Source: Escherichia coli
GTDB taxonomy: Bacteria; Pseudomonadota; Gammaproteobacteria; Enterobacterales; Enterobacteriaceae
Direction: 5' to 3' (one strand)
Length of the DNA stretch: 64,000 nt
Assembly: GCF_016903815.1 (NCBI RefSeq)
Contig: NZ_CP069973.1
Part shown: in pieces, positions 1 through 64,000 of the stretch
How positions within the stretch are numbered: the stretch's first letter is position 1
How the letters are laid out: each line of letters opens with the position of its first letter
The notes under the pieces: model-generated
Seen by the model: only the letters and a program-made list of their open reading frames with translations
What the model was told of the DNA's origin: nothing
Database searches by the model: none
Made by a program: the position numbers and the translations under genes

Positions 1-178
1 TCAGTTTGTCGCCGCCGTTATCTTTGGCCCATTGTTGCTCAAACGGCGGATTCAGGGCGGCAAACAGCTCGCGGGAGACGTCATAAGAACTGTTCAGCAG
101 TTCCGTTGCCTGTACATGGCCCGCCAGCAGCAGAGAAGCGACCAGCGCGAGTGAGTTCTTTTTCAGTAAGTTAACGGC
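1..178 (-). CDS. cysP: Thiosulfate/sulfate-binding periplasmic protein CysP, N-terminal 59 codons only (gene continues beyond window start)
   Basis: Minus-strand ATG at 176-178; translation [25 protein letters not shown]... is a signal peptide matching recalled CysP; open to position 1. Confidence 0.8.
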
Positions 179-351
179 CATTGCGCACCCTTATAAATTT
201 AATGACTTTCTAATAGCCATCATATTTATAACGGACGTGAAAGGAGTAACGGTTTTATATACCGTTTGGTGATTTGGAAGTTGAAAAGGGAATAAGAACC
301 GGGTTCAAGACGAAATCCTCCCCACAAATGCAGGGAGGAAACAGAGGTGAA

Positions 352-1143
352 TCAGATGCCGACGCTAACCGTCTCCGGCAGTGTGCTGCCGCCATCAATC
401 ACATTCTGTGTACCGGTTAAATAACTTGATTCATCCGATGCGAGGAAGGCTGCCAGTTCGCCGACTTCCAGCGGATCGGCGAGGCGACGCATCGGGATTG
501 CTTTTGCCATTTCAGTCAGCACCGATTCTGGATCTTCCGGGTTCGACTGGCGGGCAATGCTTTCCGCCATTGGCGTGCGTACGTATCCCGGGCAGATGGC
601 GTTAACGCGAATACCAGACTGCGCGTACTCCACCGCCAGCGATTTAGTCAGGCCAACAATCGCCGCTTTCGTTAAGGCATACGCCGTTTCACCCGGATCG
701 GCCACCATATCGCCAGTGACTGAAGACATCATCACAATGCGACCATCTTTGCGGGCAATCATCTCCGGCAGCACCGCCTTCGTGACGTTCCATACGCCTT
801 TAATATTGATATCAATATGGAAATCGCGATCTTCATCGCTCATATCGAGGAAACTGCCCAGACGACAAACGCCTGCGTTATTCACCAGGATATCAATGCG
901 CCCTTCTTTTTCCTTCGCGCGCTTGATAGCTGCGGCGACCGACGCCGGGTCACGCACATCGGCGACAACCGCCGTACAGCGATGACCACGACCACACAGT
1001 TCGTCCGCCAGCTTTTCGATCTCAGGGGAGATATCCAGCAAGATTAGGTTTGCGCCATGACGCGCAAAAGTTCTGGCAATTCCTTCGCCAATTCCCTGCA
1101 ATGCGCCCGTAATCAGTGCTGTCTTGCCCGTGAGTTTACCCAT
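352..1143 (-). CDS. ucpA: Short-chain dehydrogenase/reductase UcpA (263 aa)
   Basis: ORF track 352..1209; start trimmed to ATG at 1141-1143 (MGKLTGKTALITG, Rossmann GxxxGxG); SD AAGGAGAG upstream. Confidence 0.9.
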   Translation of the reverse strand: MGKLTGKTALITGALQGIGEGIARTFARHGANLILLDISPEIEKLADELCGRGHRCTAVVADVRDPASVAAAIKRAKEKEGRIDILVNNAGVCRLGSFLDMSDEDRDFHIDINIKGVWNVTKAVLPEMIARKDGRIVMMSSVTGDMVADPGETAYALTKAAIVGLTKSLAVEYAQSGIRVNAICPGYVRTPMAESIARQSNPEDPESVLTEMAKAIPMRRLADPLEVGELAAFLASDESSYLTGTQNVIDGGSTLPETVSVGI

Positions 1144-1271
1144 TTTAATGCTCTCCTTGTTAATACAGAGCGTTACACTCCATTCCCTCTGAAAATACAG
1201 GATAAACAAAATATTGCTGCGGATCAGCTCACTAATTCAGGAAAATCTCAATCCAGTCGCTGCTTTATGCA

Positions 1272-2129
1272 TCATTTCAGGCGTTGCGTTAGCTCACTGC
1301 TGCGCTCAATCATTTTCAATGACTCCACATCATTGAGTTGCACAAGGCCAACAAACAGTAAATCGGTAACAGAATTTTGCGCCGTGCGGGTGGACATCGA
1401 CGAGCTGCGCCATTCGGTTTCGCCAGAAACGGTATCGAGAGTGTAATGCGCCAGCCGCCGCAGCGGGGAATCGGTTAATGAGGTAATGGCAATCACCGTT
1501 GCCCCCTGCTTTCGCGCTGCCTCGGCGCACAAGACAATCTCTTTTTTACTGCCGCTGTAAGAGATAGCGATTTGTACATCGCCTTTTTTCAGCGCCTGGG
1601 AAACGGTGGCTTGTACATGCGTGTCAGCTTCACAGGCCACACGATAACCAATTTTCATCAGTTTGAATGAAAGATCGCGCCCCACCAGCGCCGACCCGCC
1701 CAGGCCCGTTATCTGGATAAATGGCGCTTTACTGATGACCTCAATGATTTTTTGCAGCCGCGCGTAGTCGAACAACGCGCAGGTTTGCTCCAGCGCCAGC
1801 TCTTTTTCGCGATTCAGTTTGCGGGCAATCACTTCCAGCGAATCATCACTGGTAATCGAACTGTGCAGGTGCAGCGCCGTGGCATTCGTTTTCTCCCGGC
1901 TGGCACTGTATTCGCCAATTAACGCCATACGCAATTCAGTAAATCCTTGCGCGCCGAGCTTCTGGGCAAACTTCACAATACTCGACTGGCTGATGCCGAG
2001 CAGTTTCGCCATCTTGCGCGAAGAGACAGATTTCAGCTCACTCACATTAGCCCGCAGAAAGTCAGCAATTTTTTGCTCGTTCCCGGTAAATTCACTTTCC
2101 GCATTGCGTATTTTCGTCAGGTACAACAT
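1272..2129 (-). CDS. murR: RpiR/SIS-family repressor MurR of the murQP operon (285 aa)
   Basis: ORF track 1272..2384; start trimmed to ATG at 2127-2129 (MLYLTKIRN...) with AGGAGAG SD; divergent from murQ. Confidence 0.9.
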
Positions 2130-2292
2130 CTTCCACTCTCCTGGGCTGGCAGCAAAAATTCCGCTTAAGTTCTTATGACGCTCTTCACACTCTGCGAGTG
2201 TAGACTCAATGATTCCTTTAAGTCTGTCAATTCGGGATATATGATTCCATACATCTGCAATTATTTGATCGTAAATAGTAAGGTCACCACCG

Positions 2293-3189
2293 ATGCAACT
2301 TGAAAAGATGATTACCGAAGGCTCGAACGCCGCCTCAGCTGAAATTGACCGCGTATCAACGCTGGAAATGTGCCGGATTATCAACGATGAAGATAAAACC
2401 GTGCCGCTTGCCGTTGAGCGCGTACTGCCGGATATCGCCGCGGCGATCGATGTTATCCACGCCCAGGTAAGCGGCGGCGGGCGTCTGATTTATCTCGGTG
2501 CGGGAACATCCGGTCGTCTGGGTATTCTTGATGCCAGTGAATGTCCGCCGACCTACGGCGTGAAACCGGGCCTGGTAGTTGGTTTGATTGCTGGCGGCGA
2601 ATATGCCATTCAGCACGCGGTGGAAGGCGCGGAAGATAGCCGGGAAGGCGGCGTTAACGATCTGAAAAATATTAATTTAACGGCACAGGATGTGGTGGTC
2701 GGTATTGCCGCCAGCGGTCGTACGCCGTATGTGATTGCCGGACTGGAATACGCCCGCCAGCTCGGTTGCCGCACAGTGGGAATTTCCTGTAATCCCGGGA
2801 GCGCCGTTTCAACCACCGCTGAGTTTGCCATTACGCCAGTTGTTGGGGCCGAAGTGGTCACAGGTTCTTCGCGAATGAAAGCAGGTACGGCGCAGAAACT
2901 GGTGCTCAATATGCTCTCCACCGGGCTGATGATTAAATCCGGCAAAGTGTTCGGCAACCTGATGGTCGATGTGGTCGCCACCAACGAAAAATTGCATGTG
3001 CGCCAGGTCAATATCGTCAAAAACGCTACCGGATGTAGCGCAGAGCAAGCGGAAGCGGCATTGGTTGCCTGCGAGCGCAACTGTAAAACGGCCATTGTGA
3101 TGGTGCTGAAAAATCTCGATGCCGCAGAAGCTAAAAAACGCCTTGATCAACACGGCGGCTTTATTCGTCAGGTTTTAGACAAGGAATAA
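2293..3189 (+). CDS. murQ: N-acetylmuramic acid 6-phosphate etherase MurQ (298 aa)
   Basis: ORF track 2293..3189; SIS-domain protein; recognised sequence. Confidence 0.93.
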
Positions 3190-3192
3190 CCC

Positions 3193-4617
<1,425 letters not shown>

Positions 4618-4621
4618 TAAT

Positions 4622-5923
4622 ATGAAACGGACAATGCTCTATCTTTCTCTGCTGGCTGTCAGCTGTAGCGTCAGCGCCGCAAAATACCCTGTTCTGACAG
4701 AAAGTTCGCCAGAGAAAGCAGGGTTCAACGTCGAACGGCTTAACCAGATGGATCGCTGGATAAGCCAGCAGGTGGATGCCGGTTATCCCGGCGTAAACCT
4801 GCTGATTATTAAAGATAATCAGATTGTGTATCGCAAAGCCTGGGGAGCGGCGAAAAAGTACGATGGCAGCGTATTGATGGAACAGCCTGTCAAAGCCACC
4901 ACCGGGACGCTGTATGACCTGGCTTCCAATACCAAGATGTACGCCACTAACTTTGCTCTGCAAAAGCTAATGAGCGAAGGCAAGCTGCATCCTGACGATC
5001 GGATTGCGAAATATATTCCGGGATTTGCCGATAGTCCAAATGACACCATCAAAGGCAAAAACACGCTGCGGATTTCTGACCTGCTGCATCACAGCGGCGG
5101 TTTCCCGGCGGACCCACAATATCCGAATAAAGCGGTCGCGGGCGCGTTATATTCCCAGGATAAAGGCCAGACGCTGGAGATGATCAAGCGCACGCCGCTG
5201 GAGTATCAGCCCGGCAGCAAGCATATCTACAGCGATGTCGATTATATGCTGCTTGGATTTATCGTCGAGTCGGTTACCGGTCAGCCACTTGACCGCTATG
5301 TTGAAGAGTCGATTTATCGCCCGCTCGGCCTGACGCATACGGTGTTTAATCCGCTACTGAAAGGCTTTAAACCGCAACAAATTGCCGCCACGGAACTCAA
5401 CGGCAATACCCGCGATGGCGTGATCCATTTCCCGGATATCCGCACCTCCACTCTCTGGGGTCAGGTGCACGATGAAAAAGCCTTTTATTCGATGGGCGGC
5501 GTTTCCGGGCATGCAGGGTTGTTTTCCAATACCGGCGATATTGCGGTGTTAATGCAAACGATGCTGAACGGCGGCGGCTATGGCGATGTGCAGTTGTTCA
5601 ATGCAGAAACGGTGAAGATGTTCACCACCAGCTCTAAGGAAGATGCCACTTTTGGCCTTGGCTGGCGCGTGAATGGTAATGCCACCATGACGCCGACGTT
5701 TGGCACGCTGGCAAGCCCGCAAACCTACGGTCACACTGGCTGGACCGGGACGGTGACCGTTATCGATCCGGTGAATCATATGGCGATTGTGATGTTAAGC
5801 AACAAGCCACATTCGCCAGTTGCCGATCCACAAAAAAATCCCAATATGTTCGAAAGCGGTCAGCTACCGATTGCAACTTATGGTTGGGTAGTTGATCAGG
5901 TGTATGCGGCGTTAAAGCAGTAA
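4622..5923 (+). CDS. yfeW: Penicillin-binding protein 4B / beta-lactamase-fold protein YfeW
   Basis: ORF track 4535..5923; start trimmed to ATG 4622 (MKRTMLYLSLLAVSCSVSA signal peptide); SxxK motif (SNTK) present. Confidence 0.88.
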   Translation: MKRTMLYLSLLAVSCSVSAAKYPVLTESSPEKAGFNVERLNQMDRWISQQVDAGYPGVNLLIIKDNQIVYRKAWGAAKKYDGSVLMEQPVKATTGTLYDLASNTKMYATNFALQKLMSEGKLHPDDRIAKYIPGFADSPNDTIKGKNTLRISDLLHHSGGFPADPQYPNKAVAGALYSQDKGQTLEMIKRTPLEYQPGSKHIYSDVDYMLLGFIVESVTGQPLDRYVEESIYRPLGLTHTVFNPLLKGFKPQQIAATELNGNTRDGVIHFPDIRTSTLWGQVHDEKAFYSMGGVSGHAGLFSNTGDIAVLMQTMLNGGGYGDVQLFNAETVKMFTTSSKEDATFGLGWRVNGNATMTPTFGTLASPQTYGHTGWTGTVTVIDPVNHMAIVMLSNKPHSPVADPQKNPNMFESGQLPIATYGWVVDQVYAALKQ

Positions 5924-5933
5924 TAATAAATAT

Positions 5934-5957
5934 CCTCCGGCATAGCCGGAGGTTTTT
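5934..5957 (+). terminator. Putative rho-independent terminator after yfeW (could alternatively lie inside the right end of the IS200-like element)
   Basis: Stem cctccggc / gccggagg with 3-nt loop followed by TTTTT, 10 nt after yfeW stop. Confidence 0.55.
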
Positions 5958-6033
5958 CAAATGCGCCTATAAGGCTCTCTTACCAGCCGCGCCCTAACAG
6001 GCGCACACGATCTGACATTTGCATCCAACTTCG

Positions 6034-6492
6034 TTACTTACGGCCCGTAAACGGGCTGCCCGGATAGGGAATCGATAACTGCTCTCCCATTTTATCCTCT
6101 TCAAGCTGGTGCTTTATGTAATCCTGTATCTTCGCCGTGTTCTTACCCACCGTATCGACGTAGTACCCTCTGCACCAGAACTCCCTGTTCCTGTATTTGA
6201 ATTTCAAATCACCAAACTGCTCGTAAAGCATCAGACTGCTTTTCCCTTTCAGATATCCCATAAAGCCGGATACGCTCATTTTGGGCGGGATCTCCACAAG
6301 CATATGGATATGATCTGCACAGCATTCAGCTTCCAGAATCCGTACACTTTTCCACTCACACAGCTTTCTCAAAATACTGCCTATTGCTCTACGCTTCTCT
6401 CTGTAGAACACCTGTCTTCGGTATTTTGGCGCAAAAACTATGTGATATTTACAGTTCCATCGGGTGTGCGCTAAGCTCTTTTCGTTCCCCAT
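6034..6492 (-). CDS. tnpA: IS200-type transposase TnpA (Y1 HUH family, 152 aa)
   Basis: ORF track 6034..6543; start trimmed to ATG 6490-6492 (MGNEKSLAHTRWNCKYHIVFAPKYRR...); HUH motif HIHML and C-terminal YY; near-identical to recalled Salmonella IS200 TnpA. Confidence 0.9.
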   Translation of the reverse strand: MGNEKSLAHTRWNCKYHIVFAPKYRRQVFYREKRRAIGSILRKLCEWKSVRILEAECCADHIHMLVEIPPKMSVSGFMGYLKGKSSLMLYEQFGDLKFKYRNREFWCRGYYVDTVGKNTAKIQDYIKHQLEEDKMGEQLSIPYPGSPFTGRK

Positions 6493-6632
6493 TGGGACCC
6501 CCTTTTGATTTCTTGTTTGACACTTGCAGTTGCCAGACCGCAAGGTGTTTTAACAAATCAAAAGGGGTTTTAATAACTGGCTTAAAGCTGAAAGCTTTCC
6601 GGAACCCCCAGCCTAGCTGGGGGTTTTCTGTG

Positions 6633-6668
6633 CACAAAAAGGCCAGTCAGTTGTGATACTGGCTGGCC
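6633..6668 (-). terminator. Putative rho-independent terminator after yfeX
   Basis: Minus-strand hairpin ggccagccagt...actgactggcc followed by TTTTTGTG, about 25 nt after yfeX stop. Confidence 0.6.
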
Positions 6669-6691
6669 TTAAATCATCGAATCAGAAACGA

Positions 6692-7675
<984 letters not shown>

Positions 7676-7686
7676 TCAGACGCAAA

Positions 7687-8262
7687 TTAACGCCGCCAGA
7701 TAATTTTACTGACTTTCCAGTTTTTCAGGGTATCGTCCGAAGGCATTAACCCTTCAGGACCACTCCATTCCCCGCTGAACTGGTAGCTAATATGTTGACT
7801 GCCTTCGGCTTTACATTCGACGGCACGATTATCATCACCATCAGCTTTTTGGCAATTGCCAAATGCTTTGCTGTAAAGGTCGCTAAACGGTGTACCGATT
7901 TTAACACTGGAGTCAGCTGGAATATCGCTATCCAGCACATCAATGCGGCTGATCGTGCCCTGATCGCCGTTAATCACCATCGCCACGTTGTCGCCTTTCA
8001 TCACTTCAAAAAAGCGCACCACGTTGCCGTTCGCGGTTTTCATTCCGCTGCGCAGGCGATAATCGCCATCAAGCGCATCAGCAATGGCTTGTTCTTGCAG
8101 TGGTGTGGACGCCGTTAATTCACCAACGCCCTGCTCGCTCACTTTGGTGGACGACCCAAACCAGTTCCACGGGTTAGCGGCAGACCAGTTAACTGACGAC
8201 ATCGTGGAACAGCCGGTCAGCATCAACGGCATAGCGCATAACATTAAACGCAGCGATATCAT
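7687..8262 (-). CDS. yfeY: Lipoprotein YfeY (191 aa)
   Basis: ORF track 7687..8262; lipobox LTGC in signal peptide. Confidence 0.88.
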   Translation of the reverse strand: MISLRLMLCAMPLMLTGCSTMSSVNWSAANPWNWFGSSTKVSEQGVGELTASTPLQEQAIADALDGDYRLRSGMKTANGNVVRFFEVMKGDNVAMVINGDQGTISRIDVLDSDIPADSSVKIGTPFSDLYSKAFGNCQKADGDDNRAVECKAEGSQHISYQFSGEWSGPEGLMPSDDTLKNWKVSKIIWRR

Positions 8263-8322
8263 GTCACTTCCTTTGGTTATTCAATAACGTTGCTTGGAGT
8301 GCAAATTCACCAAAAAGTGCCG

Positions 8323-8772
8323 TTATTCTTTTTCTTCATTAAAACAAGCGCGTAAACGTCGATTGGTCAGCAGCCAGATTAACGCCACAATATCCGCCAC
8401 TACCAGCGCCAGCCCGATACCGCTAACGGATTAACCGTTCAGCCACAGCCACGGTTGCCAGCAAAGTAAAACCACCTGCGCCAACAGCAACAGAAAATAG
8501 AGCACATGCCAGATACGGGGAAATGAAGCCCGCCGACCACTCAGCAAAAACGCCAGCACCGCCGGAATGCCGGGAATCAACCCCAGCCAGAAATTATCGT
8601 GATCGGGATAAAACAGATTTAGCAGTGCAGTACCCTGCTCGCGCGACGCACCGGCAATGACAAACAGCACCCAGGTTCGCGCCTGAAGCAATAGCACAAG
8701 CCAGAAGAGCAAGGGTAAACGCAGGCGACCGTGCGCATCATAATGGACAGGATGAAACTCAGTACTCTTCAT
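8323..8772 (-). pseudogene. yfeZ: Inner-membrane protein YfeZ interrupted by an in-frame TAA (stop at 8431-8433); 35 further sense codons continue in frame to a second stop at 8323-8325
   Basis: ORF track 8431..8778 (115 aa) ends ...CWQPWLWLNG*; the next in-frame codons read SVSGIGLALVVADIVALIWLLTNRRLRACFNEEKE*, which matches the recalled C-terminus of the ~149-aa K-12 protein (GAA to TAA at one position). Confidence 0.6.
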
Positions 8773-9184
8773 CTTCAATCAAACGCTTACCCAAACTCAG
8801 CACGTCGGCGTGTTCATATCCCAGGCGTTCATACATTCCGAGCACCATGTCGTTATCTTCCGGCACGTTGATCTGAATTTTCGGGCAGCCGCGAGCAATC
8901 AGCTTTTTCTCCAACCGATTAAGCAACGCATTGGCAATCCCACGCCCACGAAACTCTGGATGCACGCCAAGATAATAAGCAGACCCGCGATGCCCGTCAT
9001 AACCGCCCATCACCGTTCCGACCACTTCACCGTTTACCTCAGCGACCAGAAACAAACTGACGTCATGGTTCATCTTACGCTCGATGTCCATTTCCGGATC
9101 GTTCCACGGACGCAGCAAGTCGCAACGCTCCCAAAGGGTGATGACCTCTTCGAAATCTTCCTGGCGAAATACGCGTATCTCCAT
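8759..9184 (-). CDS. ypeA: GNAT-family acetyltransferase YpeA (141 aa)
   Basis: ORF track 8759..9295; start trimmed to ATG 9182-9184 ([11 protein letters not shown]...); 3' end overlaps yfeZ start. Confidence 0.88.
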
Positions 9185-9397
9185 GGTATTCGTTACCTTT
9201 TTGCGGGTTAAAAGGCTGATTATGGCGTGAACGGTCGAATTAGCCAATATCTGACGAAAATCGGTTGAAAAAGTGGCATAATGGGGAGTTGTCAACTATT
9301 GAAATGAAAAGTAAAACAATTCTCATCAGCAAACGGTCGTAACGGATTACGCGATACGATATAACATCTGGAACTTTATTATTACAACTCAGGCCGT

Positions 9398-10267
9398 ATG
9401 AGCACTTTTAAACCACTAAAAACACTCACTTCGCGCCGCCAGGTGCTGAAAGCCGGTTTGGCTGCCCTGACGTTGTCAGGAATGTCGCAAGCCATCGCCA
9501 AAGACGAACCTTTAAAAACCAGCAACGGACACAGCAAGCCGAAAGCCAAAAAATCTGGCGGCAAACGTGTCGTTGTTCTCGATCCAGGCCACGGAGGGAT
9601 TGATACCGGAGCGATCGGACGCAACGGTTCGAAAGAAAAACATGTGGTGCTGGCGATTGCTAAAAACGTCCGTTCCATTTTGCGTAATCATGGCATTGAT
9701 GCGCGTTTAACGCGTTCTGGCGATACGTTTATCCCACTATACGATCGCGTTGAAATCGCCCATAAACATGGCGCAGATCTGTTTATGTCAATTCATGCCG
9801 ACGGCTTTACCAACCCGAAAGCTGCCGGTGCTTCGGTATTTGCCCTCTCTAACCGTGGGGCAAGTAGCGCAATGGCGAAATACCTGTCTGAACGCGAAAA
9901 CCGCGCCGATGAAGTTGCTGGTAAAAAGGCGACTGACAAGGATCACCTATTGCAGCAAGTGCTGTTTGATCTGGTGCAAACCGATACTATTAAAAACAGC
10001 CTGACGCTCGGCTCGCATATTCTGAAGAAGATTAAGCCGGTGCATAAACTGCACAGCCGCAACACCGAACAAGCCGCGTTTGTGGTGTTGAAGTCGCCGT
10101 CGGTTCCTTCGGTGCTGGTGGAAACTTCGTTTATCACCAACCCGGAAGAAGAGCGGCTGTTAGGCACGGCGGCATTTCGCCAGAAAATCGCCACAGCGAT
10201 TGCCGAAGGCGTGATCAGTTTTTTCCACTGGTTTGACAACCAGAAAGCACACTCGAGAAAGCGGTAA
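9398..10267 (+). CDS. amiA: N-acetylmuramoyl-L-alanine amidase AmiA (289 aa, Tat signal)
   Basis: ORF track 9398..10267; twin-arginine motif SRRQVLK in signal peptide. Confidence 0.93.
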   Translation: MSTFKPLKTLTSRRQVLKAGLAALTLSGMSQAIAKDEPLKTSNGHSKPKAKKSGGKRVVVLDPGHGGIDTGAIGRNGSKEKHVVLAIAKNVRSILRNHGIDARLTRSGDTFIPLYDRVEIAHKHGADLFMSIHADGFTNPKAAGASVFALSNRGASSAMAKYLSERENRADEVAGKKATDKDHLLQQVLFDLVQTDTIKNSLTLGSHILKKIKPVHKLHSRNTEQAAFVVLKSPSVPSVLVETSFITNPEEERLLGTAAFRQKIATAIAEGVISFFHWFDNQKAHSRKR

Positions 10268-11170
<903 letters not shown>

Positions 11171-11175
11171 CTCCC

Positions 11176-12228
11176 TCACCCCCATTCCCGCATCCGCTGA
11201 TGCAACGTCAACGACGGCTTCTCGGCAAACAGCTGCTGGTAATCCGTGGCAAATTGCCCCAGATGCCAGAATCCCCACTGCATGGCGGCGTCTTTTACCG
11301 TTGTGCTTTGCGACCACGGGCTTATCAGTTCGCGGCGTACGGCGTTCAGGCGAATGCGTTTCAGCCACGCGTTCGGGCCAATGCCTAAAATAGCGTGAAA
11401 CGCGTTTTGTAGCGTGCGGCGACTGACATGCAGTTGATTACACAAGTCCAGCACCGTCACCGGTTCGGACATGTTTTCCAGCACATATTCACGGGCGCGG
11501 GAAAGTAATCTACGGTAACTCTGATGACTGATGCTTTCCGCCGTCACCATTGGCTGCGCTTCTTCCAGCATCGCCCCCATCGCCATGAGCAAATTATCCC
11601 CCAGCACTTTTCGCACCGCAGGCTGATGCAAATTCTCGGGATTCTCGCAAAACGTCGCCAGCGCCTGTTGGACAAAGCCCCACAGCGCGGCTTTATGCTG
11701 TTCTTTCACTTCCAGCGCCGACTGGCTACGCAGCATATGTAATACCCGATCCGGATTATGCAAAAAGTTAGCCTGACGGGTGATGACATCTTCAGAAAGC
11801 ACTACGCCCAGGATCGTGTAATCGTCCGGCGTACTTAATTCAAACTCGGTTCCACCAGGGCGCGTCGCTATTTCTGCGCTTCCCAGACATTGCGAACCGA
11901 TAAATCCCTGCTCACCGCGCGTCGCCGGAATGCCAAACCAGAACGAGTTCGGCCAGACCAGGCACGACTGACGCAGCGCCAGACCGGTGTATTCACGAAA
12001 AACCTGAATATCATCGAGTAGAATTTCCGTAAATTCACCATGAAACTTGCCCGGATGCAGCTGATCGTAAATCTGCTGCCAGGCGGTAATCGTCAAAGCA
12101 TGTTCATAGACATCCGTTGTCTGTCGTTGATGAACATTATCCACTTCGACCTTCGGCGTGAGCTTCAGGTTTTCGGGTAAGGGTTCATGATAAAGATGGT
12201 GCAAATTGGCTGTACGGGTCTTTTTCAT
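11176..12228 (-). CDS. eutR: AraC-family activator of the eut operon, EutR (350 aa)
   Basis: ORF track 11176..12228; C-terminal AraC-type HTH; last gene of eut cluster. Confidence 0.93.
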
Positions 12229-12273
12229 GATGTTAATGCCGGGTGTTGTAGGACACCCGGCACCTCCGACAGG

Positions 12274-12774
12274 TTAATGGGGCTTGAGACGATAACGACT
12301 ACTGCGTTTACGTAACGTCCCGGCAGAAAAGAGCTGTTCGAGCGCATTTCTGGCTTTTTCCAGCGGCCAGCCAAAGTGGGCAGCCACTTCTCCTGCCGTC
12401 ATTCCCTGACGTACTGATGTTAACAGCGCCAACAACTCGTCAGCAGATTCCACGACGATAACTGGCGCGTCGGGTTCCTTTACGGGTTGCTTCGGCTGGC
12501 GGTTAAAGCCAGTAACCAGCCACTGGGTGTCATCGTCTGGCCGACCGATCTCCTTACGGCTGATGACACGCCCGGTACGCATCGCGGCAGCACAACCTGC
12601 GTCCAGCGCCGCACGACACGCCGCCAGATCGCCTTCCACCACCAGCGTTAGGCGACCAGGGTCAAGCACTTCGTGACTGAGCAGACGAACGTTAGCTGCT
12701 TTGAGCATGGCATCCGCTGCATCTATCGCGGCGACCATGCCGTCCACTTCCAGCAATCCCAGTGCATTGATCAT
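12274..12774 (-). CDS. eutK: Microcompartment shell protein EutK (BMC domain plus C-terminal nucleic-acid-binding-like domain, 166 aa)
   Basis: ORF track 12274..12780 (TTG-initiated call); ATG at 12772-12774 with GGAGG SD gives MINALGLLEVDGMVAA... Confidence 0.9.
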   Translation of the reverse strand: MINALGLLEVDGMVAAIDAADAMLKAANVRLLSHEVLDPGRLTLVVEGDLAACRAALDAGCAAAMRTGRVISRKEIGRPDDDTQWLVTGFNRQPKQPVKEPDAPVIVVESADELLALLTSVRQGMTAGEVAAHFGWPLEKARNALEQLFSAGTLRKRSSRYRLKPH

Positions 12775-12786
12775 CGGCAACCTCCG

Positions 12787-13446
12787 TTACGCACGCTGGA
12801 TTGGATTACGCGCGATTTCCAGCACTGCATCGGTAAAAGCGTTACAGGCTGCTTTACACGCGGCCTGGCTACCGGTTAAAAATGCTGCCGAGTAGTTGGT
12901 TTCAGACGGCGGCGGGACATAGGTCACCAGCTGCACGTCGGCAGATTTCAACGCCGCATCAATGCCGTAGGTCGCTTCCAGCGGCGGTGCCACCAGATAC
13001 GCCATCGGATCGCCAAGCGTGATCCCGGCGGTTGATGAGAGATAAGAACCGGTACGCGAAACTACATGTGCCAGGAAAGCTGTGTTTTCTGCGTCATTAG
13101 CCCACTGGAAAGCCGCGCCATTTTCAATATGCGCAACCATCGCATCCAGACCAGCACGCACTTCCGCCGGGTTTGGCCCACCGAGCATAATCAGCACTTC
13201 ACCGGCAGTCGGTGACGGTCCGTGTGCAGCTCCCGCATACAGCGAGCGGCCATACACCACTTCGACCATCGCCTGCTTGGTCGCTTCGTCAGCCGCAATG
13301 TAGGTGACGTCATCGGAATCAGCAGAAATCAGCCCAAGGCTACGAATATGCGGCGGCAATTTCAGTTCACGCGCAAATTCGGCGTTAACAGAGGCAATCA
13401 CCCGCATGGCGGTGACCGACGGTCGAATCAAATCTAAAGCTGGCAT
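12787..13446 (-). CDS. eutL: Microcompartment shell protein EutL (tandem BMC domain, 219 aa)
   Basis: ORF track 12787..13446. Confidence 0.93.
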
Positions 13447-13455
13447 GATGCCTCC

Positions 13456-14343
13456 TTATCGGGTCATGTTGATGCCGGATGCTTTCTGCTCCAGCATACG
13501 TTTCGCCAAATCCACAATGACGGCTGCGGCTTCAACCGGCGGCGTGCCGCCCTGGTGAATGTTAGAGATACAGGTACGGTCGGCCTCAACGGTGGTTGCC
13601 ATACGCGGCGAGTAAACGGCGTAGCAGGAGAGGCTTTCTGACTGCCCTAATCCCGGGCGTTCCCCCACCAGTAGGATCACTACTTTCGCGCCGAGGATCT
13701 CACCGATCTGATCTTCAATCTTCACGCGACCATAACGAACAAAGAATGGCGTACCGACTTTCAGCCCGGCCTGTTTCAGGCCCGCCATCAGCGGTGGCAG
13801 GATCTCTTCGTAGTTCACGGTGATCGCATCAGTTGACAGGCCATCAGAAATAACGACCTGTACGTCCGGATTAGCAACACACTGTGCTTTCAGCGCTTCA
13901 ACAGCTTCTGCACACAGGCGGCGGCCCATATCCGGACGAGTCAGGTAAAGATTTTTGTCGCTAATTTCAGAGCGGACTTCCAGCAAGCCCTGCGCTTTCA
14001 CCCACTCTTCCGGCACTTCTTTCAGTACGGTATCTTTCGAACGAGAGTGATCGGCCAGGAAACGCAGCAACGCCTGGGTACGCGGACGCGGACCGGCACG
14101 ACCGGTACAAACGCGGGCCACGGTGCTGCGACGCAGTTCTGTTAACACATCCGCACGATGTGGGTTTTCCACACCAATCCACGCTTTTGCTTCCGCAGAG
14201 CCTAAATCCAGCGCGCAGCTTTCCGAGGTCACTGGTGTCGTACAGGTGGTGGTGGCGCACTTTGCTTCTGACGGCGCGGGGGCCGCTTGTCCCATTGACG
14301 CCATCACGCTGCGTACAATTTCTTCAATCTGTTTTTGATCCAT
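13456..14343 (-). CDS. eutC: Ethanolamine ammonia-lyase small subunit EutC (295 aa)
   Basis: ORF track 13456..14343. Confidence 0.93.
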
Positions 14344-14363
14344 GATGTGTTATCTCCGCGTCA

Positions 14364-15725
14364 TCAGAAGAACAGTGACGGATCGCCCGCCCATTTGGTC
14401 AGGCGACCGTTTGCCATAATGCCCATGCTTTCCAGCCAGCGTTCAAACTCCGGTGACGGGCGCAGGTTGAGTAACTGACGCACAGTGGCAGTGTCGTGGA
14501 ATGCTGTGGTCTGATAGTTGAGCATGATGTCATCGCCCAGCGGCATCCCCATGATGTAGTTGCAGCCTGCGGTGGCGAGCAGGATCATGAGGTTTTCGTT
14601 GAGGTTCTGGTCAGCGTCAGCGTGGTTGGTGTAGCAGCAGTCACAGCCCATAGAGATGCCGCTCAGCTTACCCATAAAGTGATCTTCTAAGCCCGCACGG
14701 ATAATCTGGCGGTCGTTGTAGAGATACTCCGGCCCAATAAAGCCGACCACGGTGTTGACGATAAACGGATCGTAATGACGCGCCAGCCCGTAGTTACGCG
14801 CTTCCATCGTCACCTGGTCTGCGCCGAAGTTAGCGCCAGCAGACAGCGCCGAACCTTGTCCGGTTTCGAAGTAGAGGCAGTTTTCCCCGGCGATACGATT
14901 GAACTCTGCGCCCACTGCGCGCGCTTCGTCGAGCATCGCCAGCTCCACGCCAAATTCTTTCAGCCCTTTTTCGCTGCCGCAGATACTCTGGAAAATCAGC
15001 CCGCCTGGTGCGCCACGACGGATCGCTTCAATCTGGGTGGTGACGTGCGCCAGCACGCAGCCCTGAGTTGGGATGTTGAATTTGTCGATCACGCCGTAGA
15101 TGGTGTCCAGCACGCGGCTTAAGTTTTCCACGTCGTCCGTCACCGGGTTGACGCCGATCACCGCATCGCCCACCCCGAAGGAAAGCCCTTCGTAGATTTG
15201 CGCAGCGATACTTTGCACGTCGTCACGGGTGTCATTTGGCTGCAAACGGGCGCTGAAGGTGCCCGGAATACCGATGGTGGTATTGGCCTTTTTGATTACC
15301 GGCATTTTCTTCGCGCCGTAGATCAGGTCCGCGTTGGAGCAAATCTTCGCCACCGCCGCGACCACTTCCGAGGTCAACCCTTTGCGGGTAAAGGCAATGT
15401 CGTCCACGCTGGTTTCATCGCTCAGCACATACTCACGCAGTTCGCTGATGCTCCAGTTTTTAATCTGGTTGTAGGCCGTTTCGTTAACATCGTCCTGAAT
15501 CAGCCGCGTCACACAGTCATCTTCATAGGCAATCACCGGATTATTGCGGATGTCCGCTACGGTCATTTCCGACAACACCTGCTTTGCCGCCACGCGCTCC
15601 TGTGAGCTTGCCGCTGCAACGCCCGCCAGCACATCCCCCGAACGCAGTTCGTTGGCTTTAGCCAGCACCTCTTTTACATCCTTAAACTGATATACATTGC
15701 CGAACAATGTGGTCTTTAGTTTCAT
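14364..15725 (-). CDS. eutB: Ethanolamine ammonia-lyase large subunit EutB (453 aa)
   Basis: ORF track 14364..15725; start 11 nt downstream of eutA stop. Confidence 0.95.
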   Translation of the reverse strand: MKLKTTLFGNVYQFKDVKEVLAKANELRSGDVLAGVAAASSQERVAAKQVLSEMTVADIRNNPVIAYEDDCVTRLIQDDVNETAYNQIKNWSISELREYVLSDETSVDDIAFTRKGLTSEVVAAVAKICSNADLIYGAKKMPVIKKANTTIGIPGTFSARLQPNDTRDDVQSIAAQIYEGLSFGVGDAVIGVNPVTDDVENLSRVLDTIYGVIDKFNIPTQGCVLAHVTTQIEAIRRGAPGGLIFQSICGSEKGLKEFGVELAMLDEARAVGAEFNRIAGENCLYFETGQGSALSAGANFGADQVTMEARNYGLARHYDPFIVNTVVGFIGPEYLYNDRQIIRAGLEDHFMGKLSGISMGCDCCYTNHADADQNLNENLMILLATAGCNYIMGMPLGDDIMLNYQTTAFHDTATVRQLLNLRPSPEFERWLESMGIMANGRLTKWAGDPSLFF

Positions 15726-15736
15726 AAGTCGTTCCC

Positions 15737-17140
15737 TCAGGAAGGAAATGCGAGTGATTTCACCGTCACCGGCACAACCGATCCGCCAAAAAGAGGCGTA
15801 CCAATGTCGATATAGTCCCCCGCGCGGACAATCACTTCGTCAATGACTGCCAACGGGAGTTGTTGTAGCTGTGGGCGCAACAACATGCCCAGAGCTTTAC
15901 CAAAGTCCTGCCCGGCCACCACCAGCAGGGGATGCGGATTCGGAAAACGCGCGACGAAATCGACCAGCGCGTTGATGACCGTCAGTACCGCGGCGTAACG
16001 CACAGGCAGCGAGGCGGGAAGCGCCAGCACGTACGCGTCAGAATTGGGATCAAGATCCAGCTGAATCAGCGCCTGTTGCCAGGCACTCACCAGATCCGTT
16101 TCATCAATTGGGATCGCCACCGGCAAATTGCGCAGCGGCAGTTGTACGCCCTCCAGCCAGATTGTGCTGCCAGAGAGCGAAAGGGTATGTGCACCCGCGC
16201 CAATCACCGTGGCGCGTACGGTTTGCGCCGGAAACTGCACGTTCATCTCACGCAGGCGCGGATGGTCATGCAGCGCCGTTGCCAGAAGCGGGCCAATATC
16301 GGCAAAACAGAACGGGTCGGCGGGCTGGTGGCGATAACATTCGCCCACGCCGCCAGAAAGCGTAATGATTTCGGGCGTAACACCTGCGGGCAGCAAACCG
16401 GTTTGCATCAATGCCTGCGCGAGCGGCGAGAGCGTTCCGTCAATCACTTCGACAATCAGCTCTGCCATCCGCCGGGTAACCTGCACCAGCTGCGCGCCGG
16501 TCAGCGAACGGGCGTCGGTGCCTGCGCCGAAGCACTCATCCACAATCATCTGCCCCGGTTTATGAGCGTAAACCACGCGCCCCTGGCTGTCGGTTTCCAG
16601 CAGGCGACCACCGACGTTGAGGCAGGCAGTGCCGCTGATTTTTCCGGCATCGAACAGGGCGTAGTTCGCGGTGCCACCGCCGATGTCGATATTCAGTACC
16701 CGACACAGCCGTTGTTCAGAAAGGGTTTGCGCCCCGGCACCGTGACCGGCGATCACGGATTCGAGATGCGGCCCGGCGCTGGCGACGACAAAATCGCCCA
16801 GCGACTGGGAGAGCGTCATCACCGCCGGGCGAGCGTTGCGGGTTTTCGCGCTTTCACCGGTGATGATGATGGCACCAGAATCAACGCTTTCCGGCGCAAT
16901 GCCCGCAGCCTGATATTGCTCGAGGATTAAGGTTTTCAGTTCCGCTTCTTTTAAACCACCCTGTTTATCGACAGGGGTAAAGAACACCGGGCTTTGCCAG
17001 CTAATTTCGCGTTTGATGAATTCGTAGCGCGGCACCTGCGACACCGCCGCACGGTTAACCAGCTCCAGGTGGGAGAAGATCACCTGGGTGGTGGTGGTGC
17101 CGATATCGATACCGACGCTCAGTAGCTGGCGAGTGTTCAC
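15737..17140 (-). CDS. eutA: Ethanolamine ammonia-lyase reactivase EutA (467 aa)
   Basis: ORF track 15737..17140; GTG start overlapping eutH stop (GTGA). Confidence 0.93.
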   Translation of the reverse strand: MNTRQLLSVGIDIGTTTTQVIFSHLELVNRAAVSQVPRYEFIKREISWQSPVFFTPVDKQGGLKEAELKTLILEQYQAAGIAPESVDSGAIIITGESAKTRNARPAVMTLSQSLGDFVVASAGPHLESVIAGHGAGAQTLSEQRLCRVLNIDIGGGTANYALFDAGKISGTACLNVGGRLLETDSQGRVVYAHKPGQMIVDECFGAGTDARSLTGAQLVQVTRRMAELIVEVIDGTLSPLAQALMQTGLLPAGVTPEIITLSGGVGECYRHQPADPFCFADIGPLLATALHDHPRLREMNVQFPAQTVRATVIGAGAHTLSLSGSTIWLEGVQLPLRNLPVAIPIDETDLVSAWQQALIQLDLDPNSDAYVLALPASLPVRYAAVLTVINALVDFVARFPNPHPLLVVAGQDFGKALGMLLRPQLQQLPLAVIDEVIVRAGDYIDIGTPLFGGSVVPVTVKSLAFPS

Positions 17141-18363
17141 GATTGTGCCTCCGCTTCGGTTTTAGCCGCGGTCGCGTCTTCTTTTGGCACCAGCATCATC
17201 GCCACGCCAATCGCCGTTACGCCGCCGATCAATTTGCCGACAATCATCGGGAAAATCATGGCGTTCATGTTGGCAGCGGCGAAGCCTAAGTGGTCGCCCA
17301 GGGCGAAAGCAGCGGAAACGGCGAAGGCGCAGTTGATCACTTTGCCGCGGGTATCCATCTGCTTCATCATGCCAAACATCGGGATGTTGTTGGCAAGCGT
17401 TGCCACCATGCCGGCTGCCGCGATGTTGTTCATATTCAGCACTTTACCGACGCTCATCAGCGGTTTTTCAAACCAGCGGGTCAGCAGCAGTACCATCGGG
17501 TACGCCCCTAACAGAACGCAGGAGATAGAACCGATAACTTCAATGGCGCGCATCACTTCACCGGGTTTGTCGCCAGGGGCCATAAAGATAGGATCCAGAC
17601 CGGGAATCAGTTCCCAGCCAAGGAGGAATTTCACTACCGCGGCAGCAAGACCGAGGGTGATCAATGCAACGAGGAATTTGGCGAAGATCTGGAAGCCGTT
17701 GATCATTTTTTCCGGGATGAATTTCAGCCCCAGCGCCACCAGCACCGCAACGATAAGTACCGGGATCATGTTCATCAGGATCAGCGCAAAGGTGAATTCC
17801 ACCGGCTGACCGTTGATCTGCACACCGGAGTACATAGCAACCAGACCACCAGCAATACAGCCAATCGGAATGGTCACAATGCCCGCCAGCACGCCGAGCG
17901 CCAGATAACGACGGTCAGAAGGTTCGATAATGCCGAGCGCCACCGGAATGGAAAACACAATCGTTGGCCCCATCATCGACCCGAGAATTAACCCAGAGTA
18001 TAGCCACGCTGCTACGTCGCCGCCCGCCAGCTCTTTGGCGAGGAAGAAGCCGCCCATATCGCACGCCAGCAGTGTTCCGGCGAACATCGATGGGTTAGCG
18101 CCGAGCATTTCGTAAACCGGGATAATCACCGGTCCGAGTACGTGGGCCAGAACAGGTGCCAGCGCGGTCATACCAACCATCGCCAGGCCCAGTGCGCCCA
18201 TTGCCATAAAGCCTTCTTCGAACTGCCCGCCGGATCCTTCGATACTTTTACCGAACTTACCGAGGAAACGAGCAGAACCGCCGAACTGCGACAGGATCCT
18301 GTCTACGGCAGCTATCAGCATAAAGAACATCATGATGTACATGATGATTTCGTTAATTCCCAT
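17137..18363 (-). CDS. eutH: Ethanolamine permease/facilitator EutH (408 aa, polytopic membrane protein)
   Basis: ORF track 17137..18363; strongly hydrophobic throughout. Confidence 0.93.
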   Translation of the reverse strand: MGINEIIMYIMMFFMLIAAVDRILSQFGGSARFLGKFGKSIEGSGGQFEEGFMAMGALGLAMVGMTALAPVLAHVLGPVIIPVYEMLGANPSMFAGTLLACDMGGFFLAKELAGGDVAAWLYSGLILGSMMGPTIVFSIPVALGIIEPSDRRYLALGVLAGIVTIPIGCIAGGLVAMYSGVQINGQPVEFTFALILMNMIPVLIVAVLVALGLKFIPEKMINGFQIFAKFLVALITLGLAAAVVKFLLGWELIPGLDPIFMAPGDKPGEVMRAIEVIGSISCVLLGAYPMVLLLTRWFEKPLMSVGKVLNMNNIAAAGMVATLANNIPMFGMMKQMDTRGKVINCAFAVSAAFALGDHLGFAAANMNAMIFPMIVGKLIGGVTAIGVAMMLVPKEDATAAKTEAEAQS

Positions 18364-18417
18364 CGCCTTTACTCCCTGTTAGTTGTTATTTATTGCCAAT
18401 GCTGAAAGTGGGTTTTT

Positions 18418-18533
18418 CCCTCACTCTGGAAGCCGAGGGGCCGGGGTGAGGGTAATTGTTTGCACCGGCGCGACTCTGTTCCCCTCACCCTAACCCTCTC
18501 CCCAAAGGGGCGAGGGGACTGTCCGTACACTTT
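18418..18533. repeat. Composite GC-rich palindromic intergenic repeat in the eutG-eutH spacer; core unit 18477-18533 has a second copy at 31870-31927; family name not confidently assigned
   Basis: Core tgttcccctcaccctaaccctctccccaaaggggcgaggggactgtccgt recurs almost identically at 31870-31927; upstream related palindrome ccctcac...gtgaggg at 18418-18452. Confidence 0.75.
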
Positions 18534-19720
18534 TATTGCGCCGCTGCGTACAGGCCGACAATCTGCTCCAGGCTGGCGGTACGCGGGTTGCTGCGCAGAC
18601 AAATATCTTCCAGCGCGGCCTGCGCCCATGCACCGTAATGCGCAGATGTCGCACCAATATCGCCCAGTCGTTTACCAATCCCGACTTCCGCAATCAGCTC
18701 ACTTACCGCGTTAATAGCGTCACGATCGTCGGATTTTTTAGTTCGCAGCGCCCGACCAATCTGACTAAAGCGTTCACGACAAACCATCCGGTTAAATTCC
18801 ATCACCGTTGGCAACAACATGGCGTTCGCCAGACCGTGCGGAATATGCAGCGCCGCCCCCGGCTGATGCGCCATCGCGTGGCATAACCCAAGCCCCGCAC
18901 TGGAAAACGCCATTCCCGCCATGCATGAAGCCAGCAACATGCTCTCGCGCGCGGCAAGGTCATGACCGTAGCCCACCGCTTTCGGCAGTGATTTACCAAT
19001 CATCGCGATTGCGCCAATCGCCAGACTGTCGGTAAACGGTGTGGCGTTCAGCGCGCTGTACGCTTCAATAGCATGGGTTAACGCGTCGATACCGGTCATC
19101 GCCGTGACATGCGACGGCACGCCTTCGGTCAGCGCAGCGTCGAGAATCGCCACATCCGGCATCAGCGAGGCGTGGGCTAACACCTGCTTGCGCCCGCTCA
19201 CCGCGTCGATAATCACCGTTACGTTGGTGGTTTCAGAACCGGTTCCGGCGGTCGTTGGAATGGCAATCAACGGCAGGCGCGGTTGCAGAACGCTGGTTTC
19301 TGACATTTCTGCCAGCGTGCTATCCGGGTTTGTCACCAGCAACGCCACGGCTTTCGCCGCATCCAGCACCGAGCCGCCGCCAAACGCGATCACCCCGTCA
19401 CAACCTGATTCACGCAACTGCGCCACGGCTGCACACACGTCGGTGATGCACGGTTCGCCCACCGGACATGGCCAGAGCGTCATGGCGATACCTTTAACGG
19501 CCAGGCTACGCGTCAGCCCGGCGGTCATCCCCGCCTGATGCAAAAAGCTGTCTGCCATCACGAACAGATGTTTCAGCCCACGCGTTTGCGCTTGCTGCCC
19601 GCAACTGCTCATCGCGCCCGGACCGCAAAGCGTCACCGGTGGAACGCTAAATGTTTTTACCCGTTGCAGATTCAGGGTATCGAACGCCTGAAAGAGCGCG
19701 GTCTGCAATTCATTTTGCAT
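18533..19720 (-). CDS. eutG: Iron-containing alcohol dehydrogenase EutG (395 aa)
   Basis: ORF track 18533..19720. Confidence 0.93.
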   Translation of the reverse strand: MQNELQTALFQAFDTLNLQRVKTFSVPPVTLCGPGAMSSCGQQAQTRGLKHLFVMADSFLHQAGMTAGLTRSLAVKGIAMTLWPCPVGEPCITDVCAAVAQLRESGCDGVIAFGGGSVLDAAKAVALLVTNPDSTLAEMSETSVLQPRLPLIAIPTTAGTGSETTNVTVIIDAVSGRKQVLAHASLMPDVAILDAALTEGVPSHVTAMTGIDALTHAIEAYSALNATPFTDSLAIGAIAMIGKSLPKAVGYGHDLAARESMLLASCMAGMAFSSAGLGLCHAMAHQPGAALHIPHGLANAMLLPTVMEFNRMVCRERFSQIGRALRTKKSDDRDAINAVSELIAEVGIGKRLGDIGATSAHYGAWAQAALEDICLRSNPRTASLEQIVGLYAAAQ

Positions 19721-20546
19721 AGATCCCCTCCGCTTTCTCTCGCCCGCTACTGGCGATCGCCAGCGGGGTCATAAACAAACTGTGCTGCGGTAAATGCACC
19801 TGTAACGCCGGGAATTGTTTGCAAAACAGTTCCGCAACGCCCGGTTGCATACAGGAGCCGCCCGCCAGCCATAAATCAGTAATGCCCTGCCCTTCAATAT
19901 GCCGGGCGACAATGTCCGCCATTTTTTCGTACACCGGTTTCACCGCGGGCCAAATCTCTTCACCGTGACCGCGCTTGTACTGCTCCGCCTCTTCCAGCGA
20001 AATACGGCGATTTCCGGCGAGAGTCAGAGAGATATGATGTCCGCCGGTGGCTTCATCTGCCGAGTAAGTCACCTTGCCCTTTTTCACGATGGCAATGCCG
20101 GTGGTGCCGCCGCCGATATCCACTACACCGGCGTTGTCCAGTTGCAGCAGATCCGCGACTGCGGTTGGCTCATCCAGCACATGGCTCACTTCCAGCCCGG
20201 CAGACTCCAGCACGTTGATGGAAATACGCGGGTCCGTACCTGGAGGAAAAGAGGTCGCCGCATGGCTAAAACGGCGACCGAATTGCTGCTCGAGGGTGTC
20301 GAGATGGCGACGAACAATGGTGACCGCACCGAAGAAATCCCAGACGATGCCGTCGCGGACCACATCAGCCCAGTCGAGGCATACCGCCACCGGCTGACCG
20401 TCGCGGTCAACAACCATCGACACCACATCGCAGGTGCCCAGATCCACCCCCAGCCACAGCGGAGATTCCGTCGCGGCAGGCGTCTGGTTACACAGCGTTG
20501 CTGCTATGTGCAGACGTGGGGTGAGCCATTGTTCGTCGTGCGCCAT
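19710..20546 (-). CDS. eutJ: Hsp70/actin-fold chaperone-like protein EutJ (278 aa)
   Basis: ORF track 19710..20546; overlaps eutG start by 11 nt. Confidence 0.93.
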   Translation of the reverse strand: MAHDEQWLTPRLHIAATLCNQTPAATESPLWLGVDLGTCDVVSMVVDRDGQPVAVCLDWADVVRDGIVWDFFGAVTIVRRHLDTLEQQFGRRFSHAATSFPPGTDPRISINVLESAGLEVSHVLDEPTAVADLLQLDNAGVVDIGGGTTGIAIVKKGKVTYSADEATGGHHISLTLAGNRRISLEEAEQYKRGHGEEIWPAVKPVYEKMADIVARHIEGQGITDLWLAGGSCMQPGVAELFCKQFPALQVHLPQHSLFMTPLAIASSGREKAEGIYAK

Positions 20547-20556
20547 CTGTTACTCC

Positions 20557-21960
20557 TTAAACAATGCGAAACGCATCGACTAATACACAGCGACGCAGAC
20601 GGACAAACGTCCGCGCGCTGGTTACCCCTTCACCGGTTGGCGTGGTGATGGTCATGGTGGTCCAGCCTTCCCCGCCCAGCCCCAGCCCGGCAATACACGG
20701 TCCGTTCTTAACGAAAATGCTGGTATCAATGGCATTCGCCATCTGGTTCATGTTTTCGATGTTGCGCGAGTGCATTGCCGCCGTGTGATGGCAACCGCCT
20801 TCCAGTTTCACCGCCAGCGCAATGGCATCCGCCACGTTGGCGACGCGCACGACGGGCAGCACCGGCATCATCAGTTCAGTCACAGCAAACGGATGTTCTG
20901 CGGTGGTTTCTACAAACAGCAGTCGCGTTTGTTCCGGAACTTTAAGGCCGATTGCCGCCGCGATTTTCGCCGCATCGCGACCAACCCAGTCACGGCTGAC
21001 GGTGCCTTTTCCGCGCTCGTCGATATTTTTCAGCAACACCGGTTGCAGCTGCTGCGCCTGCTCTGCGGTCAGTTTCACCGCGTGCTGGCCTTCCATCAGA
21101 CGCATCAGTTCATCGGCTACGCTATCCACAACAATCAGTACCTTTTCGTCGGCACAAATGATGTTGTTATCGAAAGACGCGCCTTTGACGATGGACTGAG
21201 CAGCACGGGCGAGGTCAGCGGTTTCATCCACCACTACCGGCGGGTTGCCAGCGCCTGCGGCAATCAGACGTTTATTGGTGTGTTTACGCGCCGCTTCTAC
21301 TACCGCTTCGCCGCCGGTCACCACCAGCAGGCCGATGCCCGGAAACTTGAACAAACGTTGAGCGGTTTCGATATCCGGATTTGCCACAGTAACCAGTAAG
21401 TTTTCCGGCCCGCCTGCGGCAACAATCGCCTGGTTGAGCAGCGTAATCGCCCGCTGGGAGACTTTTTTCGCCGCCGGATGCGGGGCAAAAATGACGCTGT
21501 TGCCCGCGGCAATCAGGCTTATGGCGTTATTAATTACGGTTGCCGCCGGGTTGGTGGACGGAGTTACCGAAGCCACCACGCCCCAGGGCGCGTTTTCAAT
21601 TAAAGTCAGGCCGTTGTCGCCAGTCAGCACCTGCGGAGAGAGGCACTCAACGCCCGGTGTGCCGCGCGCCTGAGCAACGTTTTTGGCAAATTTATCTTCG
21701 ACGCGGCCCATGCCGGTTTCACTGACGGCAAGCTCCGCTAAATCTCTGGCGTGTTTTTCGCCTGCTTCACGAATGGCAGCAATGGCTAACTGGCGCATTG
21801 CCACGCTCTTTAACCCTTGCTGGGCAATTTTGGCTGCCGCAACGGCGTCATCCAGGGACGCGAAAACGCCCATCTCATGAACGGCGGCGGGCGGCGTATC
21901 ACTGCTTTGCATTTTCAGCAGTACCGCTTTCACCACCTGTTCAATATCCTGTTGATTCAT
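20557..21960 (-). CDS. eutE: CoA-acylating acetaldehyde dehydrogenase EutE (467 aa)
   Basis: ORF track 20557..21960. Confidence 0.93.
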   Translation of the reverse strand: MNQQDIEQVVKAVLLKMQSSDTPPAAVHEMGVFASLDDAVAAAKIAQQGLKSVAMRQLAIAAIREAGEKHARDLAELAVSETGMGRVEDKFAKNVAQARGTPGVECLSPQVLTGDNGLTLIENAPWGVVASVTPSTNPAATVINNAISLIAAGNSVIFAPHPAAKKVSQRAITLLNQAIVAAGGPENLLVTVANPDIETAQRLFKFPGIGLLVVTGGEAVVEAARKHTNKRLIAAGAGNPPVVVDETADLARAAQSIVKGASFDNNIICADEKVLIVVDSVADELMRLMEGQHAVKLTAEQAQQLQPVLLKNIDERGKGTVSRDWVGRDAAKIAAAIGLKVPEQTRLLFVETTAEHPFAVTELMMPVLPVVRVANVADAIALAVKLEGGCHHTAAMHSRNIENMNQMANAIDTSIFVKNGPCIAGLGLGGEGWTTMTITTPTGEGVTSARTFVRLRRCVLVDAFRIV

Positions 21961-21971
21961 GATGTTCTGCC

Positions 21972-22259
21972 TTATTTGTGGAAAATTACCTGACCGCCAG
22001 ACACCACCTCATCGACAATGCCAATCACGCACAGATCGACCGGTGACGTTTCGCTTTTATGCGCCTGGCGGGCGGAACTGCCACTCACCAGCAACACCCA
22101 CTCCCCGGTTCCCGCGCCAATATTGTCGATGGCGACGGCGCATTGCCCGTCAGGATTACCTTGTGGATCAATCATTTCCACCATCAGCAATTTGTCATGC
22201 GCCAGTCCGTGATGGCGTACGGTACAAACAATTTGTCCAGTGACGACTGCCAGTTTCAT
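21972..22259 (-). CDS. eutN: Microcompartment vertex protein EutN (95 aa)
   Basis: ORF track 21972..22259; GGAGG SD upstream. Confidence 0.93.
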   Translation of the reverse strand: MKLAVVTGQIVCTVRHHGLAHDKLLMVEMIDPQGNPDGQCAVAIDNIGAGTGEWVLLVSGSSARQAHKSETSPVDLCVIGIVDEVVSGGQVIFHK

Positions 22260-22365
22260 ACCCGCCTCCGTGGCGTATTTCAGGTAAAAGCTCCCCCTAC
22301 CCTCCGCGGAAGGTAAACTGAAAAAGGAGAGAGCGTGACGCCCGAATCGACGTCACACAGGGTGA

Positions 22366-22659
22366 TTACAGGTTGCTGCTATCGCCTTTCAGGCCGATCG
22401 GGAAGACTTCTTCCAGGTCGCCGTGCGGACGCGGGATAACGTGTACAGATACCAGCTCGCCGATACGCTGTGCCGCGGCGGCACCTGCGTCGGTCGCGGC
22501 TTTACAGGCTGCAACATCACCACGAACCATGGCAGTACACAGGCCGCCGCCAATCTGCTTAACACCAACCAGCTTGACGCGCGCAGCTTTCACCATCGCG
22601 TCAGAAGCCTCAATCAGTGCAACCAGGCCCCGGGTTTCGATCATTCCTAATGCTTCCAT
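22366..22659 (-). CDS. eutM: Major microcompartment shell protein EutM (BMC domain, 97 aa)
   Basis: ORF track 22366..22701; start trimmed to ATG 22657-22659 ([26 protein letters not shown]...) with GAGGAAA SD. Confidence 0.92.
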
Positions 22660-22697
22660 TGTGCTTTCCTCTTTATCAGGGTCCAGAACGGGACCGT

Positions 22698-23714
22698 TCA
22701 TTCAACCAGTGTTTGTAAACTGCTTTCGCGGTTCACTTCTGTCTGACGCGGCACAGCTGCCACCAGCGCCAGCTCGATAATTTCCTGCACGCTACAACCA
22801 CGAGAGAGATCGTGCATCGGCGCGGCAAGCCCTTGTATCAATGGCCCGACGGCACGATATCCGCCGAGTCGTTGTGCGATTTTGTAGCCAATATTTCCGG
22901 CTTCCAGCGACGGAAAAACCATCACATTGGCCTTGCCTTGTAGCGGGCTGGCAGGCGCTTTTTGCGCCGCCACTTCCGGCACGAAGGCGGCGTCAAACTG
23001 CAACTCGCCATCCACCACCAGCTTCGGTGCGCGCTCACGGACGATTTCTGTCGCCTGCTGGACGTTGGCAACGCAGGGGTGACGGGCACTACCGTTGCTG
23101 GAAAACGACAGCATCGCCACGCGCGGTTCTTCTCCGGTGATGGCGCGCCAGGTTTCGGCGCTGGCAAGCGCGATATCCGCCAGTTGCGCCGCCGTCGGCT
23201 GTGGCACTACGCTGCAATCGGCAAAGCCCAATGCGGGGCCACTGTACTGTGGCAGCATCAGGAAAATGGAGGAGAGCGTTTTACAGCCTGGCTGTAAGCC
23301 AATAATGCGTAATCCGGCACGCAGCACATTCGCCGTGGAAGAGAGATTGCCCGCGATACAGACATCCGCTGTCCCGGCGCTGACCATTGCGGCAGCGAAC
23401 ATCAGCGGATCGGTGAGTTTTTCCAACGCATCCGGCGGCGTTTTTTCGCCCGCACGGGCCAGCCAGCGGAGAGCAAATTCTTCCCGCATTGCGAGGTTGC
23501 CATGCGGATCTATCACCTGTAGCCCGTCCATCGCCACGCCGTGACTGAGCGCAAACTGACGAAGTTCAAACGGATTGGCGACCAGAATGGGCGTTGCCAG
23601 ACCTTGTTGATGTAAATATTGCGCGGCTTTCAGCACACGTTGATCTAACGCATCCGGAAAAACCACTCTGGCGGGCGCTCGCAACGCCAGTTCACGACAA
23701 CGTTCAATAATCAT
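22698..23714 (-). CDS. eutD: Phosphotransacetylase EutD (338 aa)
   Basis: ORF track 22698..23714. Confidence 0.93.
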
Positions 23715-24514
23715 TGCGTTTCCCCCAGTCGTTGTTGGATCTGCTTCACCGTTAGCGGCTGCTTCGTTACGCTCAGGATCATCATCACGTAGACCGTGCT
23801 CGAAAGGCGGTTCAGCGCCTGCAAGATGTCCGGGCGTAATACTTCAAAACTGCGGGTTATAAACACCTGCGCCGCTACGGTTTCGGTTTCCCGCACTTTG
23901 GTGCGTAGCAGATTGAGTAACGCCGCATCGCGCCCGTGGCTGGCTTCCGGCACCAGATGATCGTGACCAAGATAGCGCAGCGGCTGATGAGAAAGCCGAT
24001 GCAGATCTTCGTCAGAAAGCCCGACAATCGCTTGGCAGGCCAGCGGTTCCCCCAGCGCATCGGCGCGCATAATGTTGCCAAGACGCGAGCGGATGTCCGC
24101 CAGCCACGGCTGCCACGGTTCCGCCAGTTCAATTTGCAGCCACACTGCCAGCGCAATGGTGCTGTCGAGAACCGCGCGAAAACCCAGACGCGGATCGCTT
24201 TTGGCGACCATTTTTTCCGCCGACAGGTGAGTCAGCGTGTCCGGCTTTTTCGCCACCGGCTGGCGGCACAGTTCGCAGCACGCCTGCCGATGTTCATCAC
24301 TACTGGTCAGCCCGTGAACGGGCTGCGGCTGCTGCTGTTCATCGTCAACAAACAGGCGGCCCTGCTCGTCAATAAACTTGATGCGCAGATGGCGGCTTTC
24401 CAGCAACTCCCGGGCAGAGGGCGTCAGGCGACTGTCCGCAGGGAGATGGATCTCTGCGCCTTCGCTAAGCGTATGATTCGCTCTTAGCCATGCTTCGGTG
24501 ATGAAATCTTTCAT
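23711..24514 (-). CDS. eutT: Cob(I)alamin adenosyltransferase EutT (267 aa)
   Basis: ORF track 23711..24514; 4-nt overlaps with both neighbours. Confidence 0.92.
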
Positions 24515-25212
24515 AGGGATTGCCAGTTAGCCGGCCAGGCGACATACAGGAATTTCACGCTGGATGTCGTACCAAATTCGATGCTGGAGCCTTTCGGGAT
24601 AAACATTACGTCGCCTGCTTTGGCGATCATGGTTTCGCCTTCGTGGCGAACATGCAGCTCCCCTTCCAGCACCATGTCGATTTCGTCGTAGTTCAGGGTC
24701 CACGGGAAGAATGCGTTCTCCCACTGCATAAAACCGGCGGCCATGCTGCTGCCGTCGTCTCCGGTCACAAGATCAGTCAAGCCCACGCAATGCGGCTCTG
24801 CGCCGTCGAAACGACCAAACTTGACGCTGCTGCCATCAATAACTTTGATGCCGCCTTTGCCGGTCACCGATTTGAAACTCGGCTGCATTGCACCCTGCTC
24901 CAGTGACTGTTTTTCCTTCATCACTTTTTCCATCAGCTGCGCGACCAGGCTTTCGGTAAACTGGCCTTCCGGTAGCTGGGCGATGATGGTTTCGCGGATA
25001 CGCTGGCTTTCGGTTTTATCGGCTGGCACGCAGGCGGGAACGGACGCCGTTACCGGGGTCGATTCATCACATTCAGTGATGGTAAAACCCAGTAGATCTG
25101 CCACTTCACGGGCTTCCGGGGTAATAATGCTGGCGCGCAGAACCACGGACATTGCCTGTTCGCCGCGCGCGTGTGCTTCACGAATATCATTCGCTGTGAT
25201 GAGTTTTTTCAC
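24511..25212 (-). CDS. eutQ: Cupin-fold protein EutQ (233 aa)
   Basis: ORF track 24511..25212. Confidence 0.92.
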   Translation of the reverse strand: MKKLITANDIREAHARGEQAMSVVLRASIITPEAREVADLLGFTITECDESTPVTASVPACVPADKTESQRIRETIIAQLPEGQFTESLVAQLMEKVMKEKQSLEQGAMQPSFKSVTGKGGIKVIDGSSVKFGRFDGAEPHCVGLTDLVTGDDGSSMAAGFMQWENAFFPWTLNYDEIDMVLEGELHVRHEGETMIAKAGDVMFIPKGSSIEFGTTSSVKFLYVAWPANWQSL

Positions 25213-25666
25213 CTGCTTCCTCCTGTTTGGTGAGAGATGCCAGATAATCCACCAGTTGCTGCACGCTTTGCGGGTCGTGGCTGTTTAGCTCGAAAATCGG
25301 CTCTTCGAAGCCCGTCTCAAGCAATAACTTTCGCGTTGCGGCGACGTCAGCATCTGGCATGTCCGTTTTACTGATGACGGCGATTTGCCGTTTGCTGACG
25401 CCAATATCCAGCAACCCGGCAGGCAACCGACTTTCCGGGTCATTCGCGCCGTGGACATAGATCAGCATGTCCACATCCTGTAGCGTGGTAATTAAGGCGT
25501 GATACCAGCGGGGATGGCTAAAATATTCACCCGGCGTATCAATATCACCCTTATCATTAAATTCTACGGCCTGCGTTTTTCTGGCGAGGGTATAATCTCC
25601 CTGCAACGCATTAAATAACGTTGTTTTTCCTGCCCCGACGGTACCCACAAACGCAATTCGTTTCAT
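25187..25666 (-). CDS. eutP: P-loop NTPase EutP (159 aa)
   Basis: ORF track 25187..25666; Walker A GTVGAGKTT; 26-nt overlap with eutQ. Confidence 0.92.
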   Translation of the reverse strand: MKRIAFVGTVGAGKTTLFNALQGDYTLARKTQAVEFNDKGDIDTPGEYFSHPRWYHALITTLQDVDMLIYVHGANDPESRLPAGLLDIGVSKRQIAVISKTDMPDADVAATRKLLLETGFEEPIFELNSHDPQSVQQLVDYLASLTKQEEAGEKTHHSE

Positions 25667-25678
25667 GAATGCCTCGTA

Positions 25679-26014
25679 TTAACTTTTGGTCATTTCACAA
25701 AGCGTATAATTTAATAAACGCCCTAAACCGCTGACGGTTTGTGATAACGCTTCTTCTACTGCACCCACCGAGCCATAAATCACCAACGCGCCGCTAAAAC
25801 GGTCGAGAAAACCGATATGCACATCGGCGGCTTTTAGTGCTAAATCACCGGCGATCATCGCCGTTTCGCCGGGAGTTAGCGTCATAATGCCGATTGCGCC
25901 CGCATCAGGAACGCCGATTTTCTTCGCCAGTTCCTCGCCGGGATGCGCGATGAGATGCGCCAGTGTGACCTGTTTACCGGGCACAAATTCCTGAATGATG
26001 CGTTCTTTATCCAT
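25679..26014 (-). CDS. eutS: Microcompartment shell protein EutS (111 aa), first gene of the eut operon
   Basis: ORF track 25679..26086; start trimmed to ATG 26012-26014 ([15 protein letters not shown]...). Confidence 0.88.
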
Positions 26015-26254
26015 GAGTCGCCGCCTGTGAAAAACTTTCGTGTATCGTGACAATTTTTCGTCAGAGTAAATAACAAAATTCGGCAAGCGCGTTTAAAAGG
26101 TGAGGTAGATCACTAAGAATGGAGAGATATTTACTGTTATGAATAAACTTTCATATGCGACGCATGAATATAAATAAAATAATATCGAGATATTTCATAT
26201 ACTGCTTTTTTTATTATTCGTAAACTCAGTAATAAGCTTTACTAATATATTTCA
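26015..26254 (-). promoter_or_regulatory. AT-rich upstream region of eutS, probable location of the main eut promoter and EutR-responsive control region
   Basis: 240-bp AT-rich non-coding stretch directly 5' of eutS on the minus strand; promoter elements not mapped by eye. Confidence 0.45.
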
Positions 26255-26287
26255 GGAAAACCGCTTACCCTGAATATTCAGGGTAAG
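26255..26287 (-). terminator. Putative rho-independent terminator of maeB (perfect 24-bp palindrome plus T-tract)
   Basis: cttaccctgaat/attcagggtaag perfect inverted repeat at 26264-26287, followed on the minus strand by CGGTTTTCC; about 20 nt after maeB stop. Confidence 0.65.
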
Positions 26288-26306
26288 CGTGAGAGTTAAG
26301 AATGAA

Positions 26307-28586
26307 TTACAGCGGTTGGGTTTGCGCTTCAACCACAGCCAGCGCCACCATGTTGACGATACGACGTACCGATGCGATCGGCGTTAACACGTGAACCGGT
26401 TTCGCCACCCCCATCAGCACCGGGCCGACAGTCACACCTTCCGAGCTGGAAACGCGCAATAAGTTGTAACTAATGCGGGCAGCTTCCATGTTCGGCATCA
26501 CCAGAATATTAGCGGAACCTTTCAAAGGGCTGTCCGGCATACGGTCGCTGCGAATCGCTTCCACCAGCGCTGCATCGCCGTGCATTTCACCATCAATCAT
26601 CAGTTCTGGTGCACGTTCCCTGACCAGTTCCAGCGCCTGACGCATTTTGCTCGAAGACGGGCAGTCAGAAGAACCAAAGTTGGAGTGCGACAATAGAGCA
26701 ACGCGCGGTTCAATACCGAAACGACGGACAGTTTCTGCCGCCATCAAGGTGATCTCCGCCAGCTCTTCTGCGTCTGGTTCGTCATTAACGTATGTATCGG
26801 CAATAAAGGTGTTACCACTCGGCAGCAGCAGCGCGTTCATGGCACCTGCGGTGTGAACGCCATCGCGATAACCAAAGACATTTTTCACCACGCTAAAATG
26901 TTCATGATAATCGCCCACCGTACCGCAGATCATTGCATCGGCTTCGCCACGCTGAACCATGATCGCGCCAATCACTGTCGGATTACTGATCAGCGCACGC
27001 TGCGCCTGCTCCTGAGTGACACCGCGACGCTTCATGATCTGGAAGTATTCAGTCCAGTACTCTTTAAAGCGCGGATCGGATTCGTTATTGACGATCTCAA
27101 AATCAACACCCGCTTTGATCTGCAAGCCCAGTTTCTGAATGCGCATTTCGATCACGTTCGGACGACCGATAAGGATCGGTTTCGCCAGCCCCAGCGTTAC
27201 CAGTTCCTGAGTGGCATGCAGAACGCGCGCCTCTTCACCTTCCGGCAGAACGACGCGCTTCGGCGCTTTGCGAGCCTGGGAAAAAATCGGCTTCATAAAC
27301 AGGTTGGTTTTGTAAACGAACTCAGTCAGCTTGTCGATGTAGACGTCGAAATCAGCAATCGGACGCGTCGCAACGCCCGACTCCATCGCTGCTTTCGCGA
27401 CCGCAGGAGCGATCTTAACGATCAAGCGCGGATCAAACGGTTTTGGAATGATGTATTCCGGACCAAAGCTCAGATCCTGATCGCCATAAGCTGAAGCCAC
27501 CACTTCACTCTGTTCCGCATGGGCCAGTTCTGCAATCGCGCGTACCGCCGCCAGTTTCATCTCTTCGTTGATGGCGGTTGCGCCAACGTCCAGCGCGCCA
27601 CGGAAGATGAACGGGAAGCAAAGAACGTTGTTCACCTGGTTCGGGTAGTCGGAACGGCCGGTACAGATGATGGCATCCGGACGCACTTCTTTCGCCAGCG
27701 GCGGCAGAATTTCCGGTTCCGGGTTCGCCAGCGCCAGGATCATTGGCGCACGGGCCATTTTCTTCACCATTTCCTGGGTCAGCACTTTCGGGCCGGAACA
27801 TCCCAGGAAAATATCCGCGCCTTCAATCACATCATCGAGGGTACGTTTGCCGTCATCCACCACCGCATATGCGGCTTTGGTTTCCGCCATGTTTGGTTCA
27901 CGGCCCTGATAGATAACGCCTTTTGAGTCGCAAACCACGATGTTATGTTTTTGCAGACCCAGCGCTACCAGCAGGTTCATACAGGCGATTGCTGCGGCAC
28001 CCGCGCCGGAAACCACCATCCGCACGTCAGAGATGTTTTTCTCCACCACGCGCAAACCGTTGAGGATGGCGGCAGTGCTGATGATTGCCGTGCCGTGCTG
28101 ATCGTCGTGGAATACCGGAATATTCATCCGCTCGCGCAGTTTCTGTTCAATATAGAAACATTCTGGCGCTTTAATGTCTTCGAGGTTGATGCCGCCGAAG
28201 GTCGGTTCAAGCGCGGCGACGACTTCAATAAATTTGTCCGGGTCGAGTTCATCAACTTCAATGTCAAATACATCAATCCCGGCGAATTTCTTAAACAGAA
28301 CGCCCTTGCCTTCCATCACCGGTTTGCCTGCCAGCGCGCCAATGTTGCCTAACCCCAGCACCGCCGTACCGTTAGAGATCACCGCTACCAGGTTACCGCG
28401 CGCGGTATATTTGTAGGCTTTTAACGGGTCTTTTTCGATTTCAAGACAAGGTGCGGCAACGCCTGGTGAGTAGGCCAGCGCCAGATCGCGCTGCGTTGCC
28501 AGAGGCTTGGTTGGAGAAACCTGGATTTTCCCTGGAACTGGAAATTCATGGAAATCAAGTGCACTTTGTTTTAACTGGTCATCCAT
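26307..28586 (-). CDS. maeB: NADP-dependent malic enzyme MaeB (759 aa; malic enzyme plus PTA-like domain)
   Basis: ORF track 26307..28586. Confidence 0.95.
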
Positions 28587-28874
28587 TTGGTTGTTCCTTT
28601 CACGTAACGTTCACAAATAAAGTGTGTGGGCAACAGCCCCTGCCCACAACGTGGCGCACATTATTACCCTGCCGGAGTCTACAGACTTTGAGCAAGTCCA
28701 AACTATCACCATTAATATAATGTTTTGGTAATAATCCTATAACACTGATGTTACCTGCTTAATCCAGCAATACCATGCCTGTCTGCTATGCTTTTTTGAT
28801 GCGTTTAGCGAAATTTCTCAGAAGTGTGAATTAACGCACTCATCTAACACTTTACTTTTCAAGGAGTATTTCCT

Positions 28875-29825
28875 ATGAACGAGTTAGACGGCATCAAACA
28901 GTTCACCACTGTCGTGGCAGACAGCGGCGATATTGAGTCCATTCGCCATTATCATCCCCAGGATGCCACCACCAATCCTTCGCTGTTACTCAAGGCTGCC
29001 GGATTATCACAATATGAGCATTTAATAGACGATGCTATCGCCTGGGGTAGAAAAAATGGCAAAACCCAGGAACAACAGGTGGTCGCAGCGTGTGACAAAC
29101 TGGCGGTCAATTTCGGTGCTGAAATTCTCAAAATCGTACCCGGTCGCGTGTCAACAGAAGTTGATGCACGCCTCTCTTTTGATAAAGAAAAGAGTATTGA
29201 GAAGGCGCGCCATCTGGTGGACTTGTATCAGCAACAAGGCGTTGAGAAATCACGCATTCTGATCAAACTGGCTTCGACCTGGGAAGGAATTCGCGCGGCA
29301 GAAGAGCTGGAAAAAGAAGGTATTAACTGCAACCTGACGCTGCTGTTTTCTTTTGCACAGGCGCGGGCCTGTGCAGAAGCAGGCGTTTTTCTGATTTCGC
29401 CGTTTGTCGGGCGTATTTATGACTGGTATCAGGCACGCAAGCCGATGGACCCGTATGTGGTGGAAGAAGATCCAGGCGTTAAATCAGTACGCAATATCTA
29501 CGACTACTATAAGCAACACCACTATGAAACCATTGTGATGGGCGCGAGCTTCCGTCGCACCGAACAAATCCTCGCCTTAACCGGCTGCGATCGACTGACT
29601 ATCGCACCGAATTTGCTGAAGGAGCTGCAGGAAAAAGTTTCGCCAGTGGTACGTAAATTAATCCCACCTTCTCAGACGTTCCCACGCCCCGCTCCCATGA
29701 GCGAAGCGGAGTTCCGTTGGGAGCACAATCAGGATGCGATGGCGGTAGAAAAACTGTCTGAAGGCATTCGTCTGTTCGCCGTTGATCAACGCAAACTGGA
29801 AGATCTTCTTGCCGCCAAACTATAA
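28875..29825 (+). CDS. talA: Transaldolase A (316 aa)
   Basis: ORF track 28875..29825; AGGAG SD upstream. Confidence 0.93.
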
Positions 29826-29844
29826 ACCAGCCACGGAGTGTTAT

Positions 29845-31848
29845 ATGTCCCGAAAAGACCTTGCCAATGCGATTCGCGCACTCAGTATGGATGCGGTACA
29901 AAAAGCCAATTCTGGTCATCCCGGCGCGCCGATGGGCATGGCTGATATTGCCGAAGTGCTGTGGAACGATTTTCTTAAACATAACCCCACCGACCCAACC
30001 TGGTATGATCGCGACCGCTTTATTCTTTCCAACGGCCACGCGTCGATGCTGCTCTACAGTTTGCTACATCTGACCGGTTACGACCTGCCGCTGGAAGAGC
30101 TGAAGAACTTCCGTCAGTTGCATTCAAAAACCCCAGGTCACCCGGAGATTGGCTATACGCCAGGTGTTGAAACCACCACCGGTCCACTTGGACAAGGTTT
30201 GGCGAACGCCGTCGGACTGGCGATAGCAGCGCGTACACTGGCGGCGCAGTTTAACCAGCCGGATCATGAAATTGTCGATCACTTCACCTATGTGTTTATG
30301 GGCGACGGTTGCCTGATGGAAGGTATTTCCCACGAAGTCTGTTCGCTGGCGGGCACGCTGGGACTGGGCAAGCTGATTGGTTTTTACGATCACAACGGTA
30401 TTTCCATCGACGGTGAAACCGAAGGCTGGTTTACCGACGATACAGCAAAACGTTTTGAAGCCTATCACTGGCATGTGATCCATGAAATCGACGGTCACGA
30501 TCCGCAGGCGGTGAAGAAAGCGATCCTTGAAGCGCAAAGCGTGAAAGATAAGCCGTCGCTGATTATCTGCCGCACAGTAATTGGCTTTGGTTCGCCGAAT
30601 AAAGCAGGTAAGGAAGAGGCGCACGGCGCACCGCTGGGGGAAGAAGAAGTGGCGCTGGCACGGCAAAAACTGGGCTGGCACCATCCGCCATTTGAGATCC
30701 CTAAAGAGATTTATCACGCCTGGGATGCCCGCGAAAAAGGCGAAAAAGCGCAGCAGAGCTGGAATGAGAAGTTTGCCGCCTATAAAAAGGCCCATCCGCA
30801 ACTGGCAGAAGAGTTTACCCGTCGGATGAGCGGCGGTTTGCCGAAGGACTGGGAGAAAACGACTCAGAAATATATCAATGAATTACAGGCAAATCCGGCG
30901 AAAATCGCTACCCGTAAGGCTTCGCAAAATACGCTTAACGCTTACGGGCCGATGCTGCCTGAGTTGCTCGGCGGTTCGGCGGATCTGGCTCCCAGCAACC
31001 TGACCATCTGGAAAGGTTCTGTTTCGCTGAAGGAAGATCCGGCGGGCAACTACATTCACTACGGGGTGCGTGAATTTGGCATGACCGCTATCGCCAACGG
31101 CATCGCGCACCACGGCGGCTTTGTGCCGTATACCGCGACGTTCCTGATGTTTGTTGAATACGCCCGTAACGCCGCGCGGATGGCGGCACTAATGAAAGCG
31201 CGGCAGATTATGGTTTATACCCACGACTCAATTGGTCTGGGCGAAGATGGTCCTACGCACCAGGCTGTTGAGCAACTGGCCAGTCTGCGCTTAACGCCAA
31301 ATTTCAGCACCTGGCGACCGTGCGATCAGGTGGAAGCAGCGGTGGGCTGGAAGCTGGCCGTTGAGCGCCACAACGGACCGACGGCACTGATCCTCTCCAG
31401 GCAGAATCTGGCCCAGGTGGAACGTACGCCGGATCAGGTTAAAGAGATTGCTCGTGGCGGTTATGTACTGAAAGACAGCGGCGGTAAGCCAGATATTATT
31501 TTGATTGCCACCGGTTCAGAGATGGAAATCACCCTGCAAGCGGCAGAGAAATTAGCGGGAGAAGGTCGCAATGTACGCGTAGTTTCCCTGCCCTCGACCG
31601 ATATTTTCGACGCCCAGGATGAGGAATATCGCGAGTCGGTGTTGCCTTCTAACGTTGCGGCTCGCGTGGCGGTGGAAGCAGGCATCGCCGATTACTGGTA
31701 CAAATATGTTGGTCTGAAAGGGGCAATTGTCGGGATGACCGGCTATGGGGAATCTGCTCCGGCAGATAAGCTGTTCCCGTTCTTTGGCTTTACCGCCGAG
31801 AATATTGTGGCAAAAGCGCATAAGGTGCTGGGAGTGAAAGGTGCCTGA
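29845..31848 (+). CDS. tktB: Transketolase 2, TktB (667 aa)
   Basis: ORF track 29782..31848; start trimmed to ATG 29845 ([27 protein letters not shown]...). Confidence 0.93.
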
Positions 31849-31869
31849 TGGTGATCGCCGGATGCTGTA

Positions 31870-31927
31870 TGTTCCCCTCACCCTAACCCTCTCCCCAGAG
31901 GGGCGAGGGGACAGTCCGTGCGCTTTT
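31870..31927. repeat. Second copy of the GC-rich palindromic repeat (same orientation as 18477-18533), 22 nt downstream of tktB stop
   Basis: tgttcccctcaccctaaccctctccccagaggggcgaggggacagtccgtgcgcttttt; differs from the first copy at only a few positions. Confidence 0.75.
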
Positions 31928-31950
31928 TAGGGGCGCATCTGGGATTTTGT

Positions 31951-32994
31951 TTAACGGGTGATCCACAACGTGGGCCAGGCGTCTGGCCCATGCCAGTTAT
32001 CGCAGGTGGGTTCTGCGGCATAACGCACCAGGCGAAAACGCTGACCGTCAAAGCGCCAGCGCGCCTGAATGCCACAATCGCTTAATCCGCGCCCTTTTGC
32101 TAAGGTCACCAGTTCACGCGATTTTTCATCGAATGTTGCGTTCATCAGTTCCAGTTCATTCGTCTCCTGACCGCTGTTGAACGGCAAACGTAACCGAACC
32201 GGGCGCGAGGCCAGTGGCTTTTTACGCGACACAATCCAAGCCAAATCAATGGTGTTATAGGCCCCTGCCTCACAGCTAATCATCATCAGCGCTTTATCAT
32301 CGGTCAGCGCAGTGACATTCACCTCACGACGTAACGGATCAAGCGAGCAGCGCAGACCATTCATCCGCCAGTTTCCATAATCCAGCAAATCGTTGCGTTC
32401 TTCGAGTGAGAGTGGCGTCGGCGTTGGGTTAACCACCGCGACCTCTTTCAGCGCAGGCGCGGGCGGTACGCTGAGCGGCGGTTCATCCCCTTTCTTTATC
32501 CACGCGGTTTCACTGCCAACGCGCTTTTGCTGAGCATCTATAAACAACAACGCCGCTTTTAAGCCACTCAGAGAAATGGTCTGATTGCCGTCGCGTAAGG
32601 TGATCGCCTTCCCTTCCTGAATCATCTGCAAAAACGCGGTGATGGTTGCCGTATCATCGGTTACTAATAACCATGGTGAAATCCGCCACTTGTCACCACT
32701 TAACGCCAACGGCTCGCCATCTAACAGCAGCCGTGGCGCTATCTCCCCTTCAGACGCATCCGGCGACTTCAACCCGCCGCGCTCAATACGTAAAACGGCA
32801 TCCGTATGCGCCCCGGCGCTGCGGCTCAGGGTCATCACCAGTCCGTTATGATCGCCCGTATTACGCGCCACGCAGAAGTTTTGGTTATTACAGGTGACCT
32901 GCCAGTCGGAAAACGCCCGTTGCGCTGGTGCCGCCCACACCAAAGACGTCGGCAACAAAGCGAAAAAAAAGAGAAGGAAAATGCGATAGCGCAT
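31951..32994 (-). CDS. ypfG: DUF1176-family periplasmic protein YpfG (347 aa)
   Basis: ORF track 31951..32994; N-terminal signal peptide. Confidence 0.88.
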   Translation of the reverse strand: MRYRIFLLFFFALLPTSLVWAAPAQRAFSDWQVTCNNQNFCVARNTGDHNGLVMTLSRSAGAHTDAVLRIERGGLKSPDASEGEIAPRLLLDGEPLALSGDKWRISPWLLVTDDTATITAFLQMIQEGKAITLRDGNQTISLSGLKAALLFIDAQQKRVGSETAWIKKGDEPPLSVPPAPALKEVAVVNPTPTPLSLEERNDLLDYGNWRMNGLRCSLDPLRREVNVTALTDDKALMMISCEAGAYNTIDLAWIVSRKKPLASRPVRLRLPFNSGQETNELELMNATFDEKSRELVTLAKGRGLSDCGIQARWRFDGQRFRLVRYAAEPTCDNWHGPDAWPTLWITR

Positions 32995-33119
32995 GGACGG
33001 TACGACCCCAGAAGTTCAAACAAACAGCACAAGTCGTATCTTCGTTGCGCAGGTAGCGCGGCTCAATCGGATTTATCGGATTGAGCCAATAATAAACAAC
33101 GAAATATTATTGTTATTTT

Positions 33120-33695
33120 TCAGTCCATTAAATGTGACATTTGCAAATAGTTAAGCAATAACACCGTCTTACCGTCACGTATCTCGCCAGTTTTGATCAT
33201 CTCCAGCGCCTTGTTGAACGGCAGCTCGAGCACTTCAATATCTTCATCTTCGACACCACCACCGGCGTTAGCGCGCTGGCTGTCACTGTATTCGGCGATA
33301 AAGAAGTGGATTAGCTCAGTCACACCGCCTGGCGACATATACAGTTCAAATAATTTGCGCACTTCGCCCACTTCATAACCCGTCTCTTCAATCGCTTCTT
33401 TACGAATACACACTTCCGGTTCGTCGTTATCCAGCAGCCCGGCGCAGGTTTCAATCAGCTGCCCGCTTTCATTGCCATTAACCCAGGTAGCGACGCGGAA
33501 CTGACGAATCAGAACCACGGTCTTTTTCTTCGCGTTGTACAGGAGGATCGTCGCACCATTACCGCGATCGTAAACTTCACGTTTATGGCGGATAACTTCG
33601 CCATCTTTGCGCGTGAGATCGTAGGTAATGTTGTGCAGGGTGAAATAGTTATCGGAGAGAATTTTGTCTTTAATGAGGGTGATTTGTTGCGTCAT
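33120..33695 (-). CDS. nudK: GDP-mannose pyrophosphatase NudK (Nudix hydrolase, 191 aa)
   Basis: ORF track 33120..33722; start trimmed to ATG 33693-33695 ([11 protein letters not shown]...); Nudix box [21 protein letters not shown]. Confidence 0.9.
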
Positions 33696-33762
33696 ACCGA
33701 CTCCACAGCGCGAAATGAACAATTATCTTACGCTGTGAAGTCGGGTTTGTCTGCGCAGGCTA

Positions 33763-35742
33763 TCAGTGAGATTTGACTGATTTTACCCCCAGCCAGTCAA
33801 TAATCCCCTGTGCCGCATGACGTCCTTCTGCCATTGCGGTAACCACCAGATCCGCACCACGCACGGCGTCACCACCAGCGAAGATTTTCGGATTGGTGGT
33901 CTGGTAACGGTACTGGCTTTCCACATCCGCGATGATGCGGCCCCATTTGTCTACCATTACACCGTGCGACTCCAGCCACGGCATCCCGTGCGGATTGAAG
34001 CCAAACGCCATAATCACCGCGTCGGCTGGCATGACAAATTCACTGCCTTCCACCGGTACTGGACGCCGACGCCCCTGGGCATCCGGCTCGCCAAGACGCG
34101 TACGCAGGAAACGAATCCCGCAAACGTGACCTTGTTCATTCAGCTCAAGCGCCACCGGCTGGACGTTAAATTCGAAGTTGGCCCCCTCTTCGCGGGCGTT
34201 CTTCACCTCTTTCTTCGAGCCTGGCATGTTAGCTTCATCACGACGATAAGCGCAGGTGACGTTACTCGCGCCGTGGCGCAGCGCAGTACGCACACAGTCC
34301 ATCGCGGTGTCGCCGCCGCCCAGTACCACGACGTTGAGTCCGGCGGTATTGATAAACGGCTCTTCCGGTAGCTCTTCGAGTCCCATCACCTGTTTAGTGT
34401 TGGCAATGAGGAACGGCAGCGCGTCATAAACGCCCGGCGCATCTTCATTGGGTAAACCCGCTTTCATGGAACGGTAAGTGCCTACGCCAACGAAGACCGC
34501 GTCGTATTGTTCCAAAAGCGAATCCAAAGAGACATCTTTACCCACTTCACAATTGAGTTCGAAGTGAATCCCCATCGCGCTGAAGATTTCCCGACGGCGT
34601 GCCAGCAGGGATTTATCCAGTTTGAAAGAAGGAATGCCGAAAGTGAGCAAGCCACCGATTTCTGGATGGCGATCGTACACCGTCACCTCTACGCCATTGC
34701 GGGTCAGAACATCCGCACAGGCCAGCCCTGCCGGACCCGCACCGATAATCGCCACCCGCTTGTCCACTTTGGTGACATGGCTTAAGTCAGGACGCCAACC
34801 TTTCGCCAACGCCTGATCTGAAATGTAGCGTTCAATGTTGCCGATAGTTACTGCGCCGTGCTCATCGCGAATAGTACAGGCACCTTCACACAAACGGTCT
34901 TGCGGACAAACGCGTCCGGTAATTTCCGGCAGGGTGTTGGTCTGGTGAGAAAGCTCGACGGCGGCGTCGATGTTTCCGGCTTTCACCAGTTCAATCCACT
35001 GCGGAATATGGTTATGCAGCGGGCAGGTCCATTCACAAACGCTGTGCTCGCCGCATTTAAGGCAGCGCGAGGCTTCCCGTTGTGCCTGATCGACACGGAA
35101 TGGCAGATAAATTTCATCAAAACCGGTTTTGCGCGCTTCAATCGCCAGTTTATCCGGCTCGCCACGCGCGGGCGTTGCCTGCATTTGCTCGACTTTACTC
35201 ATTACCGGCATTTCTTGTGCCGCGGTACTGGCATGCCACGGTTGATGTTCCTGACGTGCGGTGCGCAGGCGGCGGGATTTCGCCATGCCGGAGAGTGCGG
35301 CATCAGTGACCAGTTGCAGCGCGTCCGCCGGGCAATTCTCGACACAGGCAGGACCGTTTTCGCGCCCTGCACAAAGGTCGCATTTATGCGCCGTGGCTTT
35401 TACTTTGCCCGCCGCGACGGGTGTCAGGACGATTTGCATCGTACCAAATGGACAGGCCACCACGCAGGATTTACAGCCAATACACTTTTGCTGATTGACC
35501 TGAATGCTGTCATCAACGTGGCTGATTGCGCCATTAGGGCAACTACGGGCGCAGGGCGCATCTTCGCAATGGTGACAGGTCACTGCACTACGTTGCTGCT
35601 GATGTTTGATAACCGTAATTCGGGGATGAAAATGGTGTTGGCTCAGGACATGTTGCTCATCATTGTGAGCCATGACACAGGCGATTTCACAAGCATGACA
35701 ACCCAGACATTGCTGACTGTTGGCCATAATAAAACGATTCAT
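33763..35742 (-). CDS. aegA: Fe-S cluster-containing pyridine nucleotide-disulfide oxidoreductase AegA (659 aa; ferredoxin-like N-terminus plus GltD-like domain)
   Basis: ORF track 33763..35742; several CxxCxxCxxxCP clusters. Confidence 0.92.
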   Translation of the reverse strand: MNRFIMANSQQCLGCHACEIACVMAHNDEQHVLSQHHFHPRITVIKHQQQRSAVTCHHCEDAPCARSCPNGAISHVDDSIQVNQQKCIGCKSCVVACPFGTMQIVLTPVAAGKVKATAHKCDLCAGRENGPACVENCPADALQLVTDAALSGMAKSRRLRTARQEHQPWHASTAAQEMPVMSKVEQMQATPARGEPDKLAIEARKTGFDEIYLPFRVDQAQREASRCLKCGEHSVCEWTCPLHNHIPQWIELVKAGNIDAAVELSHQTNTLPEITGRVCPQDRLCEGACTIRDEHGAVTIGNIERYISDQALAKGWRPDLSHVTKVDKRVAIIGAGPAGLACADVLTRNGVEVTVYDRHPEIGGLLTFGIPSFKLDKSLLARRREIFSAMGIHFELNCEVGKDVSLDSLLEQYDAVFVGVGTYRSMKAGLPNEDAPGVYDALPFLIANTKQVMGLEELPEEPFINTAGLNVVVLGGGDTAMDCVRTALRHGASNVTCAYRRDEANMPGSKKEVKNAREEGANFEFNVQPVALELNEQGHVCGIRFLRTRLGEPDAQGRRRPVPVEGSEFVMPADAVIMAFGFNPHGMPWLESHGVMVDKWGRIIADVESQYRYQTTNPKIFAGGDAVRGADLVVTAMAEGRHAAQGIIDWLGVKSVKSH

Positions 35743-35947
35743 AACGACCTTCTTTTTTGGTTGTAAAAACCTTATGCTTTATATGAGTGTTGTTATTACC
35801 CGACTTACAGGGGAATCGGCAATGTTCATGTGCCCAGAATAAGTAACTATTTCGCTATAAACTGTGGCAGATCAAATAATCCCATCACTGACTAAATTGC
35901 GTTTCAGCGAACTGGAACATTAATGATTTTTTGTGGAGAAGACGCGT

Positions 35948-37648
35948 GTGATTGTTAAACGACCCGTCTCGGCCAGTCTGGCCCGGGCCTTTTTTTACAT
36001 TGTGCTGCTGTCGATTCTTTCCACGGGTATCGCTCTGCTAACGCTGGCGAGCAGTTTACGCGACGCTGAGGCTATCAATATTGCCGGATCGCTGCGTATG
36101 CAGAGTTACCGCCTGGGCTACGACTTGCAAAGTGGCAGTCCACAACTCAATGCACATCGCCAGTTGTTTCAGCAGGCACTGCATTCACCGGTATTAACCA
36201 ATCTCAACGTCTGGTATGTGCCAGAGGCAGTAAAAACCCGCTACGCGCATCTGAATGCCAACTGGCTGGAGATGAATAATCGGCTCAGCAAGGGCGACTT
36301 GCCGTGGTATCAGGCCAATATTAATAATTATGTTAATCAAATAGACCTGTTCGTGCTGGCTTTACAGCACTACGCTGAACGCAAAATGCTGCTGGTGGTG
36401 GCGATTTCCCTGGCTGGCGGCATCGGTATTTTCACGCTGGTCTTTTTTACTTTGCGCCGCATACGCCATCAGGTGGTTGCCCCGCTGAATCAGCTGGTTA
36501 CCGCCAGTCAGCGTATTGAACACGGACAGTTCGACTCGCCGCCGCTGGATACCAGCCTGCCGAATGAGCTTGGCCTGCTTGCCAAAACCTTTAACCAGAT
36601 GTCGAGCGAGCTACATAAATTGTACCGTTCGCTGGAGGCGTCAGTAGAAGAAAAGACCCGCGACCTCCACGAGGCCAAGCGTCGCCTGGAGGTGTTGTAT
36701 CAGTGTTCGCAGGCGCTGAACACCAGCCAGATTGATGTGCATTGTTTCCGCCATATTTTGCAGATTGTGCGCGACAACGAAGCGGCTGAATATCTGGAGT
36801 TAAATGTCGGTGAAAACTGGCGGATTAGCGAAGGGCAACCAAACCCGGAATTGCCGATGCAGATTTTACCAGTGACAATGCAAGAGACGGTTTACGGCGA
36901 ACTGCACTGGCAAAATAGTCACGTTTCATCATCAGAACCGCTGCTTAACAGCGTTTCGTCGATGCTGGGACGCGGTTTGTACTTTAATCAGGCGCAGAAG
37001 CATTTTCAGCAGTTATTGTTGATGGAAGAACGTGCGACCATCGCCCGCGAATTGCACGACTCGCTGGCTCAGGTACTTTCTTACTTACGTATCCAGTTGA
37101 CGTTACTGAAGCGTTCGATACCGGAAGATAACGCCACCGCACAAAGTATCATGGCCGATTTTTCCCAGGCGTTGAATGATGCTTATCGGCAGTTACGCGA
37201 GCTGTTGACTACTTTCCGCCTGACGCTGCAGCAGGCAGATCTCCCCTCCGCGTTGAGGGAAATGCTGGATACGTTACAAAATCAAACCAGCGCTAAACTG
37301 ACCCTCGACTGCCGCCTGCCAACCCTGGCGCTGGATGCGCAAATGCAGGTGCATTTGTTGCAAATTATTCGCGAAGCGGTGCTGAATGCGATGAAGCACG
37401 CCAACGCCAGCGAAATCGCCGTTAGCTGCGTCACCGCGCCGGATGGCAATCACACGGTCTATATTCGCGACAACGGGATTGGCATCGGTGAACCGAAAGA
37501 ACCCGAAGGCCATTATGGTCTGAATATCATGCGCGAACGCGCGGAAAGATTGGGTGGGACGCTGACTTTTTCGCAACCTTCCGGCGGCGGCACGTTAGTG
37601 AGTATTAGCTTTCGCTCTGCGGAGGGTGAGGAAAGTCAGCTGATGTAA
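35948..37648 (+). CDS. narQ: Nitrate/nitrite sensor histidine kinase NarQ (566 aa)
   Basis: ORF track 35933..37648; GTG at 35948 gives MIVKRPVSAS...; HAMP and HisKA_3/HATPase region. Confidence 0.9.
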   Translation: MIVKRPVSASLARAFFYIVLLSILSTGIALLTLASSLRDAEAINIAGSLRMQSYRLGYDLQSGSPQLNAHRQLFQQALHSPVLTNLNVWYVPEAVKTRYAHLNANWLEMNNRLSKGDLPWYQANINNYVNQIDLFVLALQHYAERKMLLVVAISLAGGIGIFTLVFFTLRRIRHQVVAPLNQLVTASQRIEHGQFDSPPLDTSLPNELGLLAKTFNQMSSELHKLYRSLEASVEEKTRDLHEAKRRLEVLYQCSQALNTSQIDVHCFRHILQIVRDNEAAEYLELNVGENWRISEGQPNPELPMQILPVTMQETVYGELHWQNSHVSSSEPLLNSVSSMLGRGLYFNQAQKHFQQLLLMEERATIARELHDSLAQVLSYLRIQLTLLKRSIPEDNATAQSIMADFSQALNDAYRQLRELLTTFRLTLQQADLPSALREMLDTLQNQTSAKLTLDCRLPTLALDAQMQVHLLQIIREAVLNAMKHANASEIAVSCVTAPDGNHTVYIRDNGIGIGEPKEPEGHYGLNIMRERAERLGGTLTFSQPSGGGTLVSISFRSAEGEESQLM

Positions 37649-37811
37649 TGCCTCTTATTGACCAAAGAATAGTGGCACTTAAGGTTCAGTATAAAAGGGC
37701 ATGATAATTTACATTAACTCCTTTTTTTCTCCACGATTGGCTCGTACCTTGCCGCTACAGTGAAGCAAGTCAAGCCTACAACGATACGCAGAAACACGAG
37801 GTCCTCTTTTA

Positions 37812-40800
37812 ATGGCGAATTTCTTTATTGATCGCCCCATTTTTGCCTGGGTGCTGGCAATCCTGTTGTGTCTGACAGGGACCCTGGCGATTTTCTCATT
37901 GCCCGTTGAACAATACCCCGATCTCGCGCCACCGAATGTGCGAGTGACCGCTAACTATCCCGGCGCATCGGCCCAGACGCTGGAAAACACCGTGACCCAG
38001 GTTATCGAGCAAAATATGACCGGTCTCGATAATCTGATGTATATGTCGTCTCAGAGCAGTGGCACCGGCCAGGCATCTGTCACTTTAAGTTTTAAAGCAG
38101 GCACCGATCCGGACGAAGCCGTGCAGCAAGTACAAAACCAGCTGCAATCAGCCATGCGAAAGTTACCGCAGGCGGTGCAAAATCAGGGCGTGACGGTGCG
38201 TAAAACCGGCGATACCAACATTCTGACCATTGCCTTCGTCTCTACCGATGGTTCGATGGATAAACAGGATATTGCCGATTACGTTGCCAGTAATATTCAG
38301 GATCCGTTAAGCCGCGTGAATGGCGTCGGGGATATCGATGCCTATGGTTCGCAATATTCCATGCGTATCTGGCTGGACCCGGCGAAACTCAACAGTTTCC
38401 AGATGACGGCTAAAGATGTCACTGATGCCATTGAGTCACAGAACGCGCAGATTGCGGTTGGGCAACTTGGTGGTACGCCTTCCGTCGATAAGCAGGCGCT
38501 CAACGCCACCATTAACGCCCAGTCACTGCTGCAAACACCAGAACAGTTCCGCGATATCACCTTGCGGGTGAATCAGGACGGCTCAGAGGTAAGGCTGGGC
38601 GATGTCGCCACCGTCGAAATGGGGGCGGAGAAATACGATTATCTTAGCCGCTTCAATGGTAAGCCAGCCTCCGGGTTGGGAGTAAAACTGGCCTCCGGCG
38701 CGAACGAAATGGCGACAGCGGAGCTGGTGCTCAATCGTCTCGACGAGCTGGCGCAGTATTTCCCGCACGGACTGGAATACAAGGTGGCGTATGAAACCAC
38801 CTCGTTTGTTAAAGCCTCCATTGAAGACGTGGTGAAAACGCTGCTGGAAGCTATCGCTCTGGTTTTCCTCGTTATGTATCTGTTCCTGCAAAACTTCCGC
38901 GCCACGCTGATACCCACTATCGCCGTGCCGGTGGTGTTGATGGGAACCTTCTCCGTACTTTACGCCTTCGGTTACAGCGTCAACACCTTAACCATGTTCG
39001 CAATGGTGCTGGCGATCGGTCTGCTGGTGGATGACGCCATCGTGGTGGTGGAAAACGTCGAACGTATTATGAGTGAGGAAGGACTCACTCCTCGCGAAGC
39101 CACACGTAAATCGATGGGGCAGATCCAGGGGGCACTGGTCGGGATTGCGATGGTGCTTTCGGCGGTATTTGTACCAATGGCCTTCTTCGGCGGCACCACC
39201 GGTGCCATCTATCGCCAGTTCTCTATTACCATTGTTGCGGCGATGGTGCTGTCAGTACTGGTAGCGATGATCCTCACTCCGGCTCTGTGTGCCACGCTAC
39301 TTAAGCCACTGAAAAAGGGTGAGCATCACGGGCAAAAAGGCTTTTTTGCCTGGTTTAACCAGATGTTTAACCGCAACGCCGAACGCTACGAAAAAGGGGT
39401 GGCGAAAATTCTCCACCGTAGCCTGCGCTGGATTGTGATTTATGTCCTGCTGCTTGGCGGCATGGTGTTCCTGTTCCTGCGTTTGCCGACGTCGTTCTTG
39501 CCACTGGAAGACCGGGGCATGTTTACTACCTCGGTACAGTTGCCCAGCGGTTCAACCCAACAACAGACCCTGAAAGTCGTTGAGCAAATCGAGAAATACT
39601 ACTTCACCCATGAAAAAGACAACATCATGTCGGTGTTTGCCACCGTTGGTTCTGGCCCTGGGGGTAACGGGCAAAACGTGGCGAGAATGTTTATCCGCCT
39701 GAAAGACTGGAGCGAACGCGACAGTAAGACCGGCACCTCGTTTGCCATTATCGAGCGTGCAACGAAGGCGTTTAACAAGATTAAAGAAGCTCGCGTTATC
39801 GCCAGCAGCCCGCCAGCAATTAGCGGTCTTGGTAGTTCTGCGGGTTTTGATATGGAGTTGCAGGACCACGCTGGAGCGGGTCACGATGCGCTGATGACAG
39901 CACGAAACCAGTTGCTGGCGCTGGCAGCGGAAAACCCGGAGCTAACCCGTGTGCGCCATAACGGCCTCGACGACAGTCCGCAGTTGCAGATTGATATCGA
40001 CCAGCGTAAAGCTCAGGCGCTGGGCGTTGCTATCGACGATATTAACGACACACTGCAAACCGCCTGGGGTTCGAGCTATGTGAATGACTTTATGGATCGC
40101 GGTCGCGTGAAGAAAGTCTATGTGCAGGCAGCTGCGCCGTATCGCATGCTGCCAGATGACATCAATCTCTGGTATGTCCGAAATAAAGATGGCGGCATGG
40201 TGCCCTTCTCTGCTTTCGCGACCTCACGCTGGGAGACAGGCTCGCCGCGTCTGGAACGCTATAACGGTTATTCTGCGGTTGAGATTGTTGGGGAAGCCGC
40301 ACCGGGGGTCAGTACCGGTACGGCGATGGATATTATGGAATCGTTAGTGAAGCAGCTGCCAAACGGCTTTGGTCTGGAGTGGACGGCGATGTCGTATCAG
40401 GAGCGGCTTTCCGGCGCGCAGGCTCCGGCGCTGTACGCTATTTCCTTGCTGGTGGTATTCCTGTGTCTGGCGGCGCTGTATGAAAGCTGGTCGGTGCCGT
40501 TCTCGGTAATGCTGGTCGTGCCGCTGGGGGTTATCGGCGCGCTGCTGGCAACCTGGATGCGCGGGCTGGAAAACGACGTTTACTTCCAGGTGGGCCTGTT
40601 AACGGTCATTGGTTTATCGGCGAAAAACGCCATCCTGATCGTCGAGTTTGCTAACGAGATGAACCAAAAAGGCCACGACCTGTTTGAAGCGACGCTCCAC
40701 GCCTGCCGTCAGCGTTTACGCCCAATTCTGATGACCTCGCTGGCATTTATCTTCGGCGTATTGCCAATGGCAACCAGCACGGGTGCCGGTTCCGGTGGTC

Positions 40801-40925
40801 AGCATGCGGTGGGTACTGGCGTAATGGGCGGGATGATTTCGGCCACTATTCTGGCTATTTACTTCGTGCCGCTGTTCTTTGTGCTGGTGCGCCGCCGCTT
40901 CCCGCTAAAGCCGCGCCCGGAATAA
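37812..40925 (+). CDS. acrD: RND multidrug (aminoglycoside) efflux pump AcrD (1037 aa)
   Basis: ORF track 37812..40925; 12-TM RND architecture. Confidence 0.95.
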
Positions 40926-40930
40926 GCAAT

Positions 40931-40964
40931 AAAAAAGGCGACATGCCAATGTGTCGCCTTTTTC
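40931..40964 (+). terminator. Rho-independent terminator of acrD
   Basis: Stem aggcgaca / tgtcgcct with 8-nt loop followed by TTTTT, 10 nt after acrD stop. Confidence 0.7.
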
Positions 40965-41023
40965 AACTTTCCGATTAAGAACCTGCTCAGCGGGTTCTTG
41001 CTGTTTGTACTTTGTCTCAGGAA

Positions 41024-41083
41024 TTACTTACGAAGCATAACTTCGATAAAGTCTTTCCAGTTCCCCAGTTCACGTTCAATCAT
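41024..41083 (-). CDS. ypfM: Small protein YpfM (19 aa: MIERELGNWKDFIEVMLRK)
   Basis: ATG at 41081-41083 with GAGAGG SD; too short for the ORF track; recognised as the known 19-aa small protein. Confidence 0.7.
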   Translation of the reverse strand: MIERELGNWKDFIEVMLRK

Positions 41084-41445
41084 AACAACCTCTCTTATAA
41101 TTATGGGTATTCTACGGAAACAATATACCGTGGTGAAGCTAATTTACTCGATTGCTGCGATGACTACCTCCGGGGGACAAACCTTATGTAAATACTATGG
41201 TCCTGCGGTGATGATTTGTATGTGATACACAGCAACATTTCGAGATATTCATACGGCATCTAATACTGATTTAATTCTGGTTAAAATACAGGCAGATAAC
41301 AAGATGAATATTCTTAATGTTTACGTTAAAAATGTTTAATATTATTTAATAGTTGTTAATTTGAATACTTCGATAATGTTATATTTCCTGATAATCATTT
41401 GCAGGCAAAATGTTTTCACCCTTAAATGAGTATTTATTCTCATAA

Positions 41446-41820
<375 letters not shown>

Positions 41821-41823
41821 TCT

Positions 41824-42951
41824 ATGTCGTGCCCGGTTATTGAGCTGACACAACAGCTTATTCGCCGCCCTTCCCTGAGTCCTGATGATGCAGGATGCCA
41901 GGCTTTGTTGATTGAACGTTTGCAGGCGATCGGTTTTACCGTTGAACGCATGGACTTTGCCGATACGCAGAATTTTTGGGCATGGCGTGGGCAAGGTGAA
42001 ACGTTGGCCTTTGCCGGGCATACCGACGTGGTGCCGCCTGGCGACGCCGATCGTTGGATCAATCCGCCGTTTGAACCCACCATTCGTGACGGCATGTTAT
42101 TCGGGCGCGGTGCGGCAGATATGAAAGGCTCGCTGGCGGCGATGGTGGTAGCGGCAGAACGCTTTGTCGCACAACATCCCAACCATACGGGGCGACTGGC
42201 ATTTCTGATCACTTCTGATGAAGAAGCCAGTGCCCATAACGGTACGGTAAAAGTCGTCGAAGCGTTAATGGCGCGTAATGAGCGTCTCGATTACTGCCTG
42301 GTCGGCGAACCGTCGAGTATCGAAGTGGTTGGTGATGTGGTGAAAAATGGTCGTCGCGGATCGTTAACCTGCAACCTCACCATTCATGGCGTGCAGGGGC
42401 ATGTTGCCTACCCACATCTGGCTGACAATCCGGTACATCGCGCAGCACCTTTCCTTAATGAATTAGTGGCTATTGAGTGGGATCAGGGCAATGAATTCTT
42501 CCCGGCGACCAGTATGCAGATTGCCAATATTCAGGCGGGAACGGGCAGTAACAACGTTATTCCGGGTGAACTGTTTGTGCAGTTTAACTTCCGCTTCAGC
42601 ACCGAACTGACTGATGAGATGATCAAAGCGCAGGTACTTGCCCTGCTTGAAAAACATCAACTGCGCTATACGGTGGATTGGTGGCTTTCCGGGCAGCCAT
42701 TTTTGACCGCGCGCGGTAAACTGGTGGATGCGGTCGTTAACGCGGTTGAGCACTATAATGAAATTAAACCGCAGCTACTGACCACAGGCGGAACGTCCGA
42801 CGGGCGCTTTATTGCCCGCATGGGGGCGCAGGTGGTGGAACTCGGGCCGGTCAATGCCACTATTCATAAAATTAATGAATGTGTGAACGCTGCCGACCTG
42901 CAGCTACTTGCCCGTATGTATCAACGTATCATGGAACAGCTCGTCGCCTGA
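41824..42951 (+). CDS. dapE: Succinyl-diaminopimelate desuccinylase DapE (375 aa)
   Basis: ORF track 41824..42951; M20 peptidase family; starts 3 nt after yffB stop. Confidence 0.95.
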
Positions 42952-42978
42952 TGAGTGGTTCTGCAAGAGGAAATAAGC

Positions 42979-43179
42979 ATGGACTGGCTGGCTAAATATT
43001 GGTGGATTCTGGTGATTGTCTTTTTGGTAGGCGTCCTGCTGAACGTGATTAAAGATCTCAAGCGCGTCGACCATAAGAAATTTCTCGCCAACAAGCCGGA
43101 GCTTCCCCCGCATCGTGATTTCAACGATAAGTGGGACGATGACGACGACTGGCCGAAAAAGGATCAACCGAAGAAGTAA
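42979..43179 (+). CDS. ypfN: Small membrane protein YpfN (66 aa)
   Basis: ORF track 42955..43179; start trimmed to ATG 42979 ([21 protein letters not shown]...). Confidence 0.85.
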
Positions 43180-43184
43180 GCTGA

Positions 43185-43255
43185 GCGGCCGGATAAGGCG
43201 TTCACGCCACATCCGGCCATGATGCCTGATACAGTCTTATCAGGCCTACCCGGCT
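43185..43255. repeat. BIME: two REP (palindromic unit) sequences between ypfN and ypfH
   Basis: gccggataaggcgttcacgccacatccggc (43188-43217) and gcctgatacagtcttatcaggcctac (43224-43249) match the REP pattern. Confidence 0.8.
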
Positions 43256-43259
43256 ATTA

Positions 43260-43958
43260 TTACATCATTTCAATCACATCATCATCGCCAGGCTTACCGC
43301 CGCTTAGCGCTTCGTCGAAATAATGTTTCGGAATGGTATAACGCAAGTGATCCAGGGCAAATTGCATACTGCGATTGTCGATCGCATGGCCTAAATCCTC
43401 CACGATATCCAGCGTCACGTCACCACCGGCACTGATTAACGCTTCCTGCGCCGCAACCGCATGCGCCAGATCGATAACCGGATCTTCACCGCCATGAATC
43501 AAGTGAATTGTCGTGGCTGTAGACGCGGTTTCCGGCAGGCTCGCGTAGCGTCCGTTGAAGGCAATGACGCGCGAAGCAAGGCCCGGTTCGGCTTTAATGC
43601 TCTCCAGCGCCATAATCGCGCCTTGTGAGAAACCGATTAGCGCCGTGGCGTTAGCCCCTACTCCGCTTTGTTTCTGCCAGTAGCGTACCGTTTCAATAAA
43701 CGTCGACATGATGGCATCCACACGCTCCTGGCGATTATCTTCCGTAATACCCTGCACCGAAAACCACTGACGCCCCGCCGGATTACCGCTCGGCTCCGCG
43801 CCACCGACACTCACCACCAGCGCATCAGGAAACAGCGGTGCAAACCAGCTACCTATTTCCCCCATTGCCACCGGGTTATCCCCGACACCGTGGAAAAGCA
43901 GTAACAACTGTTGCGCAGGTTTATCCGGGCTTTGAACAACAAAATGGTCATGTTTCAT
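43260..43958 (-). CDS. ypfH: Esterase/alpha-beta hydrolase YpfH (232 aa)
   Basis: ORF track 43260..43982; start trimmed to ATG 43956-43958 (MKHDHFVVQS...) with AAGGAG SD; GFSQG nucleophile elbow. Confidence 0.88.
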   Translation of the reverse strand: MKHDHFVVQSPDKPAQQLLLLFHGVGDNPVAMGEIGSWFAPLFPDALVVSVGGAEPSGNPAGRQWFSVQGITEDNRQERVDAIMSTFIETVRYWQKQSGVGANATALIGFSQGAIMALESIKAEPGLASRVIAFNGRYASLPETASTATTIHLIHGGEDPVIDLAHAVAAQEALISAGGDVTLDIVEDLGHAIDNRSMQFALDHLRYTIPKHYFDEALSGGKPGDDDVIEMM

Positions 43959-44031
43959 GGCGAACTCCTTAACTGATGTCATTAATTTTACGCCGCTGAC
44001 TCACAATGACCATGGGAGAAAATTGAAGGAG

Positions 44032-46047
44032 TCAGTGAAAAAATTGCCATTGCGTTATGCGATCGCGCAGACGCTCAGTGCGAACATCATCAAGTGCGTA
44101 TAGCGCCTGCGCGGCTTCTTCGCGTTGACGGACCAGTAACAGCTTACGGCCTGAAAGTTTAAGTGTGGTACATAACTGCGCGTCACTGACGTTTTTCTGT
44201 AAACGCCCACGCAGCGCCGGTAATGCCAGTTCACTGGTTTGTAGCAGACGCAATAAGCAACCTAACGATGTTAATAGCGGACGATGAGCGAAAGCAAAAC
44301 CGGCCAGTTCAAGCCAGTCGTCGTCAGAAAGGACGGCATCGTTTAGTGGATCAACAGGAAGCGTTTCGCCATTCCACTTTGCGAGAGCTTGCGCATCGCG
44401 ACGTAAACGGTAATGCTCACCTTCAGCCAGTTGTTTACCCGCATCACTCATCGGTAACAGCGCCATCGCCGTATAGCAACCGCTGCTGGCTTCACGATGA
44501 TTACCCATTCGCACCAGCACAAAACCGCAGCGTTGCCAGAAACGCCATAATTCCCCGGTGTAACCAAAACTCACCGAAAGATAGTCGAGGTCCTGCGTAT
44601 ATTGCAAAGCACCAGCAATAAGTTGCCGCCCTGTGCCTTCCCGCTGACGAGCCGGATGAACTGCTATCCGGCTAACCCGCCGTCCGCGCAATGTCGCCGC
44701 CAGTGGATTGCTGCCGTGCGCCGCCAGCGACTGGGCCACCAGATTACCCCGCGGGCGACGAAAACCCGCCCATACCGCCTGACTGAGTTCTTGAGATAAT
44801 CCGCCCTCATCCACCAGCCACAGCGCTCCGGCAATCTCGTTTTCGCCAGCCGCCTGTAAAAAATGTTGCCCTGGTGCATCCATCATGCGGCGTAAATCCA
44901 GCGGCGAAGTCCGGTAGTGCGCGCCAGACAATAGCTGATATACCTTTAACGGCGTTTCTGGTTCGCTTCGCCATAACGTCTGTTCAAAAGCAGAAATGAC
45001 GATGTCACCTTGTGGTTCGTGAGTGAAGTTTTCGTCGTCAAAAACCAGTGCCTCACTAACCATTTTTTCCAGCGGGCATCCCTGCGCCCAGCGGATCGGT
45101 TGTTGCAGTTCAAAACGGTGTAAATGTGGAAAGCGAGCGCAAAATTTCAGCAAAAAACCACGTCCGGTGCCTTCATAGCCCTGCACCGTAGTGGTTAACA
45201 ACGTTCGAGGAAAACGCGATACCAGTTGATGCAACAACGGCGCAGGTATGGCTGCGGCTTCATCGACCACCAGCCAGTCGGCTTGCTCATCGCTGGCTAA
45301 CAAGGCATCCGGTGCAATAAAGCGAAACTTCTCGCCCGCAAATTGTGCCAGTACATCCGTTGCCGCTTTTGCGGGCGCGGTGACAATCGCACTGCCCGCA
45401 ATACGAGAAATGAGTTGCCCTGCCAACGCCGATTTACCGCGCCCACGCGCAGCCGTTACCGCTGCCACGCCCGGCGGCATGGTCAGTAACTGCTGTAAGA
45501 GTTGCTGTTGTTCTGGTTGTGGTGTGCCGGTCGCGGGGTGCCAGTCAGTACGGGGAGCAAAATGCACCAACGTGAACGGCTGGTTTTGCCGCCAGAGGAT
45601 GGCGTCGTTATTCGCCGTAAGTACACGTTTGAGATGCTGGACAAAATGCGGCGTCGCAATAGGGTCAGGGCAATCACTCCAGCGCAGCGAGTCGGCATCA
45701 GGTTGGTTTTCCCACTCTTCCCATACAGGGAGTAACAACACCAGCCAGCTTCCCGCTTTCAACGTTCCGCTAAGTGCTGCAAAGGCAGCGGCATCAAAGC
45801 CGTGGCGGGCGTCGAATACCGCATGCCGGAATTCGCGCCCAAGTAAAGTTTGTAGCGCCGAGGGAAAACAGTGGTTTTCAGCGACTGGCTGCGGCGAAAT
45901 CCACAGCCAGTCGCCAGGTAAGGCATCACGCAACTTAAGCGCATGATCAAAACACCAACCCTCTTCCCCGCTCAACACCAGCAAGCGGCGGATCCCTTCA
46001 CGTTTCATTTGCGCTGTTAATGTGTGAAGCGCAGTCAGTTCAGCCAT
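44032..46047 (-). CDS. tmcA: tRNA(Met) cytidine acetyltransferase TmcA (671 aa)
   Basis: ORF track 44032..46047; Walker A GRGKS helicase-like domain plus GNAT domain. Confidence 0.92.
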   Translation of the reverse strand: MAELTALHTLTAQMKREGIRRLLVLSGEEGWCFDHALKLRDALPGDWLWISPQPVAENHCFPSALQTLLGREFRHAVFDARHGFDAAAFAALSGTLKAGSWLVLLLPVWEEWENQPDADSLRWSDCPDPIATPHFVQHLKRVLTANNDAILWRQNQPFTLVHFAPRTDWHPATGTPQPEQQQLLQQLLTMPPGVAAVTAARGRGKSALAGQLISRIAGSAIVTAPAKAATDVLAQFAGEKFRFIAPDALLASDEQADWLVVDEAAAIPAPLLHQLVSRFPRTLLTTTVQGYEGTGRGFLLKFCARFPHLHRFELQQPIRWAQGCPLEKMVSEALVFDDENFTHEPQGDIVISAFEQTLWRSEPETPLKVYQLLSGAHYRTSPLDLRRMMDAPGQHFLQAAGENEIAGALWLVDEGGLSQELSQAVWAGFRRPRGNLVAQSLAAHGSNPLAATLRGRRVSRIAVHPARQREGTGRQLIAGALQYTQDLDYLSVSFGYTGELWRFWQRCGFVLVRMGNHREASSGCYTAMALLPMSDAGKQLAEGEHYRLRRDAQALAKWNGETLPVDPLNDAVLSDDDWLELAGFAFAHRPLLTSLGCLLRLLQTSELALPALRGRLQKNVSDAQLCTTLKLSGRKLLLVRQREEAAQALYALDDVRTERLRDRITQWQFFH

Positions 46048-46061
46048 CCCTGCCCCGGAAG

Positions 46062-46925
46062 TTAAATGCTTTTACCAAAAGTATTGCATTGTGCCGGATC
46101 ACCGCTGTCGAAACCACGTTTAAACCAGCTGTAGCGTTGCTGAGAAGTGCCATGAGTGAAACTGTCTGGTACTACTCGCCCCTGACTTTGCTGTTGTAAA
46201 CGGTCATCGCCGATGGCCTGCGCCGCGTTCAGCGCCTCTTCCAGATCGCCGGTTTCCAGAACACCTTGCTGCTGCATACTATGCCCCCAGACACCGGCAA
46301 AACAGTCGGCCTGGAGTTCCATACGCACAGATAAGCGGTTCACTTCCGCCTGCGTCGCGTTTTGTTGCAGTTGACGAACTTTCGGCTCGATGCCTAACAG
46401 TTTCTGCACATGATGACCGACTTCATGGGCGATAACGTACCCCTGGGCAAAATCGCCATCCGCGCCAAGTTTGTCTTTCATGTCATCATAGAAGGAGAGA
46501 TCGATATAAACCGTGCCATCCGCCGGGCAATAGAACGGTCCCATAATGGACTGGCCCGCCCCGCATCCGGTGCGCGTCATTCCACGGTACATGACCAGCT
46601 TCGGTTGCTGATAGGTCTTACCCATCTTCTCGAACTGCTGTCCCCAGGTGTCTTCCGTGGTTGCCAGAATCACCGAGGTGAATTTTGCGGCTTCGTCTTC
46701 ATTTGGGCTAATTGACCGCGTTGATTGCTGTTGAGAAACCGGCTGTCCGGTCATCAACCCGGTTAAATCAACGCCATAGTAGCCTGCAACCAGCACGACA
46801 ATCAGTAAAATCAGCCCGCCTTTACCGCTTGGCAGGCGAAAACCGGGACCGCCCATAGACGGACCACCAGAGCTGTTGCGCCTGTCTTCAACATTGTCAC
46901 TTTCACGTCGCCCTTGCCAACGCAT
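46062..46925 (-). CDS. ypfJ: Predicted zinc metalloprotease-like protein YpfJ (287 aa)
   Basis: ORF track 46062..46925; HExxH motif (HEVGHH); N-terminal TM segment. Confidence 0.88.
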
Positions 46926-47092
46926 AGATACCTCAACAATATATTCATTATAGAAATGATCGTAGGTGGTTCAGAGGAAGATTACCACAGGAAAGCGGGA
47001 TGAAATGGCGGAGGAATGAGCGTTCAATGCACATCTTATGAGAGCGGTTGTCTTGCCGTGCCAGCTGCACGGCAAGATGATGAGCAGAAAAA

Positions 47093-47806
47093 TCAGTCCA
47101 GCTGTACACCCAGGCGGCGGGCGACGGCTTCATAGGCCTCGATCAGGCCACCGAGGCTCTGGCGGAAACGGTCCTTGTCCATTTTCTCCAGCGTTTCTTT
47201 GTCCCACAGGCGGCTGCCGTCCGGGGAGAACTCATCGCCCAGTACCACTTCACCTTTGTACAGGCCAAACTCCAGTTTAAAGTCGACCAAAATCAGACCA
47301 GCATCATCGAACAGTTTTTTCAGCACGTCGTTCGCTTTGTAGGTCAGCTCTTTCATACGCGCCAGGTTCTCTTTACTTACCCAGCCAAAGGTTTCGCAGT
47401 AAGATTCGTTGACCATCGGATCGTGCATGGCGTCGTTTTTCAGGAACAGATCGAACAGCGGCGGGTTCAGCTCAATACCTTCTTCGATTCCAAGTCGTTT
47501 CACCAGAGAGCCAGCAGCACGGTTACGCACGACACACTCAACCGGCACCATATCCAGCTTTTTCACCAGACATTCGGTGTCGGAGAGCAGACGCTCCATT
47601 TGAGTCGGGATACCCGCTTCAGCCAGTTTGCTCATAATGAAGTAGTTGAACTTGTTGTTCACCATACCTTTGCGATCAAACTGCTCAATGCGCGCGCCAT
47701 CCCCTGCTGACGTATCATTGCGGAATTCGAGCACCAACAGGTCCGGGTTTTCCGTGCTGTATACGGTTTTCGCTTTACCACGATACAACTCAGCTTGCTT
47801 TTGCAT
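47093..47806 (-). CDS. purC: SAICAR synthetase PurC (237 aa)
   Basis: ORF track 47093..47815; start trimmed to ATG 47804-47806 ([13 protein letters not shown]...) with AGGAG SD. Confidence 0.93.
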
Positions 47807-47859
47807 CTTTATCACTCCTGGGTGTGAATTAACGTTTTAAAATCTTTTGCTGTCTGGTG

Positions 47860-47908
47860 TGCCGGATGTTTTGTCAGATGCGGCAAGAACGCCTTATCCG
47901 ACCTACGT
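47860..47908. repeat. REP (palindromic unit) element between bamC and purC
   Basis: gccggatg...gatgcggcaagaacgccttatccgacctac matches the REP pattern. Confidence 0.75.
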
Positions 47909-47959
47909 CCGACAAACAAATTTTGTGCGAATTACCGCTAAAATCGCATTTTTCTGCCG

Positions 47960-47975
47960 ACGCACACGTTTGCGT
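47960..47975 (-). promoter_or_regulatory. Candidate PurR operator (PUR box) upstream of purC
   Basis: Minus-strand ACGCAAACGTGTGCGT, one mismatch from the recalled palindromic PUR-box ACGCAAACGTTTGCGT; about 155 nt upstream of the purC ATG. Confidence 0.6.
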
Positions 47976-48018
47976 ATCATATCAGAAAAAAGGGCCGGAT
48001 GACTCCAGCCCTGTATTT

Positions 48019-49053
48019 TTACTTGCTAAACGCAGCCTGGAAGACAGCTACCAGCGCGTCGTTCTGACTCTGAGTCAGAGTATGACCTTTCGGATCGATG
48101 AACTGTAGGCTGCTGCGGTTATCTAAATCGCCAACCTGCAGTTTATAGTCACCGGATGCCAGGCCTGGATCGCTCGCGCCCAGTTCCTGCCAGTCGCTGT
48201 CAGACAGCGGCTTGTAAGTTACGGCCATGTTACCCTGCGAACGGGTGCTGTCGGTCACTTTCATGCCCACTTTTTCCAGCGCCGCTGGCAGACGTTGCCA
48301 AACCACATTGAACGGCCCGCGTACGACCAGCATCGGTAAACCGGTGTCATCAGCTGCACTTTGTACGTCCATAGTGGTGGAGGCACGATTTTGCGCAGCG
48401 TTCGCGGCGTCAGTGGCAGATTTATCCAGACCGGCGGAAATAACGTTCATCATCTCCGTGCTGTAACGCTGCATGGAAGCCGCGTCTGCAACCGGTTTGC
48501 CCGCCTGTTCCAGGTTCAGCAGTTTAACCGTAACCGCCTGCTGATAACCCTGCGGCTTAACAGAGATTTGATAACGACCACGATACTGCTCGTCTTCGTC
48601 CAGACGGTTCCATTGTACCCAATCGGTGGTCAGTGTCTGACCAGCATCATCACGTTGGGTGATGGTGTAGTTTTTCGCCTGCAGCACGCTAACCACCTGC
48701 GGCCACAGAGTATTGCCACGACCATTTTCCACCAGCAATGAAGCGGTATCGCCCGTGAACTGGGTACGCGCGCCAGAAACCAGTGCCAGCGGCTGGGCTG
48801 GTGGACGAATGTCCAGCGCCTTACCGACAGCACCACTACCGTTGGTCACCGGGATTGCATAATCACCGGAGGTCACCGGCAAAATCATTCCAGCCGGGGC
48901 ATGAAGCTCCGCAAGCGGTGCCGCTTCCAGGTAGGCTTCATCACCACTGACCTGACGCTTATAGCGTGAGTCAGAACTACAGGCAGCGAGTAATAAAACA
49001 AGCGAAACACCCGCAACCTTTGCCAGGCGCGACTTTTGAACAGAGTAAGCCAT
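48019..49053 (-). CDS. bamC: Outer-membrane protein assembly lipoprotein BamC (NlpB, 344 aa)
   Basis: ORF track 48019..49056; second Met taken as start; lipobox LAAC. Confidence 0.92.
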
Positions 49054-49069
49054 CAAATCTCCCTAAACT

Positions 49070-49948
49070 TTACAGCAAACCGGCATGCTTAAGCGCCGCT
49101 CTGACCGTCTCACGACCACTGTCGGTGATAGGTGTCATTGGCAGGCGCAGCGTATCGGTCGCCACAAGACCCAGTTCCTTACATGCCCATTTCACCGGGA
49201 TTGGATTGGGTTCGACAAATAGTTTGTTGTGTAATGGCATCAGACGCTGATTAATAACGCGTGCCTCGGCAAAATGCCCTTCTGCTGCCAGTTTGCACAT
49301 CTGGGCCATATCATGCGCTGCGACGTTAGCCGTAACGGAAATAACCCCATGACCGCCTAATTGCATGAAGTCCAGCGCGCTCGCATCATCGCCGCTCAGC
49401 AGAACAAAATCATCTGAAACCAGCTCTTTGATCTGGTTTACACGCGTTAAGTTCCCTGTTGCCTCTTTGATTCCGATAATATTTTTTACTTTCGCCAGAC
49501 GGCCCACCGTTTCCGGGAGCAGATCGCAGCCAGTACGGGACGGCACATTATACAGAATTTGCGGCAGGTCAGTATGTTCAGCGATGGCTTTGAAATGCTG
49601 ATACAAACCTTCTTGCGACGGACGATTGTAGTAAGGGGTTACCGTCAGGCAGCCGACGATACCACTGTCATTGAAGCGCTGCGTCAGGCTAATGGCTTCC
49701 GCAGTAGCGTTAGCGCCGGTCCCGGCAATCACCGGAATGCGCCCGTCAGCCAGCTCCAGCGTCATCATCACCACATCAGCATGTTCGTCATGATTTAAGG
49801 TAGCGGACTCGCCAGTGGTGCCAACAGAAACGATCGCCGAAGTACCGCTGGCGACATGATAATCAATCAGTTTTTTCAAGCTAGCCCGACAGACATTACC
49901 TTTTTCATCCATCGGAGTAACAATCGCGACAATACTTCCCGTGAACAT
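49070..49948 (-). CDS. dapA: 4-hydroxy-tetrahydrodipicolinate synthase DapA (292 aa)
   Basis: ORF track 49070..49966; start trimmed to ATG 49946-49948 ([17 protein letters not shown]...). Confidence 0.93.
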
Positions 49949-50093
49949 GGGCCATCCTCTGTGCAAACAAGTGTCTCAATGGTACGTTTGGTATGGCATT
50001 AAAAGCAAGCAGACAGAACCGTTCTGATTGTTGTATGCATGTTTTTTTTATGCTTTCCTTAAGAACAACTCACCCCTTAAAGGAATAACCAGT

Positions 50094-50666
50094 TTGACAC
50101 TGTCATCGCAACATTATCTGGTGATCACTGCGTTGGGTGCCGATCGCCCTGGAATTGTGAACACCATCACCCGTCATGTCAGTAGTTGCGGCTGTAATAT
50201 TGAAGACAGTCGCCTGGCGATGCTGGGAGAAGAGTTCACGTTTATCATGCTGCTTTCCGGTTCATGGAATGCCATTACTCTGATTGAATCAACGTTACCG
50301 TTGAAAGGTGCAGAACTGGATCTTTTAATCGTGATGAAGCGCACGACGGCGCGTCCGCGTCCGCCAATGCCAGCATCTGTCTGGGTTCAGGTCGATGTGG
50401 CAGACTCCCCGCATTTAATTGAACGCTTCACAGCACTTTTCGACGCGCATCATATGAACATTGCGGAGCTGGTGTCACGCACGCAACCTGCTGAAAATGA
50501 ACGGGCTGCGCAGTTGCATATTCAGATAACCGCCCACAGCCCCGCATCTGCGGACGCAGCAAATATTGAGCAAGCGTTCAAAGCCCTATGTACAGAACTC
50601 AATGCACAAGGCAGTATTAACGTCGTCAATTATTCCCAACATGATGAACAGGATGGAGTTAAGTAA
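50094..50666 (+). CDS. gcvR: Glycine cleavage system transcriptional repressor GcvR (ACT domains, 190 aa), probable TTG start
   Basis: ORF track 50028..50666; TTG at 50094 preceded by AAGGA SD gives (M)TLSSQHYLVITALGADRPG... Confidence 0.85.
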   Translation: MTLSSQHYLVITALGADRPGIVNTITRHVSSCGCNIEDSRLAMLGEEFTFIMLLSGSWNAITLIESTLPLKGAELDLLIVMKRTTARPRPPMPASVWVQVDVADSPHLIERFTALFDAHHMNIAELVSRTQPAENERAAQLHIQITAHSPASADAANIEQAFKALCTELNAQGSINVVNYSQHDEQDGVK

Positions 50667-51136
50667 TGAATCCACTGAAAGCCGGTGATATCGCACCGAA
50701 ATTTAGCTTGCCGGATCAAGACGGAGAACAAGTTAATTTGACCGACTTCCAGGGACAGCGTGTTCTGGTTTATTTCTACCCGAAAGCCATGACCCCCGGC
50801 TGTACCGTACAGGCCTGCGGCTTACGCGATAACATGGATGAGTTGAAAAAAGCGGGCGTTGATGTGCTGGGTATCAGCACCGATAAACCCGAAAAACTCT
50901 CCCGTTTTGCGGAAAAAGAGCTGCTTAACTTTACGCTCCTGTCTGATGAGGACCACCAGGTGTGCGAACAATTCGGCGTCTGGGGTGAAAAGTCCTTCAT
51001 GGGCAAAACCTACGATGGTATTCATCGCATCAGCTTCCTGATTGACGCTGATGGCAAAATCGAACATGTCTTTGACGATTTCAAAACCAGCAATCACCAC
51101 GACGTTGTGCTGAACTGGCTGAAAGAACACGCCTGA
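50666..51136 (+). CDS. bcp: Thiol peroxidase (peroxiredoxin) Bcp (156 aa)
   Basis: ORF track 50666..51136; peroxidatic Cys in PGCT motif; ATG overlaps gcvR stop (TAATG). Confidence 0.93.
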   Translation: MNPLKAGDIAPKFSLPDQDGEQVNLTDFQGQRVLVYFYPKAMTPGCTVQACGLRDNMDELKKAGVDVLGISTDKPEKLSRFAEKELLNFTLLSDEDHQVCEQFGVWGEKSFMGKTYDGIHRISFLIDADGKIEHVFDDFKTSNHHDVVLNWLKEHA

Positions 51137-51330
51137 TTACTTTGCTCCATTCCGTGCTGGCTGCGCTTGCGGTCAGCACACCTCACTTCTCGTGATCAAG
51201 ATCACATTCTCGCTTTCCCCTGCGACACGGGTGTCGAATTCATTTTTTGCTGAACGTTAATGACCATCATTTTTGTACCGTTCAGAATACAGTTAATTCA
51301 TAACTTATTGAATACATTAAATTAATCAGA

Positions 51331-51348
51331 CTGGCATCCTTTATGCAA
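51331..51348 (+). promoter_or_regulatory. Candidate sigma54 (-24/-12) promoter of the hyf operon
   Basis: cTGGCATcctttaTGCAa with GG-N10-GC spacing, about 40 nt upstream of the hyfA ATG. Confidence 0.6.
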
Positions 51349-51388
51349 TATGAAATGCAATGTTTCATATCATTTTCAAGGAGCCGAC

Positions 51389-52006
51389 ATGAACCGCTTT
51401 GTGGTGGCCGAACCACTGTGGTGTACAGGATGTAATACCTGTCTCGCTGCCTGTTCGGACGTGCATAAAACGCAAGGTTTACAGCAACACCCGCGCCTGG
51501 CCCTGGCGAAGACGTCAACACTCACTGCCCCTGTCGTGTGTCATCACTGTGAGGAAGCCCCTTGCCTGCAGGTCTGCCCGGTCAATGCCATCTCCCAGAG
51601 GGATGATGCGATCCAACTCAACGAAAGCCTTTGTATTGGTTGCAAGCTTTGCGCCGTGGTCTGCCCATTTGGTGCAATCAGCGCTTCAGGAAGCCGTCCG
51701 GTGAATGCCCCGGCGCAATATGTTTTTCAGGCTGATGGCTCACTCAAAGACGGCGAAGAAAACGCGCCGACCCAACATGCTTTGCTGCGCTGGGAACCGG
51801 GTGTCCAGACCGTCGCGGTGAAATGCGACCTGTGTGATTTCTTGCCAGAAGGTCCGGCCTGCGTTCGCGCTTGCCCGAATCAGGCGTTACGGCTGATCAC
51901 CGACGATAGCCTGCAACGTCAGATGAAAGAAAAACAGCGCCTTGCCGCAAGCTGGTTTGCCAATGGCGGGGAGGATCCCCTTTCCCTCACTCAGGAGCAA
52001 CGCTAA
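51389..52006 (+). CDS. hyfA: Hydrogenase-4 component A, 4Fe-4S ferredoxin-type subunit HyfA (205 aa)
   Basis: ORF track 51350..52006; start trimmed to ATG 51389 (MNRFVVAEPLWCTGC...) with AAGGAG SD. Confidence 0.9.
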   Translation: MNRFVVAEPLWCTGCNTCLAACSDVHKTQGLQQHPRLALAKTSTLTAPVVCHHCEEAPCLQVCPVNAISQRDDAIQLNESLCIGCKLCAVVCPFGAISASGSRPVNAPAQYVFQADGSLKDGEENAPTQHALLRWEPGVQTVAVKCDLCDFLPEGPACVRACPNQALRLITDDSLQRQMKEKQRLAASWFANGGEDPLSLTQEQR

Positions 52007-54024
52007 TGGATGCCCTGCAATTATTAACCTGGTCGCTGATCCTCTATCTGTTTGCCAGTCTGGCTTCGCTGTTTTTACTCGGTCTGGACAGACTGGCTAT
52101 TAAGCTTTCCGGCATCACATCGCTGGTGGGTGGCGTGATTGGCATCATCAGCGGAATTACGCAATTACATGCAGGCGTAACTTTAGTCGCCCGTTTTGCC
52201 ACGCCTTTTAACTTTGCCGATTTAACCCTGCGAATGGATAGCCTCTCGGCATTTATGGTGCTGGTTATCTCCTTGCTGGTGGTGGTTTGTTCGCTCTATT
52301 CATTGACTTATATGCGCGAATACGAGGGCAAAGGCGCGGCGGCGATGGGCTTCTTTATGAATCTTTTCATCGCATCGATGGTTGCCCTGCTGGTGATGGA
52401 CAACGCTTTTTGGTTCATCGTGCTGTTTGAAATGATGTCGCTGTCTTCCTGGTTTCTGGTCATTGCCAGGCAGGATAAAACGTCAATCAACGCTGGCATG
52501 CTCTACTTTTTTATCGCCCACGCCGGATCGGTACTGATTATGATCGCCTTCTTGCTGATGGGGCGCGAAAGCGGCAGCCTCGATTTTGCCAGTTTCCGCA
52601 CGCTTTCACTTTCTCCGGGGCTGGCGTCGGCGGTGTTCCTGATGGCCTTCTTTGGTTTTGGCGCGAAAGCCGGGATGATGCCGTTGCACAGCTGGTTGCC
52701 ACGCGCTCACCCTGCCGCACCATCGCACGCTTCGGCGTTGATGTCTGGCGTAATGGTCAAAATCGGTATTTTCGGCATCCTGAAAGTAGCGATGGACCTG
52801 CTGGCGCAAACGGGTTTGCCGCTGTGGTGGGGCATTCTGGTGATGGCGATCGGCGCAATCTCCGCGCTCCTGGGCGTGCTGTATGCGCTGGCGGAACAGG
52901 ATATCAAACGGCTGCTGGCCTGGAGTACCGTCGAAAACGTCGGCATTATTTTGCTGGCGGTCGGTGTGGCGATGGTCGGTCTGTCACTGCACGACCCGCT
53001 GCTCACCGTTGTTGGACTGCTCGGCGCGCTGTTTCATCTGCTCAACCATGCGCTGTTCAAAGGGCTGCTGTTTCTCGGCGCGGGTGCGATTATTTCGCGT
53101 TTGCATACCCACGACATGGAAAAAATGGGGGCACTGGCAAAACGGATGCCGTGGACAGCCGCAGCATGCCTGATTGGTTGCCTCGCGATATCAGCCATTC
53201 CTCCGCTGAATGGTTTTATCAGCGAATGGTACACCTGGCAGTCGCTGTTCTCACTAAGTCGTGTGGAAGCCGTAGCGCTACAACTTGCGGGTCCTATTGC
53301 TATGGTGATGCTGGCAGTCACTGGTGGGCTGGCAGTAATGTGCTTCGTCAAAATGTACGGTATTACTTTCTGTGGAGCGCCGCGCAGTACACACGCTGAA
53401 GAGGCACAGGAAGTGCCAAATACGATGATCGTCGCCATGCTACTGCTCGCGGCACTCTGCGTATTCATTGCGCTTAGTGCCAGTTGGCTGGCACCGAAGA
53501 TAATGCACATTGCCCATGCGTTTACCAATACCCCTCCCGTCACTGTCGCCAGCGGAATAGCACTTGTACCCGGCACGTTTCATACACGGGTCACTCCCTC
53601 ATTACTGTTGCTGTTACTACTGGCGATGCCTTTGCTGCCTGGCCTTTACTGGCTATGGTGTCGTTCGCGCCGCGCAGCGTTTCGTCGCACAGGAGATGCC
53701 TGGGCATGCGGCTACGGCTGGGAAAATGCGATGGCCCCGTCAGGCAATGGCGTGATGCAGCCGCTGCGTGTGGTCTTTTGTGCGCTATTTCGTCTACGAC
53801 AACAGCTCGACCCTACGCTGAGGCTGAACAAAGGTCTTGCGCACGTCACCGCCAGGGCTCAGAGCACAGAACCCTTCTGGGATGAGCGGGTGATCCGCCC
53901 CATCGTGAGCGCCACCCAACGGCTGGCCAAAGAAATACAGCATCTGCAAAGCGGCGACTTTCGTCTCTATTGCCTGTATGTGGTCGCCGCACTGGTTGTG
54001 CTGCTAATCGCTATTGCCGTCTAA
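52006..54024 (+). CDS. hyfB: Hydrogenase-4 membrane subunit HyfB (672 aa, NuoL/MnhA-like antiporter-type)
   Basis: ORF track 52006..54024; ATG overlaps hyfA stop. Confidence 0.93.
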   Translation: MDALQLLTWSLILYLFASLASLFLLGLDRLAIKLSGITSLVGGVIGIISGITQLHAGVTLVARFATPFNFADLTLRMDSLSAFMVLVISLLVVVCSLYSLTYMREYEGKGAAAMGFFMNLFIASMVALLVMDNAFWFIVLFEMMSLSSWFLVIARQDKTSINAGMLYFFIAHAGSVLIMIAFLLMGRESGSLDFASFRTLSLSPGLASAVFLMAFFGFGAKAGMMPLHSWLPRAHPAAPSHASALMSGVMVKIGIFGILKVAMDLLAQTGLPLWWGILVMAIGAISALLGVLYALAEQDIKRLLAWSTVENVGIILLAVGVAMVGLSLHDPLLTVVGLLGALFHLLNHALFKGLLFLGAGAIISRLHTHDMEKMGALAKRMPWTAAACLIGCLAISAIPPLNGFISEWYTWQSLFSLSRVEAVALQLAGPIAMVMLAVTGGLAVMCFVKMYGITFCGAPRSTHAEEAQEVPNTMIVAMLLLAALCVFIALSASWLAPKIMHIAHAFTNTPPVTVASGIALVPGTFHTRVTPSLLLLLLLAMPLLPGLYWLWCRSRRAAFRRTGDAWACGYGWENAMAPSGNGVMQPLRVVFCALFRLRQQLDPTLRLNKGLAHVTARAQSTEPFWDERVIRPIVSATQRLAKEIQHLQSGDFRLYCLYVVAALVVLLIAIAV

Positions 54025-54034
54025 GGAAATCACC

Positions 54035-54982
54035 ATGAGACAAACTCTTTGCGACGGATATCTGATCATTTTTGCGTTAGCACAGGCCGTGATTCTGCTG
54101 GCGCTAACCCCGCTTTTTACGGGGATTTCCCGGCAGATACGCGCGCGTATGCACTCCCGTCGCGGACCGGGGATCTGGCAGGATTATCGCGATATCCACA
54201 AACTGTTTAAACGCCAGGAAGTTGCGCCGACATCTTCAGGTCTGATGTTCCGCATGATGCCGTGGGTATTAATCAGCAGCATGCTGGTGCTGGCGATGGC
54301 CCTACCACTATTTATTACTGTTTCCCCTTTTGCGGGCGGCGGCGATCTGATCACCCTTATCTATCTTCTTGCCCTGTTTCGTTTTTTCTTTGCTCTTTCC
54401 GGGCTGGATACCGGAAGCCCGTTTGCGGGAGTCGGTGCCAGTCGCGAGTTGACGCTCGGCATTCTGGTCGAACCCATGCTCATTCTCTCACTGCTGGTAT
54501 TGGCGCTGATAGCGGATTCCACGCATATCGAGATGATCAGCAAGACGCTGGCGACGGGCTGGAACTCGCCGCTAACCACCGTACTGGCGTTACTGGCCTG
54601 TGGTTTTGCCTGCTTCATTGAGATGGGAAAAATTCCCTTTGATGTTGCTGAAGCAGAACAGGAATTACAGGAAGGCCCGCTGACCGAATATTCCGGTGCC
54701 GGGCTGGCGCTGGCGAAGTTGGGGCTGGGGCTGAAACAGATCGTGATGGCAGCACTGTTTGTGGCCCTGTTTCTGCCCTTTGGGCGCGCGCAAGAACTTT
54801 CTCTCGCCTGCCTGCTGACTTCACTTGTCGTTACGCTGCTCAAGGTTTTGCTGATTTTTGTACTGGCCTCAATCGCAGAAAACACGCTGGCACGCGGGCG
54901 TTTTTTACTCACTCACCATGTGACCTGGCTTGGCTTCAGCCTTGCTGCGCTTGCATGGGTCTTCTGGTTAACCGGTCTGTAA
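54035..54982 (+). CDS. hyfC: Hydrogenase-4 membrane subunit HyfC (315 aa, NuoH-like)
   Basis: ORF track 54014..54982; start trimmed to ATG 54035 (MRQTLCDGYLII...). Confidence 0.9.
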   Translation: MRQTLCDGYLIIFALAQAVILLALTPLFTGISRQIRARMHSRRGPGIWQDYRDIHKLFKRQEVAPTSSGLMFRMMPWVLISSMLVLAMALPLFITVSPFAGGGDLITLIYLLALFRFFFALSGLDTGSPFAGVGASRELTLGILVEPMLILSLLVLALIADSTHIEMISKTLATGWNSPLTTVLALLACGFACFIEMGKIPFDVAEAEQELQEGPLTEYSGAGLALAKLGLGLKQIVMAALFVALFLPFGRAQELSLACLLTSLVVTLLKVLLIFVLASIAENTLARGRFLLTHHVTWLGFSLAALAWVFWLTGL

Positions 54983-54998
54983 GGAGCACTGACGGAAT

Positions 54999-56438
54999 AT
55001 GGAAAATCTTGCTCTGACGACGTTATTGCTGCCTTTTATCGGCGCACTGGTCGTTTCGTTTTCGCCACAACGTCGGGCCGCCGAATGGGGGGTTTTGTTC
55101 GCCGCGCTGACCACGCTGTGCATGTTGTCACTGATCTCCGCGTTTTATCAGGCCGATAAAGTTGCCGTCACGTTGACGTTGGTCAACGTGGGGGATGTGG
55201 CGTTGTTTGGCCTGGTCATTGATCGCGTGAGTACGCTGATTCTGTTTGTGGTGGTGTTCCTCGGTTTGCTGGTCACGATCTACTCCACGGGTTATCTGAC
55301 GGATAAAAATCGCGAACACCCGCATAACGGCACGAATCGTTATTACGCATTTTTGCTGCTGTTTATCGGCGCGATGGCGGGACTGGTACTCTCTTCGACG
55401 CTGCTCGGTCAGTTGTTGTTTTTTGAAATTACGGGCGGCTGCTCCTGGGCGTTGATCAGTTATTACCAGAGCGATAAAGCGCAGCGTTCGGCACTAAAAG
55501 CGTTGCTTATTACCCATATCGGTTCGTTGGGGTTGTATCTTGCCGCCGCCACGCTGTTTTTGCAGACCGGAACGTTTGCGCTTAGCGCGATGAGCGAGTT
55601 ACACGGCGACGCACGCTATCTGGTTTATGGTGGCATCCTGTTTGCCGCGTGGGGGAAATCGGCCCAGCTACCGATGCAAGCGTGGCTACCGGATGCAATG
55701 GAAGCGCCAACACCGATCAGCGCCTATCTCCACGCCGCATCGATGGTGAAAGTGGGCGTTTACATTTTTGCCCGTGCCATTATCGACGGCGGCAATATCC
55801 CGCATGTGATTGGCGGCGTTGGCATGGTTATGGCACTGGTCACCATTCTTTATGGCTTCCTGATGTATTTGCCACAGCAGGATATGAAGCGGTTGCTGGC
55901 CTGGTCGACCATCACTCAACTTGGCTGGATGTTTTTCGGCTTGTCGCTCTCCATCTTCGGCTCGCGGCTGGCGCTGGAGGGCAGCATCGCCTACATCGTC
56001 AACCACGCGTTCGCTAAAAGCCTGTTTTTCCTTGTAGCAGGTGCGCTGAGTTACAGCTGCGGCACGCGCTTGTTGCCGCGTCTGCGTGGCGTATTGCACA
56101 CCCTGCCGTTGCCAGGCGTGGGTTTCTGCGTGGCAGCGCTGGCGATTACCGGCGTACCGCCGTTCAACGGCTTCTTCAGTAAATTCCCGCTGTTTGCCGC
56201 CGGTTTTGCGTTGTCAGTGGAGTACTGGATCCTGCTGCCCGCCATGATTCTGCTGATGATTGAATCGGTCGCCAGTTTCGCCTGGTTTATTCGCTGGTTT
56301 GGTCGCGTCGTGCCTGGCAAACCGAGCGAGGCCGTCGCCGATGCCGCACCGCTGCCAGGATCAATGCGCCTGGTGTTGATTGTACTGATTGTGATGTCGC
56401 TGATTTCCAGCGTAATCGCCGCGACCTGGTTGCAGTAA
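54999..56438 (+). CDS. hyfD: Hydrogenase-4 membrane subunit HyfD (479 aa, antiporter-type)
   Basis: ORF track 54999..56438. Confidence 0.92.
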   Translation: MENLALTTLLLPFIGALVVSFSPQRRAAEWGVLFAALTTLCMLSLISAFYQADKVAVTLTLVNVGDVALFGLVIDRVSTLILFVVVFLGLLVTIYSTGYLTDKNREHPHNGTNRYYAFLLLFIGAMAGLVLSSTLLGQLLFFEITGGCSWALISYYQSDKAQRSALKALLITHIGSLGLYLAAATLFLQTGTFALSAMSELHGDARYLVYGGILFAAWGKSAQLPMQAWLPDAMEAPTPISAYLHAASMVKVGVYIFARAIIDGGNIPHVIGGVGMVMALVTILYGFLMYLPQQDMKRLLAWSTITQLGWMFFGLSLSIFGSRLALEGSIAYIVNHAFAKSLFFLVAGALSYSCGTRLLPRLRGVLHTLPLPGVGFCVAALAITGVPPFNGFFSKFPLFAAGFALSVEYWILLPAMILLMIESVASFAWFIRWFGRVVPGKPSEAVADAAPLPGSMRLVLIVLIVMSLISSVIAATWLQ

Positions 56439-56449
56439 GGAGATGATGA

Positions 56450-57100
56450 ATGACCGGTTCTATGATCGTAAATAATCTGGCGGGACTGATGATGCTGACA
56501 TCGCTGTTTGTGATTAGCGTCAAAAGCTATCGCCTGTCATGCGGATTTTACGCCTGCCAGTCGCTGGTGCTGGTGTCTATTTTCGCCACTCTCTCGTGCC
56601 TGTTCGCCGCAGAGCAACTGCTGATCTGGTCCGCCAGCGCCTTTATCACCAAAGTGCTGCTGGTACCGTTAATCATGACTTACGCTGCACGAAATATTCC
56701 CCAGAACATCCCGGAAAAAGCGTTATTCGGTCCGGCAATGATGACACTGCTCGCGGCGTTAATTGTCCTGCTTTGCGCATTTGTCGTTCAGCCCGTGAAG
56801 CTACCGATGGCTACCGGGCTGAAACCGGCGCTGGCGGTGGCGTTAGGTCATTTTCTGCTTGGCCTGCTGTGCATTGTCAGCCAGCGCAATATCCTGCGGC
56901 AAATTTTTGGTTACTGCCTGATGGAAAACGGCTCCCATCTGGTGCTGGCGCTTCTAGCCTGGCGTGCACCGGAACTGGTGGAAATTGGTATCGCTACCGA
57001 CGCCATCTTCGCCGTCATTGTGATGGTGTTACTGGCAAGAAAAATATGGCGTACCCACGGCACGCTGGACGTGAATAACTTGACCGCGCTGAAGGGATAA
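56450..57100 (+). CDS. hyfE: Hydrogenase-4 membrane subunit HyfE (216 aa)
   Basis: ORF track 56450..57100. Confidence 0.92.
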
Positions 57101-57104
57101 TGAG

Positions 57105-58685
57105 ATGAGTTATTCTGTGATGTTCGCTTTACTCCTGCTCACGCCGCTGCTTTTTTCGCTGCTCTGTTTTGCCTGTCGGAAACGGGGGCACTCTGCGACT
57201 CTCGCGGTGACAGTATTACATAGCTTAGGGATCACACTGCTACTGATTCTGGCACTGTGGGTGGTCCAAACTGCCGCTGATGCGGGAGAAATATTCGCTG
57301 CGGGACTGTGGCTTCATATTGATGGTCTGGGCGGTTTGTTCCTCGCCATTCTTGGTGTGATTGGCTTTCTCACCGGTGTTTACTCGATTGGCTACATGCG
57401 TCATGAAGTGGCACACGGCGAGCTTTCACCCGTTACGCTGTGCGATTACTACGGTTTCTTCCATCTGTTTTTGTTCACCATGCTGCTGGTTGTCACCAGC
57501 AATAACCTTATTGTGATGTGGGCGGCGATCGAAGCCACCACCTTAAGCTCGGCGTTTCTGGTAGGCATTTACGGTCAGCGTTCATCGCTGGAAGCTGCAT
57601 GGAAGTACATCATTATTTGTACTGTTGGTGTCGCTTTTGGTCTGTTCGGTACCGTGCTGGTATACGCCAACGCCGCCAGCGTTATGCCGCAGGCAGAAAT
57701 GGCGATATTCTGGAGCGAGGTTCTTAAGCAATCGTCCTTGCTTGACCCAACATTAATGCTGTTGGCCTTTGTGTTCGTGCTAATTGGCTTTGGCACTAAA
57801 ACCGGGCTATTCCCCATGCACGCCTGGCTGCCAGATGCTCACAGTGAAGCGCCGAGTCCGGTCAGCGCCCTGCTCTCCGCCGTATTGCTGAACTGCGCGC
57901 TGTTGGTGCTGATTCGCTATTACATCATTATTTGCCAGGCCATCGGCAGCGATTTCCCCAACCGGTTGTTGCTCATCTTCGGCATGTTGTCGGTTGCCGT
58001 GGCGGCATTTTTCATTCTGGTACAGCGGGACATTAAGCGTCTGCTGGCGTACTCCAGCGTGGAGAACATGGGACTGGTCGCGGTGGCGCTAGGCATTGGC
58101 GGGCCGCTGGGAATTTTTGCCGCGCTGCTGCACACCTTAAACCACAGTCTGGCAAAAACGCTGTTGTTCTGCGGTTCCGGCAATGTACTGCTCAAGTACG
58201 GCACGCGCGATCTCAACGTCGTCTGCGGAATGCTTAAAATCATGCCATTTACCGCCGTGTTGTTTGGCGGCGGTGCGCTGGCGCTGGCCGGGATGCCGCC
58301 CTTCAACATTTTTCTTAGCGAATTTATGACCGTTACCGCCGGACTGGCGCGTAATCATCTGCTGCTTATCGTCCTGCTGTTATTGCTGTTAACGCTGGTG
58401 CTGGCGGGCCTGGTACGGATGGCTGCGCGGGTGTTAATGGCGAAACCGCCGCAGGCCGTTAACCGGGGTGAACTTGGCTGGTTGACCACCTCGCCAATGG
58501 TGATTCTGCTGGTCATGATGCTGGCGATGGGAACGCATATTCCACAACCTGTCATCAGGATCCTGGCGGGCGCTTCCACTATAGTCCTCTCAGGGACGCA
58601 CGACCTGCCTGCACAACGTAGCACCTGGCATGATTTTTTGCCTTCAGGCACCGCATCTGTTTCGGAGAAACACAGTGAACGTTAA
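57105..58685 (+). CDS. hyfF: Hydrogenase-4 membrane subunit HyfF (526 aa, antiporter-type)
   Basis: ORF track 57105..58685. Confidence 0.92.
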
Positions 58686-60390
58686 TTCATCGTCAAATCG
58701 TGGCGAAGCGATTCTCGCCGCCCTGAAAACGCAGTTCCCCGGCGCGGTGCTGGATGAAGAGCGACAAACGCCTGAACAGGTCACCATTACGGTGAAAATC
58801 AATCTGCTGCCTGACGTTGTGCATTATCTTTATTATCAACATGATGGCTGGCTTCCAGTCCTGTTTGGCAACGACGAGCGGACACTTAACGGTCATTACG
58901 CGGTTTATTATGCCCTTTCTATGGAAGGGGCCGAAAAATGCTGGATCGTGGTGAAGGCACTGGTCGATGCCGACAGTCGGGAGTTTCCGTCAGTCACACC
59001 GCGCGTCCCTGCCGCGGTCTGGGGCGAGCGAGAAATTCGCGATATGTACGGGCTGATTCCGGTTGGCCTGCCGGATCAGCGTCGGCTGGTGTTGCCCGAT
59101 GACTGGCCGGAAGATATGCATCCGCTGCGCAAAGACGCGATGGATTATCGACTGCGCCCAGAACCGACGACTGATACCGAAACGTATCCGTTTATCAACG
59201 AGGGCAACAGCGATGCGCGGGTTATCCCTGTCGGCCCGCTGCATATCACCTCCGATGAACCAGGTCACTTCCGCTTGTTTGTGGATGGCGAGCAAATTGT
59301 CGATGCTGATTACCGCCTGTTTTATGTCCATCGCGGCATGGAGAAACTGGCAGAAACGCGGATGGGCTACAACGAAGTGACCTTCTTATCCGACCGCGTG
59401 TGTGGGATTTGCGGTTTTGCCCACAGTGTGGCCTATACCAACTCGGTTGAAAATGCACTGGGGATTGAGGTGCCGCAACGAGCGCATACTATTCGCTCGA
59501 TTCTGCTGGAAGTCGAACGGCTGCATAGTCATTTGCTCAACCTTGGCCTCTCCTGCCATTTTGTTGGATTTGATACCGGCTTTATGCAATTTTTCCGCGT
59601 GCGGGAAAAGTCGATGACGATGGCGGAATTGCTGACCGGGTCGCGTAAAACCTACGGTCTGAATCTGATTGGTGGTGTTCGCCGCGATATTCTCAAAGAG
59701 CAACGTCTGCAAACGCTGAAACTGGTGCGCGAGATGCGCGCCGACGTGTCGGAGCTGGTAGAGATGCTGCTTGCCACGCCGAATATGGAACAACGCACTC
59801 AGGGCATTGGCATTCTCGACCGACAAATCGCCCGTGATTATAGCCCTGTCGGGCCGCTGATCCGCGGCAGTGGTTTTGCCCGTGATTTGCGCTTTGATCA
59901 CCCCTACGCCGACTACGGCAATATTCCCAAAACGCTGTTTACCTTTACCGGCGGCGATGTCTTCTCCCGCGTGATGGTCCGTGTCAAAGAGACGTTTGAT
60001 TCGCTGGCAATGCTGGAATTTGCCCTCGACAACATGCCGGATACCCCACTGCTGACCGAAGGCTTTAGCTATAAACCTCACGCATTCGCGCTGGGCTTTG
60101 TTGAAGCGCCACGTGGTGAAGACGTGCACTGGAGCATGCTCGGTGATAACCAAAAATTGTTCCGCTGGCGCTGTCGTGCCGCCACCTACGCCAACTGGCC
60201 AGTGCTGCGTTACATGCTGCGCGGCAATACCGTTTCTGACGCACCGCTGATTATCGGTAGCCTTGATCCCTGCTACTCCTGTACCGACCGTGTGACGCTG
60301 GTTGATGTGCGCAAGCGCCAGTCAAAAACCGTGCCGTATAAAGAGATCGAACGCTACGGCATTGATCGTAACCGTTCGCCGCTGAAGTAA
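58675..60390 (+). CDS. hyfG: Hydrogenase-4 [NiFe] large catalytic subunit HyfG; start assigned to GTG 58675 (start uncertain)
   Basis: ORF track 58630..60390; GTG at 58675 preceded by GGAGA SD gives (M)[13 protein letters not shown]...; C-terminal DPCYSCTDR metal-binding motif; overlaps hyfF by 11 nt. Confidence 0.85.
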
Positions 60391-60399
60391 GGACAGAAG

Positions 60400-60945
60400 A
60401 TGCTGAAGTTACTGAAAACTATTATGCGCGCCGGAACCGCGACGGTGAAATATCCCTTCGCGCCACTGGAGGTCAGCCCAGGCTTTCGCGGGAAACCGGA
60501 CCTGATGCCCAGCCAATGTATTGCCTGCGGTGCCTGCGCTTGTGCTTGTCCGGCAAATGCGCTGACTATCCAGACCGACGACCAGCAAAATACGCGCACC
60601 TGGCAGCTCTATCTGGGGCGTTGTATTTACTGCGGACGTTGTGAAGAAGTGTGCCCGACCAGAGCCATTCAGCTTACCAATAACTTTGAACTGACCGTCA
60701 CCAATAAAGCCGATCTCTATACCCGCGCGACGTTCCATCTACAACGTTGCAGCCGTTGCGAACGCCCGTTTGCCCCGCAAAAAACCGTCGCACTGGCTGC
60801 TGAATTGTTGGCACAGCAACAAAATGCGCCACAAAACCGCGAAATGTTATGGGCGCAAGCGAGCGTCTGCCCGGAGTGCAAACAACGCGCGACGCTGATC
60901 AACGACGACACAGATGAACCGCTGGTGGCTAAGGAGCAGCTATGA
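60400..60945 (+). CDS. hyfH: Hydrogenase-4 ferredoxin-type subunit HyfH (181 aa)
   Basis: ORF track 60400..60945; two CxxCxxCxxxCP motifs. Confidence 0.92.
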
Positions 60946-61700
60946 GTCCAGTGCTTACGCAACATGTCAGCCAGCCCATAACGCTGGACGAGCAAACGCA
61001 AAAGATAAAGCAGCATTTGCTACAGGATATCCGTCGCTCGGCTTACGTTTATCGCGTCGATTGCGGCGGCTGCAACGCCTGCGAAATCGAAATTTTTGCC
61101 GCCATCACACCCGTATTCGACGCAGAACGTTTTGGCATTAAGGTTGTTTCATCACCACGTCACGCCGATATTTTGTTATTTACTGGCGCAGTCACCCGAG
61201 CGATGCGTATGCCTGCACTTCGGGCATATGAGTCTGCCCCCGATCATAAAATCTGTGTTTCCTACGGCGCGTGTGGTGTCGGCGGCGGTATTTTCCACGA
61301 TCTCTACAGCGTCTGGGGCGGCAGCGACACCATTGTCCCCATTGATGTTTGGATCCCCGGCTGCCCGCCAACACCGGCCGCCACCATTCACGGTTTCGCC
61401 GTGGCGCTCGGTTTGCTGCAACAGAAGATTCACGCGGTGGATTATCGCGATCCCACCGGGGTGACCATGCAACCGCTGTGGCCGCAGATCCCGCCATCAC
61501 AGCGTATCGCCGTTGAGCGAGAAGCGCGGCGGCTGGCGGGCTATCGTCAGGGGCGAGAAATTTGCGATCGGCTCCTGCGCCATTTAAGCGACGATCCTAC
61601 AGGAAATCGGGTTAACACCTGGTTGCGCGAAGCTGACGATCCGCGTCTCAATAGTATCGTTCAGCAACTCTTTCGCATTCTCCGGGGGTTACATGGCTGA
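60942..61700 (+). CDS. hyfI: Hydrogenase-4 [NiFe] small subunit HyfI (252 aa, NuoB-like)
   Basis: ORF track 60942..61700. Confidence 0.92.
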
Positions 61701-62106
61701 GGAGTGCAGGGAAATTGTTTTCTGGACGCTGCGAAAAAAGTTTGTCGCCAGTAGCGACGAGATGCCGGAACACAGCTCTCAGGTAATGTATTACTCGCTG
61801 GCTATCGGTCATCACGTTGGCGTGATTGATTGCCTGAGTGTCGCCTTCCGCTGCCCACTGACGGAATACGAAGATTGGCTTGCACAGGTCGAAGAGGAGC
61901 AAGCCCGACGTAAGATGCTGGGGGTGATGACCTTTGGTGAGATTGTTATTGACGCCAGCCACACCGCCCTGTTGACCCGGGCATTCGCGCCACTGGCAGA
62001 TGACGCGATGTCGGCGTGGCAGGCGCGTAGCATTCAATTCATTCATCTGTTGGATGAAATTGTGCAGGAACCGGCCATCTATCTGATGGCCAGAAAAATT
62101 GCGTGA
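61693..62106 (+). CDS. hyfJ: Hydrogenase-4 component HyfJ (137 aa, HycH-like maturation factor)
   Basis: ORF track 61693..62106. Confidence 0.9.
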
Positions 62107-62135
62107 GAAGGATTTCTCATTAATAAGGACTGTTG

Positions 62136-64000
62136 ATGGCTATGTCAGACGAGGCGATGTTTGCCCCGCCGCAAGGAATAACAATTGAAGCGGTAAACGG
62201 AATGCTCGCGGAGCGGTTAGCGCAGAAACACGGCAAGGCGTCTTTATTACGCGCCTTCATCCCGCTGCCGCCGCCGTTCAGCCCGGTACAACTTATTGAA
62301 CTGCATGTTCTCAAAAGCAACTTCTATTACCGCTACCATGATGATGGCAGCGATGTGACGGCAACAACAGAGTATCAGAGTGAGATGGTCGATTATTCGC
62401 GCCACGCCGTCCTTCTCGGCAGTAGTGGAATGGCGGAGCTACGCTTTATTCGCACCCACGGCAGTCGTTTTACTCCCCAGGATTGCACACTGTTTAACTG
62501 GCTGGCGCGGATAATCACCCCGGTTCTGCAATCATGGCTCAATGATGAAGAACAGCAGGTGGCGCTGCGTTTGCTGGAGAAAGATCGCGATCATCATCGG
62601 GTACTGGTGGATATCACTAATGCAGTGTTGTCACATCTTGATCTCGACGATCTGATCGCTGACGTCGCTCGTGAGATCCATCATTTTTTCGGTCTGGCTT
62701 CAGTCAGTATGGTACTGGGCGATCATCGAAAGAACGAGAAGTTCAGCCTGTGGTGCAGCGATCTTTCTGCCTCACATTGTGCGTGTCTGCCACGCTGTAT
62801 GCCTGGCGAAAGTGTATTGCTGACACAAACGCTACAAACCCGACAACCGACCTTGACGCACCGTGCAGACGATCTGTTTCTCTGGCAACGCGACCCGTTA
62901 TTACACTTACTTGCATCTAACGGCTGCGAATCTGCGCTCCTTATACCGCTCACCTTTGGCAACCATACACCGGGCGCATTGTTGCTGGCGCATACCTCTT
63001 CCACTCTCTTTAGTGAGGAAAACTGCCAGCTACTACAACATATTGCCGATCGCATCGCTATTGCCGTTGGCAATGCCGATGCCTGGCGCAGCATGACCGA
63101 TTTGCAGGAAAGCTTGCAGCAAGAAAACCACCAGCTTAGCGAGCAGCTCCTTTCGAATCTGGGCGTCGGTGACATTATCTATCAAAGCCAGGCAATGGAA
63201 GATTTGCTCCAGCAGGTAGATATTGTGGCGAAGAGCGACAGTACGGTGTTGATTTGTGGTGAAACCGGAACCGGCAAAGAGGTGATCGCCAGAGCGATCC
63301 ATCAACTTAGCCCACGACGCGACAAGCCACTGGTCAAAATCAACTGCGCTGCCATCCCCGCCAGTCTTCTGGAAAGTGAGTTATTCGGTCATGACAAAGG
63401 GGCATTTACTGGTGCGATTAATACCCATCGTGGTCGTTTTGAAATTGCCGATGGCGGCACGTTGTTTCTCGATGAAATTGGCGATCTGCCGTTAGAACTT
63501 CAGCCTAAACTGCTGCGCGTATTGCAGGAACGGGAGATTGAGCGTCTCGGCGGGAGTAGAACGATCCCGGTAAATGTCAGAGTCATTGCCGCCACCAACC
63601 GTGATTTGTGGCAAATGGTTGAAGATCGCCAGTTTCGCAGCGATCTCTTTTATCGCCTGAATGTCTTCCCACTGGAACTGCCGCCACTGCGCGACCGTCC
63701 GGAAGATATCCCTCTTTTAGCAAAGCATTTCACGCAAAAAATGGCGCGCCATATGAATCGCGCAATTGACGCCATCCCGACCGAGGCGCTACGCCAGTTG
63801 ATGTCGTGGGACTGGCCGGGCAACGTGCGCGAGCTGGAAAACGTGATTGAGCGAGCGGTACTACTGACTCGCGGTAACAGTCTGAATTTACATCTTAATG
63901 TCCGACAAAGCCGTTTACTGCCGACGCTAAATGAAGATTCAGCGCTTCGCAGTTCAATGGCGCAGTTGCTGCACCCGACGACGCCAGAGAATGACGAAGA
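62136..64000 (+). CDS. hyfR: Sigma54-dependent transcriptional activator HyfR (FhlA-like), 3'-truncated by the window end
   Basis: ATG at 62136 with TAAGGA SD; frame open to 64000; translation has GAF-like N-terminus and AAA+ region with GETGTGKE and GAFTGA motifs; not in ORF track because no stop in window. Confidence 0.88.

Follow-up and report, generated by a model that had tools for sequence, protein, structure and literature searches.

A strain-variable BoxC element in the tktB-ypfG spacer of Escherichia coli probably stands in for REP sequence as an mRNA 3'-end hairpin rather than a canonical terminator

Results

The tktB-ypfG spacer

The window analysed here, a stretch of 64,000 nucleotides of Escherichia coli DNA (contig NZ_CP069973.1), contains the gene for transketolase 2, tktB, running towards ypfG, which encodes a DUF1176 protein. 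The stop codon of tktB (TGA at 31846-31848, from the open reading frame list and the sequence) and that of ypfG (31951-31953, TTA on the plus strand) enclose 102 nt between the two convergent genes, in agreement with a preliminary description of the site. A 2-kb query around the site was 100% identical to strain 7/2 and others, in which the genes are annotated as tkt (transketolase) and ypfG (DUF1176), and the gene order in K-12 MG1655 is talA-tktB followed by convergent ypfG. The genes, the spacer and the repeat within it are laid out as follows:

29845..31848, plus strand: tktB (transketolase 2) coding sequence; the end is that of the open reading frame at 31848, and the start is placed from the 2004-nt length of K-12 tktB
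31849..31950, unstranded: tktB-ypfG spacer, 102 nt, polymorphic between strains (sequence and allele comparison)
31852..31865, plus strand: TGATCGCCGGATGC, 14 nt, similar to a REP left arm (allele alignment and REP-arm scan), present in tandem 1-5 times in REP alleles
31870..31927, plus strand: BoxC unit, 58 nt, common to this copy and to copy 1, with its C-rich strand on plus (93% repeat match, 12-copy alignment and RNA fold)
31874..31883, plus strand: C-rich block CCCCTCACCC, followed by the loop TAA
31887..31896, plus strand: block CCCTCTCCCC, followed by the loop AGA
31900..31910, plus strand: block GGGGCGAGGGG, followed by the conserved tail GACAGTCCGTGCGC
31875..31909, minus strand: BoxC/PIT/TMECO core CCCTCGCCC-CTCTG-GGGAGAGGG-TTA-GGGTGAGGG, the G-rich strand, an exact match to the consensus
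31951..32994, minus strand: ypfG (DUF1176 protein), convergent with tktB (open reading frame list and RefSeq annotation)

Two open reading frames, 31878-32075 and 31552-31881 (minus strand), overlap the repeat; they also overlap annotated tktB or ypfG on the opposite strand.

Identity of the repeat

The repeat, described earlier as a second copy directly 3' of tktB, was recovered by a repeat finder, which aligned 31870-31927 with 18477-18534 over 58 nt at 93% identity; the match begins, as had been claimed, at the 22nd nucleotide past the tktB stop. Its 39-nt core, CCCCTCACCCTAACCCTCTCCCCAGAGGGGCGAGGGGAC, was matched twice in the window at no more than one mismatch and not once in 100 dinucleotide-preserving shuffles. 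On the minus strand both copies (31875-31909 and 18482-18516) match exactly the published consensus 5'-CCCTCNCCC N3-6 GGGNGAGGG N3 GGGNGAGGG-3' (Holder et al. 2015, PMC4666352), for which 100 shuffles again gave no match. This consensus defines TMECO, the element previously named BoxC and PIT, whose subtypes are set by the second loop (TTA in type A, CCG in type B) and by the mismatch state (PMC4666352). The copy beside tktB has the TTA second loop, its blocks I (CCCTCGCCC) and II (GGGAGAGGG) differ by one mismatch, i.e., one mismatched triplet, and its 36-nt core, CCCTCGCCCCTCTGGGGAGAGGGTTAGGGTGAGGGG, is shared without a difference by MG1655 TMECO nos. 9, 16, 19 and 22 (Table 1 of PMC4666352). 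Judged by its sequence, the repeat after tktB is almost certainly a BoxC/PIT/TMECO copy of subtype 'A mm'.

BoxC is a non-coding intergenic repeat of ~58 bp with one C-rich and two G-rich blocks. It is already known: three descriptions exist, under the names BoxC, PIT and TMECO, and the variability between strains has been published too. The names BoxC and PIT, the latter for potential intrastrand triplex, reportedly go back to Bergler 1992, to Bachellier et al. in the 1990s and to Hoyne et al. 2000. The earlier suggestion of a dispersed family is borne out by a 66-nt query, which found a median of 16 places per genome and was matched in 5,425 of 5,426 complete E. coli genomes. MG1655 has 23 copies, and in paired elements the partner of a type A is an inverted type B (PMC4666352); a separate survey lists BoxC as an E. 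coli family of 56 bp and 32 copies (PMC2267715). The unit is reported to have been described originally as an imperfect palindrome. We aligned twelve copies, the two of the window and ten single type-A copies of K-12, which were fetched by the coordinates of Table 1 in PMC4666352. In this alignment the conserved unit exceeds the core and reads gTT-[core]-GACnGTCCGTGCRC, about 56-58 nt, with outer arms that are partly complementary.

At gathering thresholds, Rfam placed no family at the repeat, its sole match in the window being STnc490 at 6502-6625. This Hfq-binding sRNA (RF01405) is matched over its full length on the minus strand, with 146 bits and E = 7.5e-30.

The exact BoxC/TMECO consensus also occurs in distant bacteria, namely Mitsuaria chitosanitabida (Burkholderiales), a Methylomirabilota MAG, a Contendobacter MAG and an unclassified MAG, and at least ~100 consensus loci lie in one genome of M. 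chitosanitabida. These copies have the same three blocks with lineage-specific loops (GCTTGC in Mitsuaria), and one Contendobacter copy carries the TTA loop of E. coli. Possibilities for this recurrence of the blocks across phyla are a shared structural or protein constraint and horizontal spread.

BoxC and REP alleles of the spacer

A comparison of the spacer across strains, as proposed in the preliminary description, revealed a variable site. A 201-nt query spanning the spacer was aligned to 5,426 complete E. coli genomes, and an end-to-end alignment was scored as the BoxC allele. By this measure the BoxC allele is present in 832 genomes (15%), Nissle 1917 and ATCC 25922 among them; the remainder align as two flanking pieces, and most strains have REP arrays at this position. 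K-12 has no BoxC in the tktB-ypfG spacer, which is 94 nt long and contains REP sequence, and K-12 and seven fetched strains have REP alleles that share both flanks with the BoxC allele (left ...GCCGGATGCTG, right ATTTTGTttaa). Among the nine alleles read, REP spacers measure 75, 76 (ST131), 89, 94, 95, 114 and 137 nt, and BoxC spacers 102 (the window) and 87 nt (ST2747). The REP alleles vary in tandem copies, with a 14-nt unit, TGATTGCCGGATGC, repeated one to five times and a 19-nt unit, GCGTCTTATCCGGCCTACA, one to three times. Since the same flanks are found in both allele groups, BoxC appears to replace the body of the REP sequence, with no clean insertion.

Membership of the repeat itself in the REP family was considered and rejected: against the REP arms (left GCCGGATGCG..., right ...TTATCCGGCCTAC) the sequence offers just a 10-mer similar to the left one, at 31857-31866, and nothing like the right one. 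Full REPs occur in K-12 and in other tktB-ypfG alleles.

Among relatives reached via YpfG homologues, Citrobacter farmeri has a 238-nt BIME, one other has a REP and another a spacer of 18 nt only; the spacer of Salmonella is 422 nt long and holds an extra small ORF. BoxC was found in the spacer of none of the four relatives examined, so the simplest reading is that the BoxC allele is derived. From this distribution, rather than from a phylogeny, we infer that BoxC at tktB-ypfG came to replace another allele, at a 3' intergenic site that is hypervariable. The spacer is a multi-allelic marker, with BoxC in ~15% of complete genomes and at least seven length classes of REP array elsewhere; with a REP allele it behaves like a small VNTR and could be used as a typing marker.

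BoxC at other loci

The first BoxC copy of the window lies inside the eut operon, in a eutH-eutG spacer of 169 nt (18364-18532) that holds an inverted type-B/type-A pair:

18477..18534, plus strand: type-A BoxC unit between eutG and eutH (copy 1), with its G-rich core on the minus strand at 18482-18516
18418..18452, plus strand: degenerate type-B (CCG-loop) BoxC CCCTCACTCTGGAAGCCGAGGGGCCGGGGTGAGGG, inverted relative to copy 1, recognised by reading and failing the strict consensus

Such a pairing of the two types in inverted orientation follows the published arrangement. The allele occurs in 305 of 5,426 genomes, and the K-12 site is occupied by a 4-REP BIME in a 216-nt spacer. In other strains the matched spans over a 301-nt query of the eutH-eutG region were 231, 248, 346-348 and 647 nt. 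Elsewhere in the eut region, the gap between eutB (453 aa) and eutA is 11 nt (window 14364-17140), which indicates a strain without the cryptic prophage CPZ-55, an element that adjoins eutA in K-12 MG1655. A REP-like pair, GGCCGGATAAGGCGTTCACGCC..., lies in inverted orientation at 43187-43213 and 47877-47903, 4.7 kb apart, and consists of ordinary REP copies. The K-12 list of TMECO has no element between 1.35 and 3.04 Mb (PMC4666352), a gap that fits the lack of BoxC at both window loci in K-12.

All 20 BoxC loci inspected are intergenic. Their neighbouring genes are convergent at eight, co-directional at ten and divergent at two, and 18 of the 20 adjoin at least one gene 3' end. Convergent pairs are expected to make up approximately 15% of gene neighbours; against this assumed value the excess of convergent loci (8/20) has a binomial P of ~0.006. 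BoxC, like REP, resides at gene 3' ends. Copies are also found inside operons, between eutG and eutH, pstA and pstB, and yihS and yihR.

Two further loci were compared between strains. At tauD-hemB, the spacer of strains that lack BoxC is an unrelated sequence of 39 nt containing a terminator-like hairpin (GCCGGGTT-GGAT-AACCCGGC), the entire stop-to-stop spacer being exchanged; at zntA-tusA, BoxC is constant and an adjacent 3-REP BIME comes and goes. Terminal repeats, target duplications and precise empty sites were seen at none of tktB-ypfG, tauD-hemB and zntA-tusA. Classification as a MITE was rejected on the lack of terminal inverted repeats and target-site duplication, and on the nature of the alternatives at tktB-ypfG and tauD-hemB, which are whole-segment replacements.

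Predicted RNA structure of the spacer

The BoxC core is predicted to fold as RNA into a hairpin of -21.7 kcal/mol. Further structures lie between this hairpin and the 3' end of ypfG:

31914..31945, plus strand: second, bulged hairpin (GUCCGUGCGCUUU / GGGGCGCAU..GGAU), -12.9 kcal/mol by folding, with a 3-nt bulge and with the T-run as loop and upper stem
31946..31953, plus strand: U-rich tract UUUGUUUA directly 3' of the second hairpin, overlapping the ypfG stop and common to BoxC and REP alleles
31969..31992, plus strand: 10-bp GC-rich hairpin within the ypfG 3' end (fold), with no U-tract, identical in sequence in K-12 and the window; the K-12 3' end lies 3 nt beyond

The preliminary description took a T-run after the repeat as a sign that the element may double as the tktB terminator. 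The string in question, gtccgtgcgcttttt, is present at 31914-31928, and its gcgcttttt run begins 15 nt past the BoxC hairpin; the first run of at least four T starts at +15, and such a run is found in 5 of the 12 aligned copies. In a test for intrinsic terminators (a GC-rich stem-loop with a U-tract within 0-2 nt) the BoxC hairpin fails, having no abutting U-tract. A consensus promoter and terminator scan of 31500-32300 on both strands returned nothing, the terminator part being a single-stem model that overlooks a bulged hairpin with a U-tract. On neither strand was the fold of the whole spacer more stable than that of shuffles (z about -1.5). The second hairpin together with UUUGUUUA is possibly a weak intrinsic terminator, of borderline geometry that qualifies only if the 3-nt bulge is allowed; the ST2747 BoxC allele has GGGCCTCATCTGCG in place of GGGGCGCATCTGGG within the hairpin's 3' arm.

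RNA 3' ends at BoxC loci of K-12

K-12 3' ends were taken from the Term-seq data of Adams et al. 2021 (PMC7815308, supplementary files 1 and 3), in which the sequence column spans -50 to +10, as checked on the adk terminator. The method cannot separate termination from processing, and the ends below are to be read as either. On the tktB strand the sole 3' end found near the spacer is 2,581,778, classed as antisense to ypfG. It is equivalent to window position 31995 and lies ~45 nt inside the convergent ypfG ORF, which implies that K-12 tktB transcripts cross the REP spacer and overlap the ypfG 3' end in antisense.

Several K-12 BoxC copies have a 3' end close behind them. The lldD copy, type A with the C-rich strand in the RNA and 12 nt past the stop codon, is the closest analogue of the tktB copy; its 3' end, 3,781,065, follows the core by 4 nt. 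This end belongs to a significant region of Rho termination, and its score as an intrinsic terminator is 1.32, below the cut-off of 3.0. Two other type-A copies read as the C-rich strand are followed by ends at 164,636 (hrpB-mrcB, 5 nt after the core) and at 624,567 (fepB leader, 12 nt after the core, 50,301 reads). Readthrough from ppiC, which carries a type-B copy as the G-rich strand, ends at 3,959,467, 4 nt after the inner hairpin. Counted together, 4 of the 23 K-12 copies show this association. Transcripts of adk and ilvC read through BoxC and end, respectively, at a canonical terminator 61 nt beyond and at a bidirectional hairpin 40 nt beyond, and at the frlR copy a Rho-termination region lies ~80 nt beyond. 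Near 11 other K-12 BoxC loci no Term-seq 3' end is listed, which may reflect low expression.

In the divergent fepB-entC region of K-12, the BoxC pair of the fepB leader is bracketed by two very abundant minus-strand 3' ends, one at 624,680, 4 nt before the type-B copy (103,563-243,213 reads), and the other being the end past the type-A copy at 624,567. This bracketing hints at leader-derived RNAs or attenuation.

Discussion

A proposed role at the tktB 3' end

RNA 3' ends that lie 3-5 nt past a stable stem without a U-tract are the pattern that exonuclease trimming back to a protective hairpin leaves, as is the case for REPs, which block 3'-5' exonucleases and stabilise the upstream mRNA. BoxC lies in the 3' UTR of tktB, where the RNA carries its C-rich strand, and in that of ypfG, where the RNA carries the G-rich strand. 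Taking the evidence together, we think it likely that the window carries a BoxC allele in place of REP and that the element serves as a REP-like 3'-end hairpin and not as a canonical terminator. Transcription of tktB would end by Rho-dependent or leaky termination, and the C-rich RNA would fold into a strong hairpin of about -22 kcal/mol. This hairpin would block 3'-5' exonucleases as REPs do, so that the 3' end of the tktB mRNA would be fixed or protected a few nucleotides downstream, near 31913-31922. Transcripts that pass BoxC may end at the second hairpin and its U-tract (31914-31953) or at the ypfG-internal hairpin (31995).

As to the specific proposal that BoxC fixes or protects the tktB mRNA 3' end, which draws on analogy with the lldD, hrpB and fepB leader copies of K-12, we regard the chances for and against as evenly balanced. 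The wider generalisation that type-A BoxC elements, read as C-rich RNA, are U-tract-independent modules that form or protect 3' ends and are swapped with REPs at the ends of genes is speculative, and we consider it unlikely to hold in full. If true, BoxC would be a second class of REP-like 3'-UTR cassette, and the published finding of 'no terminator activity' would have missed a role that depends on Rho, on exonuclease trimming or on both. The K-12 Term-seq ends abutting several BoxC hairpins hint at such REP-like RNA behaviour despite the negative reporters.

Alternative explanations

One alternative is that BoxC is a non-autonomous mobile element that targets REPs, with a REP-associated or REP-targeting transposase acting on it in trans. 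K-12 has REPs at both BoxC loci of the window, a REP-arm remnant abuts the copy beside tktB, a full REP lies within ~50 nt of three of the ten single K-12 copies, and the zntA-tusA BIME comes and goes beside a fixed BoxC. These counts are small, however, and REPs are common in 3' spacers anyway. The element also lacks terminal inverted repeats and target-site duplications, the alternatives to it are whole-spacer replacements with no clean empty site, and Holder et al. saw no link to transposons, phages or plasmids (PMC4666352). We therefore regard targeted mobility as rather improbable.

The view taken in the preliminary description was that the BoxC hairpin and gcgcttttt form a Rho-independent terminator of tktB and that the family spreads by supplying terminator hairpins. 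A strong GC hairpin in an element that begins 21 nt past the stop codon, the enrichment of the family between convergent genes and the 3' ends that map just past three same-orientation copies all speak for it, as does the tauD-hemB locus, where the alternative spacer has a terminator-like hairpin and BoxC spacers can evidently replace such spacers. Several observations speak against the mechanism. The T-run is 15 nt removed from the hairpin and missing in 7 of the 12 copies, and the consensus scan is negative. Some copies are internal to operons (eut, pst and yih), the transcripts of adk and ilvC continue past their copies, and the analogous lldD end has an intrinsic-terminator score of 1.3, short of the 3.0 threshold, within a region of Rho termination. 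K-12, without BoxC at this site, still forms a tktB-strand 3' end at the ypfG-internal hairpin. Reporter assays were also negative, at least as related in PMC4666352, which cites Hoyne & Maher 2002 twice for a lack of promoter or terminator activity in these elements. We judge the full terminator account very unlikely. What stands of the earlier description is the dispersed family and the strain-variable site, and the loci of the family do prefer gene 3' ends. The proposed mechanism is wrong or unproven, given the copies inside operons, the readthrough at adk and ilvC and the negative assays in the literature. It is partly supported by the K-12 3' ends 4-12 nt past three type-A copies in the same orientation, which make a part in 3'-end formation or protection plausible, though not by canonical intrinsic termination. 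The BoxC hairpin is probably not a canonical Rho-independent terminator, nor the noted T-run its U-tract, and an annotation of the spacer should name a BoxC copy and no terminator.

Holder et al. 2015 proposed a role at the DNA level, in which replication or transcription lets the G-rich strand fold into an intrastrand triplex that stalls polymerases and destabilises the locus, a variability that is possibly selected. The exact three-block design is present in the sequence at tktB, CD and NMR showed the triplex in vitro for identical or near-identical oligonucleotides, and TMECO loci had more variable surroundings than controls (PMC4666352); the hypervariable tktB-ypfG spacer fits this pattern. 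In vivo DMS footprinting, on the other hand, failed to detect the triplex (PMC4666352), and at tktB-ypfG seven lengths occur among REP alleles without BoxC, through gain or loss of the 14-nt and 19-nt units in tandem, against only two BoxC variants among the alleles read. Because the length variation sits in the REP alleles, BoxC looks like the occupant of an already unstable site and not the cause of its instability, and caution is warranted in blaming BoxC for local instability here. As an explanation of this locus we hold the triplex to be very unlikely as well. Lastly, a chance likeness of GC-rich sequence or an ordinary strain-invariant spacer, the latter named in the preliminary description among the findings that would undo it, has only the low-complexity composition of C and G runs in its favour and is practically excluded by the absence of shuffle matches, the dozens of copies per genome and the occupation of the site in only 15% of genomes.

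Comparison with known systems

With the preferred reading of a REP-like 3'-end hairpin in mind, the element can be set beside several known systems. Like Rho-independent terminators, it is a GC-rich stem-loop past a stop codon; it differs from them in having no U-tract at the BoxC hairpin, in the sub-threshold score of the lldD analogue and in the negative published reporters. It also resembles the MITE-like repeats of enterobacteria (ERIC/IRU, RSA and YPAL), which are also small, non-coding and dispersed, vary in their presence from strain to strain and are palindromic, as BoxC is reported to be, but BoxC is much shorter and was seen with neither terminal inverted repeats, target-site duplications nor empty-site junctions.

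Nothing structural separates the repeat from BoxC/PIT/TMECO as described, as it has the same consensus and is intergenic, multi-copy and strain-variable. The tktB-ypfG and eutG-eutH copies are missing from the K-12 BoxC catalogue because K-12 has REPs at both sites. Compared with the account in PMC4666352, the conserved tail GACnGTCCGTGCRC beyond the 36-nt core and the coincidence with K-12 Term-seq ends are points that we did not find stated there.

A further comparison is with REP/BIME sequences. To our knowledge no dedicated transposase (RAYT) has been linked to BoxC, and the REP/BIME sequence is unrelated to BoxC except for the 14-nt arm remnant at 31852-31865. BoxC consists of three blocks with triplex potential whereas REP is a simple imperfect palindrome, and its copy number is ~20-30 as against several hundred for REP. 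Both nevertheless share the GC-rich hairpin character and occupy the same niche, being found in 3' intergenic spacers and rarely between divergent genes.

Follow-up and report, generated by a model that had tools for sequence, protein, structure and literature searches.

A probable single-copy, partly decayed BIME-2-type element between the convergent genes ypfN and ypfH of Escherichia coli

What fills the short gap between the convergent genes ypfN and ypfH of Escherichia coli, and what might it do for the two genes that end there? In the window, by which we mean the whole 64,000-nucleotide (64 kb) stretch of E. coli chromosomal DNA that was analyzed, ypfN is located at 42979-43179 on the plus strand with its TAA stop at 43177-43179, and ypfH at 43260-43958 on the minus strand with its TAA stop at 43260-43262. 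The stop-to-stop gap, 43180-43259, is exactly 80 bp. The tested part of the window was 100% identical to E. coli strain 7/2 (NZ_CP023820.1), and the gene coordinates of that record transferred one-to-one to the window. An earlier reading of this DNA, made from the sequence only, had given the two genes and the extent of the spacer exactly as we found them.

No repeat feature is annotated at the ypfN-ypfH spacer in the RefSeq K-12 records NC_000913.3 and NZ_CP010444.1. The same two records also have none between yaaX and yaaA, a gap which we take to be the site of an annotated REP, and the missing annotation at the ypfN-ypfH spacer is thus uninformative. Neither the supplements of three REP papers nor a full-text search for ypfN together with REP returned anything specific to this locus.

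Analyses of the spacer itself indicated that it contains two inverted repeats, one at 43187-43201/43204-43218 (15-nt arms, 87% complementary) and one at 43224-43231/43238-43245 (8-nt arms, 100% complementary). A 101-nt stretch folded well above dinucleotide shuffles on both strands (z = -5.0, with 0 of 200 shuffles as good). Together with a CTAC tail, the two hairpins cover 63 of the 80 bp. The remainder includes the left flank, GCTGAGC (43180-43186, plus strand), which alignments identified as the junction of an 11-bp deletion, and the right flank, CCGGCTATTA (43250-43259), for which E. whittamii and Escherichia sp. E1V33 have a similar sequence and K-12 an unlike one.

To compare these hairpins formally with known REPs, we used blastn-short with the three consensus sequences printed in PMC11208160. 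The y consensus was 29/31 identical (E 2e-8) to positions 43217 to 43187 on the minus strand, and the first hairpin (REP1, 43187-43218, plus strand) is accordingly a good y-type REP. It is an imperfect palindrome within the 30-40 nt of that class, and lies between both stop codons and so is extragenic. Its lower stem of 8 bp is separated by a 2x2 bubble from an upper stem of 4 bp, which is closed by the loop TTCA, and its predicted folding energy is -21.8 kcal/mol. An exact or 3-mismatch search of the sequence with another version of the y consensus gave no match, the GTAG end and two internal positions being different. That tetranucleotide, GTAG, is conserved 5' of the REP hairpin foot (PMC3333891), and REP1 is without it: the window has GAGC before GGCCGG at the place where K-12, E. 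coli FDAARGOS_1277, E. whittamii and Escherichia sp. MOD1-EC7003 have CCGTAGGCCGG. Relative to K-12, FDAARGOS_1277 and other Escherichia species, the 11-bp deletion removed CTCAACCGTA(G), and REP1's GTAG with it. Elsewhere in the window, a second, degenerate y-type REP was seen in the bamC-purC spacer at 47860-47906 (tgccggatg ttttgtca gatgcggcaagaacgccttatccgacctac), with an internal insertion and one tail mismatch.

The second hairpin (REP2, 43224-43245) was assigned from its inverted repeat and its foot matches as a remnant of a z2-type REP, the REP being on the minus strand and its inverse on the plus strand. The z2 consensus matched only positions 43234-43249 (16/16) and the 8-nt 5' foot at 43224-43231 (8/8), and the full-length z2 palindrome is not present, as 11 central nucleotides corresponding to the upper stem and loop are deleted. 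What is left is an 8-bp foot stem closed by a 6-nt loop, predicted at -10.5 kcal/mol compared with -20.6 kcal/mol for a complete z2. REP2 has kept its own copy of the conserved tetranucleotide as the CTAC tail at 43246-43249. Its descent from a z2 unit is indicated by the full z2 found at the orthologous position in E. coli strains GN25, K-12 and FDAARGOS_1277 and in four other Escherichia species. Between REP1 and REP2 lies ATGAT (43219-43223), a 5-nt remnant of an S-type linker that in complete units is the 13-nt AATGGTGAACGAT, with 7 nt deleted. One further blast match to z2, at 55139-55154, fell within a coding region, and we set it aside as a chance match.

The proposal that the spacer consists almost wholly of two REP palindromes was thus borne out as to the two hairpins and the quality of REP1, but REP2 is a remnant without upper stem and loop. 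Variation among strains followed the same division. In six sampled 80-bp alleles the stems of REP1 were invariant, with changes confined to the loop and bubble, and several strains had stem-breaking substitutions in REP2. This pattern, from a small sample, fits a constrained REP1 and a decaying REP2.

The whole element was also recognized by an RNA family model. Rfam RF02564 (naRNA4) aligned end to end at 43187-43246 with 53.1 bits (whole-window E 1.5e-6), and nowhere else in the 64 kb was there such a match. Because 7 linker and 10 apex positions are missing, the alignment falls short of the family's gathering cut-off of 59.5 bits. Orthologous spacers scored higher: 92.7 bits in K-12, 85.7 bits in GN25 and 82-93 bits in four Escherichia species other than E. 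coli (FDAARGOS_1277 was not scored). Taken literally, the match would identify the spacer as a gene for a naRNA4-type small RNA that organizes the nucleoid with HU. We consider this extremely unlikely, as RF02564 amounts to a covariance model for a single y+z2 pair of REP325 and so encodes a generic arrangement that the window allele matches only below the cut-off, and there was no promoter-like site in or beside the spacer. A separate sub-threshold Rfam match in the window, to STnc250 (37.5 bits, cut-off 42), was located at 40925-41044 on the minus strand, overlapping the tiny ypfM downstream of acrD. Two of five orthologous STnc250 matches, in Citrobacter sp. R56 and E. albertii, passed the cut-off, and those of E. 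whittamii, E1V33 and MOD1-EC7003 were at or just under it.

A BIME-2 unit consists of a y REP and a z2 REP in inverse orientation with a short S linker between them. As to the REP types and their orientation, the earlier description of the spacer as a BIME of two REP units was upheld, with the reservations that the second unit is truncated and that the element falls below the Rfam cut-off. The window element has the same REP types, the same inverse orientation and the same extragenic 3' position as BIME-2 and REP325 units. It differs from them in being a single unit, in having a y without GTAG, a linker of 5 nt rather than 13 nt, and a z2 without upper stem and loop. BIME-2 has been described as occurring in multiple tandem copies (PMC3333891), whereas every allele that we saw had one y-z2 unit only. 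Overall, we think it probable that the spacer holds a single-copy, partly decayed BIME-2-type element that acts as a weak two-way 3'-end module and as a passive landing pad for insertion sequences.

How the element came to its present form was addressed by comparison of the same spacer in other genomes. Among 5426 complete E. coli genomes, the ypfN-ypfH locus was present in all but one. The 80-bp allele of the window had a full-length match in 2511 of the 5426 (about 46%), and roughly 2700-2900 genomes had a 109-bp, K-12-type spacer. A 98-bp spacer, found in strain GN25, is a rare type, and E. coli FDAARGOS_1277 has a complete form of 108 bp. In addition, a pattern scan of species-representative genomes recovered the orthologous spacer from 19 genomes. 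The outgroup spacers aligned with that of the window. At the same position E. whittamii, Escherichia sp. E1V33, Escherichia sp. MOD1-EC7003, E. albertii and, as one of the rare E. coli strains of this kind, FDAARGOS_1277 all have a complete unit of GTAG-y, 13-nt linker and z2-CTAC within 108 bp, and in the four species other than E. coli its sequence is CCGTAG-GGCCGGATAAGGCGTTCACGCCGCATCCGGC-AATGGTGAACGAT-GCCTGATGCGACGCTCACGCGTCTTATCAGGC-CTAC.

The presence of the complete unit in other Escherichia species indicates that it is the older state. Judging from these alignments, three deletions gave rise to the window allele: 11 bp on the left side of REP1, 7 bp within the linker and 11 bp at the z2 apex were lost from the complete unit. 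It is likewise probable, as a part of the overall explanation given above, that a y-z2 element was in place between ypfN and ypfH before the Escherichia species split and has stayed there, and that it was later shortened from 108 to 80 bp. The K-12 allele has kept all of the unit but the CTAC tail, and its differing right flank is common to E. albertii.

Several observations on orthologous spacers concern their wider history. The right flank exists in two unrelated versions, CTACCCGGCTATTA and AGGTAATCTGTCTTT (positions 626-639 of locus L001 versus window 43246-43259), one of them in the whittamii/E1V33 type and the other in the albertii/E69 type. The sharing of the two versions with different Escherichia species suggests either an old polymorphism or cross-species recombination. 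In E. coli E69 (CP089930.1; L014 2157-2226), the y-z2 unit has been flipped as a whole with respect to ypfN, so that the best Rfam match is on the opposite strand, and the feet of the unit are chimeric, with GTAGGCCGGATAAG fused to z2 sequence. Such feet are as would be expected from recombination between inverted REP feet. Some Citrobacter genomes and the Kluyvera genomes have REP pairs of their own in the orthologous spacer. In Salmonella enterica subsp. diarizonae (L013), there are only 26 bp from ypfN to the next convergent ORF, the C-terminus of which is unlike that of YpfH, and ypfH seems to be absent or replaced there.

The position of the element is an ordinary one. Convergent gene pairs flank about 60% of E. 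coli REPs, and a REP is present in 207 of 704 convergent spacers (preprint 10.64898/2026.03.23.713779), in agreement with the earlier remark that convergent 3' ends are the typical place for such repeats. REPs and BIMEs have long been described at the ends of convergent E. coli genes, and the ypfN-ypfH element is an unexceptional example.

As two GC-rich hairpins between convergent stops are also what an ordinary bidirectional Rho-independent terminator would present, we considered whether the spacer could be such a terminator that merely resembles REPs. There was no T-run after either hairpin on either strand, and a scan of the window and K-12 alleles returned 0 terminator-like sites. These sequence features already contradict a terminator of that kind, and the spacer matches the REP consensus and the orthologous BIMEs far more closely than expected by chance; this explanation has next to no probability in our assessment. 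In other genera without a REP at this site the spacers were mixed. Kosakonia has a canonical hairpin with a T-run that passed the terminator scan, and the spacer hairpins of Phytobacter and C. amalonaticus failed it. With one of three non-REP genera passing, the argument that the REP replaces a terminator is weak.

Most likely, the spacer would serve as a weak two-way 3'-end hairpin module for the ypfN and ypfH mRNAs. On the model of published REP work, transcription of either convergent gene into the spacer would place GC-rich hairpins at the 3' end of the RNA, where they could block 3'-to-5' exonucleases and also partially stop read-through into the gene opposite, possibly with help from Rho. 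In the 80-bp allele, REP1 would be expected to do most of the work. According to the preprint (10.64898/2026.03.23.713779) and the introduction of PMC3333891, REPs have been reported to terminate transcription partially, in some cases in a Rho-dependent way, and to block RNA decay. The preprint also found no general half-life difference for REP-bearing genes, and REP fragments of 2-4 hairpins were without Rho dependence. The missing half-life difference and the missing Rho dependence mean that the effect at ypfN-ypfH could be small or nil. Moreover, the element tolerates large deletions, and insertions of IS1397 in it persist in natural strains, which argues that whatever function it has is dispensable.

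A role at the level of DNA is an alternative to the 3'-end module. References given in PMC3333891 report BIME-2 elements (y+z2) as gyrase cleavage sites and topological insulators, and the ancestral complete unit has the textbook y-S-z2 arrangement; a gyrase site at this position would relieve positive supercoils between the convergent transcription units. In the window allele, however, the z2 apex and part of the linker are gone, and the allele is a single unit where BIME-2 is described as tandem arrays (PMC3333891). We regard a gyrase site as unlikely.

The decay of the spacer has also changed the distance between the first hairpin and the ypfN stop. The first paired base of REP1 is 7 nt from the stop in the window, compared with 18-19 nt in K-12 and the complete alleles, and on the other side the REP2 stem is 14 nt from the ypfH stop. 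As summarized in PMC12306157, Liang et al. (2015) reported that REPs reduce translation of the upstream gene only if they are less than 16 nt from its stop codon, a distance within which both units of the window allele lie. The shortened gap and the strong predicted hairpin of REP1 would be consistent with an allele-specific translational brake, in which terminating ribosomes would stall at REP1, leading to cleavage of the mRNA and a lower output of YpfN, while K-12-type alleles would escape. It is uncertain whether the published distance was counted with or without the GTAG, and a brake of this kind would operate alongside the 3'-end role, not instead of it. On balance we think such a brake unlikely, if less so than the gyrase site. 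A more extended version, also doubtful and slightly more so, is that the three spacer alleles form a natural allelic series in which the 11-bp deletion of the 80-bp allele would switch on REP-dependent ribosome stalling and so lower YpfN, an effect that neither the K-12 nor the ancestral allele would show.

The sequence-only reading had further suggested that the spacer might be a target for IS200/IS605-family or REP-associated transposases, given an IS200-like element elsewhere in the window. There is indeed an IS200C copy at 5955-6660, between pbp4b and yfeX and just past the pbp4b terminator hairpin (about 5934-5952). Its tnpA is annotated at 6034-6492 on the minus strand, and its 5' RNA structure, STnc490, is located at 6502-6625 on the same strand (Rfam match, 146 bits). 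In favor of a Y1 transposase acting on the spacer, either that of the IS200C or TnpA_REP (RAYT), REPs resemble the subterminal hairpins of IS200/IS605 elements, and in vitro BIMEs are both bound and cleaved by TnpA_REP (PMC3333891). The element belongs to the same REP sequence family as RAYT substrates and REPtrons.

The evidence at this locus did not favor that idea. There was no REP at the flanks of the IS200C, no RAYT gene is annotated within the window and none is nearby, and no IS200 was present at the ypfN-ypfH spacer in the strains examined. In vitro, TnpA_REP requires that a single REP have both a 5' GTAG and a mismatch in its stem (PMC3333891), and here these features are split between the two units: REP1 has the mismatch but has lost the GTAG, and REP2 has the GTAG (CTAC on the plus strand) but has lost the mismatch, its 8-bp stem being perfect. 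Furthermore, in Salmonella LT2 only 1 of 25 IS200 copies is beside a REP, and the REP-targeting insertion sequence families listed in the same paper are IS3, IS110, IS4, IS256 and IS5, without IS200/IS605 (PMC1525189). On this evidence, the suggested transposase link was not sustained, and we judge it very unlikely that the spacer is a substrate or target of a Y1 transposase.

A different insertion sequence does use this site. In six verified strains, IS1397 (IS3 family) was found in the orthologous REP1 apical loop, which in the window is GTTCAC at 43200-43205, in both orientations and with 4-bp target site duplications of GTTC, GTTA or TAAC. The element was in the forward orientation in MEI003 (duplication GTTC), BH100 (TAAC) and ST2747, in which no duplication was seen and an adjoining deletion extended into ypfH. 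It was in the reverse orientation in EcPF15 (GTTC), SK1402 (GTTA) and RM14723 (TAAC), the last of which has a 98-bp-type allele. Four more records had the same match pattern as these insertions and were seen as matches only. That the element is found either way round, with three different duplications and on different allele backgrounds, indicates several separate insertion events. Insertion in the loop with a short duplication agrees with the reported specificity of IS1397 for palindromic units of BIMEs. The window itself has no IS1397, and its spacer is an empty site. In E. coli AST215 (L040 1742-1831), the spacer is 90 bp and consists of the window allele with a 10-bp insert, TGAACTGCAC, in the REP1 loop. 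As the insert exactly matches the initial 10 nt of the left end of IS1397, it looks like a remnant or excision footprint of that element.

REP2 contains a candidate site for a second element. The natural target sequence of IS621 (IS110 family), the bridge-RNA recombinase that targets REPs (PMC11208160), has an exact 11-nt copy, ATCAGGCCTAC, at 43239-43249 on the plus strand, which includes the CTAC tail of REP2 (43246-43249). This motif occurs once in the window, with 0.02 occurrences expected by chance, and the K-12 allele is without it because the CTAC has been lost. On the sequence comparisons, it is IS1397, and potentially IS621, that takes the place of the suggested IS200/RAYT link, in keeping with the spacer being, at the DNA level, a passive landing pad for REP-specific insertion sequences.

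Together, these data indicate that the element matters little in itself, being of a known kind, in a typical place and behaving as expected. Its value is modest, and lies in its being a worked example of REP decay through three small deletions, by which GTAG was lost on one unit and the apex on the other, of REP alleles that split E. coli roughly in half, and of a single REP loop as a recurrent landing site for IS1397; the analysis also corrected the suggested link to IS200. If the translational brake were true, a common strain difference in the expression of the small membrane protein YpfN would be set purely by repeat decay, and if the effect of stop distance is real, the ypfN-ypfH locus would offer a convenient natural setting in which to test how REPs control translation.

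Follow-up and report, generated by a model that had tools for sequence, protein, structure and literature searches.

The bamC–purC spacer of Escherichia coli: a PurR operator over the purC transcription start and a leader carrying a REP element

The spacer between bamC and purC in E. coli holds an operator-like palindrome and, between it and the gene, a repetitive extragenic palindrome (REP), and the question that the arrangement raises is a simple one: does transcription begin at the operator, so that the REP is carried in the leader of the purC mRNA, or does the operator lie unusually far from a promoter closer to the gene? In the window (the whole 64-kb stretch of DNA that was analysed) the genes concerned run dapA, bamC (nlpB), purC, ypfJ, tmcA on the minus strand, on which all features below are read unless stated otherwise. 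The spacer is bounded by the bamC stop codon, TAA at 48019–48021 (ORF 48019–49056, annotated as bamC in E. coli genomes), and by the purC ATG at 47806–47804 (+164), the first codon of a 237-residue SAICAR synthetase (47093–47806) that is present both in the ORF list and in E. coli annotation. The 421-nt region around the site is 100% identical to that of E. coli strain 7/2. We believe, with a probability of about 0.93, that the spacer is the canonical purC control region, composed of an extended −10 promoter, a PUR box over +1 and a 163-nt leader that bears the REP.

The PurR operator

The PUR box, ACGCAAACGTGTGCGT, occupies 47960–47975, from −6 to +10 relative to the purC transcription start, and 153 nt separate its end from the ATG. 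The preliminary description, made by reading the sequence unaided, had placed a PUR-box-like palindrome differing at one position at just these coordinates and about 155 nt upstream of the gene, and both statements hold: the 16-mer departs from the perfect palindrome ACGCAAACGTTTGCGT at a single position. It is a 16-bp imperfect palindrome that fits ACGNAAACGTTTGCNT with the central CG, and it is the sole match to ACGCAAACGTTTGCGT in the window, even when as many as three mismatches are allowed. By our own arithmetic, a match with at most one mismatch would be expected by chance about 0.0015 times in the window (49 × 128,000 / 4^16).

When purC is omitted and the 27 remaining PurR motifs of Cho et al. 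2011 (PMC3159470, Table 1) are made into a leave-one-out weight matrix, the box scores 18.8 bits, the highest value of 128,000 positions on both strands of the window, with the runner-up at 13.7 bits. This is far from the poor score that would have spoken against the site. Among the ChIP-supported sites the purC box ranks 18th of 28, the 27 others ranging from 11.1 to 25.9 bits; its G at position 11 is rare, the equivalent plus-strand C at position 6 being found in 1/27 of the other motifs. The runner-up, ACCGGAACGTTTGCGC at 55566–55581 on the plus strand, lies within a 479-aa ORF (54999–56438) and is probably a chance match.

The plus-strand reading of the box, ACGCACACGTTTGCGT, is the very motif listed for purC at U00096.2 2,595,794–2,595,809, and in K-12 this motif is covered by a PurR ChIP-chip peak (2,594,676–2,596,862) with a value of 2.08 with adenine against 1.52 without it; purC is one of the IMP-pathway genes that the authors regard as PurR-repressed (Cho et al. 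2011, PMC3159470). The ChIP data come from K-12-derived strains and the window from a different strain, with an identical 16-mer in both. Since the K-12 motif is identical and lies under the peak, ACGCAAACGTGTGCGT is the already documented purC operator. A review (PMC10912719) does not give the position of the purC operator. The site resembles the other operators of the pur regulon (purF, purL, purMN, purHD, purEK, purT and others) in being a 16-bp imperfect palindrome of the form ACGNAAACGTTTGCNT, in its adenine-raised PurR occupancy in K-12 and in serving an IMP-pathway target.

The operator is also conserved at the orthologous locus. Among 80 purC loci from other species, the identical 16-mer precedes purC in Escherichia, Citrobacter, Pseudocitrobacter, Enterobacter, Kluyvera, Pluralibacter, Siccibacter, Cedecea and others, and high-scoring variants of the box are found in Erwinia, Pantoea, Serratia and Providencia. 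Within E. coli, 5,425 of 5,426 complete genomes contain a 38-nt promoter/operator segment, which is at least 95% identical in all but 8 of 5,426 matching records.

A perfect 8-nt inverted repeat, TTTTTCTG / CAGAAAAA at 47949–47956 and 47983–47990, is placed asymmetrically around the −10 element and the PUR box; being off-centre from the operator dyad, it may be due to chance.

Transcription start and promoter

Two independent maps, both made in K-12-derived strains, fix the 5′ end of the purC transcript. Kim et al. 2012 (PMC3415461, supplementary file 2) place the start at U00096.2 2,595,803 on the minus strand with a 5′ UTR of 163 nt, and the dRNA-seq of Romero et al. 2014 (PMC4681348, supplement) places a reverse-strand purC start at 2,595,804. 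Carried onto the window by way of the upstream 51-mer printed by Kim et al. 2012, which ends TATGATACGCAAA / TGATATGATACGCAAA / CTGATATGATACGCAAA, these positions correspond to 47969, the seventh base of the PUR box, and to 47970, respectively. The leader thus extends over 47807–47969, its 163 nt being 47969 minus 47806. The window differs from K-12 at eight leader positions, none of them in the −10 element, the box or the start. In both lists (Kim 2012, PMC3415461; Romero 2014, PMC4681348) the stretch from the REP to the purC ATG is free of starts; the adjacent reverse-strand entries of Romero 2014 (PMC4681348) are within purC (2,595,462) and at dapA (2,597,807). One supplementary file of the ROSE study has no purC entry.

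With +1 inside the box, the promoter and the operator lie together, and the leader includes the REP at +64 to +97. This is one of the two arrangements that the preliminary description had put forward. The other, in which the operator acts from about 150 nt upstream and the real purC promoter lies 3′ of the REP near the gene, draws on the fact that the sequence alone leaves the promoter unfixed and that a consensus scan of 47700–48200 returned no canonical −35/−10 promoter. We reject it as extremely improbable, for both maps place the start in the box rather than downstream of the REP, there is a well-placed extended −10 at −15 to −7, and in relatives without the additional leader sequence this box and −10 are found some 50 nt before the ATG.

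The extended −10, TGaTATGAT, was read from the sequence at 47976–47984, with the TG at 47984–47983 (−15/−14) and the hexamer TATGAT at 47981–47976 (−12 to −7): a TGn directly before a near-TATAAT hexamer, at the usual distance of 6–8 nt from the mapped start. Directly upstream is the intrinsic terminator of bamC (47985–48012), identified in a terminator scan and composed of a hairpin of nine pairs, six of them G-C (48012–47991), and the T-run TTTTTT (47990–47985); hairpin and T-run are kept in 13 Enterobacteriaceae sequences and overlap the expected −35 position of purC. The −35 is poor, either AGTCAT or GAGTCA, with 0–3 matches of 6. The consensus scan demands a −35 match, and it found no promoter because the −35 position falls within the terminator hairpin and fits the consensus badly; its empty result was therefore not counted against a promoter. 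On these sequence features the purC promoter is assigned to the extended −10 sigma-70 type. It is like other promoters of this class in having a weak −35 and a TGaTATGAT whose last base is 7 nt upstream of the mapped +1, and unlike them in that its upstream part overlaps the terminator hairpin of the preceding gene.

The position of the box over the start (−6 to +10), where a bound repressor could interfere with transcription, differs from the general placement of PurR sites between −35 and −10 given by Cho et al. 2011 (PMC3159470), although it is within the polymerase footprint. Sigma-70 polymerase would initiate at the extended −10 directly 3′ of the bamC terminator, with +1 inside the box, and PurR carrying hypoxanthine or guanine would bind the box and repress purC. 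The box overlaps the −10 at its downstream edge and also the start point, so that PurR bound there should exclude RNA polymerase or block the open complex; judged by this geometry and by established PurR biology, interference with polymerase binding or with open-complex formation is most likely the way in which repression is brought about.

Both the box and its upstream context TTTTTTCTGATATGAT are identical in Citrobacter, Pseudocitrobacter and others; in the first two the end of the box is about 50 nt from the ATG, in comparison with 152–153 nt in E. coli and E. albertii. A different picture is seen about 50–90 nt before purC in four Enterobacter and Leclercia loci, in which the box is the same, AGTGCT or CGTGCC stands in place of TATGAT, and CATAAT/TAATAT is found directly 3′ of the box. 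In these loci the promoter may have shifted so that the box sits between −35 and −10, which would mean a fixed operator and a labile promoter.

The REP element and the inserted leader segment

The transcript carries, in the middle of its 163-nt leader, an insertion of about 103 nt with a single y-type REP hairpin. The REP (47873–47906) is oriented with GTAG first on the mRNA strand (47906–47903) and reads GTAG followed by GTCGGATAAGGCG-TTCTT-GCCGCATCTGAC, 34 nt in all. The preliminary description had located a REP between the operator and the gene at 47860–47908; the element is real, whereas that span was slightly too wide on the 3′ side. REPs are 30–40 nt long, with a 5′ GTAG and a mismatch in the stem, and 84 of the 584 in K-12 are single (Ton-Hoang et al. 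2012). In the purC leader the GTAG stands 5′ of the stem foot, before a 30-nt imperfect palindrome, and the pairing of GGATAAGGCG with GCCGCATC(T/C)G leaves two bases, AA against GC, unpaired; the folds of K-12 and E. albertii show the internal loop. The hairpin folds with −18 kcal/mol (z = −2.5), and the element is extragenic, lying between the bamC stop (48019) and the purC ATG (47806).

The copy is five substitutions away from what we take to be the canonical E. coli REP. Compared with other y-type REPs of E. coli, it is degenerate at the stem foot (GTCGGA...TCTGAC for GCCGGA...TCCGGC). The better-known sites of REPs are after a stop codon or between the genes of an operon, unlike the 5′ UTR position seen here. 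The REP belongs to a dispersed family: a 116-nt query with the REP core matches a median of 2 and at most 4 places per genome (E ≤ 1e-5), in contrast to one place per E. coli genome for a query of non-REP flank. At 43184–43217 of the window there is a second REP, GCCGGATGTGGCGTGAACGCCTTATCCGGC (minus strand), which together with a palindromic unit ending GGCCTAC forms a BIME-like pair (43184–43249) directly 3′ of a stop codon.

No known structured cis-regulatory RNA reached its Rfam gathering score in 47700–48100; the REP region matched naRNA4 with 28.2 bits, under the gathering score of 59.5. The likeness to naRNA4/CssrE (RF02564), a REP325-derived nucleoid-associated RNA, is in the REP hairpin sequence, and since the match spans about half of the model's content and purC has a single REP rather than a tandem BIME cluster, the leader is not a member of that family. 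On the plus strand, antisense to the leader, a terminator-like match at 47851–47868 needs G-T pairs (C-A on the mRNA strand) and, from its pairing, is regarded as an artefact of the scan.

The limits of the insertion were defined by alignment with Citrobacter, Pseudocitrobacter, Enterobacter and Pluralibacter. It is clean in Escherichia, and Citrobacter, Pseudocitrobacter and Enterobacter do not have it. Two 13-nt cores, CGGTAATTCGCAC (47937–47925) and CGTTAATTCACAC (47834–47822), enclose an Escherichia-specific segment of 90 nt (47835–47924, +46 to +135), or 103 nt counting one core, while Citrobacter has a single copy of the core directly before the Shine-Dalgarno sequence. The cores belong to a longer direct repeat that reaches about 32 nt with indels and was scored equally by none of 2,000 shuffles in local alignment of the leader halves: copy A (47925–47956, +14 to +45) is collinear with the short Citrobacter leader, and the last 13 nt of copy B (47822–47852, +118 to +148) are identical to the single Citrobacter copy.

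Whether other strains have the REP at this position had been an open point of the preliminary description, and they almost all do: 5,425 of the 5,426 complete E. coli genomes have the insert (at least 80% of the 116-nt query covered). The remaining complete genome has no match to the region at all, and one plasmid-classed record carries a copy. As Salmonella and E. fergusonii are outside the 80 loci compared, the comparison dates the insertion no more closely than to some time before E. coli and E. albertii split. In strain AMSCJX03, 12 nt directly 3′ of the REP are deleted (CAAAACATCCGG, window 47862–47873), bordered by short CATCCG direct repeats in a manner that resembles replication slippage.

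A direct repeat that flanks an insert, and is single-copy in Citrobacter, is what would be left by a MITE-like mobile element of about 103 nt that made a target-site duplication, and imperfect terminal inverted repeats, AAAATTTGTTTGTC ... GACAGCAAAAGATTTT, can be found by eye. We consider such an origin very unlikely. The 37 nt of non-REP sequence at the 3′ side of the insert occur in one copy per genome in 5,425 genomes, and within the window it is the REP core alone that recurs; the non-REP part being single-copy, the insert is not a dispersed MITE or transposon. Moreover, a repeat of about 32 nt with indels resembles a local duplication more than a target-site duplication of fixed length. 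The mobilisation of REPs by the TnpA-REP enzyme is not known to yield target-site duplications.

The same repeats permit the opposite history, in which the long leader is ancestral and the other genera shortened it by deletion: recombination between repeats of 13–32 nt would leave one copy, as in Citrobacter, and the AMSCJX03 deletion is an example of loss between short CATCCG repeats. Citrobacter, Pseudocitrobacter, Enterobacter, Pluralibacter, Leclercia and Phytobacter, by contrast, have short leaders or unrelated inserts. Since all the sampled genera with the same box outside Escherichia are of this kind, an ancestral long leader needs many independent identical deletions and is, in our judgement, distinctly unlikely.

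Insertions at this place are not peculiar to Escherichia. Unrelated hairpin-rich insertions of 60–190 nt lie between the box and the Shine-Dalgarno sequence in Kluyvera, Serratia plymuthica, Erwinia persicina and two Providencia loci. These independent events indicate that the spacer between box and Shine-Dalgarno tolerates insertions, and palindromic elements appear to land in the purC leader repeatedly.

Divergence and possible roles of the leader

The REP, once transcribed, could in principle act on purC expression as a stabiliser, as a BIME-like Rho-dependent attenuator or as part of a two-hairpin switch. Effects of REPs on mRNA decay are known, the insert is fixed in E. coli and found in E. 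albertii, and the stable hairpin has a competitor in E. coli, an upstream arm TTTGTCGGA (47908–47916) that can pair with the 3′ REP arm TCTGACAAA (47878–47870). The two form an inverted repeat, and their pairing is an alternative to the REP-internal hairpin among the alternative minimum-free-energy structures; an abstract by Tiedeman from 1990 is said to mention two mutually exclusive dyad symmetries in the purC leader.

Divergence from E. albertii argues against such a role. At the fourfold-degenerate sites of purC 17 of 106 differ (16%), and the leader outside its 3′ block has diverged by about 19%, as have the REP and its 5′ flank, near that value; 21 positions differ over leader columns 12–108, which take in copy A, the REP and the flanks, again much as expected of neutral sequence. 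No compensatory changes were found in the predicted pairs among four Escherichia sequences, a set too small for power, and in E. albertii the upstream arm, the competitor of the REP stem in E. coli, is broken. The hairpin is not followed by a U-tract on its 3′ side, purC regulation in many relatives manages with a REP-free leader of about 60 nt, and a literature search for a link between REP and purC returned no paper. A functional REP hairpin is on these grounds unlikely, and the REP is most likely a neutral passenger, apart from the PurR control, as far as few sequences allow this to be read. The small RNA GcvB was considered as well, purC of P. multocida being a predicted target; we set it aside, the nearest seed match in E. 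coli, CAAAACAU (+97 to +104), being neither kept in E. albertii nor present in strain AMSCJX03, where it is deleted.

Beside this diverged sequence, the 3′ end of the leader is invariant. The block CACACCAGACAGCAAAAGATTTTAAAACGTTAATTCACACCCAGGAGTGATAAAGATG, 58 nt including the ATG (47804–47861), is identical in the window, K-12, a second E. coli and E. albertii, for which the expectation at the neutral rate is about 4e-5 (0.84^58). The block contains the Shine-Dalgarno sequence AGGAG (47815–47819, +151 to +155), read from the sequence 8 nt before the ATG, of which GGAGT is invariant across 13 species, and it may be an extended translation-initiation region. It also takes in about 27 nt of the lineage-specific insert. 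From this pattern one might suppose that part of the insertion has been co-opted, with 47861–47807, including the approximately 27 nt rich in C/A and A/U that precede the Shine-Dalgarno sequence, serving as a translational enhancer or as a site for an sRNA or a protein. We hold this to be a speculative possibility; if true, Escherichia would have gained a post-transcriptional control of purC that is missing in its relatives, and the REP would be its vehicle or a by-product.

The operator, the REP type and the promoter type are already known or directly documented, and what is added here is small: how the REP-bearing leader insertion is built and in which lineages it occurs, a result of little significance beyond annotation. 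An unaided reading of the sequence did recognise the classical operator and guessed rightly that the REP is in the leader. For the biology of the locus, the purC leader is an example of how REP-bearing sequence enters a 5′ UTR without disturbing the overlapping operator and promoter, and the anatomy of the insertion (a duplicated stretch of the ancestral leader at its borders, fixation in E. coli and a putatively neutral REP beside an invariant block) could guide leader-deletion work.

Follow-up and report, generated by a model that had tools for sequence, protein, structure and literature searches.

Re-assignment of the repeats in the bcp-hyfA intergenic region of Escherichia coli to elements of the characterised hyf (hydrogenase-4) control region

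Genes and features of the bcp-hyfA intergenic region

The window, i.e. the whole stretch of 64,000 nucleotides of Escherichia coli DNA that was analysed, was found to contain the 252-nt bcp-hyfA intergenic region at positions 51137-51388, with the bcp stop at 51136 and the hyfA ATG at 51389. A 321-nt query (window 51100-51420) was found to have matches in 5,424 of the 5,426 complete E. coli genomes, with 100% identity in a single one, and the matching genomes were annotated with bcp and hyfA on either side of the junction. The intergenic region of K-12 MG1655 was 98% identical to that of the window, and all the elements were identical except for the base before TGGCA. The comparison within the genus covered six E. 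coli strains (97-99% identity, at which invariance carries little information); their SNPs were confined to spacer sequence and to the hairpin of bcp, outside the control elements. The region is the already characterised control region of the hyf (hydrogenase-4) operon, hyfABCDEFGHIJR-focB. The control of hyf by sigma-54, FhlA, HyfR and CRP has already been reported for the hyfA promoter (EcoCyc entry hyfAp; Self et al., 2004; Skibinski et al., 2002). The window contains the same locus as this published promoter, without any difference in kind, and the assignment of the individual repeats presented here is an independent re-derivation.

The following features were assigned, ordered by their position in the window:

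51191-51206, no strand: CRP-cAMP site CGTGATCAAGATCACA, centre about -160.5 from the transcription start
51223-51236, no strand: candidate FhlA/HyfR-type activator site (UAS) CGACA-CGGG-TGTCG, centre about -129.5, beginning 109 nt upstream of TGGCA
51250-51285, no strand: inverted repeat ctgaacg-N22-cgttcag, an Escherichia-specific dyad around block 3
51261-51276, plus strand: invariant 16-mer TGACCATCAYTTTTGT ('block 3'), centre about -90.5
51301-51313, minus strand: IHF-like site ATTCAATAAGTTA, 12 of 13 positions matching WATCAA-N4-TTR, centre about -52
51332-51347, plus strand: sigma-54 promoter, -24 TGGCAT / -12 TGCA, from ChIP-seq, gSELEX and conservation
51348-51370, no strand: dyad ATATGAAA-N7-TTTCATAT, straddling +1
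51358-51359, plus strand: transcription start region (+1), at the start predicted by Bonocora, where a conserved AAYGTTT begins
51378-51383, plus strand: Shine-Dalgarno AAGGAG of hyfA, 5 nt before the ATG at 51389
51389-52006, plus strand: hyfA coding sequence, annotated as hyfA in K-12 and other genomes
62136-64000, plus strand: hyfR (sigma-54 activator), residues 1-621 of 670, running off the end of the window

The Shine-Dalgarno sequence of hyfA (CAAGGAGCC) was kept in all the aligned genera. The hyfR gene was present from 62136 to the end of the window, as claimed in the earlier note, and was found to be intact with 99.4% identity to K-12 HyfR (tblastn) as far as residue 621 of 670. An in-frame ATG was also found at 51350, which would lengthen the hyfA open reading frame by 13 codons (window 51350-51388); it lies upstream of the transcription start and therefore cannot be the start codon of hyfA.

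All the sequences and coordinates given in the earlier note for four inverted repeats and for a -24/-12 element were found to be correct. The intergenic region contained 9 inverted repeats with 6-nt arms and loops of up to 30 nt against 1.99 expected from dinucleotide-preserving shuffles (P=0.007), followed by 3 dyads with 7-nt arms (0.52 expected, P=0.043) and 1 dyad with 8-nt arms (0.11 expected, P=0.077). Dyad symmetry is over-represented in the intergenic region taken as one, and the single repeats are each marginal.

Sigma-54 promoter and transcription start of hyfA

In TGGCATCCTTTATGCA, the GG nucleotides were found at 51333-51334 followed by the GC nucleotides at 51345-51346, giving the 12-nt GG-to-GC spacing of TGGCAC-N5-TTGCW. 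The TGGCA lies 57 nt upstream of the hyfA ATG and the motif ends about 41 nt upstream of it, which makes the distance of about 40 nt given in the earlier note a fair one. The pattern alone was not significant, as 3 occurrences of TGGCA-N7-TGCW were counted in the window where 2.24 were expected. With an RpoN matrix built from 186 sigma-54 promoters (Table 2, PMC7658346), the hyfA site scored 12.1 bits and came no higher than 7th in the window. It was the sole match within the 420 nt preceding hyfA, where the next best scored 0.9 bits.

The element was found to coincide with the K-12 sigma-54 ChIP-seq peak OS23 with the motif ATGGCATCCTTTATGCA, and the promoter is marked as having experimental confirmation in EcoCyc (PMC4591121). 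The bcp>hyfA spacer gave the highest or near-highest peak in genomic SELEX with the RpoN holoenzyme, at 92-100% of the maximum (PMC8743547). Forty-three hyfA loci from other genera were scanned, and 32 of the 43 contained a -24/-12 element of 10-18 bits upstream of hyfA; in 30 of these 32, the distance to the ATG was 54-99 nt. The motif counts given below refer to 33 loci, namely the 32 sigma-54-bearing relatives and the window. On the ChIP-seq peak, the SELEX peak and this conservation, TGGCAT-N6-TGCA is a real sigma-54 promoter of hyfA, as had been proposed from the sequence, and it is an already known one.

Primer extension reportedly puts the start of hyfA at 30 nt. The start predicted by Bonocora et al. 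lies 31 nt upstream of hyfA (PMC4591121), and the AAYGTTT nucleotides conserved among the aligned genera begin at this +1 region. The fourth repeat, atgaaa-N7-tttcat (51350-51368), was found to extend to the perfect 8-nt dyad ATATGAAA-N7-TTTCATAT. Its placement in the leader by the earlier note does not hold, since the left arm is flanked by the -12 box and by the transcription start at about 51358-51359. The dyad is confined to Escherichia. The left arm is upstream of +1 and untranscribed, and the dyad therefore cannot form an RNA hairpin. The fold of the dyad (-6.0 kcal/mol, z -1.1) was no more stable than those of shuffles, the hyfA 5'UTR from +1 folded at only -1.4 kcal/mol, and no Rfam match was found for 51348-51370 at E<=1. 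A structured RNA leader was rejected on the untranscribed left arm, the z of -1.1 and the lack of an Rfam match.

Sites within the hyf genes were found to outscore the hyfA promoter on the sigma-54 matrix, with 13.0-14.5 against 12.1 bits. The higher-scoring sites were located at 55820-55835, 62560-62575 and 63958-63973 on the plus strand and at 51483-51498 on the minus strand. They could be intragenic sigma-54 sites of the kind described by Bonocora et al., or chance matches. A natural change of TGGCA to TGACA was found in strain EA2 (L056, position 235, corresponding to window 51334); with this change the -24 element loses its invariant GG, and the hyf promoter of this strain should therefore be inactive.

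CRP site

The first repeat, gtgatc-aa-gatcac at 51192-51205, was found within the CRP 16-mer CGTGATCAAGATCACA, in which 9 of the 10 core positions match TGTGA-N6-TCACA (one mismatch). In ETEC H10407, the identical 16-mer stands in the CRP ChIP-seq list as a site for hyfA (PMC4287617), and genomic SELEX with CRP recovered hyfA as one of the known CRP targets (PMC3105977). The network tables also place hyfA under CRP. In Citrobacter and Kosakonia, where the bcp-hyfA synteny is kept, the half-sites were found to persist while the six central bases varied (TGTGATCGCAATCACA, TGTGACTAATATCACA and TTTGACCGCGATCACA); conserved half-sites with a free spacer are the signature of CRP. The ChIP-seq, the SELEX and the half-site conservation do not bear out the reading of this repeat as an enhancer-binding-protein site, and gtgatc-aa-gatcac is a CRP site. 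The distance between the centres of the CRP site and of the UAS was exactly 31 bp in all three genera with a CRP site, and the intervening sequence had diverged.

Elsewhere in the window, TGTGAGCCATGACACA (35664-35679) was found to be one mismatch from the CRP core. It is the same 16-mer as the CRP ChIP-seq site for (aegA)/narQ in ETEC (PMC4287617).

FhlA/HyfR-type activator site

The second repeat, cgacac-gg-gtgtcg, was found to contain a pair of YGWCR half-sites with their GWC cores 9 bp apart. It lies 109 nt upstream of TGGCA, which is within the range of about 65-140 nt from the -24 element, and the 64-kb window contained no other match to CGWCA-N4-TGWCG. Of the 33 hyfA loci, window included, 29 contained the wider form CGWCA-N4-TGNCG between 40 and 170 nt upstream of TGGCA, against 0.04 expected from shuffles and none of 33 coding controls; the loci are phylogenetically related, and the 29 of 33 therefore overstates their independence. 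In four genera (Escherichia, Citrobacter, Kosakonia and Atlantibacter), the motif was found to start at -107 to -109 relative to TGGCA, and it was invariant in the alignments A2 and A3. The same CGWCA-N4-TGWCG form was carried by the FhlA-controlled fdhF (CGTCAAAACTGACG) and hydN (CGTCACTAGTGTCG) of E. coli, followed by related dyad forms at hyp (TGTCATTTTCGACA) and hyc (CGACATCATCGACA) of K-12.

The spacer of the hyf dyad was found to contain GGG in place of A/T-rich nucleotides. In 14 distinct related sites (from other genera and from fdhF and hydN of E. coli), the spacers were 88% A/T and G never occurred at positions 7-8. The published FhlA matrix scored the dyad at only about 5 bits, compared with 10.5 bits for the CRP dyad. 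With a UAS matrix trained on the other genera, the site in the window ranked about 20th on the full matrix, because of the GGG spacer, and 1st of about 128,000 positions on the half-sites only; the half-site matrix is close to the regular expression that selected the training sites, and the 1st rank is therefore not independent evidence.

HyfR and FhlA were found to be 51% identical overall, and both contained GAF, Sigma54_activat and HTH_8 domains. Their C-terminal helix-turn-helix regions were nearly the same, with an identical recognition helix KRTTLLSRM (...RLG-x-KRTTLLSRM-x-RLGI), and from this identity one site common to HyfR and FhlA is to be expected. HyfR is said to have bound hyf promoter DNA. 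The dyad cgacac-gg-gtgtcg is assigned, from its sequence, as a UAS of the FhlA/HyfR type, and the identical recognition helices point to FhlA or HyfR as the protein that would occupy it. Of the three upstream repeats that had been put forward as sites for an enhancer-binding protein, this one retains that reading as an FhlA/HyfR-type motif, while gtgatc-aa-gatcac went to CRP and ctgaacg-N22-cgttcag was not conserved.

IHF-like site

An IHF-like site, absent from the earlier note, was found at 51301-51313 between the UAS and the promoter. Its reverse complement, YAA-N4-TTGAW, was present at -30/-31 or -41/-42 from TGGCA in 17 of the 33 loci against 0.28 in shuffles, and the site was invariant in the six E. 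coli strains. A position between enhancer and promoter is the usual one for an IHF bend at sigma-54 promoters. From its match and its position, 51301-51313 is a probable IHF bending site.

Third repeat and invariant 16-mer

The long repeat ctgaacg-N22-cgttcag, which the earlier note had counted among the possible enhancer sites, was not retained as such. The right arm cgttcag was absent from every other aligned genus, Citrobacter and Kosakonia included, and the left arm was kept outside Escherichia only in C. amalonaticus; the 16-mer between the arms was conserved instead. This 16-mer (TGACCATCAYTTTTGT) was found to be invariant across Escherichia, Citrobacter and Kosakonia and contained no SNP in the six E. 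coli strains. When the FNR, Fur, ArcA, NarL and IHF consensus sequences were compared with the intergenic region, none was found to fit the 16-mer convincingly; its FNR-like match lacked the critical G, and its Fur match reached 14 of 19 positions in E. coli only. The 16-mer resembles sequences beside the FhlA sites of hydN (ATGACATCGTTTTT), hyc (CGACATCAT) and hyp (TGTCATTTTTGA), and in Atlantibacter CGACATC was found at the offset of the 16-mer from the UAS. It may tentatively be read as an auxiliary, second and weaker activator contact, a possibility that we rate below even.

Directly after the 16-mer, two Citrobacter strains were found to contain the perfect dyad TTTTGTT-N10-AACAAAA (L003 2386-2409, and the equivalent position of L004). 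E. coli contained TGTA-N10-TACA at this place (window 51274-51291), with different outer bases and the N10 dyad symmetry kept. This dyad could be due to chance, or could be a second half-site for the binder of the 16-mer.

Alternative explanations

That hyf is driven by a sigma-70 promoter and that the TGGCAT-TGCA match is coincidental would agree with the lack of enrichment of the -24/-12 pattern in the window and with the modest matrix rank. This is hardly credible against the ChIP-seq, the SELEX and the EcoCyc-confirmed status of the sigma-54 element, which is moreover kept across orders, and no sigma-70-like promoter was found in 51050-51450. An FhlA/HyfR or FNR site in place of the CRP site at 51191-51206 is also distinctly unlikely, although each has points in its favour. 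The palindrome was the highest-scoring intergenic match with the published FhlA matrix, which gave it 10.46 bits and the 24th place among about 128,000; it differs from the FNR consensus TTGAT-N4-ATCAA at two positions, the network tables place hyfA under FNR, and an FNR site has been predicted at hyfA by Myers et al. (PMC3688515). That predicted site, however, gave no peak for FNR by ChIP-seq in that study (PMC3688515), and the exact 16-mer stands in the CRP ChIP-seq list, with hyfA recovered by SELEX. The relatives keep TGTGA/TCACA and vary the six central bases, where the FhlA matrix needs RAWRAT, and this matrix is weakly specific, coding DNA reaching 13.6 bits. The genera with a UAS and without a CRP-like site still carry the sigma-54 promoter. 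The pick of the palindrome by the FhlA matrix was rejected as cross-talk between motifs of the TGA...TCA type because of the CRP ChIP-seq, the SELEX and the conservation pattern, and the site is retained as a CRP site.

The second palindrome together with the T-run that follows it (51223-51249) might be taken for the intrinsic terminator of bcp and not for an activator site, as bcp precedes it on the same strand and a terminator scan flagged CGACACGGGTGTCG followed by AATTCATTTT. The hairpin, however, folds at only -4.9 kcal/mol with a z of +0.10 against shuffles, the half-sites of Citrobacter and Kosakonia mispair (CGACA/TGCCG) with the T-run lost, and the motif is also found upstream of hyfA in genera without bcp synteny. 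A stronger hairpin (-20.2 kcal/mol, z -4.4) is already present 3' of bcp at 51154-51179, and the terminator is very improbable beside the reading as an FhlA/HyfR-type UAS. For the long dyad at 51250-51285, a function of its own in Escherichia, e.g. as the site of a dimeric or tetrameric regulator or of HyfR, was considered. Its 7-nt arms are perfect and extendable to 24 nt at 75% complementarity, the dyad is invariant in the six E. coli strains, its distance is enhancer-like and the invariant 16-mer sits inside it. Against this stand the restriction of the arms described above, the expectation of about 0.5 such 7-nt dyads by chance in an AT-rich region, and the little information that invariance within the species carries at 97-99% identity. 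Such a function is thus unlikely, and the enclosed 16-mer is preferred as the conserved element.

Proposed mechanism

The sigma-54 binding, the CRP binding, the conservation of the motifs and their spacings come from published experiments or from the present analysis. In the mechanism proposed, the sigma-54 RNA polymerase binds the -24/-12 element (51332-51347) as a closed complex, with a start at about 51358-51359, and the opening of this complex needs an enhancer-binding protein of the AAA+ type. The presumed occupant of CGACA-N4-TGTCG (51223-51236), about 130 bp upstream of the start, would be either FhlA together with formate or HyfR, and an IHF-type bend near -52 (51301-51313), if bound by IHF, would bring the activator to the polymerase by looping. 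The CRP-cAMP site at 51191-51206 lies three helical turns, exactly 31 bp, further upstream than the activator site; CRP-cAMP may add catabolite control and would act probably by DNA bending or by stabilisation of the activator. The 16-mer (51261-51276), between the activator site and the IHF site, may serve as a second, weaker contact of the activator. A sigma-54 promoter combined with an FhlA/HyfR UAS, an IHF-type bend, a CRP site and the 16-mer very probably explains the region.

Comparison with related sigma-54 promoters

The promoters of the formate regulon (hycA, hypA, fdhF and hydN) share with hyf the -24/-12 promoter, a dyad of the YGWCR type that lies upstream of TGGCA at about 75-110 nt, a spacer that is AT-rich and IHF-like, and the recognition helix of the activator. 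They differ from hyf in the A/T-rich spacers of their sites, in contrast to GGG at hyf, and hyc and hyp contain clusters of sites whereas hyf contains one clear dyad. In addition, hyf contains an extra CRP site 31 bp upstream of the UAS, and its operon, unlike the formate-regulon promoters compared, encodes its own activator HyfR.

A CRP site upstream of a sigma-54 promoter is a feature that hyf shares with the glnAp2/dctA class; at hyf, in contrast to this class, the CRP site lies in a fixed 31-bp phase with the activator site. At other CRP-modulated sigma-54 promoters, e.g. glnAp2 and dctA, CRP is mainly inhibitory. For optimal HyfR-dependent expression of hyf, CRP-cAMP is reportedly needed.

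It appears doubtful, though conceivable, that the 16-mer, the strict 31-bp phasing of the CRP site to the UAS and the GGG spacer of the UAS form an undescribed regulatory layer specific to hyf. If they did, the 16-mer would be the determinant that lets HyfR, or another factor, act on hyf, CRP would cooperate directly and in a phase-dependent manner with the sigma-54 activator, and the GC-rich spacer would weaken the binding of FhlA and so explain the near-silent hyf of E. coli. The 16-mer, the CRP-to-UAS phasing and the odd UAS spacer are leads on the poor expression of hydrogenase-4; they are modest refinements and make no new kind of system. The main use of the present assignment is the correct annotation of a textbook locus, the repeats of which needed re-assigning. 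For the design of promoter mutations, the CRP site (51191-51206), the activator site (51223-51236) and the probable IHF site (51301-51313) are the positions indicated; neither the long dyad, conspicuous as it is, nor the 'leader' palindrome belongs to the conserved elements.

Hairpin downstream of bcp and variation of the junction

The hairpin GTGCTGGCTGC-GCTT-GCGGTCAGCAC was found at 51154-51179, 18 nt past the bcp stop, with no T-tract after it. K-12 differed at two positions of the stem with the pairing kept (G-U vs G-C), and Citrobacter contained a different GC hairpin followed by a T-run at the same place. This hairpin is probably a terminator of bcp or a stabiliser of its 3' end.

The strain analysed was found to contain 48 nt more than K-12 somewhere between the hyfA start and hyfJ (window 51389-61736), and hyfR started at 62136 instead of the 62088 expected from the K-12 spacing. 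About 1,100 of the 5,424 E. coli genomes, e.g. an ST131 strain, matched no more of the query than its first 86-91 nt (the bcp end). In the absence of the hyf side of the junction from these genomes, the hyf promoter and operon are missing from a large fraction of the species.

Follow-up and report, generated by a model that had tools for sequence, protein, structure and literature searches.

The window, that is, the whole stretch of DNA that was analysed, comprises 64,000 bases of Escherichia coli sequence. Of 5,426 complete genomes of E. coli, 4,294 contain a match to a 4-kb stretch around the hyfG start, and the match in strain 7/2 (NZ_CP023820.1) is 100% identical. Over its entire length the window differs from that strain at only two positions, 8433 and 61886, so that the PGAP annotation of NZ_CP023820.1 can be read directly in window coordinates. 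According to this annotation, the gene content runs from cysP through the eut operon and narQ to gcvR-bcp-hyfABCDEFGHIJR, and all the reading frames from hyfA to hyfJ are intact in the window. The translation start sites with which this work is mainly concerned are the following:

58675..58677, plus strand: GTG initiation codon of hyfG, annotated in strain 7/2 and in K-12
58664..58668, plus strand: Shine-Dalgarno (SD) sequence GGAGA of hyfG, inside the last codons of hyfF (GGAG at 58664-58667, 7 nt upstream of the GTG)
58675..58685, plus strand: 11-nt overlap of hyfF and hyfG, GTGAACGTTAA, with the hyfF stop codon TAA at 58683-58685
58630..58632, plus strand: rejected in-frame ATG, which would lengthen HyfG by 15 residues
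58675..60390, plus strand: hyfG coding sequence, 571 aa, large subunit of a group 4a [NiFe]-hydrogenase
50094..50096, plus strand: TTG initiation codon of gcvR, as annotated, with the SD sequence AAGGA at 50080-50084
35946..35951, plus strand: GTGTGA site of narQ, with the annotated GTG at 35948-35950 and the SD sequence GGAG at 35935-35938
17137..17140, minus strand: GTGA formed by the eutA start GTG (17140-17138) and the eutH stop TGA (17139-17137), with the SD sequence GGAGG at 17152-17148
25187..25212, minus strand: GTG start of eutQ (25212-25210) and its 26-nt overlap with eutP, the fifth non-ATG start

An earlier note on this DNA had placed the starts of hyfG, gcvR, narQ and eutA at GTG 58675, TTG 50094, GTG 35948 and GTG 17140, respectively. 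Each of these coordinates is correct in the sequence, and the identical codons are annotated as starts both in PGAP for strain 7/2 and in the curated genome of K-12 MG1655. The GTG of eutQ at 25212 was absent from that list.

The strength of the SD sequences was assessed by pairing the 3' end of 16S rRNA with the 18-20 nt that precede each candidate start. At the five non-ATG starts the predicted energies range from -5.6 to -10.3 kcal/mol, and all five sites fit the canonical SD-led arrangement of ATG, GTG or TTG preceded, 5-9 nt upstream, by complementarity to the anti-SD sequence. Within the window, a value of -5.5 kcal/mol is reached by 77% of the annotated starts vs 9.8% of 1,445 internal in-frame ATG, GTG and TTG codons, while the other in-frame start codons located upstream of the five non-ATG starts or up to 30 codons past them score -3.3 kcal/mol or weaker. 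The SD support of these starts thus exceeds the expectation by chance, and the view that the four originally listed genes possess good ribosome-binding sites is borne out by the pairing energies.

Non-ATG starts are not enriched in this region. Genome-wide, roughly 17% of the genes of E. coli K-12 begin with a codon other than ATG; in the window this is the case for 5 of 60 complete genes (8%), a fraction that does not exceed the average for E. coli, and we therefore rejected the idea of an enrichment. Overlaps between genes on the same strand are likewise common: eleven pairs overlap by 1-26 nt, and in most of them the downstream start has its SD sequence within the upstream gene. The combination of a same-strand overlap with a downstream SD sequence inside the upstream reading frame is found at hyfF/hyfG (11 nt), eutH/eutA (4 nt) and eutP/eutQ (26 nt); a second 11-nt overlap in the window is that of eutJ and eutG.

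Reading frames extended to the first start codon after the nearest in-frame stop are a poor guide to the true starts in this region. Under this rule, 24 of the 60 genes possess an upstream in-frame start-like codon, so that a track of longest open reading frames mis-extends about 40% of the genes, which calls for caution in the automated reading of such tracks. The extensions amount to 15 codons in hyfG, 22 in gcvR, 5 in narQ, 13 in hyfA and 7 in hyfC. The suspicion that the track over-extends these genes is consequently justified for hyfG, gcvR and narQ, and for the window at large, but not for eutA, which no rule of this kind can lengthen, because its frame is closed by a TAA 8 codons ahead of the GTG, with no start codon between the two. 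We consider it very probable that the annotated starts are the true initiation codons and that the longer frames are artefacts of the first-start-after-stop rule.

For hyfG, the GTG is in frame with the ORF that ends at 60390, and the only rival is the ATG at 58630, as no further start codon occurs before the conserved part of the protein. If translation started at this ATG, HyfG would comprise 586 aa, hyfF and hyfG would overlap by 56 nt, and the GTG call would be a habit of annotation. This ATG is a codon of the preferred type, in frame with hyfG and separated from it by no stop, and all 18 E. coli alleles that were sampled retain it. However, it lacks an SD sequence (-1.5 kcal/mol, vs -6.6 kcal/mol at the GTG), and its invariance within the species is explained by its position in the coding sequence of hyfF. 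As the GTG is also kept in all 18 alleles, 17 of which are identical throughout the junction and one of which has a single-base difference, only the comparison between species can discriminate between the two codons.

A scan with HyfF, with one genome per species, yielded eight loci, of which seven include the hyfF-hyfG junction (four species of Citrobacter, Klebsiella indica, Phytobacter ursingii and Brenneria); these were aligned with the window and K-12. Across the resulting nine junctions from eight species, the only invariant blocks are GGAGA and GTGA, separated by 6 or 7 nt. Citrobacter and K. indica have GTG, AAG or ACG at the position of the E. coli ATG, and in Phytobacter and Brenneria this position does not align. 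In four of the species (K. indica, Citrobacter NCU1, Phytobacter and Brenneria) the frame is closed by a stop 9-15 codons upstream and no start codon intervenes, so that the GTG is the earliest start available; Brenneria has an additional ATG directly after it. The overlap between the two genes is 4, 11 or 23 nt long, depending on the species. On the evidence of these alignments, the conserved element of the junction is the SD-GTG unit and not the length of the overlap, which varies and hence is itself unlikely to matter.

The comparison of protein sequences leads to the same preference. Residues 5-571 of HyfG align with residues 2-569 of HycE, with 72% identity and one gap of a single residue, which makes the N-terminus encoded from the GTG three residues longer than that of HycE. 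Among solved structures, chain E of 7z0s (HycE; E=2e-292) is matched by the ATG-extended version of HyfG only from residue 22 on, and the 15 additional residues thus have no counterpart in HycE; neither do they have one in other HyfG proteins. The alignment with HycE and HyfG homologues, proposed earlier as a check on the start, sides with the GTG. A search of NCBIfam for an equivalog of HyfG or HycE found none, and only models of the NuoD type were matched, below their cut-offs. Taken together, these data make an exclusive use of the ATG exceedingly unlikely, and we regard the GTG start of hyfG as well supported. The earlier note had ranked it as the least certain of its assignments; this ranking does not hold, as the GTG is the only start conserved across the eight species.

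The same evidence bears on a scenario in which both codons are used, the ATG giving rise, in E. coli only, to a minor long proteoform of HyfG beside the main product of the GTG. The frame is open and nothing in the sequence forbids such a protein, and in-frame alternative starts are known from E. coli in general. Against this stand the absence of an SD sequence at the ATG, the lack of conservation of this codon beyond E. coli, and its location in a translated region, where it would be occluded by the ribosomes elongating along hyfF. Nor does mRNA structure distinguish the site: the predicted folding around the hyfG start is no better than that of shuffled sequences (z = -0.34). Accordingly, dual initiation seems to us very improbable. 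One candidate structural element in this region, a 6-bp hairpin in which 58658-58663 pair with 58667-58672 and the GGA is placed in the loop, was rejected as not significant, specific to E. coli and unconserved.

The GUG start of hyfG was already pointed out by Finney et al. in 2019 (PMC7384014). No N-terminal or initiation-site data for HyfG, GcvR, NarQ or EutA were found in the available parts of the TRAINSPOTTER and INRI-seq supplements, and the INRI-seq supplements have no entry for any of the five genes with non-ATG starts. The hyf operon is reported to be barely expressed in laboratory E. coli, which accounts for the missing protein evidence on the N-terminus of HyfG. A correct N-terminus nevertheless matters for any attempt to tag or express Hyd-4's large subunit.

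Alternative upstream codons were also considered for the neighbouring genes, namely TTG 50028 or 50031 for gcvR and GTG 35933 for narQ, all of which are in frame and downstream of the nearest stop. Their pairing energies (about 0 for the TTGs of gcvR and no better than -3.3 kcal/mol overall) compare poorly with -5.6 kcal/mol at the annotated start of gcvR and -6.4 kcal/mol at that of narQ. Moreover, the family profiles and homologues of both proteins begin at the annotated codons. Position 1 of the GcvR profile (NF008612) corresponds to residue 23 of the extension from TTG 50028, i.e. it falls on TTG 50094, and Met1 of the Vibrio cholerae homologue of GcvR (1u8s) aligns two residues downstream of this TTG. 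Position 1 of the NarQ profile (NF008184) corresponds to residue 6 of the extension from GTG 35933, i.e. it falls on 35948, and the constructs used for crystals of NarQ (5iji and others) have the annotated start residue as their first. The GTG at 35933 overlaps the SD sequence of the annotated start of narQ, and the stretch upstream of gcvR is T-rich and leader-like in appearance. The use of an upstream codon by either gene is therefore a very remote prospect. We favour the annotated codons and propose that gcvR would initiate at its UUG, for which our search found no mention in the literature, and that narQ would initiate at the 3' GUG of its GUGUGA site.

The narQ site has a peculiarity that went unnoticed in the earlier note, namely an out-of-frame GTG (35946-48) followed by TGA (35949-51), which overlap the annotated GTG. 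This arrangement has been studied with luciferase reporters, which revealed that the two GUGs compete and that initiation depends on the A at position +4 via a start-stop mechanism of termination and reinitiation (PMC9841429, NAR 2022). The documented ambiguity of a start in this set belongs to narQ and is already published; if any of the starts is to be called uncertain, it is this one. The predicted mRNA folding at the narQ start does not exceed that of shuffled sequences (z = +0.40).

In the eut operon, the GTG of eutA overlaps the stop codon of eutH as GTGA, exactly as had been described, and no possible start precedes it in its ORF. The EutA profile (NF007991) aligns with the protein from 1-467 to 1-467, and eutA would thus initiate at the GUG of the GUGA start/stop overlap. 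The eutQ gene has the strongest SD sequence of the five (AGGAGG, -10.3 kcal/mol), its profile (NF012001) aligns from 1-233 to 1-233, and the TRAINSPOTTER supplement includes its GTG among the database translation initiation sites; initiation is predicted at this GUG, 26 nt inside eutP. It must be noted that previous start calls have in part been passed on to annotation, NCBIfam profiles and crystal constructs, and therefore their agreement is not fully independent support. The four GTG and TTG starts and the short overlaps are real and ordinary features, in line with the reference annotation and published work, and they were already known. The reference calls for hyfG, gcvR, narQ, eutA and eutQ are confirmed as sound, and little else changes.

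The anatomy of the hyfF-hyfG junction, however ordinary, suggests how the synthesis of HyfG might be controlled. The 11-nt overlap claimed for the two genes is indeed present, extending from the GTG at 58675 to the end of the TAA at 58685; the final codons of hyfF contain the SD sequence of hyfG, whose GTG begins 8 nt ahead of the hyfF stop. From this anatomy and from the conservation of the hyfG start we infer that the synthesis of HyfG is most likely coupled to the translation of hyfF, the upstream gene for a membrane subunit, and is throttled by the start codon. A ribosome completing hyfF would open the initiation site of hyfG and could re-initiate there; alternatively, a fresh 30S subunit could bind to the exposed SD sequence. 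The weaker GUG codon would moderate the output of HyfG, and the two effects together would tie this output to the upstream membrane subunit. In Pectobacterium atrosepticum, deletion of hyfDEF or hyfBCDEF raises the level of HyfG (PMC7384014), and by analogy this effect may lend indirect support to the coupling of hyfF and hyfG. The GTGA of eutH/eutA and the overlap of eutP/eutQ are junctions of the same kind.

A separate observation concerns the interior of the gene. The hyfG of the window is intact and encodes 571 aa, while the K-12 allele, with the same start and stop, encodes 555 aa. The difference is due to a single segment:

59840..59887, plus strand: 48-bp segment of hyfG (codons 389-404), absent in K-12-type alleles

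The segment is bounded by a 10-bp direct repeat, GCCCGTGATT, at 59830-59839 and 59878-59887. It is present in 2,179 of 4,294 hyfG-positive complete genomes, and nearly all the others have the K-12-type gap, which is also found in BL21 and in an O111:H8 strain. The segment encodes a near-invariant motif, VGPxxRxSG (HyfG 392-400), and in the region as a whole G393, R397, S399, G400 and D404 are nearly invariant. It is retained in HycE, in the MBH of Pyrococcus furiosus, in seven HyfG proteins from other species, and in 119 of 119 representatives of the family (from clusters at 50% identity) that span the region. As the segment is kept throughout the family, the short allele must be regarded as derived, a core motif having been lost from it by deletion. 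On this comparative evidence, the 571-aa hyfG is the ancestral form and the 555-aa allele is the product of an in-frame 48-bp deletion between the 10-bp direct repeats.

Among the alleles examined, nine short ones differ from each other by 0-14 nt and nine long ones by 3-36 nt, and the tight clustering of the former fits a mainly single origin of the deletion. The numbers of segregating synonymous and nonsynonymous sites (13/9 in the deletion alleles, 55/15 in the intact ones; Fisher p = 0.095) are suggestive of a relaxed constraint on the deletion alleles, without reaching significance. Of the strains sampled, 6 of 8 with the deletion and 3 of 8 with the intact allele have hyfF, hyfH or hyfI flagged as pseudogenes; with K-12 and the window added, the figures are 6 of 9 vs 3 of 9 (p = 0.35), again suggestive but short of significance. 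Evidently, the hyf operon is decaying in many lineages regardless of the 48-bp deletion.

The deletion deserves attention in view of the fact that Hyd-4 activity has not been reconstituted in K-12. With 15 K-12 strains, built with hyfG::hycE tail swaps and strong promoters, Finney et al. (2020; PMC7654741) found no Hyd-4 activity; their conclusion was that the K-12 enzyme still faces "additional, unknown, biosynthetic problems". The tail swaps were made with nucleotides 1-1569 of hyfG (PMC7654741), which correspond to the short allele. We saw no reference to the deletion in that paper or in the passages searched of the 2019 papers on P. atrosepticum and Trabulsiella, of the 2020 commentary and of two papers in J Bacteriol from 2025-2026. 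The deletion may bear on the unreconstituted activity of Hyd-4 in K-12, a suggestion we put forward as a lead rather than as a result. It is tempting to go further and to suppose that the deletion, rather than a silent promoter or a missing protease, suffices for the failure of Hyd-4/FHL-2 in K-12, that it has gone unremarked, and that strains whose hyf operon is fully intact, such as that of the window, could make an active enzyme; this stronger version we consider possible but rather doubtful. Nonetheless, the deletion is a concrete candidate for the biosynthetic problems that block K-12 Hyd-4, it could matter more than the starts discussed above, and the observation also identifies natural strains with an intact hyf operon.

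With respect to known systems, the junction between hyfF and hyfG has the same overlap anatomy as the coupled stop/start junctions of bacterial operons (ATGA, GTGA and longer variants). In K-12 MG1655 the hyfG junction (b2487) is identical to that of the window with respect to the GTG, the SD sequence and the 11-nt overlap with hyfF. Likewise, the narQ site shows the same arrangement, GGAG-N7/9-GTGTGA, as the one characterized in PMC9841429, with no difference. HyfG is closely similar to HycE, the large subunit in hydrogenase 3 (FHL-1), and the similarity extends over the full length of the protein, in accordance with the assignment to group 4a: HyfG shares with HycE the NuoC-like N-terminal domain, which is required for the assembly of FHL (PMC7050243), both motifs with the cysteine pairs that ligate nickel (CGICGFAH and DPCYSCTDR), and a 32-residue C-terminal tail, i.e. 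the assembly peptide that follows the Arg. For hycE the annotated start is a methionine codon, ATG (PMC7050243), and in K-12 hycD and hycE are separated by a gap of 17 nt with no overlap, unlike hyfF and hyfG.

The large subunit gene of hydrogenase 4 (Hyd-4), hyfG, occurs in E. coli as a long allele of 571 aa, carried by the window, and a short allele of 555 aa, carried by K-12. The 48 bp by which they differ, and the repeats that bound them, are located in the window as follows.

59840-59887: 48-bp segment of hyfG, codons 389-404, present in the window allele
59830-59839 and 59878-59887: 10-bp direct repeats bounding the 48-bp segment

The segment is missing from K-12, from BL21 and from roughly half of the complete E. 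coli genomes that carry hyf (4,294 in all). The allele of the K-12 type arose by deletion, in frame, between the two 10-bp direct repeats. With it HyfG loses the VGPxxRxSG motif, which is retained in the hydrogenase 3 large subunit HycE, in P. furiosus MBH, in seven HyfG proteins from other species and in all 119 family representatives (119/119). In the papers examined on the unexplained inactivity of Hyd-4 in K-12, no mention of the 48-bp hyfG deletion was found.

Lesions were also flagged by PGAP in the genes adjoining hyfG (hyfF, hyfH and hyfI; loci L014-L028 of other E. coli strains): a frameshift in hyfI and/or an internal stop or frameshift in hyfF was annotated in 9 of the 16 strains sampled, comprising six of the eight that have the short hyfG allele and three of the eight that have the long allele. 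On this evidence many E. coli lineages appear to have a decaying hyf operon. The region from hyfF to hyfI (57000-61000) is without any match in 1,132 of the 5,426 complete E. coli genomes; in the window, every gene from hyfA to hyfJ is intact.

The near-identical strain 7/2 (NZ_CP023820.1) differs from the window at only two positions in 64 kb, one in yfeZ and one in hyfJ. Base 8433 is A in the window and C in strain 7/2, so that yfeZ codon 114 (8431-8433, minus strand) reads as a premature TAA in the former and as GAA in the latter, and at base 61886 (hyfJ codon 65) residue 65 of HyfJ is Gln in the window and Leu in strain 7/2. An IS200C-family transposase gene lies between pbp4b and yfeX (6034-6492, minus strand).

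Compared with its counterparts in Citrobacter, Klebsiella indica and Phytobacter, E. coli hyfG is shorter by 12 nt (four codons) just behind the start codon (window 58678-58690 compared with loci L004-L010, the hyfF-hyfG junctions of other enterobacterial species). The hyfF-hyfG overlap amounts to 4, 11 or 23 nt depending on the species, because of this indel together with the variable position of the hyfF stop codon.

Translation starts and junctions elsewhere in the window include the following.

35946-35951: narQ start within GTGTGA, an out-of-frame GTG followed immediately by TGA, overlapping the annotated GTG
25187-25212, minus strand: overlap of eutQ with eutP by 26 nt; eutQ starts at GTG 25212, with a strong AGGAGG upstream
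19710-19720, minus strand: eutJ/eutG overlap of 11 nt, ATGCAAAATGA
15726-15736: eutB-eutA intergenic region, the eut operon being unbroken

The narQ GTGTGA has been characterised with reporters as an ambiguous start-stop site (PMC9841429). The earlier note had listed non-ATG starts for hyfG, gcvR, narQ and eutA; the GTG of eutQ, which it omitted, is the fifth in the window. The eutJ/eutG overlap matches that of hyfF/hyfG in its length of 11 nt, but its start codon is ATG. Finally, in K-12 the 6.8-kb cryptic prophage CPZ-55 is inserted between eutB and eutA, whereas the window is without it.
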